Of a DNA stretch of 64,000 nucleotides, positions 1 through 64,000 are shown one piece after another. The stretch spans positions 62,001 to 126,000 of the forward strand of contig JBLWGC010000140.1 of the NCBI GenBank assembly GCA_048772705.1, read 5' to 3'. The notes under the pieces are model-generated. The model saw only the letters and a program-made list of their open reading frames with translations. It did not search any database and was not told the origin of the DNA. How positions within the stretch are numbered: position 1 is the stretch's first letter; the number at the start of each line of letters is the position of its first letter. Origin of the DNA: Leidyana gryllorum EB-2025a. Its lineage: Eukaryota > Protista > Apicomplexa. A program made the position numbers and the translations under genes.

Positions 1-359
1 TGCGGTCTTTGCGCTTTGCCAATTCGCCCGATTTGAGCGTCGGCGCTTTGCCGTCAAACACGTACACCGGTTTCATCCCCAGCTCCATGATCCGAATGGC
101 TCGACTCAACATACCCGCCAGGTGACTGGTCGTTTCACCAGCAGCGTTGGTCAAGTTGCCGTAGGACTCACCATCGCGAATCGCCACCATAAACTGATAC
201 AATGACAACGAGGCATCAATGGCAACTACACGGCCAATAAATGACTCTGGCGCCTACATAAATTCAGATAATCACATGCCACAGATACACACGTACATGA
301 TAACTGACAGCACCTGGTGCTTTGTCACATACGAATTTGGTAAGTCCATCTATTCCCAT
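1..359 (-). CDS. FEN1: Flap endonuclease 1, 5' part (runs off window start; one intron)
   Basis: Hand translation of minus strand: [21 protein letters not shown] | [76 protein letters not shown]; classic XPG-N motifs. Confidence 0.95.
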
Positions 360-402
360 TTCGTCGGTCGAAAGTCAGTTCAAAAAAAAGTGAGAACTTC
401 AA

Positions 403-644
403 ATGTATCTGAGATACTATATCGGCGAAGACGGCAAAAGGGTCTATACCCTCTCGGTAAGTGCTCAAAAAGACGCCCAGATACCCCATTCAACCTACAG
501 GCAAAAAGCCCGCTCAATGGTGAACCCACCAAGACTGCTCACCCAGCAAGATTCTCACCAGATGACAAGTATAGTGCCCAGAGAGTTATGCTCAAAAGCA
601 GGTTCGGGGTCCTCCCGACTATGCAACCTCCCCTTGTGCTCTAA
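403..644 (+). CDS. NOP10: H/ACA snoRNP subunit Nop10 (one intron, ~457-500)
   Basis: [17 protein letters not shown] + ...[31 protein letters not shown]; Nop10 signature; GTAAGT..AG intron joins the two ORFs. Confidence 0.95.
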
Positions 645-655
645 ACTTTTCTTTT

Positions 656-3519
656 ATGAGTGCACCAACCTTTAGACTCTGTGTGGCACACTGCAAATGG
701 CCCTGTGAGGATGTTGTTTTGCCACTCCGTAGTGCTAAGGTAGCAGAGGATGGACGTAAATTCGGCTTCGAACTGTGCGATTCCGGGGATGTATACAACG
801 GATACACCTGGGAGACTAAACGCGATGGCCTGGGAGTATGCCTTTATGCCAGTGGCGATGGATACGCCGGTGAATGGTGCGAAAACAACAGACATGGCTG
901 GGGCTTCTACATCAAAGCTTTCGGGTCGAAATATGAAGGCTCCTGGTCTAATGACACACAAACTGGCTTTGGCCTTCAGTCTCAAACGAATGATCTGAGA
1001 TACTTCGGTCAATTCACTTCCAATAAGAAGTAGGCACTACATAAATCCCATCCACAAGCCGTGTCTCCGTGTAGCACACGCGTGTGTGGTGTGCTTCCGT
1101 ATAATTATCGATCTGTCTGCCTGCCTGTTCTGCGAAATCTTTCACCCAAACGTTGATCAACAGGCACGGAAAGGGGGTGCTTTTGCAGTCCAACGGTCTT
1201 CTGTACGCTGGCGAGTGGGATAATGGCGAGCCGATCTCCCGCGAGCTACTATTCCAGGGATATAGCCCTACGGATGACAGACAACTATCACCGGCGGCGT
1301 CTTCGTCAGCTAACAAATTGAGTCGGACAGCGGGGAGCTGGGAGAAGCCTCCTTCCGGTCTGCTCGCGGCCCTGGATGGGACCGAGAGTAGTGATGCCCT
1401 GCCCTCCAGCTCATCTAGCTCTTCCACTCCGGGAGCCGCGAGCACGGCATCGCGGAATAGTCACTCCAGTCCCCCCATTAACGGTCGAGGCCCCGAAGAC
1501 CCGAAGGAAACCCGCGATTCTCTCTTTGCGCGGCGATTCCGAAAAGTTCAAAAGCTATCCAATGTCAGTTCAATAGATCAATGGGCCCCAGCAGAAGTAA
1601 CTCATTTCCTAGGCGCTTGTGGTAAGGTGGTGAGTGGTTGGCAACGTGATACGAACGATTGCAGGAATCAAAGAAGACACGACTGATCTGTTTCTACGGC
1701 ACAAAGTCTCGGGCAGCTGTCTTTTTGACATCTTGATGAACGCCCACGAATGTTTGGGTAAGTTCTTATGGGCGATCCACGTACACGGACGCCTCCTACT
1801 TTGTGAACAGTGGATATCGGGATTGACAATCCCTATGTGCGGCGGTTTATCTGGCTGACCTTCAGCACGATTTACAAGATTAAGCACCGTGTTGAAATGG
1901 ATCGGGTGCTTACGCACCCCTTCAATGAACCAATGAAAGATTATGGTATATCAACCAAGTGAGTACTTTGGTCGCTACCGCCCCACTCACTGTGTGGCAG
2001 AGGGTTGTATCTGGAGCGACGCGTGGGTGAAGGGGGTTACGGCAGAGTGTACCGTGGACGGTACGAATTTGGAGGCTCGCCCAGCGGCGCCGGGTACGCG
2101 TCCGATGCTTCCACAGGTGAGGGCGCGACCCCAAATGACGGGTCTGAAGGAGATCTGTGCGCAGCTTCGACAAAGGCGGGAGAAAGGGCTGCGCGAGAAT
2201 CGAGTATTCCAGTGGCCGTCAAAGTCTTCAGGTCCCGAGCTCTGGGAGGTTCACGAATACGTCGACATGCAGATGGAACAGCTGACATATATGGGCGGCT
2301 CCAGCGACAGCAACGCGCTTTGATGCGGGACTTTCATGCTGAAGTCAAAGTCCTGAGTAATCTGAGGTGAGTGGATTGGCAGCAGCTCGCTTTTTCCGGG
2401 GAGCATTATGCCCCCCCGTCGGAGACAGTCGATGAACGAAACTCTTTTCTCAGACATCCGAACATAACGCTCTTCTTAGGAGCCATTACATTTCCCTTAT
2501 TCTGTATTGTGACAGAGTACGTGCCGTGTGGGTCTCTATTCGACCTGTTGCATCGGCACAAGCGACAGTTGTCTCTGCGGCAATTGGTACGGATAGCGTG
2601 GGAGATATGTTGCGCCTGTTGCTATCTCCATTCCAAGTCAATTATACACTGCGATCTCAAATCAAGTAACATTCTTTTGAATGAGAACGGAAGTGTCAAG
2701 TTGTGCGATTTCGGCCTGGCTACGTCGATTGCTTCGACCAGTGAGGACTCCTCTTCGGGCACGGAGAGCGAGTCGTCCATATATAAGTGTGAGTGCAGGA
2801 GGCGGGTGTTTCCACAGTGACTTGATAATGTAGTCATCGAGGAGAAGCCGGCAATGCTCGGATGTATAGGAACGCACCAATGGATGGCACCGGAGGTAAT
2901 GAGGGGAGAAGCGTCCACCAAAGCCTCGGATGTATATTCCTTTGGAGTGATCTTGTGGGAGATGTTGACCGGAAAGATCCCATACCGTGGTAAGCAGAGT
3001 GATTGCGATGTGCTGATTGCAACGTTCTGAGTGCACTGTGCTCTCTGCGATGTGCTGAGTGCATTGTGCTGAGTACAATGCATTTACTCCTCCCACCCAT
3101 GCTGCATTTTGTGCACTGCTGCAGACTTGCCTTTGGCACATATAATTACTTGGGTCGGGTATGGAGGTCATTTGCCTTTTGAGAGAGCAACATACCTGGC
3201 CCGGGCGGCAAGATCCTCAGCACAACATATGGCGCCTGGGACGGTTGAGCAAGCTCCAGGCGCAGTGCAGTTGGATAGTTGTCTTGACGCACTGCCTCAA
3301 CCAATAAAAAGCATTCTCGTTCGATGTCTGTCGGTAGGTGGAGCTTTGATGCCACCGTGTTTGATATATCATTTGGTTTTGGTTCAGCCAACTCCGAGCC
3401 AGCGTCCATCTTTCAAGCAGTTGACGAGCATCCTGAATGAGCTTCGGCGATCTGCAGTGCTGGATGTGGAGGAGAACCTGAAGAGTTTCTTTGGGATTCA
3501 AAGCAGCAGCGCGAGCTGA
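656..3519 (+). CDS. MORN-repeat / SAM-domain tyrosine-kinase-like (TKL) protein kinase, multi-exon
   Basis: MORN repeats ([34 protein letters not shown]); SAM-like start ([14 protein letters not shown]); kinase motifs [44 protein letters not shown]. Confidence 0.9.
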
Positions 3520-3661
3520 TTGTGTTGTGTGCATTTAAGTCTGTGGCAGAGAGCGTTGAATAACTTGGGTGAACACAGTGTGATTGAAGTACACTGGGTG
3601 ATCAGGCGGCTGATTGATCGATTGTTGTCCGTTTTGGAGCGAAAATTGGCCTTTTTGCACA

Positions 3662-6482
3662 ATGTCGACCGAGGTCGGAATCAAGCCGAGCGCGGAGGAC
3701 TTGCGGAAACCGTTTGGAGTGGCGGATTGGGTTTTGCGATGGATCATCGAGGCTGGCTGGTCTCAGGCGATCACCTCGTGCAACAGTGATCCGCGGAAAA
3801 CAAGTGACGCATCTTTCACAGAAATTACACTGGTGGGTGAACCGAACCGATCCCACCGACGAATCTGTGTGTGTCAATGTGTGTGTGTGTGTGGGGGGTG
3901 TGTGAGTGTGTGAGTTAACGAGTTAACGGGCGCTTCGACACACTTCAGGGATTGAAAGTCTGTTTTCGTTATTTACAACAAGTAGTGCCCTCTCCCGAGG
4001 AAGGATGGTATAACGCAGGTGAGAGACGGCATCGTTGAGTGTTCAATTTGACTCGCGGTATAGTGTTCCAGAACTATGATCTGGATGAAGACGGTTACAT
4101 CGATTTCGAAGATTTTGCTGACATCGTAACGAAGGTGGGGGAGGCCCGGTGTTCGGTAGATGTTGTTGGAATCTGCCCATCAGTATCACAATCATCATGC
4201 ACAGCGCAACCTGCGACGCCACAAGCAACGACTAAAGAAGGACAAGACGGCGGGAGACATGAGCCCCACCGGATCTCCCTACACTAATTCAACACGAGAC
4301 ACTGCCAGAATGGACACCAAACGGGTGAGTGACGGGACCGAGGAGGAACAAGTGAACGAATGATACCACCGTTGACAGTCGGATCTGAACCCAACTAAGT
4401 GTGGGAAAGATGTAGATCCAGATTACCAGCCGGAGATCACGGGAGTGCAATTCGTTTCTCGCATAGTTTACCCGCTTCATTCCGGGTCATGTGAGGTATA
4501 TAAAGATTACCTGTTCGGCTCGGACGCCGGTCAAGGAGCTTTCGGCAAAGTGCAAGTGGTCACTCACAAATCCACAGGAGCCAGACGCGCCTGTAAATCA
4601 GTCGTGGTGGCTCGACCGCGACAATGGGAATTGATACATCAGGAAATTGACATCATGAAACAGCTTAACCACCCCAATATCTTGCGAGTGAGTGGTGATG
4701 AGTGTGTGTGTGTGTGGTGTGTGTGGGGGTGTGTGTGTGAGTCTCCAGTCTTCGACTTGGTGGTCCTCAATCTTTGATCTGCATTCTTTGGTGTTCGATC
4801 TCCGATCTTGACTGTTCTTCAATTCCCCACAACTCTTCAGCTTCACGAGATCTATCACGACGGTTACACAATATACCTCATTGTCGAGTTGTGCGAGGGC
4901 GGTCAGCTTTTCGACCGCATTGTGGAGCACTACGAGCGGCTGCGTCGTCCGATAACGGAGCGACAAGTTGGGCAGTGGATGACAGAGATATTGTCTGCCG
5001 TCGCCTATTGTCACGAAAAGGACATTTTACATCGCGACATCAAGCCCGAAAACATTCTTTTCGTTGATAAGTCCGAGGATTCGGCCCTGAAGCTGATAGA
5101 TTTCGGATTGTCGTCGACTGGAGCGCGAATTCGGGAAAACCAACACGAGGAAGTGGAGAAGAAGACGGGTATGCCGGGCTTTGTCGCCAAGTAAGTCTCA
5201 CCCACACACGTTTTGTGTTGGAGACGGCGTGTGTGTGTGTGTGTGCGCGTCTCCTTCCCGTGGAGTCCCCACCGCTCGGCGGGCGTGTCGAGAGACACTG
5301 AGAGCGCGAAATGTGTGTTTGACGTGTCTGTTAGGATGATGCCACGGTTAGGGGGGAAGCCCCCGGTTTCTACTAATGTGAAGAAAATGAAGATGCAGCG
5401 GGCTGGAACGCCGCACTATATGGCGCCTGAGATGATCAAAGGGCATTATGACGAGAGATGCGATCTCTTCTCTATCGGTGTTATTATGCATCAGCTGCTG
5501 ACCGGTGTGCATCCGTTCTACATCCCGGGAATGGACGACGAGAAGTCGGTAGAGTTGAAGATCCTCGAGACTGTTCCCCCAATGACGGGCCCGGAATGGT
5601 GAGCGCAGAAAGGAACTTGGGTGACAGACAGTGTGGCAATTTGGGTTCATTAGGACTTATGTGTCGCCGGCTGCGAAGGATTTATGTCGTAACCTTTTGA
5701 GACGGAATCCGCAAAAGCGGCTCACGGCCAAGGAGGCGCTCAATCACCCGTGGTTCGAGTAAGTGAATTTTTGTGGGGAGCTGTGGAGAACTTTGCGTTT
5801 CGGTGCAGTCAAGTGCGATCGACGACTTCGGGTGTGCAACATTCGTTGGTGTCGGCGTCTGTGTTCGAGGGACTGCGGTCGTGGCAGAATCAGAACAAGT
5901 TGAAACAGGCTGTGGTTCAGTTGATCGCTCGGGAGCTTTCTGAGAAAGAGATTTGCGATTTGCGGCGCAAGTTTAAGGCTTTGGATAAGAAGAAGGACGG
6001 AATGATCTCTCTGGATGAAGTTCGGGAGGCGATGAAAGAGTCCGGCCATCACATGTTGGAGTCTGATCTGCAGGCAATGTTTGTCAGTATGGGCGGATCT
6101 CAGGGCAGAATCGGATGGAACGAGTTCTTGTCAGCTCTGTTGTGCAAGCGGATGATGTTCCAGGAGAAACAGGTGAGATCGGCGAGGGCTGGACGACCTT
6201 TGTTCTTTCGTGCACAGCTCCGGGAGATCTTCAAGAAGTTTGACACGAAAAATGAGGGTCGGGTCTCCGTGGCCACCCTCCAGAAGGCTCTCCGCGGGAC
6301 TCAGCGTTACGGTACTTTGGCCAGCAACGAGGTGCAGGACATCTTTATGGAGATCGATAAGAACAAGGACGGGTATGTTGTTGTTGTTCAGTTCGCGCCT
6401 ACGATTGCGTGTCGCCAGGTACCTCGACTTCTACGAGTTTGTCGATTTGATGACCCCGGAGCAATTCATGGCCAACAACTAG
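3662..6482 (+). CDS. Calcium-dependent protein kinase with an extra N-terminal EF-hand, copy A (multi-exon)
   Basis: N-terminal EF-hand [12 protein letters not shown]; [28 protein letters not shown]; junction [12 protein letters not shown]; C-terminal EF-hands [12 protein letters not shown] and DKNKDGYLDFYE. Confidence 0.92.
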
Positions 6483-6511
6483 AGTGTTTTTTTTGGTCTC
6501 GCGCTAGTAGA

Positions 6512-9342
6512 ATGTCAACCCCTCTTCAAAAGCCCACAGCCGATGATCTACGGAAACCCTTTGGGGTCGCCGACTGGGTATTGCGGTATATTATCGAGGC
6601 TGGTTGGCATCAAGCTATTGTCAGCTGCAACTCCGACCCACGCAAGACGCCAGAAGCGTCTTTCACCGAGATCACTCTGGTAGGGACCCCACCCTTCTGT
6701 CCCCCAAACTGCCGCCGCTCCAGGGACTCAAGGTATGTTTCCGCTACCTACAGCAGGTCGTTCCCTCGCCAGAAGAGGGTTGGTACAATGCAGGTCAGTC
6801 CCACACCGCCGCCCGCTCCTGACCATAATGTCGCTCTGTCACTGATTGATCGATTGATCGATGGATCGATGGTGATCACCCCGATCTGGCGGTGATCACT
6901 TTGCGCTCGAAAGCAATAATCCATTCGTTGCTGTTCAGTGTTCCAAAATTACGACCTCGATGAAGATGGCTTCATAGATTTCGACGACTTTGCGGACATC
7001 GTTACCAAGGTGAGTAACCACTCACACACCCACACACCCACACCCCCCCACACACACACCCACACACACACACTTACGGGTAATTCCTCTTTCGCGTGCT
7101 TCAGTATCATAACCACCACGCTCAAAGGAACATTCGGCGACACAAACAACGTTTATTAAAAGAGCGAACTACTGGGGGTTTGTCGCCCGACCATATTCGT
7201 CTGGATGAAAAGAAGTTGGGGGGAGTTGACGACAAGAGGGGCGAGTCTCCCGGGGTGCAGTTTGTTTCTCAAATCGTGTATCCACTGCACGAAGGATCGT
7301 GCGAAGTGTACAAAGACTATATTTTCGGGTCTGACGCTGGACAAGGGGCTTTTGGCAAAGTTCAGGTAGTCACACATAAGGCCACCAGTCAAAAGCGAGC
7401 CTGTAAATCAGTCGGTAAGCTCGCCAATCGCCAATCCCCGAACCCACCACTCTAACAGTCGTCGCACGACCCCGTCAATGGGAATTGATACATCAAGAAA
7501 TTGAAATTATGAAGAAGTTGAACCACCCCAATATATTACGGGTGAGCCTAACCTCTCTTCGCTCTCCTCTCCCCCCACACTCCGCCATCAGTTGCACGAA
7601 ATCTATCACGACGGGTACACAGTCTATTTGATTGTCGAATTATGCGAAGGCGGGCAACTATTCGACCGCATTGTTGAGCACTATGAGAAACTCCGGAGAC
7701 CCATCACAGAACGCCAAGTGGGCCAATGGATGACTGAGATTCTCTCCGCGGTGGCCTATTGCCATGAAAAGGATATACTCCATCGCGATATTAAGCCGGA
7801 GAACATCCTTTTCGTTGACCGCTCGGAAGACAGTCCATTAAAACTTATTGACTTTGGACTCTCGTCGACCGGGTCGCGCATCCGACAAACTCAGCACGAA
7901 GAGGTAGAAAAGAAGTCTGGAGTCCCCGGCTTCGTCGCCAAGTGAGTCGTCGTTCTCCCTCGTGTCTCTCTCTCCCCGACATCCCCCACCAGAATGATCC
8001 CGAAAATTGGCGGGAAACCTTTGGTGTCGACCAATGTCAAGAGAATGAAGATGCAACGAGCAGGCACCCCTCATTATATGGCACCCGAGATGATCAAGGG
8101 CCACTATGATGAGCGATGTGACTTGTTCTCAGTAGGCGTTATCATGCATCAGCTGCTCACTGGTGTCCATCCATTTTATATCCCTGGAATGGATGATGAA
8201 AAATCGGTTGAGCTCAAGATTCTTGAAACCGTGCCTCCCATGACGGGACCAGAATGGTTAGCCACCCCGACTGCCACTGCCCCCAACTTCTGCAGGACCT
8301 ATGTATCACCTGCCGCCAAGGATCTATGCCGAAGTTTATTGCGCCGGAATCCACTCAAAAGACTCACAGCGCGAGAAGCATTGCAGCATCCCTGGTTCGA
8401 GTGAGTCACAAAGCCATTGACTTCCTCCAACCTCTCCCTTGCTGCAGGCAAGTGCGATCTTCGGCCAGCGGCGTGCATCAATCTTTGGTCTCGGCATCGG
8501 TATTTGAAGGCCTCAGAGCGTGGCAAAATCAGAATAAACTGAAACAAGCAGTTGTTCAATTGATTGCCCGCGAGCTCTCGGAGAAGGAGATCTGCGACTT
8601 GCGCCGACAATTCAAGGCGCTGGACCGTGAGAAAGACGGGATGATCTCGCTCGAAGAAGTCCGAGAAGCCATGCGGGAATCAGGCCACCATATGGTCGAG
8701 TCGGATTTGGAGGCAATGTTCCATTCAATGGGAGGTGCACAAGGGCGCATTGGATGGAACGAGTTTTTGTCTGCCCTCCTATGCAAACGAATGATGTTCC
8801 AGGAGAAACAGGTGAGCCCAATCAAAGCTTCCTGCCTCGTTGCTGCTGGCTGGTAGCCAGATCTGCGCACGTACACGCTTATCGCGCCCTGCCATCACCC
8901 ATTGCGCCGTCGACGGCGGAGTGCTTGCGCTGTACTCGTTATGAGCTGAGTTCTGGCTGCCGCTATACCGAAAGACCGCCGCGTCTCCGTGTGTGCACAC
9001 ACGTGTGCCTCTCCAATGCTGAGCATTTGACCGGGCTGGTGCTTATTGTGTGTCTGGCGGGCGTCTTGGGGTATCACGTATCACATTCAACGCAGCTGCG
9101 TGAAATTTTCCGCAAGTTTGACGTGAATAACGAAGGAAGGGTTTCTGTGTCAACGTTGCAGAAAGCTCTGAAAGGTACGACGAAGCATCTGCAGAGTCAC
9201 GAAATCTCGGATATTTTCGCCGAAATTGATCGAAACAAAGACGGGTGAGTGAATAGGGAGATTGGTTAGTGATGGAGGCATCAGGTATTTGGACTTCTAC
9301 GAGTTCGTCGAGCTTATGACTCCTGAACAATTCATGCACTGA
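6512..9342 (+). CDS. Calcium-dependent protein kinase with an extra N-terminal EF-hand, copy B (tandem paralog)
   Basis: Same domain order and closely similar protein to copy A ([22 protein letters not shown]...[18 protein letters not shown]). Confidence 0.92.
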
Positions 9343-9424
9343 TTTTCCATTAAGTCTTTTTGTTGTCAAGTCCGAAAAAATCTCGTGCGCATCAAAGCGG
9401 CGAGTAGAATCGGCACATAGTGAG

Positions 9425-11109
9425 ATGAGTACTGAATATGCGTTTGCGGTGAGTGACTCAAAGGGGTAGCTGTCGAATTGGTAGCAGTGCGTCCCCTGTC
9501 TGGTGGCTTTCCCAACCCGAGATGAGCAGAAGACCCATCTTTTAAGTGATTGGCACCGCTACAATTTGAAGCGAAGACTGGCAGGTGAGCGTGTGCTGTC
9601 CCAAACGAGTGCCGGTCATTGACTATCGCCACAGAACTCGACCCGGTCACCTCTGACGAATATGCCCGCAAGATCGACCTTATCGAGATGCAAGGCGCGG
9701 TAAGCAGTGCCGGGATTTGAGGAAGATTTTTTCATCTGGTTGTTGGTTGCTCAGGCCGGCGCTTCTGTCACGGACGCGAGACCCCGTAGTCGGAAGAAGA
9801 TTGAGGGACGCAGATCACGTCAGAAACATGTAGAGGCTACAACACTGATCGCAGGCGGCCGACCATCACAAGTTGTCCCTGTCAGCAGGCACGAGGAGGA
9901 TGTCGAGAAGTTGGCCGCAGAGTCGTCGCCCCTCTCCCCTCCTTCAGTGGTCCAACATGACCAAACCCACGAAGAAGATGGCGGCGAGTCATCATCTTCG
10001 CCAACAATCAAATTCGAAATTGCGAAAGAATACGATATTCGGTTCAGTTTATTCGATACCCACGTTGCAGAATCTCTCAATGAGTGAGTTGTTCATTTTA
10101 CCTCTCTCTCTCTCTCTATCTTAGTACATCTCAATGTTTGCAGCAATCTGGAGTATATGCAAAAGTACCACTCGTTGTATATTCACGATCGCGAATACCT
10201 CAAGGATCTGGAGGGATTTATCACGTATTTAGGACGAAAGCTCTTCGAGGGACATCAATGTTTGTACTGTAATCGACCGTTCAAGTCTGTTGAAGCGGTC
10301 CGTAGACACATGGTGAGTGCTCTTTTAGAGGGAGATAGTTAGTCAAACTATACATTATTATTATTACGCAGGTTGACCGGGGTCATCGACGGATCGGTAC
10401 CCATCTGGAGGAGCACTCTGATGAGTATGAAGCATTTTATGACTACACTGAGTCCTATAAAGAGCTTCACTTGCCCCAAGATGTAGTAGCCAAGTTACCG
10501 GCGCTGATGGCGCCCATACCGGAGGAAGGCGGTGGGCTCACCTCACCTCCCGTAGAAGGTGAGGACGAGTGGGAGGTCGTTGAGGAGTACTACGAGGACG
10601 ACGAGGAAGAAGAGGGTATGATCCATCAGCGTGGCGAGCAGACGGCGGCGGTAGTGGCAGCAGCCGTTCCCCACGAGAAGACGTGGCAGGAGCAGTTGGA
10701 GGCTATCGGTTTCAGGCAGGCTCACTTGAACGAGGAGGGTGACCTCGTGCTGCCCAATGATCATACGTAGGTGTTTGTTTCTCTGTGGTACGCAATGTTT
10801 CTCTATATTAGGGTGGTGAGTCGCAAGAATTTGAGGCCTGGGATGAAGGTGGCGATGGTGCGGCCGCGTCCGGTCATGAAGGTACCGGCGTTAACGGAGA
10901 CCGGACACACACAGCTCGTGTTAAACGAGCGCGTAGTCCAGACCGCCGCGGCAAAGTTTGTTCGCGTGAAAGCCCATTCCGATATGCGGTGAGTGTCGAG
11001 TGCGTTATAACCACTGATCATCTTTGTCTTTCTGCTTTCTTACAGTCTCGGAGTGAAGAGCAATCGCCTTTACCGCTACATTGCCAGGAAGAACAAAATC
11101 TTCATATGA
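9425..11109 (+). CDS. REI1: Pre-60S maturation C2H2 zinc-finger protein Rei1/ZNF622 (multi-exon)
   Basis: CVPCLVAF...HLLSDWHRYNLKRRLA; HSLYIHDREYLKDLEGFITYLGRKL; CLYCNRPFKSVEAVRRHM; FYDY; C-terminal LGVKSN. Confidence 0.9.
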
Positions 11110-11167
11110 AATTTTTGCCTCCTCCCCTCCCTCCATGGCTTGAGACAAACTTGGTCACACACATACA

Positions 11168-14100
11168 ATGTCAAGCAACCGTCCTATCCGGCGGTATATG
11201 AACAGACCTCGGCATGTGCCTATGATGCCCTTTAGTCGTGCGAGTACGCAGGGTGGATTTCCACCTTCTTTGTTGCCCTCTTCGGCGCCTCCGCCCCTGC
11301 CGGGAGGCAATTCGTCTTCGGGCGGCGGGGGGGGTTCAAAGTCTGTGCCTTACCCTCCCCGACGGAGCACCTACGAGAGAGGGCCACGACGCTCAGAGCC
11401 TCCGCAGCCGCCTTCTCAGCCGCCAGGCGGCGCGGCTCGTCGACCTCCGCCTTCGCGTTCTCCTGACGGGAACAAATCGCCTCAAAAGAATCTGGCGCGT
11501 GCAGCTTCTGCACCTGCGGCGAAGGCCGAGCAGCCTCCGCCTCCGCCGGGTGGCGGTGGTAGTCAGCCTGTGGCGCAGATAGCGGGTGCTGCGAGCGACT
11601 TGGCTCGGACAGATCGGGCTCGAACAAGTGTAGCTGCGAGTCGTCTGCCGGGGCACGCGAGTGCGGGCAGTGGGACGGCGGCGGGGGGTCGTGGCGCGAA
11701 CAGTACTGCTGGAGGCGTTGCGGGTAGCACGGAGGGAGTGTCTTCAAGTAAAGGGAAGAAATCCGTTCCCACTCCGCGAGCGGCGGACCCCGCAGTTGGG
11801 GAGTCGTCTGGTGTAACTCCGTCGGCTCGTCCAGGAAGTTCGAGTGGAGCGGTTCAGAGTTCGAGTACTTCGAAAACGTCGCGTCAATTTGGATTCGGTC
11901 CGTTGCCACCGAACGATCAGGTGAGTGGTGTAAAGGTGTGTGGGTGGAGAGGTTGTGGTTGTGGTTAGGGCACAATTATATGGGCGGCTCGTGACGCGGC
12001 TCTGCCTGCGCATATGCGGTCGTTGCAAGAAGAGCGGCGTATGGCTGCGCAGGTTTGGTCGAACAGTCGTCGAATGGGCGGCGGGTGGCTGGAACCGATC
12101 AGTATGAAGACAGAGTCGCAGCCGACGGCGGCGACGAACGGATTGGCTGCGTCATTTCACTTTATATTGGCGAGAGCACCGGGAGGTCCTCCGCATCAGT
12201 TGCCACCGCCAGAGAGTGCATACGCTCCGACGGCGGCTGTGACATTACCTTTTGCGGGTGTTCATTTGTTCAGTCGCACAACGATTGGGCCGAAGACATC
12301 TGAGACGATAGTATGGCCGAAGCCGTTGATGGGAAGTTGGAAGGCGAGTAACACGTTTTGGGGAATGGCTACGGCGGATGCGTCGTCGGCGAGTGCAGAG
12401 GTGGAGCCTCCGCCTTCAAAGCGGGCCCGAGTGGTTGACGGGAGCTTTTTGAGCGGTTCCCCGCCGTCCTCGATAGGGGGTGGTGGTGGGGGTAACACAT
12501 CGCGAACGTGGCCTTCGGGTTGTCGGTTCCTCGTGTTATGGGGTTTTGAGACTTCGACTGCGACGCATCGAAGTCATTCTGCCCATATCGAGCAGATTGT
12601 AAAGTAAGTTGGAGAGATCGGCGGTTCTTTCTCGCAACGAGTGTGTGTTTCCAGTCAAATCCGAACTTCGAGTGCGTATGTAAAGGTGTTTGGAGCTCCC
12701 CGAGGGTTTGCGAGTGTTCAGGGAGTGGGTACAGTGGACCGTCGAGAAGCCCCGTTTACGTTTCGCGGGAGTGGTGGGAGCGGTCATTCGTCTCAGCGAG
12801 GCGGGAGTGAAGGCGGCGCGGACAGTATGAGAGCTCTGTTGAGCAGTCCTGGCGCGGAAAATATGGCTGGGAGCAGCCAATCGTCGCATGTGGCGTTCAA
12901 TTATCGATCGTTATTCAGTGCCAAATTGGTCCGAGAACCGGCTTTGGGTGGATGGAAGCCTCGGCCTAAACAAAGAAGTCGCGACTCCGGTGGACGCGCT
13001 GCGGTTAACATTTCGCCTTCCACAGTACCACAGTCTCACAGAGCCGATCAGGTGCTATCGGCAATGATGGAGTTTGAGTTTGAAGATCAGGCGCGCAACT
13101 TCTTCATTGCCAATGCCCACAGCGCCCTCACCGATATGTGGTGTACCCGGATTTGGAGCGCCCCCGATTTCGACGGCATTCGATATTGGCTTCACGTAAG
13201 TTTCGAGTTTTGGTTTCACTTTCAGCGATCTCTTCTTCGATCAGACCGTTTTGGCGAACAGCTCCACCTGGCAACACGCGGCCCTTCCCCCGTTCCCCGA
13301 AGCCGCGACACTCAAAGAGCCCACCGATGTGGTTTACGCTCCGTTTCTGACCGATAGCGACCTTCAGGGTTTCCAGGCGGGCGACATTACGCTTCGGCCG
13401 CTCAAAGGCCCGGCGTTGGGCAAAGAGTTTGCTGTGGGGGAGCTCAAGTTGCTGAGACTGCCGGCGGTCAAAAACAATCGGCCGCAAACTCCGCGGTCCC
13501 CCAGCTCGAATGTGCCACAAAGGGTACCATTACTCTGTCACAGATCAATGGTCAACTGGGCCACCAAACATCTCAACGCTTCCGAGGCCACCTGGCAACA
13601 GACGTCTTGGGTCAGAGTGCCCAAATATATATGCCGCCATTGGGGACCCGCAGCCACCAATCCCAACAGCCTCCTCCCCTCCAACACCGACGATGGAGCC
13701 GCCGCCGCCAATAATAATAACGACAGCACTCCCGCGTCCCCACCCTTACATCCACGAGCTTATGTCGCTCGAGTCGCTCTCTTGCTGTGTCCGTCCCCCC
13801 CCTCTGGCAATCCAACCGTCACACCCGTCATTTGTGGAAGTCTGAGCGACCTCCTCAACTGCCAATTACCCGTCGTATACGCTGCTGCGCGCCCCCGGCC
13901 CGCCTCCCCCACGCCCAACAACACCGCCCCCTCCACGAAACAATTGCCACCCAACCCACCGACGACGGCCCCACCACCGCCGCCCCCCGCGACCACAGAA
14001 GTCCCACGCAAATCCGCCCGCAAAGACGCTACGGCACGCCCCACCTCGCAACCGCAACAAGACACCACCACCACACCCCCACGGCGACCAGCTTCGGCCT

Positions 14101-14195
14101 CCTCCTCACAACAACAACATTCTTCACAAGGAGGAGCCAACAACAACACCAGCGGGGTACAGCAACAAAGGAAAAGACCAAAACCTCCTTCTTGA
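11168..14195 (+). CDS. Hypothetical protein with P/S/G-rich termini and a possible degenerate RRM-like core (multi-exon)
   Basis: Four long same-strand ORFs joinable by GT-AG introns; RFLVLWGF and AMMEFEFEDQARNFF resemble RNP2/RNP1-like strands; no family recognised. Confidence 0.6.
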
Positions 14196-14221
14196 CCCGA
14201 CGAGCTTTCTTTTTGACAAAA

Positions 14222-15208
14222 ATGTCCCCCAAGGACAACAAAGGTAGTGGCACCGCCGAAGAAGGGACAGTCACCGCTGCCGAAGGCGAAGGCGGCTTAG
14301 CCTCACTCGTCAATCCCAATGACGAAAACACCTCCTCATCACCAACAGTCCCTCTCACCTCCAGTGGAAACGCCATACCACCCGCCAAGGGCGGCAGCAA
14401 CACACCCACACACATGTCATCACGAGCCAAGAAGCTCACTGGAGACCTGATGGGAGACGGAAGACTCAATATCCGAAGCTTCGAGTCCGAAGACCGCCAG
14501 GGAGTTCAAGACATTTGTTTCAACCATTTCCGCTCGCTGTGCTTCGCTGCAGTCCGCTACTACATCGCTGAGCACTTCCAGGACCTCCTCTTCCTAAGCC
14601 TCGTCGGCTTCTTCTTCGTCGGCCTCCCACAACTGCTCACCATTGTTGTACTCTTCAACCTGTATCTATTCGGCAAATCACGCTGGGAAATGGAACAGTA
14701 CATACGCAGAGACTGCGAAGATATCAAAGAAGTGGCCAAAACCTATATGGACAGCGATGCCAGCTGCCACTTCTGGGTCGCAGAAGTCAAACCACCCAAA
14801 TCCAGCGAAGCCAAACACGGACAACTCGTTGGATGCATCGGACTCGTCCCCAGCAGAGAAAATCCCAGCGTCGCCAAACTCGTCAGACTCGTCGTCGACG
14901 GCTCACATCGAAGAACGCGAATCGGAAGCAGACTCCTCCTCCAACTCGAAAACTACGCCAGAGATGAGGGATACGAGTCCGTACGCATATACACCAACAC
15001 TCTCAACCCCAGCCATATGAAGTTCGTCAGACAACACGGATATACCATCGTGCAAACCATCAGACGCGGACTCATGAGAGGTGATCTGGTCACATGGCAT
15101 AAACGCCTCAACCCCTCAGAGGGACAATCAGACCTCGGAGAAGGCACAGGCGAAGAAGCTGTTGTCAACTTTAGAATCAGAAGTGCTGCTCAACACGTCA
15201 TGGACTGA
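14222..15208 (+). CDS. GNAT-family N-acetyltransferase, NAT8/Camello-like, with an internal TM hairpin
   Basis: HFWVAE...LVGCIGL...KLVRLVVDGSHRRTRIGSRLL (acetyl-CoA motif A); hydrophobic stretch LLFLSLVGFFFVGLPQLLTIVVLF. Confidence 0.85.
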   Translation: MSPKDNKGSGTAEEGTVTAAEGEGGLASLVNPNDENTSSSPTVPLTSSGNAIPPAKGGSNTPTHMSSRAKKLTGDLMGDGRLNIRSFESEDRQGVQDICFNHFRSLCFAAVRYYIAEHFQDLLFLSLVGFFFVGLPQLLTIVVLFNLYLFGKSRWEMEQYIRRDCEDIKEVAKTYMDSDASCHFWVAEVKPPKSSEAKHGQLVGCIGLVPSRENPSVAKLVRLVVDGSHRRTRIGSRLLLQLENYARDEGYESVRIYTNTLNPSHMKFVRQHGYTIVQTIRRGLMRGDLVTWHKRLNPSEGQSDLGEGTGEEAVVNFRIRSAAQHVMD

Positions 15209-15360
15209 CTGATTAATGATTGGACTCAAACTACACCATATGACTGACTGACAGAGTGGTGATATGGGGAACAGATCAAATCTTGTGACATAGGGCCTTT
15301 GTTCAAACTGAACTCTGCATTTCTCACCACTAAATCCGATAATCCGATATCCGATAAACC

Positions 15361-15392
15361 TGACTGACTGACTGACTGACTGACTGACTGAC
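15361..15392. repeat. (TGAC)8 microsatellite in a convergent intergenic region
   Basis: tgactgactgactgactgactgactgactgac. Confidence 0.95.
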
Positions 15393-15451
15393 CTTTGGGT
15401 GGAGGGACTCGACTGCTGCTGGCTGAACTGACGCCGAAAACTAATAAAAGA

Positions 15452-17461
15452 TCAACTGACTGACGGTCTTTCCTGACTCGGTCGCCGACTGCTGCTGGCA
15501 CTGCTGATGGTGGCCACAAGCACACTTCCGCTGCCACTGCCACTGCCGCCATTGCCTTCCTCCGCTCCTGTGGTACCGTTGGCGTTGGTTTGCGGGCTGC
15601 TGTTGTCTGCCGTAGTGCTGCTCAGCTCTGTGCCCGCCGTAGTGGATGGGTTTGGCCGCTCCGGCGGCCGCATTGTGCTGCTCACCAACCCCCGGCCACC
15701 AGATGTCGATGAACCCGCAGCAGCCGCCGAATGGTGAGTCGGTCGCTCAGTATGATCGTACATGAAGAATGTGTTGTCACTGAGTAGACTCTGAGCGCGA
15801 GAGTTTCGATGTCCCACTCACCTGGAATGAGACGCACGTTTCTCGAATAAGCGGGTGTCGCCCTCAGCAGATATGCGCGAAGAGGAGAATAACGATTTCT
15901 CCGCCGCGCTACTCGCCAACTCGTTCCATTTCAACAGCGCTTTTGGTGGAAATCGCTGGAAATACTCAGTACACTGCAAACAGAAGACGGGGGGGGTTAA
16001 TGGGAGGAGGAACGGCTGGAAACTCACATGTAGACAATTGTAAAAGAAGATGGCTATCGAGTTCATGACGCGATCACTTCGTGCTGAATTGTGATCTCCG
16101 TTCACCTCCATTAGCCACTAAAGGTTGCCTTAAAATAGGCACACATCGTCAGACTCACTTTGTCGCCCTTATACACAGTGTACAGTCGCTCGCCATGGTG
16201 ACGTTGGACCAGCTGGTCGTTGTACGCACTCACAAACAGCGCTGGGACGTGCGCATTCTGTGCTGTCTGGATAACATCCAACTCGTCAATGTCCAAACCC
16301 GCCTTCTGTTTGATGGTTCCCTTCAGCTGACACCAAGTTGTGACACACACTCTCTCTCTCTCTCCCCTCCGACTATCTCTCTGCTTACCATATTCAGCAC
16401 AATCCCCACCACGAATTTCGGCACGTGCACAGGCAGATACTCCTCAGCCAGTTCTTCGGCCAGCATACTATTCGGACATAAACGGATCTGACCCTTCCCC
16501 TCCCTCACTCACCGCAGATTAGAAAAGGGAGAATCACACACAATGCCAGAGACCATCGGGTCCTCTGCCGCATATAGCAACGCGGTCACAGCACCCATCG
16601 ACCGACCCCAAAGGGCGACCTGGCTCACGGCACGATGCTCCATTACATATAGTATAACCTGTGTACGCAAAGCAACAATGTAACTGCGTCGGCCCGAGAC
16701 TCACCTCTCGAAGATCCTCCTTCTCGTTCCATCCCAATGTTACATACTCGCCGTCAGACTGTCCCGATCCGGTGAAGTCGAAGCCAATCACAGTTATGTT
16801 GAGCGGCAGCAAATGGGATATGCAAGTTGCTGCTTCCACTCGGGACGAGCAATTGCCATGCAAGTAAATGACTGCTGGAAGCCTCTTTTCGGGCCGGACT
16901 CTGTGATGCAATCATAAATGTTGAGCATTCAGGTGGGTGAAGTATTGAAAGCAAGCATTCAGCATAGAACAACTTCCAGCCAGTCCCTCCCGCTCACACA
17001 GTCGCAGTAAGAACAGCGTCAGTCCGCTGGCTGCGATGCACACGCGTGCGCGGGCATCACCGGAGACACGCCCCGCACACACGAACAAACTCAAGGTAAC
17101 GCCAAATCACCAGACACACGGATAGGGTGATGTGGAACTGGCAGGAACCATAATAATGATGTCGGCGCTCACTTGGCATCGGGTTCAAAGTGACTGCAGA
17201 CAATCTTTTGATCCCTCTGGTTCTGCACCTCGAAGTCTGTGTGTGAATAGATAGAGCGTGACTTGTCGATATGGGTCGTACCTGCTCGTCGATAGATACG
17301 TCCATCCGTGAGTCGGAAGGCTTTGGCGCCCAAATCGGAATCCTTGGATCGAAGGGTATTGGGTTAGGGTTTTGTAAACTCACAGAGTACTCATCGCGAG
17401 GGGGGCGGACAATTGACCGCCATAGGTCACCATAGAACTCCTGAGCCTGGGCCCATAACAT
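15452..17461 (-). CDS. Alpha/beta-hydrolase (multi-exon) with low-complexity C-terminal tail
   Basis: WRSIVRPPRDEY, VIYLHGNCSSRVEA, FDFTGSGQSDGEYVTLGWNEKEDL, WGRSMGA nucleophile elbow, GDHNSARS catalytic His. Confidence 0.88.
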
Positions 17462-17487
17462 TGGTTAGGTTTCTTTTCTGAAAGTGA

Positions 17488-19072
17488 CTAGTTTTGAGGC
17501 GGATCGAGGTAGGGAGAATCAGCATGGGAGCGGCCCTTGGTTTCTAGCATACAGGTACTGGTGGTGGCTAGGAGAGCAACGGAGGCGACTGCAAAGTGAA
17601 TGATATAATTTGGGATTTTGAGGGTGTCTACCTGTGTGGACGGTAAGGAGGGATCTGACTGATATCGCCGGGCGGAGTATGAAGAGAAGGAACTCGATGG
17701 CGAATGATGAAAATAAGCATAGCGAGCCACATATGTCACGGTATTTGAGGGAAAAGATCTCGAATACGTACACTAAGAAGAGGGTGCCGAACGTGGCTCC
17801 GAAGGCGATATTGTAGAGACAGTATCCGACGAGTACAGCGTATGCGCGAGGGACTGAGGTCATTTCTGGGCCGGGGAGGGTCCAATATATGACGGTGACA
17901 GCGCATATGACGGTGGCCATGACTGCAGAGCCCCAGACGGAGAGAGGGCGTCTTCCAATGGTGTCGGCTTTGAGTACGGCGAAGCCGCAGGAACCGACAT
18001 AGAGGAGGCTGATGACGCAGGGAACCAATCCCTGTGTGATTTTGGGGTCTTGGGCGACGATGTGGACGACTTGATCGGCCTGCGCCTGGACGAAATGGAT
18101 TCCCCCGAGTTGGCGCAGAGCGCCCAGGGAGCAGCCCAGCGCGAGAGTCCCCCAAGGGGGTTTGGATAGGCGTCTGCCGTCTCGCACGCAGTCATTGACG
18201 ACATCGCGTAACTCGTTTTCGACATCATGTTTCCCGTACATCCAGACGAGGGCCTGTCGGGCTTCCTCGAGTCTGCATTCCATTACACACTGATGGGGCG
18301 GGTCGACGCGTATGTAAGTGGTGACAAGATAGCTAAAGTATAGGCAAATGGAGCAGGGTATGGCGAAGGCCACCCCGCAGTAAACGATTACCCAGGACGG
18401 GAGGGGTGGGTAGACCTCGAGGTCGTTGGAGGGGAGCGGACTCGTGAGTGTGCAGGGCATCATGAGGATGAGTCCGACGATTTCTCCAAACTCGAGCATC
18501 ACACTGAGGAAGGAGACATAGCTACCGCGCCGCTCTTTGGGCACGACTTCGCTGACGTACATTGGTAAGCCCGTCATCATCATACCCAGGGCCAGACCGA
18601 AGAGTGTGGCTGCGCCGTACATGTGGAACTCGGAGATCGTGAGGGCCGCGAGAAAGCAGCCGAAAAAACAGAGGGAGGTGGCGACATGGCTGAGGTTATG
18701 GATCCCAGGGCGAAACAGATAACTCAGTAGGACCCCAAAACCGCCGAATCCCCACATTACTGCATGGTAGGTGTGTCTGACGTCAATACCCGCCTGACAC
18801 GTCGTGACAGAATTGGAAACTTTGGGGTCCGTTCCACAGACCTCCAAATACCATATCATGTGAGGCAGGATAGCCCTCATCTGCCCTATGGAGCAACCAA
18901 CCACAAATATACCAATGCCGAATAAACGGGTCAACTTGGTCGACCCCGACGCATTGCACTTTGGACCACAATGCTCTTGTTGGTCCTCCTCAAGGCTCAG
19001 ATTCTCACAACCCGCCGCCGCACCACTCGTCGTCCTATTGTTCGCCCATGTCGATGTCGACTCGTTGTTCAT
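17488..19072 (-). CDS. MFS sugar (hexose) transporter-like protein (intron near 3' end)
   Basis: About 12 hydrophobic segments; PMYVSEVVPKERRG, RQLGGI, DTIGRRPL, EIF, C-terminal ETKG sugar-porter motifs. Confidence 0.88.
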
Positions 19073-19098
19073 TCCATTACATATTTATTTCAACTCAA

Positions 19099-19474
19099 CT
19101 AAGCCCCACAGCAAAGAATCTTTTCCAAACAACTGCGACGCTTCCGTCGATACGCAACCAAGTCGTACTGAAACTCAGAGTCGCGATAAGTCTTCCAACA
19201 GTACGGCTTGTACGGGTTCTCCTCCCAACCTCGCCATCTGATCACCACCTGGCACACACACAAACACACTCACTCACTCGGGACGAGGTGCCGCGCACTT
19301 TGACTCGCAGTGTATCCGATCGCTCACGGCATGTAGGCCGTGGTGCATAGCCTCAACCGTCCGTTCCGCTCCCTCGCGTGCGACTTGGCCGATGTTATTA
19401 GGGGCCATCGCCTCCCGAAACCCCTGCCAGACCTCCTCTGGCCGCGAAGCGACCCGTTGTTCGTAACGCGGCAT
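19099..19474 (-). CDS. Small hypothetical protein (~98 aa, one intron) ending in ...RRKRRSCLEKILCCGA
   Basis: ATG at 19474; GTGAGC donor; acceptor gtgccag; clean second exon VVIRWRGWEENPYKPYCWKTYRDSEF...CCGA*. Confidence 0.55.
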
Positions 19475-19496
19475 GTTTGTATGGCGTGTGTCTCCC

Positions 19497-22400
19497 TCAG
19501 GTCGGTTCTTGTGGGGTTAAGTGTTCGCGGAGTGCGTGCTCCAATTTCATCAGGCGTAACCCAACATTCGGGAGATTTCTACTCGCCTCATAAGCCTCTC
19601 TGACTTGTTCTTGGAGTTTCTCCTCGTCGCTCACGCGCGCCAGCAGAATACCCGCAGGTTTCACATCCCCGAAAAAGTGTCGTCGTTCCTGCGCAAAGCG
19701 CAAAATGAGAGAGATCAATCATTTAGTTGACGACACTCTCACCTTTTCGTAACCCTTCTGCAAAAGGAGGTTCAAATAGTCGAGGCCCCATTCGGTATAG
19801 GCCGGATTGGCTTTCAGCTCAGCGACGCTCGTCTCGGTGCCTCCCTGGACGGCCAAGTTTAGATCCGTTCCCAGAATCCCGAGCGTTCGCAATGGCAGTT
19901 TGACGAGTTTGTCAGTGTCATCCAGATTCTTCTTGCTGGCCTCCAGCCATTGATTCAGAGACGTGAATGAGGGCTTCAAACTGAACAGATCGCCAAAATC
20001 AAAGAATTTCATCAGTTTCCGATGCATTTCGGTCCATCGGTTCGTCAATATCTTCACATACGCCTCCCAAAAGATCGGCCACGACAATGTCAAACCCTCC
20101 TGGGCCTCGATAACGGCGGCCCTCTCGGGCCCAAACAGCTGACACAACGTGTCTGGGGACACTTTCCGCTTATTGGGGTCCTGAAAAGCCGTTCGCAACT
20201 CGTCAACAAAGATGGTGACGTCGTGAATCGTCGTATACTCATCCAATCCCAACCGATCGTTCGCTCGCTGAAGCCACGACGTATATTGGTCATCAGCAAA
20301 CAGTACAGGCGGCAACAAATAGTGCAGCGACTTGGGGTTGCGCAAGTCGGTTTGGTCCAGCGTTGTGCAACACCGCAGTATTGCGTCTCGTATGAGCTCG
20401 AGATGTGTTGGTTTGTTCGGATCGTCGCTCTTCCGCTCCAACCCTCTCAGATACGCAACGCGTCTCTGTGTCCACGCAGCAGCTGTCGGAGGCCGGTAGA
20501 TCACCACGTCTCTGAAGATTGTACTCAGTAACAGCAGCAGACTTCCCGAGAATCTCGTCGCTGTGCTCGTGAAATGCACAATAAAGTCTGCTCCATGTGC
20601 AGCAAAGTAAAGTCCCACATAGATACTCCCAAGGAGACGTCTTTGGTCATCGATCTCCAATTGAGCCAACTCTTTCTTGTAAACCGGACTGACCACATCG
20701 ATATTCACAAACGTGAACCCTTCGGTAGGCTGACCCGCTTCCGTCAACTCCGTGAGCTCTGTCCGAATACTGTGAATCAGTTGCTCGCGATTCTGAATCT
20801 TGGGACACTCGACAAAGTGTTTTGGGACTTGACCGGGAGACGGCGTCTCCTTGTAGAGCGAAGCGCCCACGTTGACTGTGACTCCTTTGCAGCCGCACGC
20901 CCTCCAACAAAGCGACGAGGGCGTTGTCCCATTGGTGAAGGGGACTCCAGCGGGATGGAAATAGGCGAAATCCAGCCAGAGAGGTCGCGGAGACTTGTGT
21001 TTGCTGCTCATAAGAACGATGGTGGCGACGTCGAACGCTTGGCCGAAACGCGCTTCCGGAGAGTATCCGTGAGACTCGGGCGATGTCGCTTTCACAGCCA
21101 AAGCAGTGGTAGTGGGGGGTACGGGCAACAGAGACTCTGCGGCCGCGTTGTCGGGGGCGGGCGGTGGGGGTGCGGGCGCTGTGACGGCCACCAATTCGCT
21201 CGGGTTGGGAAGGAGCTGCAGATGGTGGAGCGCTATGGCAATGTCACTGAACCCGATGGGAGGGATCTCAGTGGGGAGGGCTTGGCGGATAAGGAGTAAT
21301 TCTTTGAACAAATCGGGTGAGAAGTATGGGGAGCTGACGACATTGAAAGGTTTGAGCATCAATCCCTCTTCGACCCATTTTCCGTATTGCGCTCGACGAC
21401 TTCGTCCGGGAATCATTTCCATTATTTTGTCGACTGACGGAGCATTGCGTGGGGCAGACTTATCGGCGGCAGCAAAGCCTCCGCGCAGAGCAAAGGGCTG
21501 ATTCGGGTTGCAGCTGGCCATTATCTCTGGGAACTCTCTCAGAGGTGGAATCTCGAGCGTCTTCTCGACTGCGAAACTCGAATCTCTCAGCGTCACAATG
21601 ACACTGTCACCACCGCCCGTACGGAAGGCACCAACACGAGCGGCCTGCAGACTCTCCCACTTTTTGTGCTCCGCGTGTCTCTCATCGAAAGTCGATGCAA
21701 CTGCGAGACGAGCACCCGATCGGTGGTGGTGGAGATCATTGCCTTTGATCGATGTGCCGTCGTCGACGAACCTCTGTTGGACCACTCTATCCTCCTCACT
21801 CAGTAATTCCAGTCCAACCAGTTTGACCCACTCCGCCGCCAACTCCTTCTTCACATCGTACGTCAGAGACTGCTCTCCGTGGCTGTGAAACCGCTCCCAA
21901 TTGTCTTTAATGGTGTTCAACTGCCGCTCCGTGAATTGCCGAATCACACTCGCAGCACTGTTAGCAAAGTGCTCACTGAAATACTTGGAAGCGACCAGCA
22001 CCAACCCCGACTTCGGGGTCAACACTCCCACTCGCTGTCGGAGACCTTCGTACAACGCACTCGATATCCCTCGGAAACCTTTACACGCGACGTATATCTC
22101 AGAGTTGCCCGGCTTCGACAGAAAAGGCTTCGCCAAATACGTCTCATCGAACCAATTCGAGATCAAACCCAACAATCCCACAGACAGGTGGGTGTGCAAG
22201 GAAAAGAGCTTAATGACAAATGACCCTCCCAACTGCAGTAGCCCCAAAGCCATCAACGTCTCCGCATACATTAGGGGAAACAATATTTCCTCCTGATGCT
22301 CCGGATCGTATTGCGTGTCGATCGCCCCATCAGCTGTCACTAGATCTGCCTGCACCAAGCACAATGCACACATACAACCCTGCAATACCACGCACACACA

Positions 22401-23588
22401 CTTTGCGCAAACTGCACACACACAAGACCGAGCAGATCACAAGTCTTACCCTAAAGCTCGGACCTAATTCTTTGAGCATCTGATCATAATTCCGAACTTT
22501 CAGCAGATTGCCAGTACCATCAGCCCCGCGCACCCAGTGGCCATACGTCTCCCTGGATGTGGAAACCACGCATAGGAGTCACCACCACCACTAGCCCACT
22601 TACTTGTAGAATCGGTCGTTGTCCAGCATTTCGTGCCAATCATTGTCTGCGAAGCATTGTGGCTATTTTGCGGATCCGACGCACTTACGCTCGTGGAATG
22701 TGTCCAGTGTGTTGGCCTTCCAGAGCCACTGAACATTCTGACCCTTCAATTTCGGATGACATTTGATGTAGTGATTCGTGGCACACACAAAACCTCCCGG
22801 ACCTTCCGCAAGATGCACTGCGGGAAGAGAAGCGGAATTGTGTCTGGAGAGACTCGAGAGTGTGTCCTAACTCACAGGATCGCACAGTGCCTCGCTTAAC
22901 TTGCGCCTCGCCAAACGGGTCGAGTCTACTCAATATTTCGTAGAGCTTCAGCCAACTGTTCGTTAGCATTTCTGGCGCCACCAGCCCATTCTGCTGCCGA
23001 ATTGAGAGACACAAAGCCACTGATCACTCACTGCTTCATTGGCCGTACCCTGCTCGCGCAGAAAAGGTTTCACCGCGGATGCCGGAAACTGAGTGTCAGT
23101 GAAAACTGACCACTCATTGATCTCCACGTCGCTTAGTTTGCCTGAGACACATAGCGATGTTCCACAAGGGCACTTTCACCCACGATGGCAAATGCATCAC
23201 ACACACGCACACTACACACACGTGTGCCACACGCCTGACACACGCCTGACACACACCTTCCACACACCTCCCACACACTTGATTGGCACACCAACTTACA
23301 TTTCCATTCGTAGAGTCCCTCAGCTTCGGCTTTAAGTGGAGGCCAATACTTGCCGCTGCTGTCCACTTTGGTCACTGCAATGTGTGTAGTTGATGATATC
23401 AGTGGTGTGTGCGGTCGCTCACAGAGCTGTTGGTTGAGGTAGCAATAACATTGATTTTTCTTGTTGGCAGCACAGCGGCGGCATGCTTGAGCCTGACGAA
23501 GGGCTCCAAATGGACCAACGCCCTTTAAATGAACAAACAGCGTATATCTTTCAAAGAGCTGTAGCTCATCTGGCGTCGTTTCTTCCAT
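19497..23588 (-). CDS. Cap-specific mRNA 2'-O-methyltransferase, CMTR2/FTSJD1-like (multi-exon)
   Basis: TNSWLKLYEIL, HLAEGPGGFVCATNHY, GADGTGNL, DLVTADG, GGSFVIK, SKPGNSEIY (K-D-K-E tetrad); second degenerate Rossmann-like region, as known for CMTR2. Confidence 0.85.
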
Positions 23589-23902
23589 TTGTGCCCCAAA
23601 ATAAAGGTTTGCACCCCTCTATCACTATGCTCTACGCTCTCTGTCGGCTGCGAGAGCGGCCTGCAGGTGGGATTTGGTCGTTGAGCAATAAGGTTGAGGA
23701 GACGAAGCTCTCATTTGTACCGTACCAGCAGCGGCTCAGTTAGTGTTACTAAGTATCAGATAATTGACAGAAAAGAGGAGAAGCACACATCAGACGTAAA
23801 GGAGACATCGGCCTCGCAGCGGAGGCGTGCGGCTGTCTATCACTCGTTTCGACCACACAGAGGTCATACGTAGGATGGGTATTGCACGTCCAAAAATCAA
23901 AC

Positions 23903-26100
23903 ATGGGCGGAAGCGAGCGTCACTCAAAACGGCGAAGATTGGAGGGTAGTCCCCCGCCAGACATTCAAAAGGAGAGAGAAGCTCTCCTCGACCGCTATGG
24001 GTACAGTGACAAAGCTAATCCGTTCCACGACCCCGAGTTGAGCAAACCCTTCGTGTGGGATAAGAAGCTCGAGCGCCTGAAATCCTCCACCGGGGGGGCT
24101 ATTGACCCCCGAGAGGTCATGAGACAGAGCGAACAGACAATCGTAAGCGTTCCCAAACGTTCTTTGTCCAAAGCAGCCACCACCTCAGGATGAAATCAGT
24201 CGCGTCCGTCAACGTCGCGAAGAAAGAGACCGCGAAGAGAAACGCTTAGAAGAACAGCGAAGCCGTATGGCCGCAGACCGCTACGTGCAGAGTTACGAGG
24301 AGTGGAAACTGTTGGAGGATCGCTTCCATAGAGGGGTCGCAATCCAACGTTCCCGCATCCGAATAAAGGAAAGTAAGGCACCCACACCCTCTCGTCGCGT
24401 CCAGTGTGTGCACATCCAACTCGTGCTTCCGGTGTGCACGCGGTATCATCTTCCCAATGCGCTTTGCACACAGAGAGAGAGGACATCATTGACTGGCTTT
24501 TGAAGGAGCTGGACATTGCTCGAGGATTCGAGTTTGCCGATATGGAACTGTATCCCGTCGCTCCGGAAGACATCTTCAAAGGGCTCGATGTGCTGAAAAT
24601 CAAGCAGACGCTCCATGATGTCAAAGTTCGAGCGCGTATCGATCGCAAAGACTTGGAAGATTTGGAGGCCGAGACCGAGGGAGAGAGCGAGGCGGATAAG
24701 ACCAACAAGACTACCAGAACGACGCTGCCCGTCTTGGGGACTCAAGACGATGACATTCCCGTGTACACCGCTGATCAGTACCGCGAAGCCCTCAAGTACT
24801 GGAAGGCCATATCCGTTTTGGGTCAGCAAGAGTTGGAGGAGAAGATGGCCGCAGAGAGTGGAGTCCGCTCCGGAACGAAGAAACTGAACGCCTTTGTTGA
24901 GCGACGTATGGTGGAGACAATGACTGCAAAATCTGAGAAGGAACTCGAAGCCTTACAGCTCAAAGTGAATACGCTGTTGGATAATCCAACTCAGGATATC
25001 GATGTGGACTATTGGGAAACCGTTCGTCAAAAGCTCCCGCTGTTCAAAGCGATATCTTTGGTTCGACAGGTTCGGGCTCGCGCGCTCCTCAAGGCCAAAC
25101 CCGCCGAAAGCCTGGACTCCCTTCTTGGGAGTCCAAGTCGCTCTGGTGCGCCCACTGACAACAAATTCGCAGATTACAGCGACGCCGAATCACACTGCTA
25201 TTCTCCCATCATTGGTGCCGCCAATGAACCTTTCGAGGACGATGAGGAACTCGCGGGTCTCAGTGAAACTGAGGAGGAACTCCAACCCGATGCCGATGAC
25301 TGGATGCTGGACAACGCAGCAGCCGCCGACGATGACGATGCGCAGATTGAGAAATTGCCCAAAGCGCAGCCTCGAATCGAAAAGGAAGAAGAAGATGTCG
25401 ATATGATGTAAGTTCCGGTGTGTGTGTGTGTGGGTGTGTGGGTGTGTGACTTCTCTGGGTGTGAGTGTGTGCGATCTCTGTGTGAGGGTGTGTGGTGTGG
25501 GTTAATTGAATGAGAGTTGGGTTATTCCACCGTTGTTGTCTCTGTCATCAATTAATGGGTGTTCCTCTAAACAGATTCGACAAATTTGTTGCTCGGGAAA
25601 AGGAGGTGAGCCCGGAGGACGAGTTGATATTGGAGGGTGAAGAGGTGGAGGTACCGTCTGCGAGCAGTAACGGGATCGTTTTGCGGAAGCCACGATACTT
25701 TAATCGCATACGGACGGGTTTTGAGTGGAATCGATATAATCAAACGCATTACGATCAGGAAAACCCGCCGCCTCGGATCGTTCAGGGCTACAAGTTCTGC
25801 ATAAGTTATCCAGCATTGACTGAGCTGGGGAAGACTCCAAGTGAGTGGACACTGCAAGTTGCAGGGGAACCTCTCTTCATTGCACCTTTGTTGTTTTCAG
25901 CTTGGAGACTGCTGCCCTCTGATAAGAACGACGATGCTGTGGTGATCCGGTTCTCAGCTGGGCCGCCGTATGCCGATGTGGCGTTCAAGATCGTCAACAG
26001 AGAATGGGATATTCATCCGAAACGCGGCTATAAAAACGCATTCGATCGGGGAATCCTTCAATTACACTTTAACTTCAAACGACTTCGGTATCGGAAGTGA
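23903..26100 (+). CDS. CACTIN: Cactin (splicing factor), multi-exon
   Basis: YSDKANPFHDPELSKPFVWDKKLE; RKPRYFNRIRTGFEWNRYNQTHYDQENPPPRIVQGYKF; FSAGPPYADVAFKIVNREW; LHFNFKRLRYRK. Confidence 0.95.
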
Positions 26101-26177
26101 TCACTTCGATGCTGACATCACAAGCGTCATATGGATAGTTGGCTGTTATCCAATGACGACATGTCTCGACGTCACTG

Positions 26178-26740
26178 TCAAAGGCGACTTGACTCATCGA
26201 CAAAGTTCGTTCGTTGAGTTTTAAGGCTCCAATGAGTGCCGACGACAGTGATACTTCGGGTTGAGCCGGTCGCGATGAAGCGTCTCCGTCTCCTTGCGCG
26301 CCGTCTCCGTCTCCTTGCGCGCCGTCTCCGTCTCCTTGCGCGCCGTCTCCGTCGACTTGGGTGATCTCAACACCTTGGGCTGTGGAGGCGAGAAGAGCTG
26401 CTGTCTTCTCCAAGTCCAGACACAGAATGGCCAGAAAGTAGCTGAACAACTTGTTTGCGGAGGTCCCGGGATTATCTGCACGGAGACAAGGGGAGGTGAA
26501 TTATTGTTAGGGCGGGTCCCGGCGATGAGTGCGTTCCCACTGTTCCACCCCACGGTACCTACCTGGGAGGAGCTGTTTGTGCTGAGAGGCAAAGTCGGGG
26601 GCTCTGGTGAGGAACCAAAGGATTCTGCGGTCGATTTGCGTTGGGAGACGGCGGAAATGTGCGGAGTTCCATAGAACTTGTTGATTTTCTTGAAGCTCGA
26701 TAGGAGGGAGAGCGGCGGTGTGAGCAATATTTATCTTCAT
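26178..26740 (-). CDS. Possible small hypothetical protein (3 exons)
   Basis: MKINIAHT...QLLP | DNPRDLRKQVVQLLSG... joinable through GTAGGT..CAG; last exon uncertain. Confidence 0.35.
26281..26352. repeat. 21-bp tandem repeat x ~3.4 (cgtctccgtctccttgcgcgc)
   Basis: Direct inspection. Confidence 0.9.
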
Positions 26741-26786
26741 TTCATCGATCAATCCTTTGATTTTTTTGGCTCTTTGGTCGGAGAGC

Positions 26787-27377
26787 ATGGAGAAAGATGC
26801 ATATAGACATAAAGGAGGAGGACTGAAGCTGAAGGGAAAGGTGACGAAAAGCTCATCTTCTAAGAGTAATAATGACCTCCCGAAATTGGGGAAGAAGAGG
26901 AAAGAGTTGCATAAAAGGGATCTCGCCTTTGACCTAAAGGAGGGTCGAGTGGTCTCAACGGAAAGAACCGTTCAAGGATTCGAAACCTCTTTTGTAAACG
27001 ATGTCAATGTTGGAGACTCCATTGGAGTAAATCACCCCTCGAGTATGGAATTCGAGGAACGAACCGTTGTGTCCATTCTGAGCCAAAGAACTCTCACCAT
27101 CGACTCTCCCTTCTCCACCGATCTCATCAGTACCGCTGCCTACTTTGTCAGACCCGACCACAAACGACTCGAGATCGACAAGGAGATGAACGAAGACGAT
27201 GTCAAACGCATCGTCATGGAACGCCGACGCAAAGAAGAAGGCACTGTCCTCCAGATACGCGAGAAGAAAGGGATGTGGAGCTACAGAACTCGCACACAGA
27301 AATTGGACCACGAAGCCAATGCGGAAGAACTGCTCGACCTTCGAATTAGACATCAGGGCAGAGACAAATATTGTTGA
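26787..27377 (+). CDS. Small protein with FRG1-like N- and C-terminal motifs
   Basis: N-terminus AY..KGGGLKLKGK; C-terminus EELLDLRIRHQGRDKYC resembles the FRG1 end LLDRRAKLKADRYC; intronless ORF. Confidence 0.75.
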   Translation: MEKDAYRHKGGGLKLKGKVTKSSSSKSNNDLPKLGKKRKELHKRDLAFDLKEGRVVSTERTVQGFETSFVNDVNVGDSIGVNHPSSMEFEERTVVSILSQRTLTIDSPFSTDLISTAAYFVRPDHKRLEIDKEMNEDDVKRIVMERRRKEEGTVLQIREKKGMWSYRTRTQKLDHEANAEELLDLRIRHQGRDKYC

Positions 27378-27568
27378 CTGGCGGCCGCGGGGCGGCTGCG
27401 AAGCTGACTGACAGGCGGAGACGGCCAGAGACGGCCACTGCTGCTATCAGATGTGTGCCACCTATCCTATTTTGTGCCGTCTCTCTCTTCTCTCGGTCTG
27501 CCGACCGGGCCGTCTCACTTTGTTGGGGGGGTTCCATTCATTCATTCTGTCTCTCGTCATTCACTGAT

Positions 27569-28972
27569 TCATTCTGCGGCTATGGGGGCCTTTCTAAACC
27601 ATCTGGGCAGCGTAAGCGGCCATAAGAGGCGGTGGAGAAGGTCGCTCGGTTGGTTGATTTGGACCCAACCGCAGCCAGAGGGGTATTTGATACCGTGTTG
27701 ATGTAACCACATTCGCAGTGGGTGATAGTCCAGTTCCATTGACTCGAGCAGACTTTCGGCCTGGCCGAGTCTGAGAGAGTTCTCCATTAGTTCGAGAGTG
27801 TGAATGGGGGAGCGTTGCGCTCCCTGAGGCTGAATCTGTATGTCTCGTTCCTGTGGAATCAAACTGGGATCCGTTTTCGACACAAACATTACGATTCCGG
27901 CCGCTGCACGGTACCCTCCTTCGCTCAGTTTCCAGCGTAAAGCGTCTATGCACGGCCGCGGATTCTCCTTCTCTTCGCCATCGCCGTCTCGGGTGGCGAG
28001 TGCTCGGTGGAAGCCGTGAATTATCAACAGCTCAGCCGGGGTACGAACGACCCGATATCGAATATATGCGCTCTCTGTCAGCCATTGGACGTGTGTCAGC
28101 AACGGCACCGACAGCAGGTAACCCCAGCTGTGCACTGTGATGCTGGTTACTCGTTTTCTGTCACTCTCCCCGGCGTCTCCGTCTCCGTCGAGCTTTCTCC
28201 TCGCGCTGGCGGCAAGCTCAGCTTTCAAATGGGCGCTGAGCGATGTGATCCAAACGGGCTTTACATCCACGGGGAAGAGAGGAAAGGCGACGCTTTCCAA
28301 TTTGGGAAATATTGGGACGTTCCAATTGGTTCCTCGGACTTGGAGAGTCCACGAGTTCACGTGCATTTCGAGAACTCTCAATTTGGGCATCACTCTATTG
28401 GGACTCAAATCAGATAAAGTGGTGCTCGGACACTGCCACTCTGCCATACGCAGACCCCCTCCTCCTCCTCCCAATATGTGTAACTCCTCCAGTTGCGTTC
28501 CAACGCCGATATTCAGCAGCCACGCAACTGAATCCAATATACCGTCAGGAACAGACTTTTGCTTCCCGTCATCTGGCAGATGGACATTGATCGTTAGATT
28601 ACGCAATGATTGTCTCGATCTGGAGACTATCCGCCGAAACTCAGGACGCAAAGTCGGCGAATTACTGTCAAACAATCCTTCAACACATTCAATTTGACCA
28701 AACATATGAGAGATCAAATTCGAATCATACACTAAAGTCCGCGGCTCCCAATACTGCTCAATCCGCTGCTGCCACGAACAACACACTGCTCGGTACTTCC
28801 ATACCTCCTCCAAGCTCAGATAGTTCAGTATCGTCACCCACACATCTGTGCATAATCCCACATTGTGTCGCTCATTCACTCTTTGCCGCAACAAACGCTG
28901 CATTATACTACGCAATGCCATTGATGATACAAAAGACACGACAATCGCAATACTTAATTTTTCGTCTATCAA
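27569..28972 (-). CDS. F-box protein with LRR-like C-terminal region
   Basis: LCTDVWVTILNYLSLEEVWKYRAVCCSWQQRI (F-box); LRNLTI, LEELHI, PKLRVLEM, PKLESVAF repeats. Confidence 0.8.
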   Translation of the reverse strand: MIDEKLSIAIVVSFVSSMALRSIMQRLLRQRVNERHNVGLCTDVWVTILNYLSLEEVWKYRAVCCSWQQRIEQYWEPRTLVYDSNLISHMFGQIECVEGLFDSNSPTLRPEFRRIVSRSRQSLRNLTINVHLPDDGKQKSVPDGILDSVAWLLNIGVGTQLEELHILGGGGGGLRMAEWQCPSTTLSDLSPNRVMPKLRVLEMHVNSWTLQVRGTNWNVPIFPKLESVAFPLFPVDVKPVWITSLSAHLKAELAASARRKLDGDGDAGESDRKRVTSITVHSWGYLLSVPLLTHVQWLTESAYIRYRVVRTPAELLIIHGFHRALATRDGDGEEKENPRPCIDALRWKLSEGGYRAAAGIVMFVSKTDPSLIPQERDIQIQPQGAQRSPIHTLELMENSLRLGQAESLLESMELDYHPLRMWLHQHGIKYPSGCGWVQINQPSDLLHRLLWPLTLPRWFRKAPIAAE

Positions 28973-29048
28973 TCATTTACATCGCCTTTCTGTGTGCGCT
29001 TCTCGATATTCATACTCGCAAATATGCATCCGAAATGCGCTACTCAAC

Positions 29049-29111
29049 ATGATGACAACTCTATTCCGCTCTAATGGATTCACCATGACGCGTTACAATA
29101 GGTACTACTGA
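29049..29111 (+). ncRNA. Box C/D snoRNA-like RNA, copy 1
   Basis: Box C ATGATGA at the 5' end, box D CTGA at the 3' end, 63 nt; identical in three copies. Confidence 0.65.
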
Positions 29112-29203
29112 CAACCACCAAGGACATTGGGGTGTGTAAGGCCGTGTGAGGGTGTGTGACTGCAAGCGATCTTGTTTCTGCGTTCTGCATAAGCTTTGTT
29201 GAC

Positions 29204-29266
29204 ATGATGACAACTCTATTCCGCTCTAATGGATTCACCATGACGCGTTACAATAGGTACTACTGA
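29204..29266 (+). ncRNA. Box C/D snoRNA-like RNA, copy 2
   Basis: Identical to copy 1. Confidence 0.65.
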
Positions 29267-29360
29267 CAATCACAAACAACATTGGGGGGTGTGTAAGGCC
29301 GTGTGAGGGTGTGTGACTGCAAGCGATCTTGTTTCTGCGTTCTGCATAAGCTTTGTTGAC

Positions 29361-29423
29361 ATGATGACAACTCTATTCCGCTCTAATGGATTCACCATGA
29401 CGCGTTACAATAGGTACTACTGA
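29361..29423 (+). ncRNA. Box C/D snoRNA-like RNA, copy 3
   Basis: Identical to copy 1. Confidence 0.65.
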
Positions 29424-29908
29424 CAATCTCATGGACAAAGATTGGTATGAGAAGGGACTGGGAGGTGGTGGTCTCAGTTAGCCCACTTTTTTTGTAATAC
29501 ACGGTGGCCATCCACCCGCATAAGAGAATGAGGACGAAGATACAGAGTACTCGAACTCACCACAAAGCTGCTTTACCGTCACTCCTCCCCACTTTCCCCC
29601 AAATGTGGGCACCTGTCAGCAACACAGGGGTGGTCAGATTCACCACCGCAAGGTTCGATCTACAGCACCTGGTGCCTGGCCTCTTCCACCACCCTCTGTC
29701 TTACTGATCTGACTGATCCCAACAAGAATAATACAATCATCGCGCTGGCGGCGAGTTAATCTCTAATTGGTCACAATATGTGGCGCTCGGCTGGCAGAAC
29801 GAGGTGGAGCATCGGAGTTTATCGTCAGTAAGAGCACAATAGACTGAAAAGCGGCTGTGGGGCTTATCTGACTTGTTGTATTCTTGCTGGCGGTGGTATT
29901 CTGATCAC

Positions 29909-30379
29909 TCAGATGATGGAGGGAGCAGCAGCGGAAATCTTGGGGTAGAGCTCAGCGCACTCCTTGGCAACGGGGCCAGTGATAGCAGATCCCTTCATTT
30001 CACCCTTGTTGTTGACGATGACACCGGCGTTGTCCTCAAAGTAGATGAACATGCCGTCGGGTCTTCTCCAGGGGCGTCTCTGACGGCACACCACAGCGGG
30101 ATGCACCTTCTTCCTGAGCTCGGGCTTGCCCTTCTTGACAGTAGCCAAGACCATGTCGCCCAAAGAAGCGCTCGGCAGTCTGTTGAGAGCCGAAGAAGTA
30201 CCGTTGACAGCAATAACGTAGAGATTCTTGGCTCCAGAGTTATCACAACAGTTGATCAAGGCACCAACGTTCAAGGCCTTGGCAACCTTGAGCTTCTGCC
30301 CAGCCATACCGCCGCGTCCTACAAACCAAAAGACATATTCTGCCAATCCCCTTCACCACCAAAACGTACCTCTCTTCAT
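29909..30379 (-). CDS. RPL23: 60S ribosomal protein L23 (uL14), one intron
   Basis: MKR|[33 protein letters not shown]...[11 protein letters not shown]...[31 protein letters not shown]. Confidence 0.97.
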
Positions 30380-30713
30380 TCTGTCAACGTGCCCAAAAAC
30401 AGCAGGAAAAAATCCTGACTGGACTTTTTGAGCCTCCCATTTCCCGCAAAGCGTATTGTCTCCACCACCCACAAAGCACACCATTCCGCACATGAAGCAC
30501 TCAAACGCTACGATAAAGACCCTCGAGAGAGAGGGATAGGCCTGCCCTGTGGTCCTCATTGAGACTTTGTGACCTCACTCCGTACACACATTTGTCTCTC
30601 TCTCCCCAGTGGCTGGGTGGTGGGTGGGTGCCTCCGTGACTGATTGATTGATTAATTGATCCACCCTCCTTTCCTCTCTGTACCCGCCTCTCCCGTCTCG
30701 CGTCGATGCCCCC

Positions 30714-30715
<2 letters not shown>

Positions 30716-30760
<45 letters not shown>

Positions 30761-30763
30761 CGC
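30716..30763. repeat. (GT)n(GC)n microsatellite
   Basis: About 18 GT units followed by GC dinucleotides. Confidence 0.95.
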
Positions 30764-31286
30764 TCGCTCACTGGCTCGGCTCGGCTCGCCCGAGTCCACA
30801 CATCTCAGCTTCGTCGGCAGCCGCATTCACTTTGTCACTCTGTCAGTCGTTCGTTCTTTCGTACATTCGTTCGATCGTTGGTTCGTCGGTCGGTTCGTTC
30901 ACATTGGGCAGTCCAAATAGCGCTCTCTGATCGTTGCTGGATCGCTCATTCGTCCCATTCGCCGATTTCCATACATTCATTCTCGATCGTTCGTGTAGCA
31001 TTCGTCCGATCGCCCCGCGGGGCTGCCATCGACTGGGTGGGTCGTAGCCGTAGTAGTCATCGCCGCCGCCACCGCGCGAGACGAAAGTGTACGTACGAAC
31101 ACACGGACTGACTCTAATCGAACCGACTCGGCTCTGAAGCTCGTGCGCTTCATCGAAGCAGCAGAGGCAGAATCGGAATCAGTACATAGTGCACTGCAAC
31201 GCGCGAACCGTGCAATACACTGCGGGGGTTGTGTGCGATGCCACCCGGTCTCTTCGTCTCTCTCTCTGCCTGCGGCGGCCTTCTCC

Positions 31287-34200
31287 TCACCGTGGAGCAC
31301 CTGACGCTTTCCGCAACGAGTCCATAGCCGCTAGCTGGAACTGCATCTGAAGCATCTGCATTAACATTTGCTGCTGCTGTTGGTGATGCTGCTGCTGCAA
31401 GTCGTTGGTGGCCCCGCCTGCATTCATAGGCTTAACAGAGGAGGCGGCCGCAGCAGCAGTACCCGCGGTCACTAATTGAGCCATCGTGGGCGCAAAACCT
31501 GCAGCAGCGGCGAGTCCTGGCAATGTCGCCCCTGCCAGGCTCGATATATGGGCGGCAGATTGGGCAGCCGTGCCCGGCACACCAGCCGTACCGCCCAGAA
31601 TAGCAGCAGCACTTGCGGGATAAGCTCCAGGCTTAACTGTCCACGCCGTCACGGTACTTCCTTCCTTCACAATCCGGATTCCCTGCTCGGCAGAAATCAT
31701 ATTGCACAACAAAGTTTGCGCACAGCAAAAGTGTGATTGACAGGCAGGCAGGCAGCCACGCACGCACGACGCACATCAGCGCACAGAGCATCACGCAAAC
31801 GCAGTCAATATCTCAGACCTGCCTGCTGACAGTGCCTTCTTCTCTCTTCGCCGCCTCTCTCGGCCCTCACACTCCACACTTCACAAAGCATCTTACCGGT
31901 ATCTCTTGCAACAGGTCTGAGAACTTGCTGAAACCTAAAGCCGCGAAATCCAACCCCTCGTCATTGTGCTCCTTCCGCCACTGTTGCTGAATATGACCGA
32001 TATTACATCCCTCATTCCGAGTGACCAAATCCACCAATTGCACACAAATGCTGCTGGGGACCCTTTCGGAACTTAGGATCATACTGCTATGTATCTGACG
32101 CGTTTTCATAGCCACGACTTCAAGCACTTCGGGCGGAATCTGTCCTCCAGGAGGCGGCCGCTGAGTTGGGGGGGGCCAGCGCTGCTTTATAGCGTCTTTC
32201 ATCACTGCACGAGTAGAGTGTGTGTCCAACACCCCATAGTAGTCCGCACTCACCAGCGCCGTTCACTTGGACCCAAAATTCAGAACCTTCGCGTCGGAGA
32301 CTCACACCCTGCACAATCAACAAGAATGAGCATTAAGATTACAAAGGGGTTGCAGTGGATAGTTGGAGAAGGCGCATCTGGTGATTGGAGGCTGTCAGCA
32401 ATCACATGTGCACTGCGCACAGACTGATTGATTACATACACCCAGCCATGCACATTGCACACGTCTTGTGCACAATGAGTCAATGACTCACAGAGCACCG
32501 GGCACCGAGCACCGAGCATCGAGCAATCACCGCCGCCGTGGTGCGAGCACTTACTGGTAGATTCGTGAGTACATCGTGTAAACCAGTAAAGCCGAAGAGG
32601 CGGAAGTCAAGTTGCGCTCCGTAGCATGAATACCAACATTGATCAACCTGCGCAATAGGTCCTGAATACGAGACAAAATGCAAACGCCTTACCGAAGCAA
32701 CCACATGGCCGTCGTAGCGATGCGCCATATCGATCAGCGTGCTGATAACCCAATCCGGGACTTCCTGGAGACGTGGGTCGCTCCAGAGTGTGAAGGAAGA
32801 TTGGGGACGGGAGGTGAGGAAGCGGGCCGCAAGGGAGGGCGGAGGCGGCCGATTGCGGGTAAAGTTCGCCGCCAGAGTAGGAGCCAGGACGAGGGAGGAT
32901 GGTTGTTGAGGCTGATTGTCAAGCAGAAGAGTGTGTCCGGCGCCCATGGGGCGCGGAGGAGGCACGATACCGGCAAAGGGCGGACGTGGAGCTGCGTGCC
33001 GGGAAAGGCGTTGTGTGGACAGAGGGTGTCTCTAATTGGTGTGAACTTACTCATACCTACAACAGTGGTAGCTGGCTGAGCATTGCTGTTGTGAAGAAAA
33101 TAGCGACTGATCGCCGTCAATATTGCACTTGTTTTGGCTGTGCGCACTTGATGAGACTGGGGTTGAGGGGGCGGTGGGGGTCGAGAGCTCCCAGCACCGG
33201 CTGAAGAGCCCCCCACACTGCTATTAATTCCACTGCTCCCCGATAAAGGCGTCTGCAGAAAACAAGAAGATGGAGAAATGATCTGCCATGAAGACGCAGT
33301 GCCACAAATGCACACCCGATGCACAACTATCATGCACAACCAATAGGTGTCCCAATGGGTGTCCCAGCGTTGGGACACCCTTGGATCAGCAACCGACTGA
33401 TAGACTCACCGAGGGTGGGGTGGAAGTCGCGGAGTGCAAGGCATGTCCGAGAAGCACGACTTGTTTGAGGAGCTCAATGACACACTCCCCAAGGTATTGG
33501 CCCCTCCTTGAGATGACTGATATAATGAGGGAGTTGACATAGGAGTAAAAGTCGATACCGCAAATCTTGAGTGCGGCACCGGATTTGTACACAAATGAGG
33601 AGTTGCTGCTGGTGAAGGGCGCGGCAGCTTTGTTGAGTTGCTGCTGACTGGGGGCTGGGCCGCCGAAGCTGAGGCGCTCCAAATAAGACAAGCCTTCGTT
33701 AAGTCGCTCCTCTTCACGAGCGGTGAGAGGGAGAGATGCAAAGCGGGTCATTTCGAGGGGCGATGGATTATTGGGACGACTTCGTTTGGCAGAGGTATTG
33801 ACAGAGGCGGAGTCCTCGTCTGCGGCGCCTCCTGTTGCTGATGAGTGTTCCTCTGCTATAGCGTCATCTGTTGCGACTTTGGGGATCGTGCTGCTATTGT
33901 TGGTGAGGCTCAGCTTGCGTTTTTCACCTGAGGAGGGCGGGGGAGGCGGGAGCGGGGGCGGTGGAGGTGGGGGCGGTGGGCTGTTTTCGGCGCCGGAGGC
34001 GGAGGCCGTAGCAACAGCGGCACTGTTGGCGTCAAGTGCTTCTTCCTGTTTGTGCGGCAGCAGCTGTACATTTTGAAGCGCGGCAGAGGCAACCTCCTGC
34101 ATACTGTGGTCGACCTCGTTGTCCGGGGGGGGCGGCAGCAGAGGGGGTGCGGCGGCACCGATCACAGTTGTTGACACAGACGACGAGTTCGGGGTTGGGT

Positions 34201-34678
34201 TCGACGGGATCAGACTCGAAATTGAAGGGGTGGTTGCAGCTACAGCGGCTGCTGCAGAGGTATTAGTTGGGGATTTGGCGGCAGATTTCGGCTGCTCGCC
34301 AAGGAGCTTTTTAATCGCCTTTGACCACAGGGCCAATCCGTATTTGACGTTTGCTTCTTGGCGGCGGATAACGTGTTGGGCGCCCTCAACGATATTCAGA
34401 CGGAAGAATACGGCTTCGCCCGGCGAGCCAAACGCTTCGTCGAAGGGACCGTTCGTGATGGTTCGCACAATCGGGTCGTCGCAGTCGGCCAGCAGACGTG
34501 CCTCCTCAGCCGCCCGCAGCGCCGCCTCGGCCTCCGCAATCTCCTCCTCAGGCGAAAGGGCTCTCAGTGGCGACGCTTCGACGACCTGTTGCACCGACAG
34601 TACTGCCGCCGCCTCCGCGGTGGGGGCACAAAGCTCCGGCGGCTGCTGGTTGCCCTCTGTTTCCGGCGGCTGCGGCAT
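31287..34678 (-). CDS. Protein with two LOTUS/OST-HTH domains and a low-complexity N-terminus (multi-exon)
   Basis: QVDQCWYSCYGAQLDFRLFGFTGLHDVLTNLP and GCNIGHIQQQWRKEHNDEGLDFAALGFSKFSDLLQEIP fit the LOTUS pattern (L..Y...G..LD...GF..L..LL..IP). Confidence 0.75.
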
Positions 34679-34777
34679 GGTTTTCCTCCCGGGGCGGGCT
34701 TGGATAGATGGTCAGATAGGCGGCGGTATATAGATATTGGATGGGGGGGAACTAATAACAACTAATCTTCCACTCCT

Positions 34778-35610
34778 TTAAGGTCCCAAAGCTTGCATCA
34801 TGCGCTAAAGAAGTACAGTTGTCAACACCTTCATAGACCACACACTCACGTGTACTTCAAGCCAGGCTCCACGCCCTGGTCTCATCGGCTCATAGAGGAA
34901 TGGTGGCACGAAAACTTTCTGTCGACACAGCACCCCCAAAAACAGAACTGCAGCCTGCACCAAAGTCACCAGTGCTGCACAAGGAACGTTCAACCGTGCC
35001 CAGTACTCTCGTACACCTACCAGCGCCCAGTACGTTCGAATCAGAATTGCATTCCGGTAACAGTAATACATGAAAGACTATCATCATGTTGAACGCCACC
35101 GTTAACAAGAACACCAGGCGGCAGTAAGTAGGAGCTACTCGCACACAGAAACCAAAGGTCTTCTGCCAGGGAGTGAGCTTTCGGAAGTCTTCCACAGTCA
35201 AATTCTCCACATACGCATGTCCAGCAGCGGTAAATAGACTAATCGCACTCTGCCACGAGAAAACATATTCGATCTGACCACTTCGGTCAACCTCACCAGA
35301 ACTATCAGTAGAGCCCCAACAGTGCGGGCAAGACCTCGACTTGGACAAACCACGTGGTTACCGATCCTGGGACCGAATCGGTACCCCAACATTAGCGATA
35401 GGGCGCCCACAAACTGCAGAATGCCGGTCCAAAAGTGGTATGTGAATACCCTGTAGGTCTGATGGCGGGTGCCATAGATCACACATACCGGAACTTGAAG
35501 GCCTCCGAGAACATTTTCTGGACAGTGGCAACCAAGATGCGCGACTTGGCATCGTCAGCATCGACCTTTCCGCCGTGCGCAAGTTTACTTTCAACTGTTT
35601 CCTTTGCCAT
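34778..35610 (-). CDS. Hypothetical multi-pass membrane protein (multi-exon)
   Basis: MAKETVESKL...FKFR | VFTYHFWTGILQFVGALSLMLGY...; about 4 hydrophobic segments; ends RMMQALGP*. Confidence 0.65.
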
Positions 35611-35643
35611 CGAACACGTGTGTGGTGCCACGCTTTTTTGGAT

Positions 35644-37831
35644 ATGACTTCCACAAGATACGACAGGCAGCTCCGGTAGGTATTGAAATCACCCGTATTC
35701 CATCCTGTAGCTTGTGGGGGGCCGATGGCCAACATCGACTTGAAAATAGTCTCCTTATCCAGCTTGGGTGTAATGCTGTAGCTTGCGAAGCCACTGAGAG
35801 TTTGGTTGCGTCAGGTATTCATGTTGAGCACCTGCTAATGGTCAATTGACCTTTCTGGCAGGACTGGGTGGTCTTATAATTGTCGACGACCAGCTGGTTG
35901 ACGATGCTGCTCAAGTATCGACTTTGGTGTTGAGTGCGGCTGCCACAGGTACCTTGATGTCTACAGCTGTTGCTGACTACCTCAAGAAGCTCAATCCAAC
36001 TTTGAGCGTGAAAGGGGTGCCCATGGTGAGTGAGTTGCGCACACCCAGCGTGACATTGTATGGTGGTCAGAGTACGCACGTTTTTGCCAAGTCGATGGAT
36101 GCCGGCAAGGCAGTGCAACTGTTGTCTGAGTTTCACGCGGGAATTGTCGTCGTGCTGACGGCGACCGAGCAAGTTGGGGTAAGCTCCAAGATCGTTAGCG
36201 GGACCGGTCCCTTTATGTCTGCTTCAAGGCGACTGAAGCGTTGCAAACGATATTGACTACATTCCGAGAGCGCGTACCCGCGTACGGGGTGGTTGTGAGT
36301 GCATACGGGCCATATGCTCGCGTCAGTATACAGTGCGAAGGCCATTTGGGTACGTTGGGGCACAGAGGCCGACTAACGTGGCGTTCAGCGATTGACAACC
36401 GTCTTCCCGGCCTCAAACTGGATCTGGGCCTCCATAAACCCTTTTCCGCGCTGAGAGTAAGTGACAATGGCGCAGCATTACTCGCTCCATTGTCAGCGGC
36501 TGGCTGCAGAGATCATGAGCACTTTATTGTCAACGACGGATCCGGCACTAAGTTATCGGAGTGTGCCAGCTGTGCTGCTGATCGTCTACGTCGTGGGGGA
36601 GTATGAGAGTCGCCACAACACTTTACCGGATCTCTCTCGAAGCTGTCGCGAGGAATTGAAGGCTTCTTTAGAGCGATTGAGATCTCATGTTGACGACGAA
36701 TCGATCGCCGAGGCCAATCAATATATGCACTTCGCCTGCAAGCGGTATCAATTACCCGAGGGTCTCGCGAAGGCTTTCAGTGCGGCAGAAAAGGACCATT
36801 CGGTACTCCGCCCGGTCGAGAGGACCGCTCTCAAAGCGTTGCAGAAGTGAGATACCCTCTCATCACAATTGTGTCCACAGCTCTTCTGGCACAGATATCA
36901 TAAAAAGTATAGTGCTATGCCTCTCACCGGCCGTCTTCCCGATCTGATAGGCGACAGTGATTTGTATTTGGCGGTTAAGAAATGGTGAGCCCGAATTTGA
37001 AGTCCAATTGATGACACCGCCCCCTGACGACGCCGGCTGCAGCTACCAGGATCAGTCGGAGAGCGATATGGCCAAAGTCTGCGACCTCCTGGAGGGAACT
37101 GAGGAGGAGAAAGCCGAGGCCCGACAGTGGCTCTTAGATCATCAGGAACGTGAGTTCTTATCGCTCAGCCGTCATGTGCGCCGAATAGATTTGCCCCGCC
37201 TCTCGTACCATCCGGGCACTTTGGGACCGCCGCAACCAATGTCGGCCCTCATTGAGGCTATGACTCGGGTGGTCGACGTCGAGAGCGCTGCGACGTGTAT
37301 GACACCTCCAATTCCGCCCTCTCTGGAAGGTCTCGTTGCTCCACTCGACAGCCTCCCTTCGATGGCCTGTCTTCCCGTGGCCTTCGAGGTGGCCCAACGG
37401 ATCCCACCGGAAGCGATGCTGAACAACTTTGACGACCTCAGAGACGCTGTCAACGACGCATATCAGGAGGTGGTCGAGGAACTACTCGGGGATGCGGAGA
37501 TCGCAGATGCTGTCAGAGAAACATGGCACTCTCGCCTGGGAAATGAGGGGGTCCTGCATGAGGTTTGGTAAGTACCGCCTGAAACGGTCGTCAAGGGGTC
37601 TTTGTCGCAGCACTTCACGCGAGACTCGATATCTCAATAATGTTTCGGCACTATTGGGTGGCTTACTCAGCGCCGAGCTACTCAAGATCGTCACTGGACG
37701 CTATGTCCCTGTTCTGGAAGACCTATATTGGGAGTAAGTTGCGCTCAGTCAGTCACTCATCGTTTCTATGAATCTATCTTAGCTCCACTTTGTCACGAAC
37801 TGCTGTCTTTCCCCGTGTTTGGAATCATTGA
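35644..37831 (+). CDS. NAE1: NEDD8-activating enzyme E1 regulatory subunit (APPBP1/Ula1-like), divergent, multi-exon
   Basis: MTSTRYDRQLR|LWGADGQHRLENS...LGCNAVACE...; LKKLNP; C-terminal NNVSALLGGLLSAELLKIVTGRYVP. Confidence 0.82.
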
Positions 37832-37863
37832 ATCGCCACAGATAGCTTATGTGCAGTAGCATT

Positions 37864-37964
37864 GTGCACGGATAACATTGATTGAACATTGCACGCCGCT
37901 GTGCACGGTTAACATTGATTGAACATTGCACGCCGCTGTGCACGTTAGTCTTTGAACATTGTCA
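37864..37964. repeat. 37-bp tandem repeat x ~2.7 containing GTGCAC
   Basis: gtgcacgg(a/t)taacattgattgaacattgcacgccgct. Confidence 0.9.
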
Positions 37965-38018
37965 GCAGCACCGTTCCAGAATGAACATTGAGACACCTAA
38001 TGATTGTATGCGCTGCAG

Positions 38019-38471
38019 TCAGTGGCCGTCTCGACGCTTGCGCGCGTTGATATGGTCGAGATAGCGCTTGTGCTCCACATTCGCGTAGTCCATAATGGTT
38101 CGTGTCAGATCTCCGTCTCCGAGGGTCATTTTGATCGCTTCCCGTACGTCTCTGACGCCAAAGAGTTCGCGATCATTCGCCAGACAACTCGCTTTGGTGT
38201 TGAGCACAACTCGCTCGAAGAAATCAACTACCATTGTATTGAGCAAATCAGCGGCATCTTCTTGGAGGGTGACTGAATTGTCAATTACTTCCAGACAGCC
38301 CTGAATAGCTTTGTGATGTGACTCGAACTTTAGTCTTTGGAAACGTGCGACTCGCATTTCTCGGCGGTCGTGCAGCATAGTGTTACGGCGCTTGCTGCTG
38401 GAGGCTTTGCGTACTGAGACGTCATTGGTATTTCCAGACTTTGCTGTTCGTTGACCACTTCGACCAACCAT
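38019..38471 (-). CDS. Highly divergent histone H2B-like protein
   Basis: Near-gapless by-eye alignment to the H2B fold: ESHHKAIQGCLEVIDNSVTLQEDAADLLNTMVVDFFERVV...NDRELFGVRDVREAIKMTLGDGDLTR vs [40 protein letters not shown]...[25 protein letters not shown]. Confidence 0.8.
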   Translation of the reverse strand: MVGRSGQRTAKSGNTNDVSVRKASSSKRRNTMLHDRREMRVARFQRLKFESHHKAIQGCLEVIDNSVTLQEDAADLLNTMVVDFFERVVLNTKASCLANDRELFGVRDVREAIKMTLGDGDLTRTIMDYANVEHKRYLDHINARKRRDGH

Positions 38472-38491
38472 TTTGGCGTATAACAAGAAAT

Positions 38492-38964
38492 CTACGGATC
38501 AATTTTGCGTCGCAAAGCTAATACCCAGGGCTCCCGTTTCCACGTCATAAAGTTCTCCCAACCACCCGCGACAAACGGACCCAAGCCACACCTGATGAAC
38601 TCTGACTCTGTCAACAACGGGACGACCCATTCCCCAGTTGCGGACGTCAAGTTCTGCTTATGTCGGCAAATATCGTAATACTTTTCCATCGCCACAGCAT
38701 CCAGAGCGATGAACTTGTAGGCGTACCCGGTCTCGCGCACTGCACATTGCACAAGTGTTAATTGCAGACTCAATTTGAGTGTGCGCACAGACATGATCAC
38801 AGCGCGCAAAAGAGATGTGCACAGTGATCAAGCCCAGGCAGTAGGTCTGACTCACCTTGAAATTCCTCAGTCAGATAGGACTCGGTAGCGGGTCCTGTGG
38901 CCTTGACTTTGAGTAGAGGGCTGCGCCACTTGGCCGAGACGATAGCATCTGGACGTTGATTCAT
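38492..38964 (-). CDS. CKS (cyclin-dependent kinase regulatory subunit)-like protein, one intron
   Basis: GYAYKFIAL...PLLTESEFIRCGLG...GGWENFMTWKREPWVLALRR resembles CKS YEYRHV..LMSEEEWR.LG...GWVHYM.HEPEPHILLFRR. Confidence 0.7.
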
Positions 38965-38989
38965 GTGTCGGCTACTATATATGTCTATA

Positions 38990-41900
38990 TCACACCCCGG
39001 TTGAAATTATAAGGGGTGTCTGTCTCCGAGGCTGTCCACTGGTACTACTCTGTCCGCCTCCGGCGGCACCACCACCACCTGTTATGTTATTAGCTGCCAA
39101 TACCCCCTCAAGTTCTTTCAACCAGTATTCTTGCTGTTCCAGTCTTTGGTTGACGAGCTCGACGAGCTGGTCTGCGATGGGCCGGATCCAATGCTTTTCG
39201 GGATTGTAAGCGAAACAGTTGTCGTGAATCAATTGAATATCCTTCTTGAATTGCTCCACTGTAACGTACTGCGATTTAAATGGAATTACGTTTTGAAGCC
39301 GCGCCGCAATCCGCCCCTCTTACCATTCGCTCCTTGGACTTCTCGGCTATGCGCTGCAGCCACATGGGCTCTTTGATCACCTGATAGTACCGGGGGGCCT
39401 CAGCCTCTTTGACGGGATCCCAGAAGGCGGCAAACTTCCTTTCGGGCCGTTTGAGCGATAAGACTATCCGAGCCAAATTCTGGTTCAGCTCGTCCAATGC
39501 CATCTCAGCCGGGCCCAAAAACTTGACCAGCGAACTGGTGAGCGGCTGTCCAGCGGCCTCGGCCTCTTTGTGCTTCTCATAGAGCAGTCTCTGTTGCCGC
39601 GCTGTCAGCCGCACCGCCGTCACCGGCAGACCGCCGCGCAGCTCTGCACTCTTCCCAGCCGCCGCAGCGGCCAGTAGAGCCGTCTCCTGATCCTCAGCCC
39701 CCGAGTCACTCGGCAGGTCACCCGCTCCACCGGCGGTTCCGCCCTTCGTACTCGACACTCCCAAAGCACTGCCGCCCTTTTTGTTCCCGGGACAGTTGGG
39801 GTTGCTGCTGATGTGTCCAGCCTTCCCGCACCGGCGACAAGTTCTCCCTGGGAGGTTGGAGCGATTTCCACCGCCTCCACCGGCGCCGCCGGATCCCTGT
39901 TTCGTAGCAGAGCGCTTTTCAATTAGCCGTCGACGTCTCCACGCGATAAACTTCTCGATATTCTGCTCTCCATATATATACACCACCTTTTCCATCGGCC
40001 CAGCGCCATTGGGGTTCGATCGCACCCGACTCCACCGTAACCGAGGCACCGCCATTCCCTGTTTTGATTTGAGGAAATCCCTCAGCTGTTTGTCTCCAAT
40101 GCTCCCAATCCATTTATTCGCTGTGGTGTGTAACGAAGGAGACTGTAATGGGTAAACGCCGGGGTACCGAGCCTGATGATCACTGAGCGTCTTACTCGCG
40201 ACCTCCCACTCCACCATCTCCCACTTCATCAACTCTCCCAATATAGTCTGATCCTTCTCCAAATCCCCCCAAATCGTCTCCTTTAACGCCTCACTCACAT
40301 CGTGGCCCGGTGGAGGCGCATTAGGCACCGCTAACACACCGCCGCCGCCAACGGCTCCAGATGACATCATTCCACTCGTCACACTCTCACCACCGATCGA
40401 ACTCGACGCATCGCCTCCGGCCAAACTGCTGTCACCGTCCAACTGGTCCAAAAACGAAGCCTCCAGAGCCGCTTCGTCCATCTTGGGGTGTAACGCGTCC
40501 TCAAACACATCAGTAATGTCGGCGTGACCCGGCGCTGCTTTCACGTCGTCAGGTGTAAAGGCACATCGCTGCTTCATTTGGATCTCATTTATCCGTGTCA
40601 CGTAGTCCCCCGTCTCTATCCGGTTAATCTGACTCGTCAGACTCTGTAAACTTCGCATCGGTAAAGCCATAAACTGCATACGGTAATACAGATTCACCAA
40701 CTCCTGACGCGTCATCCTCCACAGTACTGTCGCCGGGATACCCGCCTGTAACAGAGCTATCTGCAGCTGAGCAGTCCCGAGCTGGTCACCCCGATCCCGT
40801 ACGGCTTCCTCAAATACCACCGGCGGATACTCCTGGTCAGACTGATGGTGATGATGGTGCGAGTGATGACCCATCATCGGGGGCCTCGGGCCCCGGCCGT
40901 GACGACCACCACTTCCAGCAGTGCCATTCAGAATGTTCCGAATGTGACGCTGCTGCTCCAACAAACCGTCACGCGATGCATTGGTGGCCACATCTTCCTT
41001 GAGAAAACACAGCCCTTCCATCCGTCCCAGACTAAAGTCAAAGGTGCTCCCCAACAAGAACTGACTGTTCTTCTTGGCCGTCACCTCGGCATACGCCCGT
41101 TGCTGCGTCCACGGCGCCATAAACACCAATTCCTCCACAACGCGCGCGATCGCACTCAAAGATGCATTCAAATGAGGCTGAGACCCGTGGAAAGGTAATG
41201 GCAACTGCAGAACCTTTGGAATCGTATTCACTCGATTGTCTGTCATCTGCTGATACGCTCGCCATTCAGCCCGAGCTTTAGACCATAACCAGTTGCTGTA
41301 CTGATCGCGGATATATAACATATATCGCGCCACACTCAGACGGTCAAAGTTTTTCAAATACTTCAGTCCGGCCCAGTTCAGTTGCGCTTGACCGACCAAA
41401 GATGCTTCCAGGCCACAAATCTGCTCCGGGGTCACCAATTTGCGGATATTCGCTTCGCTGATCGCACGAATCTGCATACCACCGCCGCCTCCCATCATTG
41501 ACAACCCGATACCGCCGCCGGCTCCAGTAGAACTGCCACCGTGATGTCCGCTGCCGCCCGTCTTCTTCAGACCCAAAAGGAACCGATTAATGGTATTGGG
41601 ATCAAAATGCACTCCGAACTTTGATGAGCACTTCTGCTTGTTGGCGTTGAAATCTGTAATGCCCTGACTGGCCAGCCGTAAGGAATACGCTTTCAGCCAT
41701 TCCTTCCGAATCTCAGACACCTTCTTGCCATCGGGGGGAGGGATTTCTGCCAATAATTCGCATTGCCCTAACGTATACACACCAACGCGGGCGTAATTGT
41801 CCATATTTTCCACCACGTCCTCCGAAGGCATCCCATACAGACCGCGCTCGAGTGCGGGAGGTGGACTGGTAGCGACATTCGGGTTCTGTTGATTGTTGCC

Positions 41901-44900
41901 GCTGTGAGCGTTCTGATCAACGATCAAACCGTGGAACAGTGGCCGCAATGTGAGCTGTTAGAGACAAATGGAGTCTGATTCGTCCCACACATACAGCACA
42001 GCTCACCTTAACCTGAGGATTATTGGATGTGACATTCTGCGTTGTGCGGATTAACAAAAAGTCGGTCAGACGGAAGTCGTCTTGGTGATCTAACGTATGC
42101 CACCCCTGACGAGCGGACAACGGGGGTTTACACTGATTCAGTGTCTCGATGTAGGAGTCAGGGGTCGGTAACGGCCTCCGTGGATCAAACGGATGAGCAA
42201 AACAGGGACCCTTTACCAAACTTGACAGGTAAAAAGTGACGCCCTGGTTGGGCTTCACACGGAACGGCGACCCAAAAGCTGTCAACACAGTGTCGCCCAG
42301 CAGCTGAAGCCGTCCAAAGTGCCCCAAACGCCCACGTAACTTCCTCTCGGCTTGACTTAGCGCACTAAAGTTCTCCCGCGATGGTCGATAGAAACGTGTG
42401 ATTCGTCCCATCATGCCGTAGTTCGACACCAACAGGGTTGGATTTGTGTGCTCAAAGAGTGCCATAGGTACCCACTCCGCCAGACTTAATGTCCGCGGAT
42501 TAGTGAACAGCTCTGATGGGTGCTCCTGTTCCTCAGGTTGGGAGTTCTCTCCGTTTTCGTTTTGAGCCGCAGCGTTACCGAATGCCAGACGGGTACGATA
42601 TGTTTCCAATATGGTGGAAATACTAGGAGCACTGCGGATTCAGGCATCAATCATCCAGGATCTGAGCAAATAAACACTTACCAAACACGCCAAGGGCCGC
42701 CGAACAGCTGCTGAGAATTCGACAGCTTCGAATCCTTCTTACTGGTGGTAACAGTCTCAGTTCCAGCCGTTGTTCCACCACCAACCATACTTCCACCTGC
42801 AGCGCCTCCCAGACTGTTGGAGCCGAATGATCGACCGCCCGTGAAATCGAATGGTCGATTCCGTCCGACCCCCATACCGCTTACAATACTGCCACTTGCC
42901 ACAGTTCCAGGACGATTCATCTGTTGTTTGCGGGCATTATAGGCAATTCCTGCGGCACTGCTCAACATGGCGTTCTGACCAGCAAACGCGGTTTTGTACA
43001 CCACAAAGTAGTGCGCAGCAAATATGCCGGTTCGGAAGTCGGGCCGGTGGTACCGGGCCAATTGCGATGGCGACGGACGGCCAGGAATCGAATAGAAGGA
43101 CCAGGCCACCGGAGAGTGGACTTCTTGAACTTGCACTTGTCCGTGTTCGCGGTGTGTGTTCGATCGCGCGACGGGCCTATAGGGGTCCTGATCAGCATAC
43201 TGAGCGTCACTGGCTACTTGTAGCCATGACAAAGCGACATCAATAGCTGCGTCCCTCTTGCTGTAGCCATTCAGCTCCCGAAAGCCGAGCGGATCGACTA
43301 GGCGAGTATTGTTCGTCAGCCATCGACTGATCTCAGCCGACATGCCGTTGGTGTTTGGGGGCAGTAGGCGCCAGCGGAAGTTTGTGGGAATTTGCTGCAC
43401 CATGGCTTGTTGCGCTTGATCGATGGTCATGGCGCTGTTAGCATGTGTGGCCAAACTGAATGCATTGGATCCCGTGGCAGGGTTGTGGGGCTGTTGACTC
43501 CGGGTAGGAAAGTTTGATGAAGCCAAGCGGTTCTGGTGATGCTGACTTGAAGCATTCAATATTCCCGTTGGACTGTTGCCTTTTTGAGTGGGACTTCCGT
43601 CGCTTTTGTCGTTATTCTTCTGCGCCAAGGTTTCCACCCAGCCACGCCAGAGAGCATAGGCAAGAAGTTTATCCTCGACGGCCTGTCTGACGATGGCTGG
43701 CAGCATCTGGTGTCCTCCATGTCCGGGGCTATCGCGGTGTCTTGAACGTCCCCTAAACTCATCAGCACGTTTGGCCAAGAGTCGGATACTCATTGGCATT
43801 TCAGCTCCAAACATAAAGTTGTCGCTGGCGGATGGCTGCGAGAGGGGATGAAAGAGGCATTGAGAGGGGCGACAGAGTCTTACCGTAGGCTGAAAGTCAC
43901 GTGCGGGGAGTACATTGAGATCGGCTGTGAAGGCCGCCAGGATAGCAGCACTGGGCTGCATGAGTTTGTGGACATTGATGCGTCTTGGATAGGGGTTTGA
44001 AGGTGTGGCGAGATTATGGGGGCCTTCAACGGGTTCTGAGATCTCATATCTGAGGATACTGAGTGATCTTTCCATGGCCACGACATCTTTGAGTCGATGT
44101 CCGATGCTGTCGACCAATTCTTTGGCCTCGGGGAGGACAGGTCTGAGTTGGAAGAGTTGGAGTCGTCCGATGGTATCTCTGGTTTGGAAGACTTTGGGCT
44201 GCGACGGAAAGTCCCAACTGAGTATATTATCAAAGGTGGCTTCTCTGGCGGCGGTGGCCTTGAGGACTTGAGCTTCTTTGCGGGCTTGGAAGTATTGGGC
44301 GTCATTCATCAGGGCTGAGGGGGGGGCACCTCTGACCTCACCCCACATGACAGTGCTGCTGGGTGGGAGTTCCTCGAGGTTTTCTTCGACGTCAGAGGCA
44401 GTTTCCTGTGTGTGGTGGCGCATCTTTCGGCGTGTGGGGGCGGCAGCGGCGGCAGCTGAGGATTGGGCAGCAGTGAAGGGGGTGACCATGGAGTCGTCCA
44501 CGTCCATGGAGAAGGCGGAGGAGTCGAAGGGTCTGTTGGTGGCACTGGCTGCGGAGGCGGTGGCATTGGGAGGTAAGTTGTGATCGGTGGTGGTCAAAGG
44601 TTGTGAGGTGCTCTGGAGGGCGTTGGACGCAGCTGAGACGTTTGACTGCGCGCTGCTGAACAGCATAGCGTCTTCATCGACTTCGTGGTCGAAGCGCGCA
44701 AAGTTGGTGGCCGCGTCGGGAGCCGAGGCCGTGATGCCATCGTTGTCTGCTGCGAGGTTATTGGCCCCGGTGACATAGTCTGGAGGGTCCATTCCGTCGT
44801 CTCCAAAGTCTTCGTCATCCAACATATCGTACTGAGGGTCGTAGCCCCAGTCTTGTTCTGGTTGCATAGCGATGAGTTCCTCGAGGGTGGGTACCTGGAC

Positions 44901-45836
44901 GGTCTCTGCGAGTTCTTTGTCTGTCAACAGGTCGTCTAAGCGAAGCATTTCTTCGAGACTGCAGGCGGCAGCCGAGCGTGTTTGAGTCTCTTCCTCGACA
45001 GTTTGTCCAGGACTGGGAATGACAGTTTCGTATTCTCGATCCCAATGTATACCCGAGTCATCGTTCTCAGCCTCGACGACGGAAGAGGACCCCCCCCCTC
45101 CGTCTCGATCTTCAGCAGCTATGCGACGATTCGGAGGAGTTGACGGTATGACTATTTCCCCGGCGTCATTGATGTCCTCGTCTAAGGGCGGGGTGGGGTT
45201 CTCGACCTCTACGGGCTCCTCCTGAACGAGGAGCGTATCCTCAATTTTGCTGACTTCCACAGCTGTGACGGCTTGCGGAGTAGCCGCCGAGACCACACTG
45301 GAGGACCGCTCGCCATCGTTCGCCGCCAGCGAGTGCTCCGCTGGCCACTCTTCGTCCTCCTCCTCCCCTGCAGCAGCCATCAGGGTCGTCGACGACGACG
45401 GGTCGTCCAACCGTCGCTTCTTCATATACGCTGTGGACGTCAATTGTCACAATGGCACCGCTCGCTGTCGGTCTCACCTATACTCTCTGGCGGCAGAGAT
45501 AACCATTGGGCCTCTCGGAGGGTTTCTTGGAATCGTGACAATATTGCTGATACATTGAGACTCCGTTGGGGGTCGGGAGGAGGCGGTATCACGTCATCGT
45601 GGGGTAAGAAGACCGGTAACTCGGGGTATAACAGCTGAGAGACAGACAAATGGACAGCGGACAGTAATCAATCCTTACAGCGGGAGGCGCCCAGTCAAAG
45701 CTTCCGACCGGTATATCAATAGCTTCTCGGCGTCGAGGCCGTTTACGCGTCAAACATATTCCCTCTGTTACAATGACTTATTGAGGAATTCATTAAATTG
45801 ACACACATTACCTTCCCCACCGTCCGATGCCGCCAT
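38990..45836 (-). CDS. TAF1: TFIID subunit TAF1-like (DUF3591 core, zinc knuckle, C-terminal bromodomain), multi-exon
   Basis: LARYHRP, SNYGMMGRITRFYR, TDFLLIR, TPEQIC..E; CRRCGKAGHISSNPNCP; bromodomain FWDPVK..AP.YY.VIKEPM...IHDNCFAYN. Confidence 0.85.
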
Positions 45837-45881
45837 TTTGGGTCCAAAAAGACTATCTATCCATCTATCCATCTGATCACC

Positions 45882-47030
45882 TCATCCGCAGTACACGACC
45901 TTAACAAGCCACTTTCAGCCGCGAGCCCACACACAAACACTCACCCACTCAAGTGCACCTCGCCCTTCACTTCAGCCACCGATATTAACCACTCCAAATC
46001 AACTCCAACTGCCGCTCAATACCAACAAATCACACAAACACACTTACTTCCTTTGGCGCTCAATACCTCCCGCAGCCGTCTCGACCTCGCCTCTTTGAAC
46101 TTGAGACGGTTCAAAGTCGCCTTCAGCCATCGCATACCCACCCGAACCTGATGTATCAACACACTCACACCCGGAACACTCAGCCGCCTCTGTCCCACGA
46201 GCACCTGAGCCCTAACCAATAATTGCTCCAACTGCTTTGCATAGCTCTCATTCTCAAACAGCCTCGGAAACGACGCCTTTGCACTTCCACCCTTCAGACA
46301 CAAATCATACGGACTCTCCTCCAATCGCTCTTTGATCCCACATATCAATCCCTCCAACAACTCGTCCGGTATCAACCGATCCTCCAATGGAATCAACAAC
46401 TCGCCCTCGTCCTCGCCACTCCGGCCCCGCTTCCGCTTACGTTGACACATCTCCCGGTGAACTCGCCGCAAACCGCTCTCCCACCGCCGACTCAACAACT
46501 CCCGAACCGTCAGCACCACCAACGGCGGCTCCGTCCCAACGCTCGTCTGCACCACAATGCGAGACGCAGGAAACACCTCTTCCAGAACTGACACCCTCCT
46601 CAATACCACACACACACACACACTCATCGGCTCACTCACAGTACTCAACCTCTCTTCGATCCAACTTGGCAACGCTCACAGCCCTCCGAACCAAATAGTT
46701 CCGCGGTACCAACGGCACCCGAGTCGCTTCGTACACAACACTCCTTTCCTTCTCCCCCTCTCTTCCGCCGATGACCCCTGCCGCGGCCGCCGCCGCTGAC
46801 TCACTTTCCTCCTCTCCGCCTGGGGGGACCACCACGACTTCTGTCCACCCGGCCGCATCGTTGTTACTCGGCTTCCTGGCCGCTTCCGGCCGCCTCTCCT
46901 TGTAGGACAGCTCCAACAGACATTCCTGAAAGCACTTTACGAATGCCTCGAGCCCCGCACCGCCGCGGCCGCTCTCCACCAATGGTCTCAATATAGTACT
47001 GAGATGAGTTTCCAGTTGCTCCACTGTCAT
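45882..47030 (-). CDS. STK19-like winged-helix protein (multi-exon)
   Basis: VPLVPRNYL...; LSVPGVSVLIHQVRVGMRWLKATLNRLKFKEA resembles STK19 LAVPGAGRFIK...GR..VL.MVRKAKYRE. Confidence 0.55.
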
Positions 47031-47055
47031 GCACAACAAACATAAATAACAAAGA

Positions 47056-50000
47056 TCACACCTTCTCCTCTGCTCCAGTGTACGCAGACAAAAGCTTCAA
47101 ACACGGGCAGCCCGCCGGTCTCGATCCATCACACAGTCGACACCCAACACTACGGGATCCCAACCCTCCACTGCTCTCTTTGAAGAAATCCACTGCAGGC
47201 GGAGGCGGTGGCGCCTGAAAACTCTTTCCTCGTCCAATCGTTGGCCGCAAACCCTCCATCAACCGCTTCCCTATCTGCTGCTGCTGATGCTGTGGATGCT
47301 GCTGTTGATGCTGCTGATGCTGTTGATGTCCACCCGAGTATCTTCGCTGCTGCTGCTGCTCGCCACGCTTCACAAACACAAAAGGCCCACACTCCCCCTT
47401 AGACACATCCTCACCACCCCCAACACTCTCAGACGGTCTCACTAACAATAGGAATGCGTCCCTTTCGTGTGTCTGTAGAATGTTTGATGCTGAACTCAAC
47501 GATGGAGAGTGCTCTATGGGAGCCAAGAAAGATCCGCCGCCTCCATTGCTCCCTTCCCAACGGGACAGAGGGGGCGCCGGCAACCGATTGATCTCCTTTA
47601 TCGGGGGACCCGGGAACTCTATCAGCCAAGATGGGTCGGGACAGTGATAAAAGGTCACCAAAACCAATGGGCCCACTGTCGAGGCTCTGAATGATGAATA
47701 CGTCGCCAAACTGCTGGGATCCGGGCCCACTGCCATTCGCACCGGCTGTAAACAAAACCAATGCGACCCTCGCCGATCTGTCAATGACGGACAAATGACT
47801 TCGTTCTCTTTGCTCGCACTCAAACGGTGCTGCCCAATGAAATTCACAATGTCCTTCAACCCCTCCGCGGTCAAAACTCGATCCGCACTCGCGTTTCGGG
47901 TACGCACCAACACCCACGCCCACACTCCTCGCAGACACGCCGGAAACGGTAAACCTCTGCCACCACCGCTCTCTTCTCGCTGAAACGGACCTCTCGCCAA
48001 ACTCGCAGCCATTATACCCAGTGACATGTAACCGACCACACGACAGATTGTCGCCAGCTGCTGATGAATAAATCGATTGTGTTCAGCTTTGCTGCGATCT
48101 GCGTAACGCCTCAGTAATAAACAAAACATCTTCAACAATCGCTCTCGAGCCACCTCAAAGCCACACTGATGCGGACCATTCGCAGTCGCAAAGTCCCAAT
48201 GAAACAGAGCGCCCAAATATTGATACATCCTCACCAACCGACGCTCCAATGGATGAACCAATGAACTCAACAAGAACAGAAACTCCGGAACCATATCAGT
48301 CACATGAATGATCGCCTCCGTGGGCCACTCTGCGTCCACCTCCAATGCCTTTTCGGTCCACGGGTCCAACTCAAACCACTGATCCCAAACCACATTAACC
48401 ACAAACCGCCGCAAACACGCGAACCTGTCGTCCTCCGGTAACGGTAACAGCGTCAATATGTTCTCGCCACCCGTCTTGTTCTCCTGCCACCTGTCCAACA
48501 TTCGAGTCCATTGTGCCAACACAAACTGATCCACCACAGACGCAGCCGCAGTACCGCCGCCGCTCACACTTCCACCATATCGATACGCTTTCCGGTCGGC
48601 CACAGTCACTCGAGGGACCCGAAACGGAGTCTCCAGAAAGTCATCCACCATCACTGTCTCCCCAATACCTTTGCCCAACTCGACTGAAATATACAGAACG
48701 TTGCTGCCGAGGACGACGCCCTCTCGCTCAGTAGGGGCCGCCGCCCTGCCTGACGCCTGCTGCTGCATCAACCTGTACTGTGTCTCCTGAGCCTTCGACC
48801 GGTTAGAAACTGAGGCACCCGGTGCCATGCCGTGCGTCTTTTGACCGGGAGGGAACATCGAGCTGACTTTGGTAGTAATAGATCGCAACTTGGACTGACG
48901 AGATGAGGTCGTCATCTCACCGCCAGACACTCCTGTCGCCGGGCCAGCAGGCTGATCGCCCGTGCCCCCTTCGCCATGATGAGGTAATCTGACAGGCTGG
49001 AAATTGCTGCCGAGTTCAGAGTTCTCACTGCCCGGAATGATCTCAGCTCTCCCACGGGTAGAAGGCTCGCAAACGCTCGAACGTGAGCCAGGAGACCGGT
49101 TGCCATTGGCTCCACTGCGCGTTTCTGCATTGTCTTCAGCAGGATGACGTCGTCGAAAGATCGGAAGAGACCGCGGAACGTCGTCATCTCCATTTCCTCC
49201 CACACTTGAAGAAGGCAACAGTGCCACACTCTCTCGCACAGCTGCCATCGAGCCACCGCCAGTGGACCCAACTTTCTCAATGCCATTGTCCAATGCACCC
49301 CCTTCGCCTCCACTGCCGCCACCGCCACCTGCCTCGCTGACAAATCGGACTCTCGTTCCAGTACTCTGAGTGGGATCCTCAGCCAAACAACGGCTCGATG
49401 TCTTCCTGTGTGAAGCGCTTTGGCTGACGGGCGGGTCAAGAGGCCGTCTGGTGTGCGATTGAGGCTGACTGGCGGCTTTCCGGGAAGCGAAAGGCGGAGA
49501 ACAATTGCCGTTTGTAGACCAATTGGGGTGTGGTATGTGGGTCGGATTCATATCGTTGCTGTGACTCCCATACATAGAGTCCTCTCTGCGAGCAGCTATC
49601 CGTCCGGTAGACAGAGTTTGTCCCGGCGGCACTGGAAGGTCCGGTGGCAATTGGATAACTCTTCGAGTAACGCGTGGTGGGGTTTGGCCCAACAAAGGCA
49701 AGTTGACACGTGGTGTGTGCTGTTCATCAGTTCCACCTGACTTCCGGGACTGCTGACGTGATAAGCTGGCGGGAACAGGAGGACCGCCGATCCCAGGCGG
49801 AGGGGTCCGACTGCTGCACATATCAGGTGGCGAGATACCTGTCCCACCACCGCCACTCTGCGGTCTGTGTCTCACTTCCTCAATGCGGTCAGGCACCTGA
49901 CGGGCTTTGGGAGGCGGGGTGCGGACAGGAACACCTCGAGAACCTGACGGAGGCCGAGGTGGCAGTTGACTCTCTGCGCCACGCGAGGAGGTGGGACGGG

Positions 50001-53000
50001 GAGGCACCATGGAAGCTCGTCGAGCAACTTGCGGTAGAGGGGTACTCGGACTCACAGCCGGAGGTCCATGAGGTGGTGAGATCGGGGGGGGCCCGAGGGT
50101 GGGAGGCTCAACATTCGTTGACCGTCCAGACGCACCACCACGGCAGGACCGGAATGCCGATCGACTGCAACTGTCAACAGTGAAGGGATCAGCGGGTGGT
50201 TGATACATTAGTGGTCTTTCCACCGAAGTATTGCACCGTAATGGGAGTGTCATGCTGGGGCTGGCGTTGTAGACGCTGGGCGACAGAGCTCCGCTCCAAT
50301 GCACCGTTTGGGATGGTATAACATCAGCCGACCTGTCGCCATCTGCTCGGTCAAAGTGCCACTGCCGAGATGGTGGATCGCCACTGGCGTCCAGCCGCTG
50401 CAAATTGCGCACGTGGACCGATGTTTCCACTCGGCGTTTAACCAGCGGCAAGGCTGAACAAGATGGGCCGGCAGTGGCGGCCAGATCGTCTCTGAGAGGG
50501 AAAGGGAACATGTGCCCCGGCCCAACGGTCATTTGTCGATGTAAAATTGGAATCTTGTTGTGATTGTCTTTGACGGTGGGTAGTTGATGGCCGACCGGGC
50601 CTGGAGAGGTGACGCATCGCTCGTGAGATCGATCCACTGGCAGAACTTGCGGCCTGATGTTGGACACTCGTGAAGCTGTCATTTCACCCAAGAACTCTGT
50701 CGTCTGGTTCTCGGCGACCCGAGGCAACACAGAATGCCGCGCAGCACTCGGCTTGGCTCCGGGAGGACCAGACGCCCCCCAGGCCTGCAGGTGCGAGGAC
50801 GGTATCCCAAGAGGTCCCGGCTTTCCATCATGTCCTGGCTGACGACTCATCACGGCGCTGACGGGGTTGGTAGTTGGAACACTCCCGTCGTCCGGTTTTG
50901 TGAATCTGTTGCGATCCATCAAGCTCTGCACTTTGGACGGCGGCACCTTATCATCTGGGCCATACGCGATCATACGATTATTGATGCACAATAACTTTTG
51001 ATCATCTGTAATGGGAGGTTGACTCGGCATCTTCCCCACTTGGGACAGCAGGACTGGAAGAAAGATCAAACCGTGACTGATACCAAAGATAATGACCAGC
51101 ATAAGCATTTTGAAGAAAAGCCGAAAGATGAACGATTGACTGTGCCCAAGAACCATGATGCCAACAATGGTGGAGGCAGCGCCGTGGAAGACTGGTGTGC
51201 CCATCAAGACAACACACTCCGTTGCTCGTAGGTTCCGAGTTCGGCCTATGCAGTGACTGAAGGTGTGACAAATGTGAGCACTGTAATCGATAGAGAAACC
51301 GATGGAAATGACCAATGTAATCATGCTAATCATATTGAGTTTCACGCCCCAGTAGTGCATGAACCCCATGACAGCCACATCAATCAACGTCATGACAAAT
51401 ATGACCAATATGCCACTCGATATCTCAGGAATCAGAATCAGAGCCACAACTAACATACTGATAGTCGCAGTCGTCAGCGAACTGATAACACTGCTCATAA
51501 TCTGCAAATCAGATTCGTAGAAAACCATCATATAGTTCCACGCAATCGCTTTCAATCCACTTGGTTTGTCGCTGCGACGATTTCCACCCGATGGTGGGTC
51601 AACTCTGGAGAGGTAAGCTGCAGGATCATTGAACATCGGACCCGATTTCGGGCGCAGCACACGTGTGCGAACGCTCTGTAATTTTGGTGGTAAGTCAGGG
51701 ACTCTGCTCTCGATGCCCCAGTGGTCCGACACCATCTTTATATCAGTGAAGAAGTCCTTGATTGACTCGGCTTCCTCCGGTGACAGATTGTTGTGATCCT
51801 TCTTTTGATCTTCACCGGGGAAGAGCTTATTCTTCAGCCGCCGGATAACTCCAGGCTTGGGTCCCGTCTTTGGCAATTCTATCCACCGGCCGTCCTCAGT
51901 GGTGGCCAATGAATTGATCTCTTCTATATCACCACGAATTGTCCGCATCCACTGGGCACGTTCCTCTGATGTAGCCATACCGCGGGGCAATAATGTGATC
52001 TTCCAACTGATGAGTTTGTCTCCGTTCCAACTGAAATCCTTCTCAAATTGCTTATATTTAGACCCTCGCACAGAAACGGCGTCTCGCAGCGCTGTCAAGA
52101 AGGTATCTTCATCACCTGAGAGTAAATAAGGCGACAATTCTGGGTCCTCTAACATCCTGAGCATGGGATTGTTCATAAAGACTGTCGATTCTCTCGACTT
52201 GAGCCTCTCATCTAACATGTAGAGTAGTCGGAGTGTTTTGTGATCCCACCATCGTACTTCCCGGTCACCAAAGAAGACGTACACGGGAATATCGAATTGG
52301 CCAAAGTACTGTGCATTCAGATTGTCATAGACCTTCAAATATGATGTATCCGGACTGAGGTCTTTCAACTCCAGTCCCTGCTCGACGTGGGCTATACCAT
52401 AGACCGCAAAGCCAAAGATGATGGCGAAGGCCAGGAACACCAAGAACTTGATATGTGGTTGAAGGAGCCATTTGCAGTAGTAGGAACCGAAGAATGATCT
52501 CCAACTCCTTCCTACGTTCCCAGGAGGCTCGTTGATGAAGCTCGGGTGTTTTGAGGCAATCACAAGACTTCGCAGATCCCTGTTATCTCCCTTCTCGAGG
52601 TAACTCCAGGTAGATTCATTGCGCCTAGCCGGCTCTGAGTTGGGAAAATCTGGCAGTACCACGGCACTCGCAGTGTTGATTGGGACTATCGCGCCCTCTG
52701 TATTGCCTCTAACAGTTCCCTCGGTCACATCAGGGGTCTGGGTGGTCGGCATGGCCGTATGAGGATTCCATTTCAGTTTCCCACTGGCGATCTGCTCAGC
52801 AAGGTATACAGGTGGGTTTGCATTGGCGACCCAAACAACGCCATGTGAGAGCATCATCTGGTAGATAGGATGGGACTTCATCTGACCTAAGGTGAGCATT
52901 CCCGTTGTTTCGGCCATTCGGAATATGGGATCATTCGGAGTCGGTGGGTAGACCCAGTTGCCACTCTGCGTTATCCAGCTCCCCAGTCGCGAGCAGAAAG

Positions 53001-55686
53001 ACATTCGGATCCACTCCTCGCGATTGAAGACCACCGGTGCATAACGGGGATCCAGAACCCAATTGCGGCCCACCTGGTAGCTGACGAGTTCAAAGACGGT
53101 GAGTCGAGACTCCTTGAAGAGGCTGGCCATGATTTGAGCCACAGGGTCCGGAACTGACTGTGTGTTGACCGGGAAGGGGCCAACCGCAAAACTCGTGCGT
53201 TCAGGAACGGGAGTGCCCAGAAAGGCTGATGTGGGGGCGTAGGGAGAAGCGCTCAAATTGGGTATATGACGGAAAGTGGTAACATTGGGTTGTCCATCGG
53301 GCTCCATACTGTAGAAGCGAACAATGCGTTGTTGACGAGCTGACATTGCAATCCCAGATTCACTGTCTATGACCGCCAGACTCGGTCCTCCGCCGCGAGT
53401 ATTGGGAGAATAGCCTCCCAAGGGGAAAGGGGTCCCGTAGTTGCTGGTTTCAGCACACCCGGGACTGTTGTGGATCGGTCCTTCCAATCTGCTGCGAGAG
53501 GCCGAGCGAACAACGGCCTCGGCCAGCTTGAGTCGCTGTACAGCGTTCTGTTTCCGCATCAAGTGCTTCTCCTCCTGCGTGTTGAAGCTGAAACACGATT
53601 GTCTCAGGGCTTCACGTTTCGCGTCCATGCAGACGACGGCCAGGAAGACTGTGAGCTCAAAGAACAGAGAGAAGGCGAGGCCATTCAAGCTGAACAAACA
53701 GAAGTTCCGAATGGAGACGTAGGGCGACTGACATCCGACGCCAAAGGCAATAAGGTTTGTGGCAGTAGTCAAAATGACACTGACACCACAATCTCTCAGA
53801 GTCACACGACACCTCTCTCGTGGTGACCTTTCGCAGTACGCAAGGGAATAGCAATTGATAATGACAAAAATATCATCACAACCGACACCCATAACGAGGA
53901 AAGGAGTGACCAGAGCGGTCGGAACGAATGAGACCTTCATCATCGAAGTGTAGCCAAGACCAGCCGCGACGCCGAAGAGGGACGCCAGAGATCCGGCCAG
54001 AGCACTGATAGCCTTATTTCTGTAGAGGTCCATACTGAAGTTGATGGCCGCAGTGTAACTGATGACAAAGATGAATGTAAAGACGACGAAGATGACATCC
54101 TGAGATTCACTGGTGGATCGACGTAACTCATCATCACGACTTTTGAACGCGTTGACTCCAACCCTTAAACCTCTGTAGTGGCCTCCAGCTTCATTAAAGA
54201 TATCGTAGAAAGTGCTCATCCAAGCAATATTAGGGACAAGAAATTCATCTCGGTCATCCAATTCGTAGATAAAGTGCATCGCCTTCACTTCCTTCACACA
54301 CTCCAAGTCCACAGAGCTCAATGTGGGATTGCTCCCGGGCCCCAATTGCTCGGGAGGATAAAAGAGGGCAGCCAAACGGGTCGGCAACTCACGCCGACAT
54401 CGCTCTGTTCTCATGCCCCCCAGGACGTACTCGGGAACAAAACCCTTCTTCTCCTTATTGAATATATTGCCTCCCAATATATACAATTCTGGTGGACCCT
54501 CATCTCCAATGAGTGCTTTCATTTCCATAACGCCCATCTCAAAGATTGATATCACTGAGCACACATCAAAGGGTCCCATAGCGCAAATGTCTTCGTAGGT
54601 GATCACCGCCTCGTAGTTGTCTTCAACTGGAAACTCGTCGCCCTTCACCAACAATGTGTTGTTGACCTTCCAGGGACCAGCGCTATCGCTGCTGACTAGT
54701 TGTTGATAAGAAGGATTCAAGTCGGAATCTGTCTTTCGAGTCTTCTTTCTGGACCCGGATAATGAACCGTCTAAGGATTTCAGCCGCTCCGTCGCTATCT
54801 CCCACAGTTCCTGTGTTGACAACCCTTTGATCGCGGAACCCTTGTTGTGAGCCGCTGGCGTCGTTGTGGGAGCTTGAGTTGGACGTCCGAAACTAACAGC
54901 GCTCTGGTCCTTGAAGCTAGATGCATTCGGGGGTTCAACCAAAGCAGCTTCTTGAACATCACGTTTCCGACGTCCAGCTGCCAGCATCTGGGGGTGGAGT
55001 CGAGATCGGAACCCAGGAGTGAGTTGTAGAGCAAGGCGTCGGCCAGTTTCAGGTTCCACCAATCGGCCGCGAACAATTTTGTCCAATTCAGCTATACGAT
55101 CAAGATCTTCCCAAGTGAATATATTGCGCCCGGGTGGGTCGGACGTGACTATCATAAAGTTGGCCAAAGATAAGGAATCGGAGAACAGACTATTATGTAC
55201 CAGACCATCATTTTTCGCTTGAGTGTGGGGAAGTGCATAAAGATTTTCGGCACCATCGAGCCAAGTAGCAATACCGGGAATAAATCCAATAACACTGAGA
55301 AGAGCAACAATGCATCCAATTGTGAATGCTAAGACGGAGTGGTCGAAACACCAGACGGCCCAACGACCACACAATTCACCGATCTTCGACACAAAATCCT
55401 CTTTGAACTGGTTGACCTCATGAGCAATGGCTCTGATACCCTGCCGAGGCTTCTCGAAGCTTGTGTCAGTCAGAGGTGGTAGGTTTCGAGCAGGCGCTCG
55501 TGTGTGCACACGCGTCTCGTTGTAGGTAGGCAGTGGCAGAGGCATTGGTGTGCTCGAGCTGACACGCTCAGAAGCCGTCGCGGAGGATGAGATGATGCGC
55601 CCTGTCGGTCGGGGCACATTGGAAGTGGGTTCACTGTCGCTGTATATAGGTATGCCATTTAAGTTGCCAGGTGCCTGTGGCGGCAT
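47056..55686 (-). CDS. NPC1/Patched-family (RND) sterol-sensing membrane protein, NCR1-like, with a very long C-terminal extension; intronless 2876 aa
   Basis: SSD: PFLVMGVGCDDIFVI, GVSVILTTATNLIAFGVG; second half: SIGFSIDYSAHI, GTPVFHGAASTIVG, GLIFLPVLLS. Confidence 0.9.
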   Translation of the reverse strand: MPPQAPGNLNGIPIYSDSEPTSNVPRPTGRIISSSATASERVSSSTPMPLPLPTYNETRVHTRAPARNLPPLTDTSFEKPRQGIRAIAHEVNQFKEDFVSKIGELCGRWAVWCFDHSVLAFTIGCIVALLSVIGFIPGIATWLDGAENLYALPHTQAKNDGLVHNSLFSDSLSLANFMIVTSDPPGRNIFTWEDLDRIAELDKIVRGRLVEPETGRRLALQLTPGFRSRLHPQMLAAGRRKRDVQEAALVEPPNASSFKDQSAVSFGRPTQAPTTTPAAHNKGSAIKGLSTQELWEIATERLKSLDGSLSGSRKKTRKTDSDLNPSYQQLVSSDSAGPWKVNNTLLVKGDEFPVEDNYEAVITYEDICAMGPFDVCSVISIFEMGVMEMKALIGDEGPPELYILGGNIFNKEKKGFVPEYVLGGMRTERCRRELPTRLAALFYPPEQLGPGSNPTLSSVDLECVKEVKAMHFIYELDDRDEFLVPNIAWMSTFYDIFNEAGGHYRGLRVGVNAFKSRDDELRRSTSESQDVIFVVFTFIFVISYTAAINFSMDLYRNKAISALAGSLASLFGVAAGLGYTSMMKVSFVPTALVTPFLVMGVGCDDIFVIINCYSLAYCERSPRERCRVTLRDCGVSVILTTATNLIAFGVGCQSPYVSIRNFCLFSLNGLAFSLFFELTVFLAVVCMDAKREALRQSCFSFNTQEEKHLMRKQNAVQRLKLAEAVVRSASRSRLEGPIHNSPGCAETSNYGTPFPLGGYSPNTRGGGPSLAVIDSESGIAMSARQQRIVRFYSMEPDGQPNVTTFRHIPNLSASPYAPTSAFLGTPVPERTSFAVGPFPVNTQSVPDPVAQIMASLFKESRLTVFELVSYQVGRNWVLDPRYAPVVFNREEWIRMSFCSRLGSWITQSGNWVYPPTPNDPIFRMAETTGMLTLGQMKSHPIYQMMLSHGVVWVANANPPVYLAEQIASGKLKWNPHTAMPTTQTPDVTEGTVRGNTEGAIVPINTASAVVLPDFPNSEPARRNESTWSYLEKGDNRDLRSLVIASKHPSFINEPPGNVGRSWRSFFGSYYCKWLLQPHIKFLVFLAFAIIFGFAVYGIAHVEQGLELKDLSPDTSYLKVYDNLNAQYFGQFDIPVYVFFGDREVRWWDHKTLRLLYMLDERLKSRESTVFMNNPMLRMLEDPELSPYLLSGDEDTFLTALRDAVSVRGSKYKQFEKDFSWNGDKLISWKITLLPRGMATSEERAQWMRTIRGDIEEINSLATTEDGRWIELPKTGPKPGVIRRLKNKLFPGEDQKKDHNNLSPEEAESIKDFFTDIKMVSDHWGIESRVPDLPPKLQSVRTRVLRPKSGPMFNDPAAYLSRVDPPSGGNRRSDKPSGLKAIAWNYMMVFYESDLQIMSSVISSLTTATISMLVVALILIPEISSGILVIFVMTLIDVAVMGFMHYWGVKLNMISMITLVISIGFSIDYSAHICHTFSHCIGRTRNLRATECVVLMGTPVFHGAASTIVGIMVLGHSQSFIFRLFFKMLMLVIIFGISHGLIFLPVLLSQVGKMPSQPPITDDQKLLCINNRMIAYGPDDKVPPSKVQSLMDRNRFTKPDDGSVPTTNPVSAVMSRQPGHDGKPGPLGIPSSHLQAWGASGPPGAKPSAARHSVLPRVAENQTTEFLGEMTASRVSNIRPQVLPVDRSHERCVTSPGPVGHQLPTVKDNHNKIPILHRQMTVGPGHMFPFPLRDDLAATAGPSCSALPLVKRRVETSVHVRNLQRLDASGDPPSRQWHFDRADGDRSADVIPSQTVHWSGALSPSVYNASPSMTLPLRCNTSVERPLMYQPPADPFTVDSCSRSAFRSCRGGASGRSTNVEPPTLGPPPISPPHGPPAVSPSTPLPQVARRASMVPPRPTSSRGAESQLPPRPPSGSRGVPVRTPPPKARQVPDRIEEVRHRPQSGGGGTGISPPDMCSSRTPPPGIGGPPVPASLSRQQSRKSGGTDEQHTPRVNLPLLGQTPPRVTRRVIQLPPDLPVPPGQTLSTGRIAARREDSMYGSHSNDMNPTHIPHPNWSTNGNCSPPFASRKAASQPQSHTRRPLDPPVSQSASHRKTSSRCLAEDPTQSTGTRVRFVSEAGGGGGSGGEGGALDNGIEKVGSTGGGSMAAVRESVALLPSSSVGGNGDDDVPRSLPIFRRRHPAEDNAETRSGANGNRSPGSRSSVCEPSTRGRAEIIPGSENSELGSNFQPVRLPHHGEGGTGDQPAGPATGVSGGEMTTSSRQSKLRSITTKVSSMFPPGQKTHGMAPGASVSNRSKAQETQYRLMQQQASGRAAAPTEREGVVLGSNVLYISVELGKGIGETVMVDDFLETPFRVPRVTVADRKAYRYGGSVSGGGTAAASVVDQFVLAQWTRMLDRWQENKTGGENILTLLPLPEDDRFACLRRFVVNVVWDQWFELDPWTEKALEVDAEWPTEAIIHVTDMVPEFLFLLSSLVHPLERRLVRMYQYLGALFHWDFATANGPHQCGFEVARERLLKMFCLLLRRYADRSKAEHNRFIHQQLATICRVVGYMSLGIMAASLARGPFQREESGGGRGLPFPACLRGVWAWVLVRTRNASADRVLTAEGLKDIVNFIGQHRLSASKENEVICPSLTDRRGSHWFCLQPVRMAVGPDPSSLATYSSFRASTVGPLVLVTFYHCPDPSWLIEFPGPPIKEINRLPAPPLSRWEGSNGGGGSFLAPIEHSPSLSSASNILQTHERDAFLLLVRPSESVGGGEDVSKGECGPFVFVKRGEQQQQRRYSGGHQQHQQHQQQHPQHQQQQIGKRLMEGLRPTIGRGKSFQAPPPPPAVDFFKESSGGLGSRSVGCRLCDGSRPAGCPCLKLLSAYTGAEEKV

Positions 55687-55701
55687 GACCGAAGGCGAAG
55701 G

Positions 55702-57581
55702 TCACTGAATTCGCTTGAGCTGCAGGATATAGCGGGATCCCTTATCACCTCGTGTCCACAGCCTAGAACAAAGTCCACAAGGCTGAAAAACCACACATAC
55801 CTGTCGAAGAAGCTCTCAGCCTGGCCCACTTTATCGTCTTCTTGCAGCGATCTATAGTGCCAGGGGAAGTCTTCTGTGAGACATTTCCACACTTTACCCT
55901 CTTCCTCGACGTCCCGCTTCTGTGAAACAGCTCCACACAATGGCTTTACAACAACTCCACTAATATAACTCATAAATTGCTTCTGATCAGATATGATCCA
56001 GAAAGACCCATCAACAGTCAGACGGCTGCATGGGACATGTTAAGAATGTATGGGAGCGAAGCTCCATTACCTGTGAACAAGGTCGAACAGCTTGGGTCCT
56101 ATCCAAGCATCCGGGGCATCTTTGACATGTGGTGGTTCAGGAAAATTAATCCAAACGTCCTTCAGACTTGCCTCGGGTACAACAGACTCCAACAGAGTGG
56201 TCCCGTCACCGCCAATGAGGAAAAGGTTATCCAAAGCTGCCCCGGCCTTAGCTTTTGCAGAGAGAATTTCAGCACACCGATTCCACCGCAATTCATTCAC
56301 GATCAGAATCTCCGAAGGGTGGCTGGAAGCGTAAGAAACAGCCCAGTGTCCAGAGCCGGCACCCATCTCCACCACAATAGCCTTCTCTTCGCTTTGAGCC
56401 TTCTCGAAAGGGGCATTCACTCGACTCACTACTGCCTTGAGCGCCTTGATCACTTTCTTATCACTCAAGGGAAAGCTGCTTAGTTCCTCAAAGGTCGGTG
56501 GCTGGGCTCGCGGGGTGATGCCCAGCAGGTCGACATCGCCTTTCCCCTTCTCTAAAGACCGCAAAGCCGCTTTGAAGACGCTCGGACTACTCCGACAGCC
56601 AAAGGCCAATGCGGCAGTGTGGCTGTCAAAATGCTCCGCCCACTCGGAGATGTTTGGTATTGACGTCGGGGAGATGTAAAGCAAACCCTCTCCCTCTAAA
56701 TCTGCGCACTGTCCATTGTTTAATTCCCTTCGCAGCTCTTCCGCTTGATGTTGCTGGAACAATCGACGCGAATCGGCTGCACTTGAAGGCCCGTCCTCGC
56801 CGTTGCACTCCTCGCCATCTTCATTGTCGTCCTTTGTAGCGCCCTGCTGGAGCTTACTGAGCAACTTTTGCGCTCGCGAGCGATATTTGTGCGCAGCTTC
56901 TGCCGGAAGGTGTGTGGCCAACAGCACACACGCGCGCGCTTTCGCCATTTGACTGATGGCAATGGGCTCATGTTCGCTTCTCTGATCCGTGAATCCAGTG
57001 GAATCCCGGTTCCACAGCGTTTCGGCCTGTTTCGCACAGCCCACACGGCATAGCATATCCACGATGGTGCTGAGAGAAGTCAGGTCGACAGAGTGGGCCC
57101 GATCCACAGCCGAATAGACTCGCAGCGCTTCCAGGATGGCTCCTAATCTCTGGCATCCCCGAAGGAAAGCATTGACGATGCGTGAATTCGGTTTGCCTTT
57201 GGTCTGCAACCAGCTTTGGGATAATTGGTCATATGCCTCCTTGAGCTTGAGCTCATTCGTGAAGCCTTTGACGAGAGCAGATTGGATAGCAGCGGTGGTA
57301 TGGGAAGCAATCTTTGCATACTGACGATCCATAAGCCTCTTGAAGTAGAGTCCTTTGACTGTTTGACCGGCTTTGGCGCAGGCATTGATCATCTGCACAT
57401 AACTGGTATCATTGGGTTGATGGCCGTTGGAGCGAATGGAGTGGAAAGCTGCTAAGGCATCTCCCAATCGTCTCCGGCGGCTAAAGTCGCCAATAGCGGC
57501 ATTGATTTCTCCCAATGACTTCTTGGTACGTTTGAAAGAGGTGTCTTCCGCCTCCTGGGGTGGTGGGGCTCGTTTGGCCAT
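55702..57581 (-). CDS. PPR-repeat protein fused to a TrmB-like tRNA (guanine-N7) methyltransferase (PPR-TGM type), two introns near 3' end
   Basis: PPRs (INAAIGDFSR..A...F..I...G.QPNDTSYVQMINACAKAG; SALVKGF; VNAFLRGC; STIVDMLCRVG); TrmB motifs VVEMGAGSG, NELR, INFPEPP, IISD. Confidence 0.85.
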
Positions 57582-57601
57582 GCTTTTTTTTGACCTCCAT
57601 A

Positions 57602-59006
57602 ATGGGGGAAATCATTGATCTGGACGACTCTGACGATGAAGTGACAGCCTGGCCAGAGTGCCAGAATGTGCCTCCCGGTTTCTGGGACCCGGTTGTACCG
57701 CAATCCGCGGTGGCGAATGATGCCGCGGCAACTGATCCAACAGCGAGTGACCCACTACCTGCGCTGGCCGGCCACGATGAGCTGCCACCGGGTTTCTGGG
57801 AGGACGAGGCTTTGAGTCCGAAGCCGACGAGCGTTGAGGCTGCCGCAGTCTTCCCTGATGTCACTCAACTCTTTCAAGAGTTCGACATGAACTTCTTTGA
57901 TGGTCAACTCACTCGCTTCGGCGTCCAGCTCGAGTGGTCGAAGAAAATGACCAGTTGCGCTGGAATTTGTTACTGGAAGCCGCGACCGACCAAACAGGAG
58001 GTCCAGGCGGCTTCTCGTAAGCAGCCGGACGGCGGTGTTGAGCTTCTGCTATCAACTTTTCCCAAGTGTGTCGTTAGACTATCGGAACCCCTATTGACAC
58101 TCCGCCCAGTGAGCGATCTCAAGGAGACATTGGCACACGAAATGATCCACGCCTATTGTTTCGTCAACAAAATCGAGCAAGATAGGGGTCATGGGCCTAA
58201 CTTTGTCCGTTTGATGAATATTATCAACGCACACACGGGGATGCATATAACTGTTTATCATACTTTCCATGATGAAGTCCGATACTTCCAGAAGCACGTC
58301 TGGAGATGTCAGGTGAGCCACGGCCACATACCGATCCGATAGACAATTTTCCCTCACACAGGGCCCCTGCCGCCTCACCCCCCCTTATTTTGGCTATGTC
58401 CGACGAGCAACCAACAGGGCCCCGGGCCCCTCGAGCTACTGGTGTAAGTGGTGGTCGCCGCCGCCTCTCTCAATCGCTTTCGTCGCAGGGGAACGCCATC
58501 AACGCGAATGTGGAGGACAGTATATCAAAATTGAAGGCCCCGATCTCACAGCAAAGAAGCCAACCGATCGCGAAAAGTCTACAAATACCCAAACCCTCAT
58601 AACTGCTGTATTCGCGTCCAATACATCCAAAGGGAAGACCTCTTTGTTGCCGGCCAAAGGTAACAATCGAAGACTCTCTTTACTATATGACACGCAGAAA
58701 TGCCCCATCGATGATGACCAGAACGTCACCAGCGCTCTGATGTCTACCAACCCTCATCAACCTTCGCCACCACCACCACCCGCTGTCAAAAAGAGGATAG
58801 CGCTACGCAAACGGAAGTTCGATGACACTACGGCTCTCCAGAGCTCAACCTCCACTGAAAAATCCTCACCTCCCAAGAAGATCAGAAGTGGGGAAGAGGG
58901 GTCGCCTGGGTCGCCGGGAGATAAAACCGTCTTTATTGGCCTCGGAGACAAGCTGAAAGCTCGCCAGGGCCGACCCACCACCCTCCAGCCGTTCGCTGGC
59001 GACTGA
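57602..59006 (+). CDS. SPRTN: SprT-like DNA-dependent metalloprotease (Spartan), multi-exon
   Basis: FFDGQL...EWSKKMTSCAGIC; RLSEPLLTLRP..LKETLAHEMIHAY; HGPNF; ITVYHTFHDEV; HVWRC; C-terminal SHP-like PFAG. Confidence 0.92.
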
Positions 59007-59044
59007 GGTGCAACCAGGCACATGCTGCTCCTGTGACATCTGCG

Positions 59045-59275
59045 ATGGGAATACGGTGCTCGAAATGTTTCAAGAGAAAGCCCGTCCGTACTCAAGGGTC
59101 CACGACAGAGAGCGGACGACCGAGCGGAGGGTCCACTCGCACTGGAAGCGAGACCATCGACCTTAAGGAGCGCAAGAAACGCGCCGAAAAGCTCGCCAAT
59201 GCCGCCGAAGCCAGAATCAGCCGGGAGCATCAGGAAACCACGGGAGACGCTGTACCCAAAGAGCCAGCCGCATGA
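59045..59275 (+). CDS. SVIP-like small p97/VCP-interacting protein (76 aa)
   Basis: MGIRCSKCF (N-myristoylation plus Cys) and KRAEKLANAAEAR resembling the SVIP VIM KRAKLAEAAERR. Confidence 0.6.
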   Translation: MGIRCSKCFKRKPVRTQGSTTESGRPSGGSTRTGSETIDLKERKKRAEKLANAAEARISREHQETTGDAVPKEPAA

Positions 59276-60282
59276 GAATCATCAGCGATGACACCGTCAA
59301 CTGGCGGTACATTGTGGGGATGAAGATTAGCACCAATGTACTCAATCTTATGAGGCGCAAGACGCGTCAAACGTGGCCAATGGACGCAAAATCTGCAAAT
59401 TTCAGTCGCGCCTCAGCAAGATCCAACACGTAGCATAGTATGTATACTCGCATTGATCAAACTTAAGACGTACATATATTTTGGAACGACCTACCGGTCG
59501 CCACAGTGCAAACAGATAAACAAACGCGCAACAGACAAAACAACAGAAACAACGACACCTACCTGTCCACGTAAGGAAGCAGTAGCTTTCCAGTCATTGA
59601 CAAACTTGACACGCGGCAATAACTTTCCACAAATAACACGCGTGTGGGCCGCCCAATCATACACTGAGAAACAACTTATCTTTATACTCATTCAGATCTT
59701 ACCTCCGCCGCCAAAGCCGCTATGACGACGGGCACACATACGCCTGGGCCATTCGCTAACACCAATTCCGGCAGATCGGGCAGCATTTGGAGGAACAATT
59801 TGGCTCCAATTTGAATTGATTTGATTACAGCACCTCGCATTCTGGTTGACAATTTCCAACAACACCAGATTAAGTACTCACGAGCCGCCTACTTCACGCG
59901 CGCGAGGTATTCTTATGACATTGATGTCATCAAAGCCGACATCGAACTGCTTTGAATACTCTACATAAAGCCACCAGCCGTTAGCACGTACCGGTGACTC
60001 CTTCAAGCTTCTGCGCAAAGCTCTTTCGCTATTGCTGTCAGTGTCAGCTATCACCACCGTCACCGAATTGTGCTTCCAATCCAAGTTTTTACATAAGCTC
60101 AACATTTCTGTGGTATGACCACCAGAGCCTAATACAATCCAGATTTGTTTGGCGACATCACTTCGCCGATTGCGCCGGCGTGCACTGCGCCCGTTCACAC
60201 GTAATAGACGCCGCAGAACATTGATCAGTATCCAGAACAGTGGCAATAGAAGAAGGGCTAAGAACCACCGAACGCAGAACAT
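59230..60282 (-). CDS. ALG14: UDP-GlcNAc transferase subunit ALG14 (multi-exon)
   Basis: N-terminal TM; IVLGSGGHTTEML; IPRAREV; LVLANGPGVCVP; FVESYCRVSSLSMTGK; FCVHWP. Confidence 0.92.
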
Positions 60283-60394
60283 GTGTGTGTTCGCGCGCGC
60301 ACGATATCGATGCTGCTTTTTTTGCTGTTGACATGGGCTGGAGGTTCCGGATTGCGGTGAGAAGCCCCCGCAAATCATCATTGACGCCTACAGA

Positions 60395-61500
60395 ATGCTC
60401 CAAACCGACACCGAACAGACAACACAGCTGAGTGACGAGCGCATAGCAGCCCAGAAAGAGCTAGCATGTGAGTAATTCAATCAGAACTATAATCGACTAT
60501 AGACCATCCATTCAGTGGCTGTGGATGCCAATAATCTCAGGGGCTTAGAAGTGGCAGCGTGAGTGATTCGCTCTTTCCAACAGTGACGACCTTGATCTTC
60601 AGGGAATTGGTATGTTCACCCACTGGTGCTCATTTGGACGCCCCTGCAGGAAAGTGAAACGGCTGGTCTGAAGGACGTCTTCAAAAAGACTCCCGAATTC
60701 CACGATCTGTCAAATCAGGTAAGGTGTTTGTCTGGGTCTCCAGGATCTTAGGTCGAACACGGCATTGCAGCAACGTGAAGAAATAGAAGAGTATGCTCTC
60801 GGAATTGGGAAGTATCACGCTCTGGAGCCTAGTATTGTGATTGCCCACGTGTTGCGTAAGAGCAGCCAACTGGAATTGATCAGACAATCGGTTGTAGCAC
60901 CCGACTTTCCATCCTACCTACGCTTGCAAGTGCGGCGCGGTGGCTTGGAGGAGCTGTCTGGCTTGAGCCGGCTAAAACCACGAACTGTGGAAATTCGACC
61001 ACACCAAAAGGGTGAGCCAATGTGGCTGATTCATTGCCCAATTGCCGTTGACCAGAACAAGTTACGCATCATGTACCTCTCACGAGCACACTTAAGGAGC
61101 AGCTGGACGCTTTACCAAATCACGCGGAACGATTGGAATTCCTTCAGCACAAGATGAGTGAACGAACGCGGCTGGACAGCCTGATTAATCTTCTGCGGCA
61201 AGAGGTACGGGACGAAGGATCAAATCAGCGTCATGTTTGTTCGTTTCAGCACGCCCGAGTGAGCGGCGAAGCGGAGAAGGATCCGCAAATGGTTACGTTA
61301 GCCAACGACAGCGGCGGAAAGGTAATTTACAGAATGACGAATACTACACAACACACGTTGGTTTAGTTGCGGGAATATCTTGTTCGCGCCAAAGAACTAG
61401 ATGAAGGTGAGTCTCACGTTTAAGTATATAAGTAATGAAGCTACTATCATCAGAGATTGCCGCTATTCGCGACCACATCGGTGACACTTCTTCCAGATGA
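60395..61500 (+). CDS. Hypothetical protein with many short exons and a coiled-coil-like C-terminus
   Basis: Series of short exons bounded by GTGAGT/GTATGT..AG; no family recognised. Confidence 0.55.
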
Positions 61501-61569
61501 GAAGCACGTCAGATCAGAGTCACAATCAACTGGTTGACCGACTGACGACTGTCTCACTGACTGTCTGCC

Positions 61570-63624
61570 TCAATGCTGTCTCCAGCTGCCGTGATATTGC
61601 TGAGGCGGTTGCGGAGGATATCCTCCGAATTGGTGTCGTGCGTAGGCTTGAGGCTGGAGCATCGAGATTGTGTCATCCGATACAGCATTCATTTCCGCGC
61701 GTCCTGTTGCTGAAGCGAAGATAGGGGGGAGTCCCGCTGGCGGCGGAGGTCTTTGGCTGCCGCCATCGACCTGCTGTTGCAGGGGTTGTTGGCCCTGATG
61801 AGAGTTGGCTGCCACGGCAGCTGCGTTTTGCTGCTGCTGGACATATTCTTGATTGCGGTTGTAGCTCATCAAGTCTTGTTGAGCGTACAATTCGTGTGGA
61901 GGATACATCATGATTGGATGTTGGCGTCTGTCCACGTATCCGCCATATTGATCTATATACTGTTTGCGAGGATCGTAGTAATAGGGATCGAATATGGGAT
62001 TGTACTGCATCGTTGGATGGCCCATTCGTTGTTGCTGGTTGTAGTCCATAGGGTGTTGAACATACATTCCTGGCGGAGGTCCTCTGACAACCTGCTGCTG
62101 TTGATTTTGCGCGTTGTTGTTGGACGACGGCTGTTGCGGAGCAGCAGGAGTGGCAGTAGGAGCGGGCGGCTGGGATGTTTGTTGAGACACGCTGCCCCGT
62201 TGCTGATACCGGTCGTTGTGGGGGCCGGTTTGCTGGACTTGTGGGGGTTGTTGGGTGGGGGGAGGGCGGATGTGATCAGTCGCTATGGGAGTGACATCTT
62301 GTCTTTGAGGAGTCGGGACAAAGTGAGGGCGGTGAATGGGTGCGGCGTTCTCCGGCATCGTGACGACGGGTCTTTGAGCTGCAGCAACGGCGGCTTGGTA
62401 ATCCGCGGGATGCACCATGTGGCCAGCGGCCATTTGAGGATGGATGGCGCCCATCTGCGGATGAATAGGACCCATTTGGGGGTGCATATGGGGCGGTGGT
62501 TGCATCTCGGCCTGATGATAGTGTGGGTGGTGAATGACGGCCGGTTGCTGGTGGTAAGTGGTGTGGACGATAGCATCCCGGTTGTTGTTCATATTCCCGT
62601 TGCCATTGTTGTTATAGTGTTGGCGGTAGTTGTTGTTGTGGCGGCCTCCGTGTTGTCTCCGATTGTTGTGAGTGTTCTCGGTCTTGTTGGGAGGCGTCTG
62701 CTTGAGGATAGTGTGAACCTTCTGAGAGGGCGGCTGCTGCTGAGTGACAGTCGCTGGTTTGGCAGGCTGTGACTGCTGCTGCGTTTGATGGTGTTGTTCG
62801 TCCACAGCAGGTGCAGGAGTGACCTTCTTGGTCTCAACCACTGATGGGGTGGAAACCGGGGCGGCCGCGATGGGGGCGGGGCCTTCCTCTTGGGGCGGCT
62901 GCTCGGTGGATTCCTTAGTGGCTGTAGTGGTGGTAGTGACCTCTTCGGGGAGCGGTGGAGGCGGGGCAGTATCAGTCTTCTTGGGGGCTGTGCCCTTGGC
63001 AGCATCGACCCACTTTCGGCGGCCACCCGCAGGAATGGGAGACGGCGAGGGTGCTATTGCGCTTTGAGGCGCGACAGGAGTCGGAGAAGGCTGAGACTTC
63101 TCCGCGAGAGCCGGTGTCGCGGCTGCGGGCGCGGTTTGACCCTTCATTATGTCAGCATAAGAGCGACCCTTCTGTCTGGTTTGCGGAGGCGCGACCGGAG
63201 TTTCGGCGGGAGCGGCCTTCGGCTTGGGAGGGTTGACAACATTTGGTGTTGTATCTTGTTGCTCTGTTGTCTTGGGGGTTTCGTTGGTCGTCGTCGGTTT
63301 TCCTCCGTTAGACGTTGTGGGCTTTTTGTTGTTTGGTTGTGTGGGCTTGTTGGACCGTTGTTTAGGTTTGGATTTGGGCTTGGTGGGCTGTTTCTTGGCT
63401 GAAGGTTGCCAGGCCTCTTCGGCGTGGCCGTCAAGACATTTCTGCACCAAGTCAGCTACGTGCTCAGCTACGCGGGTTTCGTCATAGCCGCAGTCGCGAG
63501 CAATGTCAGCAATATCGAGCGCAGAGTATCCAAACTGCTCTATGAACTGAAGGTGGCGATCCACAAAACCCTTTGTCCGAGGGGTAAGCGGAACGTGGGA
63601 AGAAGCCCGACCGCGATTCACCAT
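61570..63624 (-). CDS. Q/P/N-rich low-complexity protein with an N-terminal UBA-like domain (UBAP2L/GIP1-like architecture)
   Basis: GYSALDIADIARDCGYDE...W..SAKK N-terminus; SYADIMK and KWVDAAK motifs; prion-like Q/Y/P-rich tail. Confidence 0.65.
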   Translation of the reverse strand: MVNRGRASSHVPLTPRTKGFVDRHLQFIEQFGYSALDIADIARDCGYDETRVAEHVADLVQKCLDGHAEEAWQPSAKKQPTKPKSKPKQRSNKPTQPNNKKPTTSNGGKPTTTNETPKTTEQQDTTPNVVNPPKPKAAPAETPVAPPQTRQKGRSYADIMKGQTAPAAATPALAEKSQPSPTPVAPQSAIAPSPSPIPAGGRRKWVDAAKGTAPKKTDTAPPPPLPEEVTTTTTATKESTEQPPQEEGPAPIAAAPVSTPSVVETKKVTPAPAVDEQHHQTQQQSQPAKPATVTQQQPPSQKVHTILKQTPPNKTENTHNNRRQHGGRHNNNYRQHYNNNGNGNMNNNRDAIVHTTYHQQPAVIHHPHYHQAEMQPPPHMHPQMGPIHPQMGAIHPQMAAGHMVHPADYQAAVAAAQRPVVTMPENAAPIHRPHFVPTPQRQDVTPIATDHIRPPPTQQPPQVQQTGPHNDRYQQRGSVSQQTSQPPAPTATPAAPQQPSSNNNAQNQQQQVVRGPPPGMYVQHPMDYNQQQRMGHPTMQYNPIFDPYYYDPRKQYIDQYGGYVDRRQHPIMMYPPHELYAQQDLMSYNRNQEYVQQQQNAAAVAANSHQGQQPLQQQVDGGSQRPPPPAGLPPIFASATGRAEMNAVSDDTISMLQPQAYARHQFGGYPPQPPQQYHGSWRQH

Positions 63625-63676
63625 CGATGACAAAGACAGACAAAAATATCCCACTGAAATTTGTAATGCTACTTCG

Positions 63677-64000
63677 TCATTCAGCCGCTGTAGTCAAAGC
63701 CGCGAACTTGACTCCCGTTGCAATCGGTGTAATTCCATTCACTGAAACCAGTTTTCCCTCCAGCTCCGAGTCATTCAGACCAGGATTTACGGACTTGAGC
63801 AAAGCGTTGAAATGACCCACTGGAATGTCCACTATCCGATGCTCCTCAGTCTTTCGGTGCGCCTGTGCGTAAACAAACATTCCGCAATATCCAGGTAGCG
63901 CAATCGCGCTCTCACCATTAGCTGCCGGGCCACTGGCCGAGGCACCATAACGTCAACCGGTACCAAATACGGAACAAACTCCCGCATCTCCACATCCACA
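63677..64000 (-). CDS. C-terminus of an alveolin/IMC-like protein (partial, one intron)
   Basis: VDVEMREFVPYLVPVDVMVPRPV (V/P/E-rich alveolin-like) | ...DIPVGHFNALLKSVNP. Confidence 0.55.

Follow-up and report, generated by a model that had tools for sequence, protein, structure and literature searches.

The locus described here raises the question of how six genes that follow one another on a single strand, with barely any DNA between the stop codon of one and the start codon of the next, are transcribed. It lies within a stretch of 64,000 nt (the window) of contig JBLWGC010000140.1 (C140) of the gregarine Leidyana gryllorum and occupies 19.5 kb of the minus strand. In the preliminary description it was taken for an operon-like array, giving rise either to polycistronic mRNAs or to monocistronic transcripts that overlap extensively. 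The array and the gene at its head are listed below in window coordinates, with the basis of each assignment in brackets; L030 and L033 are loci of two related gregarines.

57602..59006, plus strand: SprT-like (SPRTN) gene (Pfam SprT-like at residues 88-220; gene-finder model)
57582..57601, no strand: head-to-head spacer, 20 nt, with a T8 run at 57584-57591 (sequence)
55702..57581, minus strand: PPR-TGM gene (PPR + TrmB), 598 aa; exons 57581-56071, 56025-55801 and 55762-55702, the last uncertain (Pfam, spliced model)
55687..55701, minus strand: PPR-TGM/NCR1 spacer, 15 nt, in frame; least secure junction (spliced models)
47056..55686, minus strand: NCR1/Patched-family transporter, single ORF of 2876 aa with a 1300-aa tail (Pfam)
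47031..47055, minus strand: NCR1/STK19 spacer, 25 nt, T-rich (sequence)
45857..47030, minus strand: STK19-like gene; exons 47030-46640, 46587-46048, 46008-45945 and 45911 (or 45899)-45857 (Pfam, gene finder, spliced model; relatives L030 and L033)
45837..45856, minus strand: STK19/TAF1 spacer, 20 nt, with a T5 run at 45846-45850 (sequence)
38990..45836, minus strand: TAF1, 7-8 exons, about 2170 aa (Pfam, homologues, spliced model)
38965..38989, minus strand: TAF1/CKS spacer, 25 nt, A/T-rich (sequence)
38492..38964, minus strand: CKS-like gene, 118 aa; exons 38964-38856 and 38739-38492 (Pfam, L030 orthologue)
38472..38491, minus strand: CKS/H2B spacer, 20 nt (sequence)
38019..38471, minus strand: divergent histone-fold (H2B-like) gene, 150 aa (weak Pfam match, gene finder, L030 orthologue)

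Gene models, start codons and spacers

The six co-oriented genes are real, as evidenced by Pfam searches run exon by exon, by spliced models free of internal stops, and by GT-AG introns. The searches matched PPR and the TrmB methyltransferase, Patched/sterol-sensing NCR1, TAF1 with DUF3591 and a bromodomain, and CKS, with weak matches for Stk19 (E 0.007) and for the histone fold of the H2B-like gene. The closest named relatives of TAF1 are those of Gregarina sp. Poly1 and G. niphandrodes; homologue searches with PPR-TrmB and with exon 2 of CKS returned nothing useful, two metagenome scans were blank, and an Rfam search of the window gave no match. No common pathway underlies the proposed enrichment of the array in nuclear functions, and two of the six genes encode a membrane lipid transporter and a tRNA methyltransferase.

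The 1300-aa tail of NCR1 (window 47056-51000) is unmatched in the L033 orthologue, whose own tail comprises about 550 aa; its last 560 aa look globular, an Atlas search with the tail was blank, and the tail could be a neighbouring gene fused in frame. The H2B-like protein is very divergent, with 22% to its L030 orthologue and 23-24% to two paralogues in the same genome, and this histone-fold protein of 38019-38471 may be either H2B-like or TAF12-like. Behind this gene, 281 nt extend to the stop of a convergent neighbour, and this convergent spacer contains a short direct repeat, about 35 nt long, at window 37840-37960.

The stop-to-ATG spacers measure 15, 25, 20, 25 and 20 nt, in agreement with the values given earlier with the exception of the third, for which 45 nt had been claimed: the STK19-TAF1 spacer is 20 nt, as both candidate last acceptors of STK19 reach the stop ending at 45857. 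The last acceptor of STK19 scores weakly, and retention of this last intron would lengthen the spacer to about 104 nt; in both relatives, visual inspection shows a last exon of similar appearance. Start codons lying far downstream of those used, a case raised in the preliminary description, are contradicted for PPR, TAF1 and CKS, in which the first ATG is forced, the next methionine of PPR (Met 64) falling within the PPR domain, a conserved motif preceding Met 92 of TAF1, and the CKS domain spanning the intron. For STK19, whose next methionine is residue 177, the first ATG is likely correct, and for NCR1 and H2B later starts are possible at Met 48 (141 nt later) and Met 32 (93 nt later), respectively.

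Of the five array junctions, four were also obtained with an independent, self-trained gene finder, whereas PPR-TrmB was joined to NCR1 through a 161-nt intron, which makes the 15-nt spacer the least secure of all. The short spacers could accordingly be read as modelling artefacts, PPR-TrmB being spliced into NCR1 or NCR1 and H2B starting at the later methionines, with spacers of 110-160 nt; the preference for the 161-nt intron (acceptor score 3.8 vs 2.1, and a negative coding score for the short last exon of PPR) and the weak STK19 acceptor point in that direction. However, the short last exon completes the TrmB domain near its expected length (112 residues for the 94 profile positions that remain), in keeping with the C-terminal TGM domain of the previously described PPR-TGM family (PMC4029402), the starts of TAF1, CKS and PPR are anchored, and equal or shorter spacers occur in relatives. 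We assign little probability to this reading.

Spacing and sequence signals across the genome sample

Gene spacing was evaluated in a sample of 264 kb (the 64-kb window and a further 200 kb from contig C230), amounting to 1.7% of the 15.5-Mb, 237-contig assembly, with an unvalidated HMM gene finder that was self-trained on that sample without a start-context model and is likely to fuse a number of adjacent tandem genes. It converged on a strong donor consensus, introns with a median of 49 nt and 84% coding DNA. Among genes of at least 100 codons, in models whose 54 long introns may hide gene boundaries, the median gap was 52 nt for tandem (n=55), 59 nt for convergent (n=21) and 69 nt for divergent pairs (n=25), with p values of 0.14-0.65; gaps of at most 50 nt made up 27/55, 9/21 and 10/25, respectively, and the classes remained alike upon restriction to long boundary exons (p 0.52). 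An operon predicts a shortening specific to tandem gaps, and as none is seen, the gaps carry no operon signature. Co-orientation is at chance (55 of 101 pairs tandem, p 0.43; hidden boundaries could lift this to about 63% or more), and strand runs of at least six genes number two, against 1.7-2.4 expected. Gaps of at most 25 nt account for 27% of the other tandem gaps, and by our estimate about 0.5 six-gene arrays with such gaps are expected per genome, which places this array only mildly beyond chance. Its five consecutive gaps of at most 25 nt are the tail of the gap distribution, and not a special object.

At the head of the array, the ATG of PPR-TGM lies 20 nt from the divergent ATG of SprT, both starts being forced by domain position (the next methionine of SprT, Met 96, is inside the SprT-like domain). 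An epimerase/DUF5754 divergent pair, domain-anchored at both starts, is 32 nt apart, and the starts of the Kae1, BUD31, Efg1 and LisH genes are separated by 18-50 nt from the predicted ATG of a divergent neighbour. As divergent pairs separated by 20-32 nt must hold promoters, promoters in this genome fit into about 20 nt or lie inside neighbouring genes, and as convergent stops are found 10-25 nt apart, 3' UTRs must overlap the neighbours. The spacer at 57582..57601 is a candidate for a minimal promoter shared by SprT and PPR-TGM. The earlier argument that neither a promoter nor a 5' UTR can be accommodated in the array presumed UTRs of animal-like dimensions: microsporidian 5' UTRs can be shorter than 7 nt, and one head-to-head spacer described there measures 35 bp (PMC2803860).

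A T5 or A5 run within 40 nt upstream of the ATG is found at 14 of 55 tandem starts, about a quarter, as compared with 20 of 335 introns (p 4e-5). Such runs occur at 23 of 50 divergent starts (two starts per spacer), at 4 of 42 convergent ends and in about 2% of CDS windows, the enrichment of tandem starts over convergent ends being borderline (p 0.06); within the array, two of six starts, those of PPR and TAF1, carry one. The occurrence of both T- and A-runs would suit an element acting at the DNA level, e.g. a nucleosome-poor poly(dA:dT) initiator. The T-rich spacers also resemble polypyrimidine tracts, and trans-splicing is present in the related dinoflagellates and Perkinsus (PMC2868825), so that a polycistronic precursor might be resolved by a spliced leader (SL), in the manner of kinetoplastids or nematodes. 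Acceptor-like sites, however, are no commoner ahead of tandem ATGs than in CDS (17-18% vs 22%), which upholds the earlier argument against uniform SL trans-splicing; moreover, a G follows the T-runs and no AG intervenes ahead of the ATG, A- and T-runs are equally common, genes are not clustered by strand, and trans-splicing was not found in C. parvum. A search for an SL RNA, made with nematode SL1 only and hence a weak test, gave no match. Trans-splicing appears very improbable to us.

CDSs upstream of short junctions show no depletion of ATG (16.4 vs 16.2 per kb); signatures of leaky scanning are lacking. As to poly(A) signals, AATAAA and its variants were detected only in the first 50 nt past stops and none further in, as is expected from A/T-rich spacers. 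The GC skew at four-fold sites climbs along five of the six array genes, with a plunge of G over C at STK19-TAF1 (Fisher p 0.0008 for one junction out of the five tested) and no drop at NCR1-STK19; genome-wide, a reset at tandem junctions did not reach significance (9/17, p 0.21), and as a mark of transcription units this feature, striking in the array, is only a hint. The composition of the minus strand in window 43500-49500 switches near 45,900 from G/T-rich (end of NCR1, STK19) to C/A-rich (early TAF1), and similar switches are seen near window 13,000 and elsewhere.

The genome encodes TBP, a CID-domain protein and two XRN genes, the TBP family being represented by two loci (C169:58694-59314 and C140:162152-162292); a search for the CPSF73-100 C-terminal family gave no match, and its control was likewise blank. 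Divergent members of the HSP70 family form tandem clusters at C104:1252909-1268878, C2:201839-211179 and C230:1579055-1594793, and the genome contains 40 HSP70 matches. In single-domain searches, the best HSP70 hits belonged to Gregarina niphandrodes and Protomagalhaensia wolfi, at 77%, which together with the TAF1 relatives places the genome among the gregarine apicomplexans.

Models of transcription and gene order in relatives

In the model that we consider the probable one, the array would represent an extreme sample of genome-wide compaction, with overlapping transcripts and one minimal promoter per gene. Each gene would be served by a separate minimal Pol II promoter, situated at its ATG or immediately before it and in many cases bearing a short poly(dA:dT) run with a putative promoter function, and its 5' UTR would presumably measure between a few and some tens of nt. 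The 3' UTR and cleavage site of the upstream gene would lie over the next promoter, usually inside the next CDS, and missed 3' processing would yield run-on RNAs with two or more ORFs, of which mainly the 5' ORF would be translated. Signals placed inside a neighbour would make rearrangements costly, causing gene order to persist. This overlapping-promoter model is favoured because gaps are alike in all orientations, T/A-runs are enriched and ATGs are not depleted. The same tests fit that half of the preliminary description which envisaged overlapping monocistronic transcripts with promoter elements within upstream CDSs or along their edges, whereas its operon-like polycistronic array does not agree with the equally short gaps of divergent and convergent pairs, with co-orientation and strand runs at chance, or with the absence of ATG depletion.

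Four relative loci (L030-L033) were reached through TAF1 homologues, and the gene order is kept in two distant gregarines, L030 (Logan SRR31860986) and L033 (ERR10900107), and absent in G. niphandrodes (L032) and L031. In L030, the TAF1 of which is 49% identical, the order is an unknown ORF, STK19, TAF1, CKS and H2B-like, with spacers of -20, 0, -8 and +2 nt, the STK19, TAF1, CKS and H2B-like ORFs abutting or overlapping (L030:802-8133); an alternative start of its TAF1 lies 51 nt later, and its CKS orthologue has a phase-1 intron placed alike. L033 retains NCR1, STK19 and TAF1, with spacers of 73 and about 180 nt, and this variation in spacer length among relatives argues against a fixed coupling distance. 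Runs are present at three of six starts in L030 (p 0.03) and at two of two in L033 (p 0.003), and the T9 and T6 runs of L030 fall within the preceding CDS, a short way ahead of the STK19 and TAF1 starts, so that the T-run element follows the ATG once the spacer vanishes. The conserved order is compatible with co-transcription as well as with the embedding of signals in neighbouring genes, the second of which is the explanation proposed for microsporidian gene order.

Co-transcription may take the form described in Cryptosporidium, in which some junctions would give rise to defined, polyadenylated mRNAs of 2-4 ORFs, driven by the upstream promoter, in addition to internal monocistrons, without trans-splicing. 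The related C. parvum has 201 such transcripts, involving about 10% of genes (PMC11761812); the conserved order in two relatives agrees with this, and the best candidate dicistron junctions are possibly NCR1-STK19, which lacks both a skew reset and a T5 run, and CKS-H2B. On the other hand, 2-4 ORFs fall short of the six over 19.5 kb seen here, and no sequence feature singles out tandem junctions; the scheme differs from the overlapping-promoter model mainly in the abundance and function of the multi-ORF RNA, and we treat it as a tentative and rather unlikely alternative.

A true six-gene operon would go further, with a head promoter, a 19.5-kb precursor, and termination-reinitiation or processing. 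Five spacers that are all 15-25 nt would suit it, as would the spacers of 0, -8 and +2 nt in L030, which have the appearance expected of stop-restart coupling, and the end of L030 synteny at the 3' end of the array, the LYAR neighbour in L030 being on another contig in L. gryllorum. Against this stand gaps no shorter than those of divergent or convergent pairs, no larger promoter at the head, the 141 and 106 internal ATG triplets of NCR1 and TAF1, by which scanning is ruled out, and reinitiation past long ORFs, which is described as very rare (PMC5972666); the wider spacers of L033, the lack of a common pathway and the absence of the order in G. niphandrodes also speak against it. We give the six-gene operon little credence, and it appears similarly improbable that the lineage evolved obligatory polycistronic mRNAs in which stop-restart coupling would serve the translation of downstream ORFs that follow long cellular ones; if this were true, the conserved NCR1-STK19-TAF1-CKS-H2B block would be such a unit.

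Comparison with known compact genomes and implications

The overlapping-promoter model has its closest counterparts in the microsporidia Encephalitozoon cuniculi and Antonospora locustae (PMC2803860, PMC2099475), with which L. gryllorum shares very short spacers in every orientation, head-to-head pairs as close as the 35-bp one found there, a gene order kept despite fast sequence change, and an A/T signal just before the start, here at a minority of starts. In E. cuniculi, overlapping and multigene transcription has been mapped (PMC2803860, PMC2099475), in a cluster with spacers of 77-416 bp, and the spacers of the present array are shorter. Unlike in microsporidia, the genome is 15.5 Mb in size and rich in introns of about 49 nt, and no CCC-like motif was seen. 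C. parvum, a related apicomplexan with a compact genome, shows UTR overlap on both strands and a poly-T motif in open chromatin without trans-splicing (PMC11761812), but its polycistrons of 2-4 ORFs are defined by long reads and have an E2F motif, and the present array has six ORFs over 19.5 kb. The bicistrons of green algae (10.1101/2024.07.24.605010; PMC7896298) likewise have spacers of tens of nt, sometimes with stop/start overlap, and conserved order; in them, however, ORF1 is short and ATG-depleted and the spacer is far below that of ordinary neighbours, none of which is true here. Porospora gigantea (PMC9250747) is a gregarine with the same 84% coding DNA and a GC content of about 54%, but differs in its 9-Mb genome and 28-nt introns.

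No description of transcript boundaries for this gregarine genome was found in the literature searched. The array itself is not special, its spacing being genome-wide, and it extends microsporidian-grade packing to an intron-rich gregarine genome. What is new is a gene order conserved in two distant gregarines, with spacers in one of them down to 0, -8 and +2 nt. With spacers that range over three species from about 180 nt to below zero, the block offers a natural series on the placement of promoters and poly(A) sites, and this series bears on whether the polycistrons of Cryptosporidium represent a trait held in common or have arisen as a by-product of compaction.
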